NCBI RefSeq assembly: GCF_000829315.1
Contig: NZ_AP013028.1
Coordinates: forward strand, 870,001 to 902,000
Reading direction: 5' to 3'
DNA from: Wolbachia endosymbiont of Cimex lectularius
Lineage (GTDB): Bacteria; Pseudomonadota; Alphaproteobacteria; Rickettsiales; Anaplasmataceae
Length of the DNA: 32,000 nucleotides
Positions 1 to 32,000 of the stretch are shown piece after piece (positions within the stretch are counted from its first letter, which is position 1; every line of letters starts with the position of its first letter). The notes below the pieces were generated by a model, which ran no database searches, was not told the DNA's origin, and saw only the letters and a list, made by a program, of their open reading frames with translations. The translations under genes and the position numbers were made by a program.

Positions 1-115
1 GATCCAGCCTTTCCATAATCATTAAAACGTCGTATTTTAACATAAAACAGCTACTTTTATACTCACCAACTTAATAAAATTCCTGGATGCCAGTGTCAAG
101 CACTGGCATGACACC
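1..115. repeat. Repeat unit U. It is truncated by the window start and is a near-identical second copy of 13250..13364.
   Basis: Manual alignment shows 1..115 equals 13250..13364 with one mismatch (t/c at position 23). A diverged third copy lies at 13054..13249. Confidence 0.9.
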
Positions 116-172
116 CTAGTGGTAGGCTCAAATCACAATGTTCATACAGTTGTGTGCTTGACACTGGCATCC
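85..172. repeat. Perfect 19-bp inverted repeat separated by 50 nt, overlapping a local hairpin with a 9-bp stem. MITE-like or palindromic element.
   Basis: ggatgccagtgtcaagcac at 85..103 is the exact reverse complement of gtgcttgacactggcatcc at 154..172. The segment atgccagtg-tcaag-cactggcat at 87..109 can also fold on its own. Confidence 0.85.
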
Positions 173-210
173 AATATACTACTTTAGTAGTAAATATTTA
201 AGAAATTTAC
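160..210 (+). repeat. 51-bp module M1 (gacactgg.atc.a..atactacttt.gta.taaat.tttaagaaattta.), copy 1 of 3.
   Basis: The same 51-nt module with a few substitutions occurs at 8803..8853 and 13724..13774, always on the + strand. Confidence 0.85.
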
Positions 211-347
211 TAGATTGTGATTGTAATTTTATGATGATTTTAATACTTAATATAAATATTCTAAAAGTTATATAAGAATTAATTAATATATAATGTACCT
301 CAGATATAATGTTGTACAAAAGTATACATATTCAATAAAATATTAAC

Positions 348-3300
348 ATGAAAAGCTTGCTTATAGAGAGGAATAGGACAGTAATATTATTGCTTATAGT
401 GATTTTTATTTTTGGTTTATACTCCTATATAAAAATGCCAAGGGAAAGCAACCCAGATATACAAATTCCTGTAATCAGTGTGTTTGTTGGACTTCCTGGA
501 ATTTCTGTTGAAGATAGTGAGAAGTTATTAGCTATTCCGATAGAAAATGAACTGAGGTCCATAAAGGAGTTAAGGAGCTAAAGGCCCTAGCGACTAATGA
601 TGGCGCTCATATAATACTTGAATTCGGTACAGAGTATAGTAACAAGGAAGTGCTCGATAACGTCCGTTCAAAGCTTTCAAATATAAAATCGAAGTTACCT
701 GCTGAAGCGGAGTCTCCGATAATCAGTGAAATAAACTTAAGCTTATTTCCTATATTAAATGTTGGATTGGTTGGTCATTTACCAGAAAGGGCTGTGACCG
801 ATATAGCGCGTAAGTTAAAAAAAGGAATAGAATCTCTGCCAAATGTCCTTAAGGTTGAAGTGGCGGGCGTACGTAAGGAAACGATAGAAGTGATAATTGA
901 GCCCACAATACTAACGAAATACAACATTCAATCAGGTGAAATATTTCATGCTATATCAAGCAATAACAGATTAGTAGGAGCCGGATCGTTTGACAATGAC
1001 ACAGGCAAATACTCAATTAAAGTGTCAGGATTATTAAAAGATATAGAAGATATTATGAACATTCCTGTTAGGTCTCAAGGCGATGCAGTTTTGAGAATAA
1101 AGGATGTGGCAAAGGTGTATCCTAGATTTGAAGATTATGAAGGATTTGCTCGCATCAACGGGCTGTCTAGTGTTGTGTTAGAAGTTTCAAAACGTAATGG
1201 AAAGAACATAATAGATACAGTAAATCAGGTGAAATACCTAATAGATAAGGCAAAAGACCAATTACCTGAAAATCTAAAAGTGGTGTATTTAAACGACCAG
1301 TCAAAAAATGTCCGCAATGTGCTTGATGACCTCAAGAACGGCATAATATTTGCTGTGTTGTTGATATTAATTATAATAATACTCTCTATGGGTACAAGGA
1401 CGGCTATTCTTGTGGCACTTTCGATACCTGGCTCCTTTCTTGTTGGAATAATAGCTCTTTACTTCATGGGCATAACCTTAAATATTGTTGTGCTCTTCAG
1501 TTTAATTATGGCAGTTGGCATGTTGGTTGATGACGCAATCGTAGTTAGTGAATATGCTGATAGAAAGATGATTTATGGAATGGACAAGGTAGAAGCCTTT
1601 CACACTTCAGTTCGTGATATGTTTTCTCCAGTTCTATCATCGACATTAACTAAATTGGCAGTGTTTTTCCCTCTGTTATTTTGGCCTGATATGATTGGTA
1701 AGTTTATGCAGTATATACCAATCACAATAATTTTAACTTTGACCGGTTCGCTCATCATGGCTTTGGTTTTCATACCAACACTCGGTGCAATGTTTGGTAG
1801 GCCCTCGGTAATTTCGAAAGAAGAAGTTGAAAAAATGAACGCGATAGAAAGTGGTGAGATAAAGAATACTGGACCTATGATAAGAGCTTACGTACGTACA
1901 CTGGAGAAAGTTTTAGATCATCCTAAAAAATTTGTGTGTGCTACTATATTAGTTTTGCTCTCGTTTAGTATATTATATTTCACCTTTAGCCCTGGAGTAA
2001 AGTTTTTCCCGAAAGTGGATTCAGATAATATTCTAATTAGTGTTAAAGCAAAGGAAAGTTTATCAGCCAAGGAACGAGACCTGATACTAAAAGAAGTGGA
2101 AGAGCGCATCTCGGGCATCAAAAAAGAAATTCATGCTTCTTATGCTAAATCAGAAACATTCTCAGATAACGTTATTACTGAAATCCAACTAGAACTTGTG
2201 GATTGGCGCTTTAGGCGCAAGGTTAGGCACATATTAAATGATATAAGAAGTAGCGTGCAAGATATGAAAGGAGTGATAATCGATATTCAAGAAGAAAATT
2301 CAGGACCGTCAGCCAACAAACCAATACAAATTAATCTCAGCGGGGATGAATCTAGCCTGGATTTAGCAGCAGAGCAAATTCTAAAAATTATGGATCAACC
2401 TTCATCAGGATTTATCAATATTCAAGATAGCAGATCAACACCTGAAATAGAGTGGAATATGAATATTGATAAAAGTAAGGCTGCAAGCTCTGGAGTAAGT
2501 GTTGCAACCATTGGCGATTTTATAAAAATGGTCACAAGTGGAGTATTAATCGGAAAATACAGATCAAATAATCTGGACCAAGAAATAGATATTATACTCC
2601 GTTTTCCCGAGCGAGATCGTAACATGAAGACTATAGAGAACCTTTTTATTAATACAGTTAATGGTCCGTATCCTATGAGCAATATAGTAAAATACGTTCC
2701 CAAAAAAAAGATAAACAAGCTAAGTAGGATTAACGGATCACGCACAGTAACAATCTCTGCTGATGTTGATCCTGGGTATCTGGTTGACGAAAGAGTTAAG
2801 TTCATTCAAGATTCGATTGTTCAAGATTGGGACAAGAGAGTACAAATTGATTTTAAAGGCGATAAAGAAGATCAACAAAAATCAGAAGCCTTTTTGCTGA
2901 AGGCTTTTATATTGGCAATTACATTAATGATTTTGGTATTAGTGACACAATTCAATAGTGTATATCACACATTCATTGTAATGACGGCAGTATTTTTATC
3001 TACCACATATGTATTTTTTGTTTTCTTTCTTGTCCATAAAGTTTTTGTAGTTGTTATGTGCGGGGTAGGAATAATTGCTTTAGCAGGAATTATAGTAAAT
3101 AATAATATATTATTACTTGACGCTTTTCATCACCAAATTGAAGTATACAAAGATGACGTTAAGCGATGTGTAATAAATGCTTCGATTTCTCGCATTAGGC
3201 CAATATTGCTTACTGTTGCAACCACAGTTCTTGGCTTAATACCGATGATTACTAAGCTAAACATCAATTTTTTCACGTTACAAATCACGTATGATGCTCC

Positions 3301-3421
3301 ATCAAGCCAGTGGTGGGTTGACATTTCAATCACCATAGCATGTGGAATGTTAGCTGCGACGGTTCTAACCTTATTTTTTACTCCGGCGTTACTTATGATG
3401 CAAAGACATGAAAAAACTTGA
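348..3421 (+). pseudogene. RND (AcrB/AcrD/AcrF-family) inner-membrane efflux transporter, interrupted by one frameshift near 555..581.
   Basis: The 77-aa ORF 348..581 has an RND N-terminus (TM1 then the PRESNPDIQIPVISV motif). The 923-aa ORF 650..3421 continues in another frame. That second frame is open from 551 and reads GVKELKALATNDGAHIILEF, the expected continuation. The total is about 1020 aa with 12-TM RND topology. Confidence 0.8.
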
Positions 3422-3508
3422 CTTAAATTAGTAATTATTTAATATTAAAAATAGTGTTCTTTGCCCGTTGAAGCTATAATTATAACTAATTGTATAGGAT
3501 TTATTTGT

Positions 3509-5071
3509 ATGATTGCTAACCGAAAAAGCAGTGTTAAACAGAAAAGTGACAAAAATAACTTAGTTGGAAGCATTAACATAATAAAAACAGCAGGAGAGCT
3601 TTCACTTCAAAAAGGTCTAGATTTTGAAGTGGTAATGAAGGCATTAGAAAGTGCCATAGAAGCAGTGGCTCATCAAAAATATGGTAGTAAAAGTAAGGTT
3701 ACAGTCAACATAGATAGAAACACAGGCAAAGTTACTGCATATAGAGAATTAAGGGTTATTAGTGATGAACCAAATGAAGAAGAGAATGCTGGATATGAAT
3801 CAATTACTCTTACACAAGCTAAGTTAATAAGAGAAGATGCAAAAATTGGAGATACTGTTAATGAATTGCTTTCTCTCAGCACTGATCTTGCTTCAGCAAG
3901 AATTGCCCAACAAAGAATTGCTCAGGTGATTAAATATAAAGAATCGAAAAAGCAATATGAGGAATTTAAGGATAAGGTCGGAGAAATAAGATATGGTATT
4001 GTTAAACAAGTGGAGTATTCAGACCTGATCATAGACATAAATGGCGCTAGGGCATACCTTCCATTGCGAAATTTAATCGGTGGTGAATCATTTCGCGAAG
4101 GCGATAAGATTAAAGCTTACATACAAACTGTTAAGCGTTCTGATGATGGACGTCAAATTATTCTTTCTAGGGCCCATGAAGGCTTTTTGGAAGCACTATT
4201 AAATCAAGAGATACCGGAAATTGCTGACGGGTTAGTAACAGTTAAAGGTATAGCTAGAGATGCTGGTTCAAGGTCTAAAGTTGCTGTTTTCTCTCCTGAT
4301 AAAAACATCGACCCAGTAGGTGCTTGTGTTGGAGTTAAGGGGGATAGGATAAAAACCATCATACATGAATTAAATGGAGAAAAAATTGATGTCATACATT
4401 ACTTTTCAGACCTGGGCCAATTTGTTATCAAAGCAATTACTCCTGCAGAAGTATCGAAGGTTATTATTGATGAAAATGAAAATTGTGTAGAATTAATAGT
4501 TGCTGAAGATCAATTAAGCTTAGCTATAGGAAAAAAAGGTCAAAATGTAAGATTAGCCTCAGAGCTTGTTGGATGGAAAATTGAGATACTAAGCACTCAG
4601 CAAGAATCAGAAAGGCGGAGTAGAGAACTCAGTCAGTGTTCAGCTTTATTTGCTGAAGCTCTAAATTTAGAGGAGATTATGGGGCAGTTGTTAGTCACAG
4701 AGGGTTTTTCAAGCGTAGAGGACATATCCAATGCTTCAATTAAAGAGCTTGCTTCGATAGAAGGCTTTAACGAAGATATTGCGAGTGAATTGCACAGCAG
4801 AGCAAATAAATATCTAAAAGCAGAAAATGACAAAAAAATAGAAGAGTTAAGAAGTTTAGGTATGGAAGACGATGTAATCAATTTACCTTTATCAATAGAC
4901 GATAAAATTGCTCTTAGTAAACATGGTATTAAAACTCTAGGAGATGTGGCAGATTTGTCAAGCTATGAATTTTATGGTATACTCTCCTCTTCAGCAAGTG
5001 GTAAAGAGGATTTAAAAGACACAATAGACTCAATAATCATGGAAGCTCGTAAGAAGCTTGGGATAATATAG
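3509..5071 (+). CDS. nusA: Transcription termination/antitermination factor NusA.
   Basis: The protein has an N-terminal domain, an S1 domain, two KH domains ([11 protein letters not shown]) and a C-terminal acidic repeat. It lies immediately upstream of infB. The ORF track starts at 3461 (TTG), but the ATG at 3509 fits NusA N-termini better. Confidence 0.93.
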
Positions 5072-5079
5072 CAAAATGT

Positions 5080-7398
5080 ATGAATAACGAAGATATCAGT
5101 AGTAAAAAACTAACGCTTCAAGGTTTTAACAAACTTAAGTTGGGTCTTGATTTGAACTCTTCAGCGAGTCCAAGTACGAGAGCTACAATAGTAAAAAAAA
5201 GGAGAAGAAAACCTCATGAGCCAGAAGAACAAGATGGAAGTAAATTAGGCTCCTTGACAGAAAAAGAGCAAATCTTCCGTATTAATGCTGTACAGAATGC
5301 TGCTTTGTTAAAAGAAAAGAATCTAAAAGAAGAAAAAAAGGCAGTAGTAAAAGAAGACAATGATGAAAAGTTTGATGATGAAGATGGTGCTTCAGATGCC
5401 TCGTTTAAAGAAATCGAAGAAAAAGCTTCAAGTGGTGTTAGCCCAGCTAAGCCAACGGAGGGTGGAATTGACGATGAAGATGATGATAAAAAACCTTTAA
5501 AGGCTAACAAAGATATATATTCTAAGCACTCCAAGCTGATAATCGCGCAATCAATAGATGATAAAATTGAACAATCCCCTGCGTTTAAGCAAAGATTTGG
5601 TATAAGAAATAGAAAATCGAAATTCACCAAAGGTAAAAACATATCAAGAGAAGTTATTATACCAGATGAAATTACAATCAGAGAATTATCCGTTCGTATG
5701 GCAGAGGACAGCAAAGATGTGTTAAGAATGTTGAAAGAAGAAGTTGGTGAGAGTTACAGAGTGGATGATTTGGTGGATCCGGATATAGCATGTGAAATAG
5801 TGGAAAAATTTAATCATACAGCTAAACGAGTGAGCGATGCTAACAAGGAAAAGGATTTACTTTTCATAGAGGACAGAGAAAGCTTGCCTAAAAAACCTAA
5901 GCCGCCAGTTGTCACTTTTATGGGACATGTTGATCATGGTAAAACCTCATTGCTCGATGCGTTTCGTGAATCTAATATTGCAGAAAGAGAGTCAGGTGGA
6001 ATAACTCAACATATAGGTGCTTACCAGGTAGTTACAAAGGATAAGCAAAGAATTACTTTCATTGACACACCAGGACATGAGGCGTTCACTGCAATGCGTG
6101 CATGTGGTGCCAACATCACTAATATAGTTGTAATAGTGATCGCGGCCGACGACGGAGTGATGAAACAAACGATTGAGGCAATAAATCATGCAAAGGCAGC
6201 AAATGTTTCTATTATAGTTGCTATTAATAAAATCGATAAATTGCAGTCTAATGATATAGAAAGGGTAATTAGTAGTTTACCTCAATATGACCTCATTCCT
6301 GAAGAACTTGGTGGTGATGTTATGGTTGTGCCAGTATCGGCAAAAAAGAAAATCAACCTAGACAAACTAGAAGAGGCGATTTTGTTAATTGCTGATTTAA
6401 TGAAGCTTGAAGCGATAGAGGATTGTCGAGCATTTGGGTGGGTGATAGAATCTAAAATAGATAAAGCCAAGGGAATATCAGCTACGTTAATAGTTGAGGA
6501 AGGAACGCTGAAGGTTGGTGATATGTTGGTGGTTGGTACGACATATGGAAAAGTACGTAGTATGGTTAATCATCTTGGTCAAAGGGAAAAGATGGCTCCA
6601 CCTTCTACTCCAATTGAGATCACTAGTCTAAACGGTGTGCCAGATGCTGGAGATAAATTTGTTGTTGTAAATTCTGAAAGGCAGGCACGTGAAGTCGTTG
6701 AATACAGATTAGAGCTGATCAAGAGAAAAGAGGAGGATTCAAGCAATAGTGATTTAGACATGTTCAGTCGTAATGACAGTGAAACAGAAGAGTTACCTGT
6801 AGTTTTGAAATGTGATGTAACTGGTTCTATCGAAGCAATATCAAGTTCAATTGATAAACTTGGTAAAGATCAAGTGAAATTAAATATCCTACACAAGGCG
6901 GTGGGGGGCATAACAGACTCAGATGTGCTGCTTGCAGAAGCGTCGAGAGCAGTAATTTTGGCGTTCAATGTCAAAGTGGATTCAAAAATAAGGGATTTGG
7001 CAAAACACAAAGGTGTAGAAATACGTACTTATAACGTAATATACGAACTTATTGACAGTATGAAAATGTGCTTGACTAAAATGTTAAAGCCTGTAACACG
7101 AGAAGTGCGTATTGGTTCTGTATCTGTGAGACAGATATTTAATGTATCTAAAGCTGGTAATATTATTGGATGTTATGTAAGTAATGGAATTGTAAAAAAA
7201 GATTCTTTAATTAAGGTAATGCGCAACAGTAAATTAATATATGAAGGAAAATTGAAAGCTTTGCGTAGATTTAAGGATGATGTTAAGGAAGTAGGTACAA
7301 ACTTTGAATGTGGAATGTCTCTAGATGGTGATGCCGATATTAAGGTTGGAGATATTCTGGAAGTTTATCAATTAGTGCAGGAAGAAAGGGTATTATAG
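5080..7398 (+). CDS. infB: Translation initiation factor IF-2.
   Basis: GTPase motifs [14 protein letters not shown] and NKID are present, with an acidic low-complexity N-terminus. The nusA-infB-rbfA order is conserved. Confidence 0.97.
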
Positions 7399-7399
7399 T

Positions 7400-7744
7400 A
7401 TGAAAAAAGAAATCAGGAGCCTAAAAATAGCATCTGTACTGCATAGAGCAATGTCCAGAGTCTTAATGGAAGGTAAGGCATTCAATAAAAATGTAGTGGT
7501 ATCTGAAGTAAAGTTAAGTAAAGACTTAAAAAAAGCAGATGTATATGTAGTGCTATCTTCATTAAGTGAAAAAGATTGTGATATTAGCACTATTATTGAT
7601 GAAATCAACCAATCTGCATGGTTGATACACAAATCCATATTGTGTTATGTTGATTTGCGGTTTGTACCCAAGTTAGTTTTCAAAACTGATTTAGCATTCG
7701 ATAATTTTGTTAATGTAAGCAAAATACTAAGTAATCATACTTAA
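7400..7744 (+). CDS. rbfA: Ribosome-binding factor A.
   Basis: The 114-aa protein starts 2 nt after the infB stop. Its size and sequence pattern are RbfA-like (RSLKIASVLHRAMSRVL...VKLSKDLKKADVYV). Confidence 0.88.
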   Translation: MKKEIRSLKIASVLHRAMSRVLMEGKAFNKNVVVSEVKLSKDLKKADVYVVLSSLSEKDCDISTIIDEINQSAWLIHKSILCYVDLRFVPKLVFKTDLAFDNFVNVSKILSNHT

Positions 7745-8604
7745 TGATGCATTTCAATCATTACTTTTCATTGATGAGGTTGCACAGTTTAACAGGTTTT
7801 TGGCTTGTATTATTCCCTAGTTTAAGTGGTATTATTCTAGCCTCAGCTTCTCTATCTTGGCAGGCTTTTTTTCTCCTTATTTTGTTTACTATAGGCGCAT
7901 TCTTGATGAGACCTGCGGGTTGTATAATCAATGATATTTTCGATAAAGAAATAGATGCGCATGTTGAACGAACAAAATATAGGCCACTTGCAAGTGGTGC
8001 ACTAAACGTAAAGCAAGCTTTGATTTTACTTTCTCTGTTACTGTCCATTGCACTAGTAATCCTATTGCTCACCAATAAAACTACACTTATACTTGGGGTA
8101 ATCTCAATGTGTATGATAATTATTTACCCTTTACTAAAGCGTTACGTTTGGTGGCCACAATTGTTTTTAGGGTTTACTTTTAATATGGGATCGCTCCTAG
8201 GTTGGGCGGCAGTAAAGAACCAGATTAGTATAGAACCTATGCTCTTTTATGCAGGATGTATTTTTTGGACACTGAGTTACGACACCATATACGCTCATCA
8301 AGATAAAAGAGATGATGAAAAACTCGGAATGAAATCAACAGCACTGTATTTTGGTGATACAACAAAATCTTGGCTAAAAAGGTTTCATTTAATATCTCTT
8401 ATGATGTGGCTATATGCCGGTATCTTATCATCATTGAATAACATTTTCTATATCGCTTTACTTGCTGTAGGGGTCATGTTTCATTACCAATATAAAAATC
8501 TCAACCCCGACGACTCCAGTCAATGCATGTCCATATTTAAAAATAACTCCTATGTAGGACTATTGCTTTTTCTCAGCATTCTTTTAGATAGAGTTGTAAA
8601 CTGA
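7744..8604 (+). CDS. ubiA: 4-hydroxybenzoate polyprenyltransferase (UbiA family).
   Basis: The first Asp-rich motif NDIFDKEIDAHVERTKYRPLASG and the second motif YAHQDKRDDEKLGMKSTA are present in a polytopic membrane protein. The start overlaps the rbfA stop (TAATG). Confidence 0.92.
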   Translation: MMHFNHYFSLMRLHSLTGFWLVLFPSLSGIILASASLSWQAFFLLILFTIGAFLMRPAGCIINDIFDKEIDAHVERTKYRPLASGALNVKQALILLSLLLSIALVILLLTNKTTLILGVISMCMIIIYPLLKRYVWWPQLFLGFTFNMGSLLGWAAVKNQISIEPMLFYAGCIFWTLSYDTIYAHQDKRDDEKLGMKSTALYFGDTTKSWLKRFHLISLMMWLYAGILSSLNNIFYIALLAVGVMFHYQYKNLNPDDSSQCMSIFKNNSYVGLLLFLSILLDRVVN

Positions 8605-8698
8605 AATACGACTAATTAAGAAAGGCTGCCCCGAAGGAGTTTAGAGACACCGGGGAAGACTTTGTTGGAGCTATCTATAGAAAAATCTATAGCTTATA

Positions 8699-9275
8699 CC
8701 AATGGTAATAGGACAAATTAAATTGCCAGTCAACAATGGTGTCATTCCAGCGCTCCCTCCTTCTGTCATCCAAGCGCCTCCTTTTTTGTTATCCAAGTAG
8801 CTGACACTTGCATCTAGGATACTACTTTGGTAATAAATATTTAAGAAATTTACCGAGTGAGAAAAAAGCAAAGGAAGCCCCATGTTAGCTAGTTATTTAC
8901 TTTTGTGTCGAAATATCGGCGTTTTTTTTATTCTAAACGCTTGACGAATGCGACTTAGCTGCAAACGTTTAAAAAATTTACTAAACAGAAAAAAAAGCAA
9001 AAAAAACCCCGGTAGCTAGTTATTTACTATCTATCCTATAATATTGGCGTTTTTTTATGTTTTAAATGACTTATAAGCGCGTTTGAGCTTGTATAGGTAA
9101 AGAACCAGAAGTTTTAAAAAGACATACGGTGCACATAGTGCGAAAAATTAAACATGAGACGCCAGATATACTAAGTTTTTTTGTCATTTAATCTGCACAG
9201 ACTGAAGATAAATAATAGCTTCAATCTTATAATAATGGGTTTGGCGAAAGTTGTCAAGCAGTTTTTTTTATTTCT
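8699..9275. repeat. Composite intergenic repeat locus 1. Module order is R2 core (8699..8745), a roughly 22-bp periodic gtcatccaag-type array (8738..8815), M1 (8803..8853), two ~110-bp sub-units, then a promoter-bearing terminal module (to 9275).
   Basis: Each module aligns by eye to 12877..13060 plus 13684..14197 in the same order. The terminal part also aligns to 22204..22450 in inverted orientation. Confidence 0.85.
9229..9257 (-). promoter_or_regulatory. Sigma70-like promoter inside repeat copy A (TTGACA-17-TATTAT on the minus strand).
   Basis: The reverse complement of 9252..9257 is TTGACA. Seventeen nt downstream on the minus strand, 9234..9229 reads TATTAT. An A-rich tract lies upstream. 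This is homologous to the perfect consensus at 22222..22250. Confidence 0.45.
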
Positions 9276-9284
9276 GATCTCAAA

Positions 9285-10400
9285 CTACGGACCTTCTCGC
9301 GGATAAAATCGAGAGCTTAGCCTCAAGTCTTTTGCAGACGTTATAGAGCTAAGTAGTAGTCCTACGCATATTAAGCTTGCAGCAGTTGTGCTTCCTCCAT
9401 AGGATAGAAATGGCAACGGATCACCTATTACGGGTAAAAGACCGATTGTCATTCCGATGTTTATGGCGAAATGAACGCCAAAAAAGGCAAAAATCCCGAT
9501 AGATACCAACTTAGAAAAATAATTTCTTGATCTATAAGCAATAGAGAATATTATAGCAAACAGCGTAGTATAGAGGAAAACCAAAACCATGCTACCTAAA
9601 AACCCCCATTCCTCGCCAAGCACCGCAAAAGCAAAATCTGTGCGCTTTTCCGGTAAAAACCCAAGCTGAGTTTGACTTCCATTAACAAAGCCTTTGCCAA
9701 GCAAACCTCCTGAACCTATAGCTATCTGGGATTGCTGCGCATTATAGCCTATTCCAAGAGGATCCACTGATGAATCTAAAAACGACAGTATCCTTTGCTT
9801 GTGATAAGGGCGTAAAAAAGGCCAGATAGTTGGTATTACAAGAATGCCAATCGTTCCAAAAACTATCAAATGAGATCTTTTGATTATTGCTGTGAATATA
9901 ATCGATGCTCCTATAAATAACATTATCACGGCCGTGCCTAAATTAGGCTGCTTTAGTACCAAGAATACAGGTAAGAAAATAATTATAAATGCCTTAAATA
10001 ACCTTTGAAATTCCATCATTTTATACACACTTTGCTTATTAAAATAACGAGCAAGTGCAAGTATTAAGCCTACTTTTGCGAACTCTGACGGTTGCAAACT
10101 AATTGGCCCAATTCTTATCCACCTTGTTGCACCCATTATGTGCGAACCAAAAAAGTTTACTAACAGCAGCGAAGTTACTGCTGCTATATAAAAAAGGTAG
10201 GCGTACTTCAAATAAAAATCTATCTCTATGAATGACATAGCTATAGCCAATAGAAAAAAGAAAGAGAACACAACTAGTTGATGAATCGCAAATGGCATCC
10301 ACTTTCCTCCAGCAGAAGAATATTGAACAACAATGCCAACGCAAAACAGCGCTATTATGTTAATGATCAACAATAAGTAAATCTTCTTTGGCCTACCCAC
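9285..10400 (-). CDS. rodA: SEDS-family peptidoglycan polymerase, RodA-like.
   Basis: QSQIAIGSGGLLGKGFVNGSQTQLGFLPEKRTDFAFAVLGEEWGF and PFLSYGGS closely follow the E. coli RodA pattern (QSKIAIGSGGLRGKG...LPERHTDFIFAV) rather than FtsW. The protein has about 10 TM segments and a GTG start at 10400. Confidence 0.78.
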   Translation of the reverse strand: MGRPKKIYLLLIINIIALFCVGIVVQYSSAGGKWMPFAIHQLVVFSFFFLLAIAMSFIEIDFYLKYAYLFYIAAVTSLLLVNFFGSHIMGATRWIRIGPISLQPSEFAKVGLILALARYFNKQSVYKMMEFQRLFKAFIIIFLPVFLVLKQPNLGTAVIMLFIGASIIFTAIIKRSHLIVFGTIGILVIPTIWPFLRPYHKQRILSFLDSSVDPLGIGYNAQQSQIAIGSGGLLGKGFVNGSQTQLGFLPEKRTDFAFAVLGEEWGFLGSMVLVFLYTTLFAIIFSIAYRSRNYFSKLVSIGIFAFFGVHFAINIGMTIGLLPVIGDPLPFLSYGGSTTAASLICVGLLLSSITSAKDLRLSSRFYPREGP

Positions 10401-10442
10401 AACAAGAACTTTATAACCTTGAAGTATAATAAGAAATGAAAA

Positions 10443-19080: not shown

Positions 19081-20283
19081 TTGATAGACTACGAAGAAAT
19101 ATTCTTAAATAAAATCAAAGATATAAAAGAAGAAGGGCGCTATCGGGAATTCACGCATTTTGCGTCGTTGCCTGGCAGGCTTCCCTATATTATGGATTAT
19201 GAAAAAAATAGGGAAGTAATCGTCTGGTGCAGTAATAACTATTTAGGAATGTCACAAAATGAGAGTGTTATTGCCGCTATTCACAACTCATCTGTTGGCG
19301 CGGGGGGAACGAGAAATATCTCCGGTACAACAAAAGAGGTTGTTGAACTTGAGAAATCCCTGGCTTGTTTGCATAACAAGGAGGCTGCTTTAACTTTTGC
19401 TTGTGGCTACCTTGCCAACCAGACTACACTTAGCACTTTATTGTCCGTTATTCCTGACGTGGTAATTTTTTCAGATGAGAAAAACCACTCTTCGATGATA
19501 GAAGGCATAAAGTCAGGAAAAAGACCTAAATATATATTCAGGCATAATGACATTGATCACTTAGAGCAGTTATTAAAGTCTGTGGGTAGAAAAACGCCAA
19601 AAATAATAGCGTTTGAATCCATATATTCAATGGATGGTGATATAGCGCCGCTGAGAGAAATATGCGACTTGGCAGATCAATATAATGCAATTACCTATTT
19701 GGATGAGGTACACGCAGTTGGCATGTATGGCCCGCGTAGTGGCGGAATTGCAGAAAGAGAAGGTCTGATGGATAGAGTGACTGTTATTCAAGGTACATTA
19801 TCGAAAGCTTTTGGAGTGATGGGCGGATATATAGCGTCTTCAAAAAGCTTAGTGGATGTAATAAGAAGTTCCGCTCCAGGGTTTATTTTCACCACTGCTA
19901 TGTCGCCTGTTCTAGCAGCAGCAGCAAAAGCAAGCGTTGAACATTTGAAATTAAGTGACATTGAAAGGGAGAAGCAAAAACAAGTTGTTGAAAAGGTAAA
20001 AAACTCACTGAGAAACGCGGGAATTAATCTTATCCTAACAAGAACTCATATAATTCCGATAATAATTGGTGATCCAGAGTTATCCAAAATAGCATCAAAG
20101 TTATTATTTGATGAGCATGGAATATATGTTCAACATATAAATTACCCAACAGTTCCCAAGGGAACTGAGCGCTTTCGTATTACCCCCACACCTTATCATA
20201 CTGACGAAATGATAAAACATTTAACAGAGTCTCTTGTAAAAGTTTTTGAGAAATTGTCTATCTCTGTGGCTTGTTTATGTTAG
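19081..20283 (+). CDS. hemA: 5-aminolevulinate synthase (ALAS, alpha-oxoamine synthase family).
   Basis: [35 protein letters not shown] and the PLP-lysine motif GTLSKAFG are present in a 400-aa protein. The start appears to be TTG. Confidence 0.93.
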
Positions 20284-20973
20284 TTTTATATCTCCAGCAA
20301 TGATTAATCCATTGTCTTCTCTTAGCCTTCCGCTACTCTCTTGCAGAAAAAGTTTGCCAAGCAAGGCTTTATATTTGTTAACTCCAGAGTAAACTATTCC
20401 ACTGTATCTTCCTGCGGCAAGGTATGCAAAACCTAAAACTGTTGAACCGATGGAACGTACATTGCTGTTGCTAGGCAGTAACTTATTTAACAAATTACCA
20501 CTTACATCTATTAAGCCTCCTTTACGGCTTTTCATTCGCATTTTTATATGACGAGATCTAAAGTCTTCAAGAAAAGCCCCCTTTTTCTCTTCTGCCCAAA
20601 AAGTTTCTCTGAGAGCTGGAGCATCAATTACGGCTGCTACAACTTTGTTTTTATGGATTAGACAGACCGACACTGCAAAATAAACCATACAACTGGAAAA
20701 ATTCTCTCTGCTTTCTATAGGCATAATGAACCAGGTATAAGTATCATCTTTTATTTCTTGATCAGTATTGTCTTCAAAGATAAAACCGTAGTCTTGCTTA
20801 TAATCATGTAAGCGATTGTATATAGTTTGCTTGCATCTTGAGTAAGTTTTATTAATAAAGTCTGCTGACTTGATATTGGAAATTTGCAATTCATTAAAAT
20901 CACGCATAAGCTGCTTGGAAGCACTGCGTACAGAATCAAGCATCACATTAATCCGTGGTGATGAAATGGACAT
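20275..20973 (-). CDS. Inositol monophosphatase/SuhB-fold protein with degenerate catalytic motifs.
   Basis: The overall IMPase-family pattern and length class are present. However, motif A reads [12 protein letters not shown] instead of W.iDPiDGT.NF, and the WD.aAG motif is replaced by NKYKALLG. It lies immediately downstream of efp on the same strand. Confidence 0.6.
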
Positions 20974-20981
20974 TCTTCCTT

Positions 20982-21548
20982 TTACTCTTTTACCCTTTCG
21001 TAATAGCTGTCATCGGGGGTATATACTACAATTTTGTCCTCTTCTTTTATAAATTGAGGCACGTTAACGCGCATTCCGTTTTCTAAAATTGCAGGTTTAT
21101 AAGAGGAAGTAACAGTCTGCCCCTTAATAACAGACTCTGTTTCTTTTACAGTCAATGTAACGTAATCAGGCACATGCGCAGAGATTATTTTATCCTGGTA
21201 AGTTACTACTTTGACTTTCATATTATCCTGTAAATAAATCTTTTTTTCTCCTAATAAGTCCAAATTTATAGCGATCTGCTCGTAATTACTCGGATGCATA
21301 AGGTTTACAATATTTCCTTCAGTAAAGAGATAAACATACTCCTCTTCATCTAAAATTGCTCTTCTGATTGTTGCATCAGAGCGGAACCTTTCATAGTGTT
21401 TTGCTCCGGTTTTAATGTTCTTCATTTCTGCTTGTATGTATGCACCACCCTTGCCAGGCTGAGTATGCATAATACTTACAACCAAAAACAAACCGCCATT
21501 GTGTTCCAACACTTGACCTGGCCTAATATCATTAGCTCTTTCTGCCAT
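20982..21548 (-). CDS. efp: Elongation factor P.
   Basis: The protein is 188 aa. The loop motif HTQPGKGGAYIQAEMKN carries the conserved Lys. The three-domain length is typical of EF-P. Confidence 0.95.
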   Translation of the reverse strand: MAERANDIRPGQVLEHNGGLFLVVSIMHTQPGKGGAYIQAEMKNIKTGAKHYERFRSDATIRRAILDEEEYVYLFTEGNIVNLMHPSNYEQIAINLDLLGEKKIYLQDNMKVKVVTYQDKIISAHVPDYVTLTVKETESVIKGQTVTSSYKPAILENGMRVNVPQFIKEEDKIVVYTPDDSYYERVKE

Positions 21549-21610
21549 AATTAAACTTTCAGCTTGATCTCATAATTATAAGTGCTTTTTTATAAATATC
21601 AAAACCTTTG

Positions 21611-22117
21611 TTAATCAATGAATTCTGGCATATTGAGTGCTATATACCTTTCCTTTACGTTTATATGCGGAAATATCTCTTTAGTAAAAGACAGCATAAT
21701 ATTCTTTTTTGTGCCGATGACTGAAATTTCCAATACATCTCCTGAACCGAAATTGTGTATAGATTCTACATAGCCATATAATTCATTATTCTCTAGCCTT
21801 ACTTCCATATTTATAAGGTCACTTTGATAAAGCTCATTCTCATCATTTAATTGTGGTAGCTTGTCCCTTTTTATGTATAGTTTCTTATTTCTTAAAAGCT
21901 CTGCTTCGTTACGAGAATTTACTCCGCTTATCGTGGCTATTACTAAATTATCACCTATGACAGATACTGAGTCTATCTTGTAACTCTCATCACCACTTAT
22001 CAGCTCACCATATAGAGAAATATTTTCGGGTTTTTCAGTGAAAGTTTTTACTTTAACGGCTCCTTTAATTCCATGAGGAGAAGTAATGATTCCGAGGTAT
22101 ACTAAATTGTCGTTCAT
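21611..22117 (-). CDS. rimM: 16S rRNA processing protein RimM.
   Basis: The protein is 168 aa. The N-terminal [24 protein letters not shown] pattern and the PRC-barrel C-terminus are typical of RimM. Confidence 0.85.
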
Positions 22118-22203
22118 GTTAATATGATAATCAAAACTTGTTTTTTTGTCTACAGCGTTGGAAGCAATAGGTAACAGTGAAAAAAGCTATAACGTCATCC
22201 AAT

Positions 22204-22450
22204 AGAAATAAAAAAAACTACTTGACAACCTTCGCCGTTACCCTTATAATGATACTGAAGCTATTTGTTTAACTTCCCAATCTGTGCACTGCATGTCTTT
22301 TTAAAACTTCGGGTTTTTACCCATACAAGCTGAAACGCGCTTATAAGTCGTTTAAGACATCACCCAACGCCGGATTTTAAAATAGAGAGTGGAATAACTA
22401 GCTACCTCGGGGTTTTATTGTCCTTTTTCCCTGTCTGGTAAATTTCTTAA
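22204..22450 (+). repeat. Copy C of the promoter-bearing repeat. It is inverted relative to copies A and B, has one ~110-bp sub-unit only, and lacks a 64-bp internal segment.
   Basis: Its reverse complement aligns to 8975..9275 and 13900..14197. The segment corresponding to 9136..9199 is absent. Confidence 0.85.
22222..22250 (+). promoter_or_regulatory. Perfect sigma70 consensus promoter (TTGACA-17 nt-TATAAT) with an upstream A-tract, inside repeat copy C.
   Basis: TTGACA lies at 22222..22227, the spacer accttcgccgttaccct (17 nt) follows, and TATAAT lies at 22245..22250. AAATAAAAAAAA at 22207..22218 resembles an UP element. Confidence 0.6.
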
Positions 22451-22606
22451 GCATAAAGGTTATACTAACTTTCGTTATCAAACAAGATACATAATAAACT
22501 CGCTAAACCTCTAATCGTAGGGAAGCTTTTCAATTTGTCCCTGGGATTTGGTATAATAATGGGATTTGATATTAGTATCAATAAATTACTTATAAAAGCA
22601 GATCTT

Positions 22607-24659
22607 ATGGAAAGCAGGGCTAAAGCTTGGTTCGTTTGGCTGATCAGTAACTTGATTGTTATATTCAGCAACATGCAGATAATTTATACTTTATATAAGC
22701 GTAGATCTTGAAAAAGAACTTGGGCTCACGATCGCGCAAGTTGCACTGGCTAACTCAGCGTATAATTGGACTTTTGCCATCTCACAGTTTGTTAGTGGGG
22801 CAATGTTTAATGTTTTTTCCAGTAAAAGAATCTACTTCTTCTCATTATCAACTATGATCCTTGGGTTTCTTGTTCTTATTGATAGTGAAAACTTCTCCCA
22901 TTTGATTTTATCTCAAGTGTTAATTGCAATTGGAGCGTCGTTTGGTTTTATTGGGGCTGCTCATATAAGTAGCACCTGTTTTCCCGTTGCCCAATTTGGG
23001 CTGGTGTTTTCACTAGTGCAGACAATTTCAAGCCTTTCTGCACTGGTAATTCAAATATTGTTCTCTAGCTTTCTCGCTGAAGGGTATATATTGGAAAAAT
23101 CTGATCATGTGCATAATACTACTTGGTGTGTCAATATTTGTGCTTATGTTCTTCTACCCAGAAGCACTCTTAGAACCTGTTTAAAATCTTGGAAATGTGA
23201 GGTAAAGTAAGCATAGATTAATAATGAGGTGTCTATGCAGAAAAGTTATCCAAGTAATATAAGTCAAGAGCAGTTTGAAAAAATCAGGCCAATTTTGGAG
23301 AGTAGCAAGCAGAAAACAAAACCAAGAAAACTTGATTTGTATGACGTATTTTGTGGGGTGTTGTACGTCTTAAAAAGTGGTTGTCAGTGGAGGATGTTAC
23401 CAAAGGGTTTTCCAAGATGGGAAAGCGTATATTACTATTTTCGAGTGTGGAGTAAAAAGAATGGAGAAGAGCCAAGCTTGTTGGAATTAGTCTTAAAAAA
23501 AATTAGTTGGAGAGGTCCGTATCAGCAATGGTCGGAAAGAGAAAACTAGCTTTTGTATAATTGATTCTCAAAGCGTTAAAAACGCAGATACTGCTGAAAA
23601 AAAAAGGCTATGATGCAGGTAAAAAGATTTCAGGGATAAAGCGCCATATTGCAGTTGATACACAAGGTTTGCCACATGCAATTTATGTAACAACGGCAGA
23701 AGCAACTGACCGTAGCAGTGCTGTGAAAATGGTCGAAAATGCTAAAGCAAACCTCTCTGAAGTTAAAAACATACTGGTTGATGCTGGCTACACAGGAGAA
23801 AATTTTGCAACACAAATAAAAGCTATCATTGGTGCGACTGTTGAAGTAATAAGCGAAGTGAGTTACACACTTTCGTCGTATTGCCAAAAAGATGGGTTGT
23901 TGAACGCTCTTTTGCCTGGTTAGAAAAGTGCAGGCGATTGTGGAAAAATTGCGAGCGGAAGCTCAACACTAGCTTACAGATGATAGTCCTCTCCTTCATT
24001 TCTCTCCTGTTACGAAGATTTTAAACAGGTTCTTAGAAAGAAGTTTAGAAAAACACACAATAAAAAGCTCCATAAAAACGGTAATATGTTCTATATTTAC
24101 AGTGCTAAAATTAAAAGATATCTGGATAACCTCAATAGTGGGTGCTATTACTTTTGGAACATTTTTAGCGCTTAACACCTTATGGGCACCGAGGTTGTTG
24201 AGCAACTCAGAACTTGATGCAATGGGATCAGGTATAGCAACTGCAGTGTTATGGCTTGGTCTTGCAATTGGTGCACCGATTGCAGATCGAATCTCAAACT
24301 TATTTAAAAATAGAAAGCATGTAATCTCCGCTTTCGCTCTGCTACAAGGCGTTTCGATTATTATTTTACTATGCAGCCATTTGACGGTTCATATCGTATA
24401 TTCTTGTATGTTAATGTTTGGGTTTTTTGCGGGAGGACATATGCTTAATTTTACTGTTGGCAGTGAAATTGTAGAGCGAAAACGCATTAGCACGTCGTCA
24501 TCTGTTATCAATGGATTTATGTTTATCGTGGGTGGAATCATAGCATCAACGCTAGCACTTTTTACGGATCATCAAATGGCGCTTCTTACAATATTTGCAG
24601 CATTGGCAACTGCCAGTATTTTAAATTATGCTACAAAAGAGACATACCCTAAAAAATAA
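22607..24659 (+). pseudogene. MFS transporter disrupted by two frameshifts and an IS insertion.
   Basis: There are four colinear frame segments: 22607..~22700, ~22683..~23085, ~23085..23172 and 24036..24659. The encoded TM-rich sequence is MFS-like, for example DLEKELGLTIAQVALANSAYNWTFAISQFVSGAMFN. Removing the IS and one TTA restores ...FFYPEALLERSLEKHT... in frame. Confidence 0.8.
23173..24032 (+). mobile_element. IS5-family insertion sequence, copy 1 (860 bp), with a degraded transposase.
   Basis: Terminal inverted repeats are gaacctgtttaaaatctt and aagattttaaacaggttc. TTA direct repeats lie at 23170..23172 and 24033..24035. Relative to copy 2, the transposase reading frames (23229..24024) carry A9 instead of A10 at 23597..23605 and a 1-bp deletion at about 23851. 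Confidence 0.9.
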
Positions 24660-24713
24660 AGTAGCTGAATCTTGAGTTAATTGTTATATTATATTCACAT
24701 ATTATAATAAATT

Positions 24714-25019
24714 ATGGATTATGTTACAACAAAAGATATGACAGTAACTAAAGCAACAATAGCTGAGGATATAAATCGAGAAATTGGTTTATCAAAAGAA
24801 GACTCTGCTGCAATAATAGACGATATATTGGATGAGATAAAGGCAAGCTTAGTGAAGGATGGAATAGTCAAAATATCATCCTTTGGAACGTTCTTGGTTA
24901 AAAAAAAGAAGGAAAGGCCAGGAAATGTACCAAATACACCAAAAAAAGTAGTAGTTCAGGCAAGAAATTCAGTTTCTTTTAGACCTTCAAAAGTGATAAA
25001 AAAATTAATCAATGAATAA
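24714..25019 (+). CDS. ihfA: Integration host factor alpha subunit (HU/IHF family).
   Basis: LSKEDSAAIIDDILDEIKASLVKDGIVKISSFGTFLVKKKKERPGNVPNTPKKVVVQARNSVSFRPSKVIK parallels E. coli IHF-alpha (LSKRDAKELVELFFEEI...VKLSGFGNF...RPGRNPKTGE...ARRVVTFRPGQKLK). The true start may be the ATG at 24738. Confidence 0.85.
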   Translation: MDYVTTKDMTVTKATIAEDINREIGLSKEDSAAIIDDILDEIKASLVKDGIVKISSFGTFLVKKKKERPGNVPNTPKKVVVQARNSVSFRPSKVIKKLINE

Positions 25020-25347
25020 GAAAAAATTACTCTACACGATCGGAGAAGTAGCTGAAGAGCTACATGTGGAACAGCATGTTTTAAGATTCTGGGAAAGCCA
25101 ATTTCGTCAAATTAAGCCTATAAAACGTAAGGGAAGAAGGCTATATGATCATAAGTGTATAGAGGCTATAAAGAAAATAAAGTATATGTTATATGATAAA
25201 GGATATACAATAAAAGGAGTGCAAAAAGAATTTAATAATGATGTAAAAATCGATCACGGCTCAAAGGATTTATTACAAGAACTTACCGACCTAAGAGACT
25301 ATTTAATTAGTAAAATAAATAGTGAAGAAGGTAATGAACGGCCGTAA
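25012..25347 (+). CDS. MerR-family HTH transcriptional regulator.
   Basis: YTIGEVAEELHVEQHVLRFWESQF...RLYDHKCIEAIKKIKYMLYDKGYTIKGV is a typical MerR N-terminal wHTH. It overlaps ihfA by 8 nt. Confidence 0.85.
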   Translation: MNKKKLLYTIGEVAEELHVEQHVLRFWESQFRQIKPIKRKGRRLYDHKCIEAIKKIKYMLYDKGYTIKGVQKEFNNDVKIDHGSKDLLQELTDLRDYLISKINSEEGNERP

Positions 25348-25717
25348 GCGCAGTGCAGATGTATGTCATATAGCCGGAGGACTAATTAAGAAAGTGTGAG
25401 CTCACGTTAAAGAATGGTTAAAAAGGTACCCGTGTAAATTCCCAAACATCATGAGAACTCTCTTAATACGTAACTTGCGATTAAGAAAAAATCAATACAT
25501 TCACAGTAGATTCAGCTTATATCTATGTTTTTTGTGTGGATGTTGGAATGGAAATTTACGCAGGCAAAGAAAGAAGAATAGCGAATGTAGTGACTCAGCA
25601 CTGGAGTGAAATAAAAGGATCAGATAGAGACTGGCCAGAAAGGCATGAGATAGATACTGCCGAAATAATGGAATCTTGGCAGCATTGTTTTATTATTGAA
25701 GTTAATGACCGAGGTTA

Positions 25718-26579
25718 GAACCTGTTTAAAATCTTGGAAATGTGAGGTAAAGTAAGCATAGATTAATAATGAGGTGTCTATGCAGAAAAGTTATCCAAGT
25801 AATATAAGTCAAGAGCAGTTTGAAAAAATCAGGCCAATTTTGGAGAGTAGCAAGCAGAAAACAAAACCAAGAAAACTTGATTTGTATGACGTATTTTGTG
25901 GGGTGTTGTACGTCTTAAAAAGTGGTTGTCAGTGGAGGATGTTACCAAAGGGTTTTCCAAGATGGGAAAGCGTATATTACTATTTTCGAGTGTGGAGTAA
26001 AAAGAATGGAGAAGAGCCAAGCTTGTTGGAATTAGTCTTAAAAAAAATTAGTTGGAGAGGTCCGTATCAGCAATGGTCGGAAAGAGAAAACTAGCTTTTA
26101 TATAATTGATTCTCAAAGCGTTAAAAACGCAGATACTGCTGAAAAAAAAAAGGCTATGATGCAGGTAAAAAGATTTCAGGGATAAAGCGCCATATTGCAG
26201 TTGATACACAAGGTTTGCCACATGCAATTTATGTAACAACGGCAGAAGCAACTGACCGTAGCAGTGCTGTGAAAATGGTCGAAAATGCTAAAGCAAACCT
26301 CTCTGAAGTTAAAAACATACTGGTTGATGCTGGCTACACAGGAGAAAATTTTGCAACACAAATAAAAGCTATCATTGGTGCGACTGTTGAAGTAATAAAG
26401 CGAAGTGAGTTACACACTTTCGTCGTATTGCCAAAAAGATGGGTTGTTGAACGCTCTTTTGCCTGGTTAGAAAAGTGCAGGCGATTGTGGAAAAATTGCG
26501 AGCGGAAGCTCAACACTAGCTTACAGATGATAGTCCTCTCCTTCATTTCTCTCCTGTTACGAAGATTTTAAACAGGTTC
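25718..26579 (+). mobile_element. IS5-family insertion sequence, copy 2 (862 bp), the better preserved copy.
   Basis: It has the same terminal inverted repeats as copy 1. TTA direct repeats lie at 25715..25717 and 26580..26582. It differs from copy 1 at only three positions that I could find: one substitution and two homopolymer indels. Confidence 0.92.
25774..26571 (+). CDS. IS5-family DDE transposase encoded in three frame segments joined at poly-A tracts.
   Basis: Segment 1 is 25774..26094 (HTH part, MQKSYPSNISQEQFEKIRPILE...). Segment 2 is ~26048..26185 (LVGEVRISNGRKEKTSFYIIDSQSVKNADTAEKK). Segment 3 is 26143..26571 (GYDAGKKISGIKRHIAVDTQGLPHA...VDAGYTGENF...[16 protein letters not shown]). 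The A8 tract at 26040..26047 and the A10 tract at 26142..26151 sit at the joins. Confidence 0.7.
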
Positions 26580-27009
26580 TTATATCTGTGAAAATGCGGG
26601 AGAAAAGGCTGTTGAGTTCTATGGTTTTGAAAAGAACATGTGTATTGATAGTAAGTATGCAGTTGATGCACCATTTTTGCGGCTGTATAAAGTAGACGCA
26701 GTTATTGATAAACTTGATACTGTAGTAGATAGTAAGTGCCCAATCAACGAAGAAGAAGAAAGTGAAAGTGTTAAAATGAGGCAAGTATTGTTGCCGCTTG
26801 GAGATAGAGAAGGTATAACACATATATTGGGCGTAATTACATTTAAGCTCCTTTAATATGCAATTTTAGCTTGTATTGTAGCTTCAGATTACATATTATA
26901 GTAGTATTGTAGCTTGTAAGTTGCAATACTATTTGATTCTTTAATAAAGTTATTTATGTTACTAACTAATTGCTACTAAAGAATTCAATGATAATGTTTG
27001 TGAATTTAT

Positions 27010-27216
27010 ATGAAGAGAATGAAATTGAAAACCAAATCTTCCGTTAAAAAGCGCTTTAATCTTACAGCTAAAGGCAAAGTTATTTCTACTCAATCAGGCA
27101 AAAGGCATGGCATGATAAAGAGGAGTAAATCCAACATTCGTAACCAGCGTGGTACAACGATTCTTGGTAAATCTGACTCGCGTATAGTTAAGCTTTACAT
27201 GCCTTATGGTATTTAA
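27010..27216 (+). CDS. rpmI: 50S ribosomal protein L35.
   Basis: [21 protein letters not shown]...GKRHGM is the L35 signature. The true start is possibly the ATG at 27019. rplT follows. Confidence 0.92.
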
Positions 27217-27236
27217 CAAAATGGAGGTAAAATAGA

Positions 27237-27602
27237 ATGGCTCGAGTAAAACGTGGGGTTACTACTCATGCTCGTCACAAGAAAATATTAAAGTTAGCAA
27301 AGGGCTATAGAGGACGTGCAAAAAGTTGTTACAGAATTGCTTTACAAAGAGTTGAAAAAGCATTACAATATGCTTATAGGGACAGAAGAAATCGCAAGCG
27401 CGATTTTCGCAGCCTGTGGATAATACGTGTCAATGCAGCAGTAAGAGAGCATGGGCTTACTTATGGTAGATTCATGTATGGCCTCACGCTTGCTGGAATT
27501 AGTTTAAATAGAAAAGTCCTTGCTGAAATGGCTGTTAATTATAAAGATGATTTTGCAGAACTAGTAGAAACTGTAAGCGGCAAATTAGCAGAAAATTCTT
27601 GA
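27237..27602 (+). CDS. rplT: 50S ribosomal protein L20.
   Basis: [27 protein letters not shown]...[18 protein letters not shown] is the canonical L20 sequence. Confidence 0.97.
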
Positions 27603-27621
27603 TTTCTTTAAGCAAAGCAGC

Positions 27622-28530
27622 ATGAGAGTTGTTTTCATGGGGTCACCAGAATTTGCTGTTGGTGCGCTGAGCTCGTTATTGAAGTCAGAGAATAAGATAA
27701 TAGCAGTATATACCAAGGCCCCGAAACCTTCGGGGCGTGGACAGAAACTGACGAAGTCTCCAATACATGTTATTGCTGAAGAAAATGGTATAGAGGTGTG
27801 CATTCCTATCTCTCTAAAATCTTTGGTAGAGCAAGAGCGGTTTAGAAATTTCAAACCAGACGTTGCAGTTGTTGCTGCATATGGGTTGATACTTCTAAAA
27901 GAAATTTTGAATATTCCAAAATATGGTTGTATTAATATTCATCCTTCGCTGCTGCCTAGATGGCGTGGTGCAGCTCCCATACAGCACACAATTTTGGCGG
28001 GAGATCAGGAGACTGGGGTTAGCATTATGCAATTGAACGAAGGATTAGATTCCGGCCCTGTTTTAAAACAGAAAAAATTTCTGATTGAAAAAAACGACAA
28101 TTACAAGACATTGCATGATAAACTGTCTGCGCTGGGTAGCAATTTACTGATGGAAGTGTTAAATGAAATTGAAAAACAGGTTCTTTCAGAACAAAACGAT
28201 GATAATGCGTGCTATGCTGATAAAGTGGAAGACTATAAAATTTATGTGAGTGATACTTGTGAAGTTGCTTATAGGAAAGTTAAAGCATTTTATCCCAAAG
28301 CGTTTGTCAAGATAGAGAATAAACGTTTCAGGATACTCGATGCTGACTTTGAATTAAATGCTTCTTTAACTTCAGCACAAGGTGAGATTGTTAATGATAA
28401 TATGCACATAAGTTTGAGGGGCGGCACTTTAATTCCTAAAGTTGTGCAAATGGAAGGAAGAAACCCCTACAGTGTTGAAAATTTCGTCCGTGGATTAAAA
28501 TTTAGCATAGTAAAAAAGTTTATAGAATAA
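27622..28530 (+). CDS. fmt: Methionyl-tRNA formyltransferase.
   Basis: [46 protein letters not shown] and the C-terminal domain are present. The protein is 302 aa. Confidence 0.95.
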
Positions 28531-28588
28531 ACTGCACAGCCAGCCTGTAATAGAAAAACACAAACAGGCAATGCAACCATAAGGTGAG

Positions 28589-29071
28589 CTACACCTGACG
28601 GCTTTGTTGTGGAATAAGCTTTTCAACTTGACTAGTAATAAAATTGATTGTATAGTCAGCTGCCTCATCGAATTTGTTGTTTATATATTTCCCTATTTCT
28701 TTATTTTGCAAGTGATCATACAAAACAAGAGCAGTTACAGCTGCACATGCTGTTGCAATTAAACCAACTTTTACTACTATAAACGCTGATAGTAATAGTG
28801 CAAATATAGATGTTAATCCAACAGCAATTTTACTTCGTGTTGTTTGTTGTGCTACTTGATTTTGGTCTGTTTTCTTTTCTTCAGAAGTGTTTGATGTTGC
28901 TTTCAGAAGAGTTTTCATCGAGATTGTTGCAATTGCAATTGTAATCAGCCCTATAGCTATTTTTGCTAAAAGAAAGAACGATGGCAGCACCATTACACAT
29001 AATAGCAAACCAGCTCCTATAGCTAACCACTTCCCATTTATTTTTTTAGATTGATTCCCTCTATCAAGCAT
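28589..29071 (-). CDS. Hypothetical 160-aa membrane protein with two tandem bilobed hydrophobic hairpins and a polar C-terminal tail.
   Basis: TM pairs lie at about aa 15-52 and aa 82-118, separated by a polar linker (SNTSEEKKTDQNQVAQQTTRS). I recognise no enzymatic motif. Confidence 0.55.
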   Translation of the reverse strand: MLDRGNQSKKINGKWLAIGAGLLLCVMVLPSFFLLAKIAIGLITIAIATISMKTLLKATSNTSEEKKTDQNQVAQQTTRSKIAVGLTSIFALLLSAFIVVKVGLIATACAAVTALVLYDHLQNKEIGKYINNKFDEAADYTINFITSQVEKLIPQQSRQV

Positions 29072-29275
29072 TGTAATTCTCCATTTTGTTTAATGGTTTA
29101 TTTATATTTAACATGAAGTGCGAAGGTGGTCAAGATATATTTTATGTGAAAGAATGTATTGAAAGGTTTTTTATGTTATTCTCTGTTAACTTATAGTCAA
29201 GTTTAAAATTTTAGAAGGAGTTACGTATTGTTTAGAATCTTTATATACTGTTTTGAATCAATTAGAGAGAATTGA

Positions 29276-30421
29276 GTGCAAGATGCGATTTTAGTTTTAC
29301 AAGATGGTAAGTGCTTTTTAGGAAAATCAGTAGGTAAGAAAAGCAAGTGCATAGGTGAGATCTGTTTTACCACTGGTATCACTGGTTACCAGCATACTAT
29401 AACTGACCCCTCTTTTGCCAATCAAATTATAACGTTCACTTTCCCTCATATTGGCAACATTGGGATAAACAGCAAAGATAATGAAGGAGGAAAGAAAATT
29501 TTTGCGAGTGGTGTGATTATGCGTGAACTTTCTTCTGCATCTCATCCTTCATCGTGTATCAGTTTAAATGATTGGTTGGAGAGAAATAACGTAGTTGGAA
29601 TATCAGGAGTTGATACTAGAGCCTTGACAAGATATTTGCAAAAACATCGGCCCAAAAGTGGGATTATATGCTCATTGACCCGCTCTCCGATGTGTGACAC
29701 TGGGATCTATGATGACCAAACTACTCTTGTAATAGAGGGTCTGCTGGATGGATTGAAGAAATACAAACCTTTAAATGGAGTAGAGATAATCAATAAAGTC
29801 AGTTTAAGTAATAGCTTTAAAAACGATCTTAATGCAAAATACAAAGTTGTAGTGGTTGATTTCGGTGTAAAAGCTAGTATAGTTTCACGCTTAATAGAAC
29901 TTGGTTGTGCAATTGAACTGATCAAGCCAGATAAAGGTTTTGCTCAGAAAATATTAAGTATGGATCCAGATGGTATAGTACTTTCAAATGGTCCTGGTGA
30001 TCCACAAGAAATAGGAGAAAGTATGATTCTAGAGATAGACGTTATTATAAAATCTAAAATACCAGTCTTTGGCATATGCATGGGTCACCAATTGCTTGCA
30101 ATTACTTTAGGGGCAAAGACCTTCAAGATGAATGTTGGTCACCGAGGAAGTAACCATCCAGTTTATAATGTAAGTGACGGGAAAGTTGAGATCACCAGCC
30201 AAAATCATGGATTTGTTGTTGATCCATCTTCTCTACCAAGTGACGTTGAAGTTACTCATATTTCTCTGTTTGATAATAGCATAGAGGGAATAATGATGAA
30301 GAATTACCCGGTTTTTTCTGTACAATACCATCCAGAAGAAGCTCCAGGTACGCACGATTCACATTATCTATTTAGGCACTTTATTAACAGTATTGAGTTG
30401 CATAAAATGAAGTCTGCATAA
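29276..30421 (+). CDS. carA: Carbamoyl-phosphate synthase small (glutaminase) subunit.
   Basis: The class-I GATase triad context is present (GICMGHQLL ... QYHPEEAPGTHD), with an N-terminal CPSase small-chain domain. The start is GTG at 29276. Confidence 0.93.
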   Translation: MQDAILVLQDGKCFLGKSVGKKSKCIGEICFTTGITGYQHTITDPSFANQIITFTFPHIGNIGINSKDNEGGKKIFASGVIMRELSSASHPSSCISLNDWLERNNVVGISGVDTRALTRYLQKHRPKSGIICSLTRSPMCDTGIYDDQTTLVIEGLLDGLKKYKPLNGVEIINKVSLSNSFKNDLNAKYKVVVVDFGVKASIVSRLIELGCAIELIKPDKGFAQKILSMDPDGIVLSNGPGDPQEIGESMILEIDVIIKSKIPVFGICMGHQLLAITLGAKTFKMNVGHRGSNHPVYNVSDGKVEITSQNHGFVVDPSSLPSDVEVTHISLFDNSIEGIMMKNYPVFSVQYHPEEAPGTHDSHYLFRHFINSIELHKMKSA

Positions 30422-30534
30422 TTTTAACCTGGCAAGGTTTTATTGCTTGATTTTTTAGTTTTAGGCATTTAATATTAAATATAATAAAAGATTAAGTTAA
30501 GATACTGGGGTAGTGCTCTCTTAACAAATTTTGT

Positions 30535-30617
30535 GGAGGAGTGATCGAGTGGTTAAAGGTAACAGACTGTAAATCTGTCCGCGAAAGCGTACGTAGGTTC
30601 GAATCCTACCTCCTCCA
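30535..30617 (+). tRNA. tRNA-Tyr (GTA anticodon) with a long variable arm. No CCA is encoded.
   Basis: The acceptor stem is ggaggag/ctcctcc. The anticodon loop is ctGTAaa within agactgtaaatct. The T-arm is gtaggttcgaatcctac. The sequence is closely parallel to E. coli tRNA-Tyr. Confidence 0.93.
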
Positions 30618-30621
30618 TTGT

Positions 30622-30693
30622 GCGGGTATAGCTTAATTGGTAGAGCTCTAGCCTTCCAAGCTAGTGGAGTGGGTTCGAATCCCACTATCCGCT
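30622..30693 (+). tRNA. tRNA-Gly (TCC anticodon).
   Basis: The acceptor stem is gcgggta/tatccgc. The D-arm is tagcttaattggtagagc. The anticodon TCC lies within ccttccaag. The T-arm is gtgggttcgaatcccac. Confidence 0.93.
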
Positions 30694-30771
30694 CTTTTTT
30701 TTGTTGTGTTTTTATAAAATCAACATATTATTTATTTATGTATTTGTATTTTAGGTAGAAAAGTTTAAGTT

Positions 30772-31947
30772 ATGACACAAGTAGTAGAAGCATTTGGCAA
30801 GCCGCATGTGAATGTAGGGACAATAGGGCATGTGGATCATGGGAAGACGACATTGACAGCGGCGATAACAAAGTATTATGGGAATTTTGTAGCATACGAT
30901 CAAATAGACAAAGCACCAGAAGAGAGGAAAAGGGGAATAACGATCGCAACAGCACACGTTGAATATCAGACGGAAAAGAGGCATTATGCACATGTTGATT
31001 GTCCTGGACATGCTGATTATGTAAAAAACATGATAGTAGGTGCAGCACAGATGGATGCGGCAATATTGGTAGTGTCAGGAGTTGATGGGCCGATGCCACA
31101 AACAAGAGAACACATATTACTAGCAAAGCAAGTTGGTGTTAAGTATATTGTGGTATACATAAATAAAGCTGATGTTGCTGATCACGATATGATTGGTTTG
31201 GTGGAGATGGAAGTCAGAGAATTGTTAACAAAGTATGGCTTTCCTGGAGATGAAGTACCAGTTATTGTGGGTTCGGCATTGAAAGTGCTGGAAGGTGACG
31301 AAAATAGTGAATATGGAAAAAAATCAATGGATAAATTGATGAAAGCATTAGATGAGTATGTGCCTGATCAGCCGAGGCCTGTGGATTTACCATTTTTAAT
31401 GCCAATAGAAGATGTATTTTCGATATCTGGGCGTGGAACTGTAGTAACAGGAAGAATAGAAAAGGGAGAAGTAAAGATAGGTGAAGAGATAGAAATAATA
31501 GGTCTGAAAGCAACGCAAAAGACGATATGTACAGGTGTTGAGATGTTTAAGAAGTTACTAGACAAGGGATGTGCAGGGCTCAATGTAGGGATATTGCTGA
31601 GGGGAACAAAGAGAGAAGAAGTGGAGAGGGGGCAGGTATTAGCAAAGCCAGGGACAATAACACCGCATAAGAGGTTTAAGGCGGAGGTGTATATATTGAA
31701 GAAAGAAGAAGGAGGGAGGCATACGCCATTTTTTGCAAATTATCAGCCACAATTTTATATAAGGACGACAGATGTAACGGGAAGTATAAAATTGCTGGAA
31801 GGGAAAGAGATGGTAATGCCGGGAGATAATGTAAGTATAGAAGTGGAATTGCAAGTATCAATAGCGATGGATAAGGGATTGCGTTTTGCAATAAGAGAGG
31901 GTGGTAGAACTGTTGGTTCTGGTGTTGTTTCTGAAATTTTGGAGTAG
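30772..31947 (+). CDS. tuf: Elongation factor Tu.
   Basis: [22 protein letters not shown] and SAL motifs are present. The protein is 391 aa. It sits in the canonical tRNA-Tyr/tRNA-Gly/tuf/tRNA-Trp context. Confidence 0.98.
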
Positions 31948-31961
31948 AAAGTTTTACTCAT

Positions 31962-32000
31962 AGGAGTGTAGCTCAATTGGTAGAGCGCTGGTCTCCAAAA
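31962..32000 (+). tRNA. tRNA-Trp (CCA anticodon), 5' part only; truncated by the window end.
   Basis: aggagtgtagctcaattggtagagcgctggtctccaaaa parallels E. coli tRNA-Trp (AGGGGCGTAGTTCAATTGGTAGAGCACCGGTCTCCAAAA). Confidence 0.85.

Follow-up and report, generated by a model that had tools for sequence, protein, structure and literature searches.

What does a perfect σ70 promoter drive when it lies within a repeated element and points into the body of the repeat? This question arises at positions 22196-22450 of the window, i.e. the whole 32,000-nt stretch of DNA analysed here, which belongs to a supergroup-F-like Wolbachia and has 36% G+C. The window encodes a TomO C-terminal domain protein, HtpG, RimM, EF-P and RodA; its RimM shared 92% identity with the one from the supergroup F strain wMpe, and several Wolbachia MAG assemblies contained an identical RimM. 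An earlier note on this DNA had proposed that the element encodes a small non-coding RNA or acts as a mobile promoter cassette. The answer preferred here, to which we give a probability of about 0.7, is a MITE-like repeat with its own σ70 promoter that yields multicopy orphan non-coding RNAs (ncRNAs).

Read on the plus strand, the head of the element consists of AGAAATAAAAAAAACTAC, the -35 hexamer TTGACA (22222..22227), the 17-nt spacer ACCTTCGCCGTTACCCT, the -10 hexamer TATAAT (22245..22250), GATACT and the predicted transcription start G22257, the 7th nucleotide after the -10 box, followed by AAGC. Both hexamers were recognized in the sequence itself, in a σ70 hexamer scan and by exact search. 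The scan gave 12/12 consensus positions with a 17-nt spacer, so the site has the -35 and -10 boxes at 17 ± 1 nt by which a σ70 promoter was defined. The perfect promoter announced in the earlier note was reproduced to the nucleotide, and TTGACA-17-TATAAT occurred exactly once in the window, against 0.01 occurrences expected from 100 dinucleotide shuffles. In a ~1.2-Mb genome of the window's composition, chance could produce about one perfect site, and the perfect match alone is therefore weak evidence. Promoter-like matches overall were no commoner in the window than in shuffled sequence. It is the repeat context, and not the perfect match, that carries the weight for this promoter.

An A-tract (AAATAAAAAAAA, 22206..22217, plus strand) precedes the -35 box and resembles a proximal UP subsite. 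Its earlier description as 'UP-like' may be apt, but the same nucleotides make up the outer portion of the inverted repeat at the 5' terminus of the element, which leaves two possible causes for their conservation: conserved A-tract and CTACT may reflect the inverted repeat instead of UP function.

Alignment of three copies of the element in the window, designated A, B and C, confirmed that the promoter lies inside a repeat and is aimed into its body. Copy C (22196..22450, plus strand), whose head, body and 3' end were delimited by alignment with A and B and by the inverted-repeat pairs, is a short variant with an internal deletion of ~62 nt after 22282 relative to the other two; its nearest paralogue, 96% identical, was found in wPaur. 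Copies A (8967..9275) and B (13896..14200) lie on the minus strand and, as had been reported, keep TTGACA and the 17-nt spacing together with altered -10 boxes. In copy A, TTGACA (9257-9252) is followed by TATTAT (9234-9229) and a predicted start at 9222, in copy B TTGACA (14189-14184) by TTCAAT (14166-14161) and a predicted start at 14154. All three starts predicted in the earlier note thus fall on the 7th nucleotide after the respective -10 box. The degenerate -10 box of copy B has no A at the key position 2, from which it follows that some copies must be inactive.

The predicted RNA of copy C begins with a 5'-terminal hairpin (22257..22276, plus strand; GAAGCTA / TAACTTC with a 6-nt loop and, in copy C, one C-A mismatch). 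It continues through a central block (ACCCATACAAGCTGAAACGCGCTTATAAGTCGTTTAAGACA, 22318..22360, plus strand), of which a 26-nt core at 22324-22349 is present in all three window copies, to a T-rich 3' end (CGGGGTTTTATTGTCCTTTTTCCCTGTCTGGTAAATTTCTTAA, 22409..22450, plus strand) that belongs to the conserved 3' consensus and includes the 3' terminal inverted repeat at 22437-22448. A separate 'tail' module (22451..22560, plus strand) follows, which recurs in the stretches after copies A and B and at the wTis locus L114; the tail motif lay downstream of and co-oriented with a head in 11 of 14 occurrences. This module holds an extended -10 element (TGG TATAAT, TGGTATAAT, 22549-22557) 50 nt before the ATG of an MFS transporter gene.

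Copy C is located between rimM, which is divergent on the minus strand, and this MFS gene (22607..24659, plus strand), which lies outside the element. The ATG at 22607 is indeed the nearest recognizable one, and the gene is decayed as the earlier note had seen: its translation is full of stops, Pfam MFS_1 was detected on both fragments, and an IS5-family element at 23170-24035 interrupts it, with DDE transposase ORFs between the MFS_1 fragments. Only 10 nt separate copy A from the stop codon of rodA, and the copy is directed towards the ubiA 3' end. Copy B, divergent from htpG, is aimed into a repeat-rich stretch with a terminase fragment; it is followed by a partial duplicate of its own 3' half (13763-13803). 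The rimM loci of group A (L127) and group E (L129) genomes were considered as informants on copy C and set aside, as their synteny differs.

The family was gathered by an exact search with the 26-nt core, which lies mid-element, and the invariance of this core among the fetched copies is due to that ascertainment. At least 132 core matches were obtained in 121 sequences, corresponding to at least 120 loci in 7 Wolbachia genomes plus the window. The genomes among the matches listed were wPaur, wTis, wMoz, Wolbachia sp. C61_2 and three termite-associated MAGs, all of them Wolbachia. Each genome carries dozens of copies, and many of the matches were at contig ends, as expected of a multicopy repeat. 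Full copies measure 290-310 bp and the element overall, shortened copies included, ~250-310 bp. It has a sharp 5' boundary, which coincides with the A-tract or precedes it by ~10 nt. The 3' end reads ...GGGRTTTCTTTTGYCTTTTTTTCTGCTTAGTAAATTTCTTAA; beyond it there are often other repeat modules and ~136-nt duplicates of part of the 3' half; the window copies are followed by such ~136-nt partial duplicates and by 23-nt hairpin repeats. As a side observation, wMpe and several other contigs end at the repeat.

A profile HMM of the family extended its range. In a group A genome (L250), it detected the copy B orthologue in front of htpG, with an E value of 1.5e-83 and the promoter TTGACA-17-TATCAT; in the supergroup D strain wLsig, it detected a truncated orthologue of copy B (L251) and a second copy, both decayed. 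An orthologous copy is also found upstream of htpG in wTis (L083), and the position of copy B upstream of htpG is kept in supergroups F, A and D. Together with the members in published sequences of wMel (supergroup A) and wAlbB (B), the family occurs in supergroups A, B, D and F and therefore predates their divergence. Between F and A, the orthologues of copy B are 75% identical, compared with 64% at four-fold degenerate sites of htpG, and their central block and 3' end are nearly identical. Inter-strain recombination could partly account for conservation between supergroups.

Searches of the literature on Wolbachia MITEs and intergenic repeats gave no description of this element, and full-text searches with element sequence strings returned irrelevant matches only. 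A link to phage WO was considered as well; viral contigs scanned with the 15-nt promoter head gave scattered single matches on unrelated contigs, which we judged to be chance.

Conservation of the promoter was assessed in 71 copies which had been chosen by the core alone, more than 100 nt downstream of the promoter, and which had enough flanking sequence. Mean column identity was 0.99 in the -35 hexamer and 0.94 in the 10 nt before it (AAAAAACTAC, i.e. A-tract plus CTAC), fell to 0.73 in the 17-nt spacer, reached 0.88 in the -10 hexamer (0.94 when the 4th position of TATNAT is left out) and was about 0.66 in the discriminator, 0.83 in the transcribed body and 0.43 in the outside flank. The earlier note had named equal conservation of hexamers and repeat flanks as the outcome that would speak against its claim; over these 71 copies the hexamers were clearly the more conserved. 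Of 77 full copies, 76 carry TTGACA and 74 the 17-nt spacing, and the family -10 box is TATNAT, realized as TATCAT in 36 copies, TATTAT in 11 and TATAAT in 10. Spacer variants form discrete subfamilies in all of which the hexamers are kept, and the same promoter head also precedes clearly diverged bodies. Judged by this pattern of hexamers versus spacer, body and flank in the sequences, the promoter appears to be conserved as a selected promoter.

Published start-site data allowed this prediction to be compared with experiment. Cappable-seq of wMelPop-CLA and wAlbB had revealed TATAAT and, less frequently, TTGACA as promoter motifs (PMC12558409). Table S1 of that study lists each start site with 50 nt of upstream and 100 nt of downstream sequence. 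The contexts of four wMel 5'-triphosphate start sites were family members, with nhmmer E values from 5e-23 to 3e-38: 131390 (minus strand, 40 cpm), 528421 (minus strand, 34 cpm), 713865 (plus strand, 69 cpm) and 1067756 (plus strand, 45 cpm). All four represent the 7th nucleotide after TATCAT, as in ...TACTTGACAAGCTTCGCCAGCCCTCTTATCATAAAATT|GAAGCTATT..., a position homologous to G22257 of the window, and so bear out the initiation ~7 nt after the -10 box that had been predicted. The levels of 34-69 cpm were reached despite the loss of multi-mapping reads, which were discarded because reads with a mapq below 20 were dropped (PMC12558409), and are below the gene-promoter median of 111-135 cpm. 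When the temperature was shifted, whether to 34 °C or to 21 °C, two of the wMel family starts had risen by 1.4-2.4 log2 units at 4 h. Two start sites were also mapped in wAlbB, on a decayed copy that precedes an MFS/ProP gene; the one inside the central block maps to the homologue of ...AAGCT|GAAACG. Thus, the promoter is experimentally active in homologues from supergroup A and B strains, from which we infer that copy C fires as well.

Start 528421 is in the hemC/sucB intergenic region. Woolfit et al. had picked both this region and the one upstream of htpG, among others, because the intergenic RNA-seq signal was strong there (PMC4349823). In the parts of PMC4349823 and PMC12558409 considered here, the start sites of the family are not handled as one repeated element. 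A further wMel start, 915,471, was a candidate on account of intergenic-region sizes; by sequence, it falls outside the family.

The product of these promoters is a non-coding RNA, at most loosely structured and with an undefined 3' end. The body is non-coding, since the consensus has stops in all frames and the indels between subfamilies are not multiples of three; the sole small ORF, of 13 codons in copy A and absent from copy C, was rejected as a coding candidate. At the gathering threshold, Rfam 15 found two tRNAs only in the window, and at a permissive threshold the best E value for copies C and B was 0.19 or worse, with bit scores far below threshold. The earlier suggestion of a small ncRNA therefore stands as regards an unannotated, non-coding transcript with no Rfam match, but not as regards a compact structure: the minimum free energy of copy C was ordinary (z-score -0.43), and RNAalifold on 77 copies gave -4.08 kcal/mol with almost no covariation.

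Four helices were examined individually, namely the +1 hairpin, a TGCAC/GTGCA hairpin and a two-part long-range pairing of TTGGCG-GTCTTA with TAAGAC...CGCCAA. Across the 77 copies they were 91% paired, helix 1 included; none exceeded the shuffle control, and one pair showed double changes. Variation in helix 1 was mostly from A-U to G-U, and helix variation in general was mostly G-U compatible on the sense strand and derived from few independent events. The helix at alignment columns 71-76 with 203-208 was 97% paired. The earlier note had recommended a test of covariation and structure over all genomic copies; in these 77, no convincing covariation was seen. On the sense strand, no terminator hairpin before a U-rich 3' tract was called within the element, and the 3' 50 nt fold at -7.9 kcal/mol, compared with -6.9 kcal/mol for shuffles. 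The head read in antisense was also considered as a terminator for convergent genes, which was true of copy A only; across the family, its hairpins are weak, at -3.5 versus -2.4 kcal/mol for shuffles.

Is the repeat a mobile element? In being small (250-310 bp, where MITEs are below ~500 bp), non-coding without a conserved ORF, and multicopy, it agrees with the definition of a MITE. Imperfect 12-bp terminal inverted repeats are formed by AAAAAAACTACT (22211-22222) and the reverse complement AAGAAATTTACT, and the ends of the element can be written as AAGAAAWYTACT. The terminal repeats matched at a mean of 8.1 of 12 positions, against 3.6 ± 1.65 in the control, where at least 9 matches occurred in 0.09% of cases. 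No target-site duplication of at least 3 nt was found at any register; neighbouring repeat modules obscure the 3' boundary, and 2-nt duplications of AA or TA were indistinguishable from background. The element was present in 109 of 109 cross-genome flank comparisons, a biased figure, as the loci had been fetched through the element itself. A search for an autonomous partner found none, and the ends of the window's IS5-family element are unrelated.

Within a genome, the closest paralogues had a median identity of 95%; 14 of 75 copies had one at least 98% identical, a level that either recent copying or gene conversion could produce. At orthologous sites the subfamily may differ, as copy B and its wTis counterpart L083, 85% identical, illustrate, and a synteny break in wTis coincides with the head of copy A. 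Close paralogues, subfamily swaps and this break point to ectopic recombination or gene conversion. Spread as a SINE-like retro-element was rejected, because the transcript starts past the promoter and would not copy it, yet all copies have it. Altogether, the element is MITE-like by its sequence features, and it may have spread as a non-autonomous DNA transposon and/or by ectopic recombination.

These results can be joined into the following model. The promoter occupies the 5' head of an intergenic repeat that is MITE-like, non-coding and ~300 bp long and of which 22196-22450 is a shortened copy; the full σ70 promoter, composed of A-tract, TTGACA, 17 nt and TATNAT, is set just inside the imperfect 12-bp 5' inverted repeat. 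RNA polymerase would start at the 7th nucleotide after the -10 box (G22257) and transcribe the repeat body. The resulting orphan ncRNA would begin with a short 5' hairpin and run into the U-rich tract, where, as a strong terminator hairpin is missing, some transcripts probably continue into downstream sequence. Most copies are best viewed as selfish or neutral units, the promoter presumably being retained as part of the propagating master sequence, and read-through or interference may occasionally affect neighbouring genes.

We consider it unlikely that the copies instead constitute a functional multicopy family of regulatory sRNAs, i.e. a domesticated RNA of ~200-300 nt that acts in trans or in cis, for example in stress-responsive regulation or as precursor of those small Wolbachia RNAs that have been described from host cells. 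Selection on the RNA would then hold both the promoter and the central block. Such selection would agree with the retention of copy B upstream of htpG across supergroups and with the near identity of its central block and 3' end between F and A, where the four-fold sites of htpG are at 64%; the response of two wMel copies 4 h after the temperature shifts and, in the candidate helices, the mostly G-U compatible substitutions on the transcribed strand together with the 97% pairing of columns 71-76 with 203-208 point in the same direction. The G-U counts come from few independent events, however, and the weak RNAalifold consensus fold, the near absence of covariation, helices no better than shuffles, the ordinary folding energy and the missing terminator hairpin and Rfam match all argue against a constrained RNA. 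So do the large indels that are tolerated, such as the 62-nt deletion in copy C, and the different subfamilies at orthologous sites, which indicate turnover by gene conversion. Doubtful to a somewhat greater degree is the further-reaching idea of a pan-Wolbachia, positionally conserved RNA family with a biological role, be it as a temperature- or handling-responsive regulatory pool, as transcriptional insulators near genes such as htpG or as precursors of host-exported small Wolbachia RNAs, whose copy number expanded in supergroup F and in termite-associated lineages.

The other role proposed in the earlier note, a mobile cassette that supplies a strong promoter to a downstream gene, here the MFS gene at 22607, was poorly supported by the orientation of the copies: with rough ORF calls, the nearest downstream ORF was co-oriented in 43 cases and opposed in 44 (binomial p = 1.0), and the genes in front of copies A and B are convergent. 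Copy C, 350 nt upstream, does have the same orientation as the MFS gene, but that gene has its own extended -10 element in the tail module and is a pseudogene here. Random orientation, the separate -10 element and the pseudogene do not support a general cassette role, which we regard as very unlikely. Read-through at individual loci is likely, since an efficient terminator is missing; the wAlbB copy with mapped starts ~440-560 nt upstream of a co-oriented MFS/ProP transporter and the same-strand terminase fragment with a ribosome-binding site that follows copy B also count in favour of a cassette. Hardly credible, finally, is an incidental promoter look-alike, in which the head would be a protein-binding or recombination site, such as a transposase-bound inverted repeat, in AT-rich DNA. 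The A-tract and CTACT do belong to the imperfect terminal inverted repeat, and promoter-like matches are in general no more frequent than in shuffles. Yet the -35 box begins at the last base of the 5' inverted repeat and is outside its symmetric part, the 3' end having AAGCAG where the 5' end has TGACAA, and the -10 box keeps its distance of 17 nt across a variable spacer. The 5'-triphosphate starts 7 nt after the -10 box in four wMel copies largely refute this reading.

Under the preferred reading of a MITE-like repeat with its own promoter, a repeat that was catalogued but unexplained becomes a self-contained transcription unit. Wolbachia is genetically unmanipulable, and very few of its non-coding transcripts are known. 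The family would explain several 'orphan' or 'internal' starts and strongly transcribed intergenic regions in the published wMel and wAlbB data, and it implies that RNA pipelines restricted to unique mapping under-count a whole class of transcripts. It would further offer a natural near-consensus Wolbachia promoter with an A-tract, usable in reporter or transformation constructs, and a defined set of RNAs for testing regulatory or host-directed roles. The repeats also mark sequences that break assemblies and that mediate rearrangements and gene conversion between strains.

Among other bacteria, the Correia repeat-enclosed elements of Neisseria and the 'putative mobile promoters' are short dispersed repeats with functional promoter hexamers which can alter transcription around their insertion sites. 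The Correia elements measure 100-155 bp, have clear inverted repeats and a TA duplication, and carry promoters at their ends that fire outward. In the Wolbachia family, by contrast, the promoter fires inward through the element, and the orientation to neighbouring genes is random. Correia elements and putative mobile promoters were reportedly the subject of work by Siddique et al. in 2011 and Matus-Garcia et al. in 2012.

The closest known analogue is QMITE1, a Coxiella burnetii repeat from which the sRNAs CbsR3 and CbsR13 derive (Wachter et al. 2018, PMC5896051). Like the Wolbachia family, QMITE1 is a non-coding repeat, of 300-400 bp and about 50 copies, in an obligate intracellular bacterium; it has σ70 promoters, is transcribed from a number of loci, keeps its position from strain to strain and produces orphan sRNAs (PMC5896051). 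The likeness is one of description; the two belong to different host lineages, and a sequence relationship is not expected. QMITE1 carries direct repeats of 2-3 nt and in many cases overlaps ORFs, whereas the Wolbachia copies are intergenic and no target duplication was found for them; they differ also in a single, strongly conserved, inward-facing near-consensus promoter and in spanning several supergroups. The family would provide a second, phylogenetically distant case in which transposon-like repeats seed sRNA loci in obligate intracellular bacteria.

Within Wolbachia, the wMel transcripts ncrwmel01 and ncrwmel02 (Woolfit et al. 2015, PMC4349823) and the orphan starts of PMC12558409 are likewise intergenic orphan transcripts driven by σ70 promoters. 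ncrwmel01 and ncrwmel02 are single-copy, with 5' ends at 67,860 and 1,039,620, coordinates that set them apart from the family (PMC4349823). Four uncharacterized multicopy families with inverted repeats and without resemblance to known elements were reported in wMel, among them 'repeat family 8' with 45 copies (Wu et al. 2004, PMC368164). Neither a promoter nor a transcript is described for these families or for the VNTR loci of PMC3287509, and family 8 was compared with the present element by description only. Also by description, the ~136-nt duplicates and 23-nt hairpin repeats of the window resemble the periods of VNTR-105 and VNTR-141 (Riegler et al. 2012, PMC3287509).

Promoter-like sequences in the window were also found on a second class of repeats. 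These are short palindromic elements of the form CCAGTG CTTGACA CTGG...GATGACA, which carry TTGACA in the loop and a TATTA-type box about 17 nt further on, and in the window they lie at about 13335-13365 (-), 139-224, 8782-8867, 13703-13788 and 12939-13060. The 50 nt upstream of published, mapped start sites in both wMel and wAlbB are near-identical to these palindromes (TGTCATTCCAGTGCTTGACACTGGAATCC...). Because of this match, the second Wolbachia repeat class may bear active promoters as well.

Near the decayed MFS transporter gene, downstream of copy C of the MITE-like repeat, a second promoter-like site was observed, an extended -10 element (TGG TATAAT, 22549-22557, +) located 50 nt 5' of the ATG at 22607. 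It lies within a 'tail' module, AATTTGTCC(T)ATTACCAT...TGGTATAA, that is also present 3' of copies A and B and in the wTis locus L114; the related sequence in the window lies near 8700 (-) and near 12870 (-). Among the fetched loci, the tail was downstream of the promoter-bearing repeat head and co-oriented with it in 11 of the 14 tail occurrences. The MFS pseudogene itself is split by the first of two essentially identical IS5-family copies (23170-24035 and 25715-26582), each with DUF4096 and DDE ORFs and inverted ends of about 49 nt. Since the copy at 23170-24035 is missing from the fetched locus of GCA_051710405.1 (L121), on a contig otherwise 100% identical, comparison of the two sequences indicates that this insertion is very recent or polymorphic.

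At copy A, on the strand opposite to the promoter head (9239-9268, +), GTTTGGCGAAAGTTGTCAAGC forms a hairpin resembling a terminator, with T8 after it; this hairpin is specific to copy A and not a feature of the repeat family. Synteny with wTis 3' of rodA is lost inside the element head (window 9247-9275 versus about 1547-1564 of the wTis locus L005), where wTis retains AAACTACTTGA and then runs on into unrelated sequence. That synteny ends within the head suggests a rearrangement or deletion with its breakpoint within the repeat.

Downstream of copy B and on the same strand is a 129-aa ORF with a ribosome-binding site (13286-13675, -); it is a piece of a phage terminase large subunit, from the N-terminal end (phrog_38, E 1e-20). 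In wTis (L076) the arrangement is the same, and there the element is followed by ATGGAAAACATAAACTTTCT. Supergroups F, A and D share a highly conserved htpG upstream region (14255-14305, +), in which CCTTGAAA, a heat-shock-type -35 element, is followed after 17 nt by TAAATT; the htpG start site mapped in wMel, which gives a 26-nt leader, corresponds to position 14292. The 922-aa ORF adjoining htpG (16248-19016, +) corresponds to TomO (WD1278), an effector of wMel; it has the hydrophobic C-terminal domain of TomO, together with a region of weak lipase similarity.
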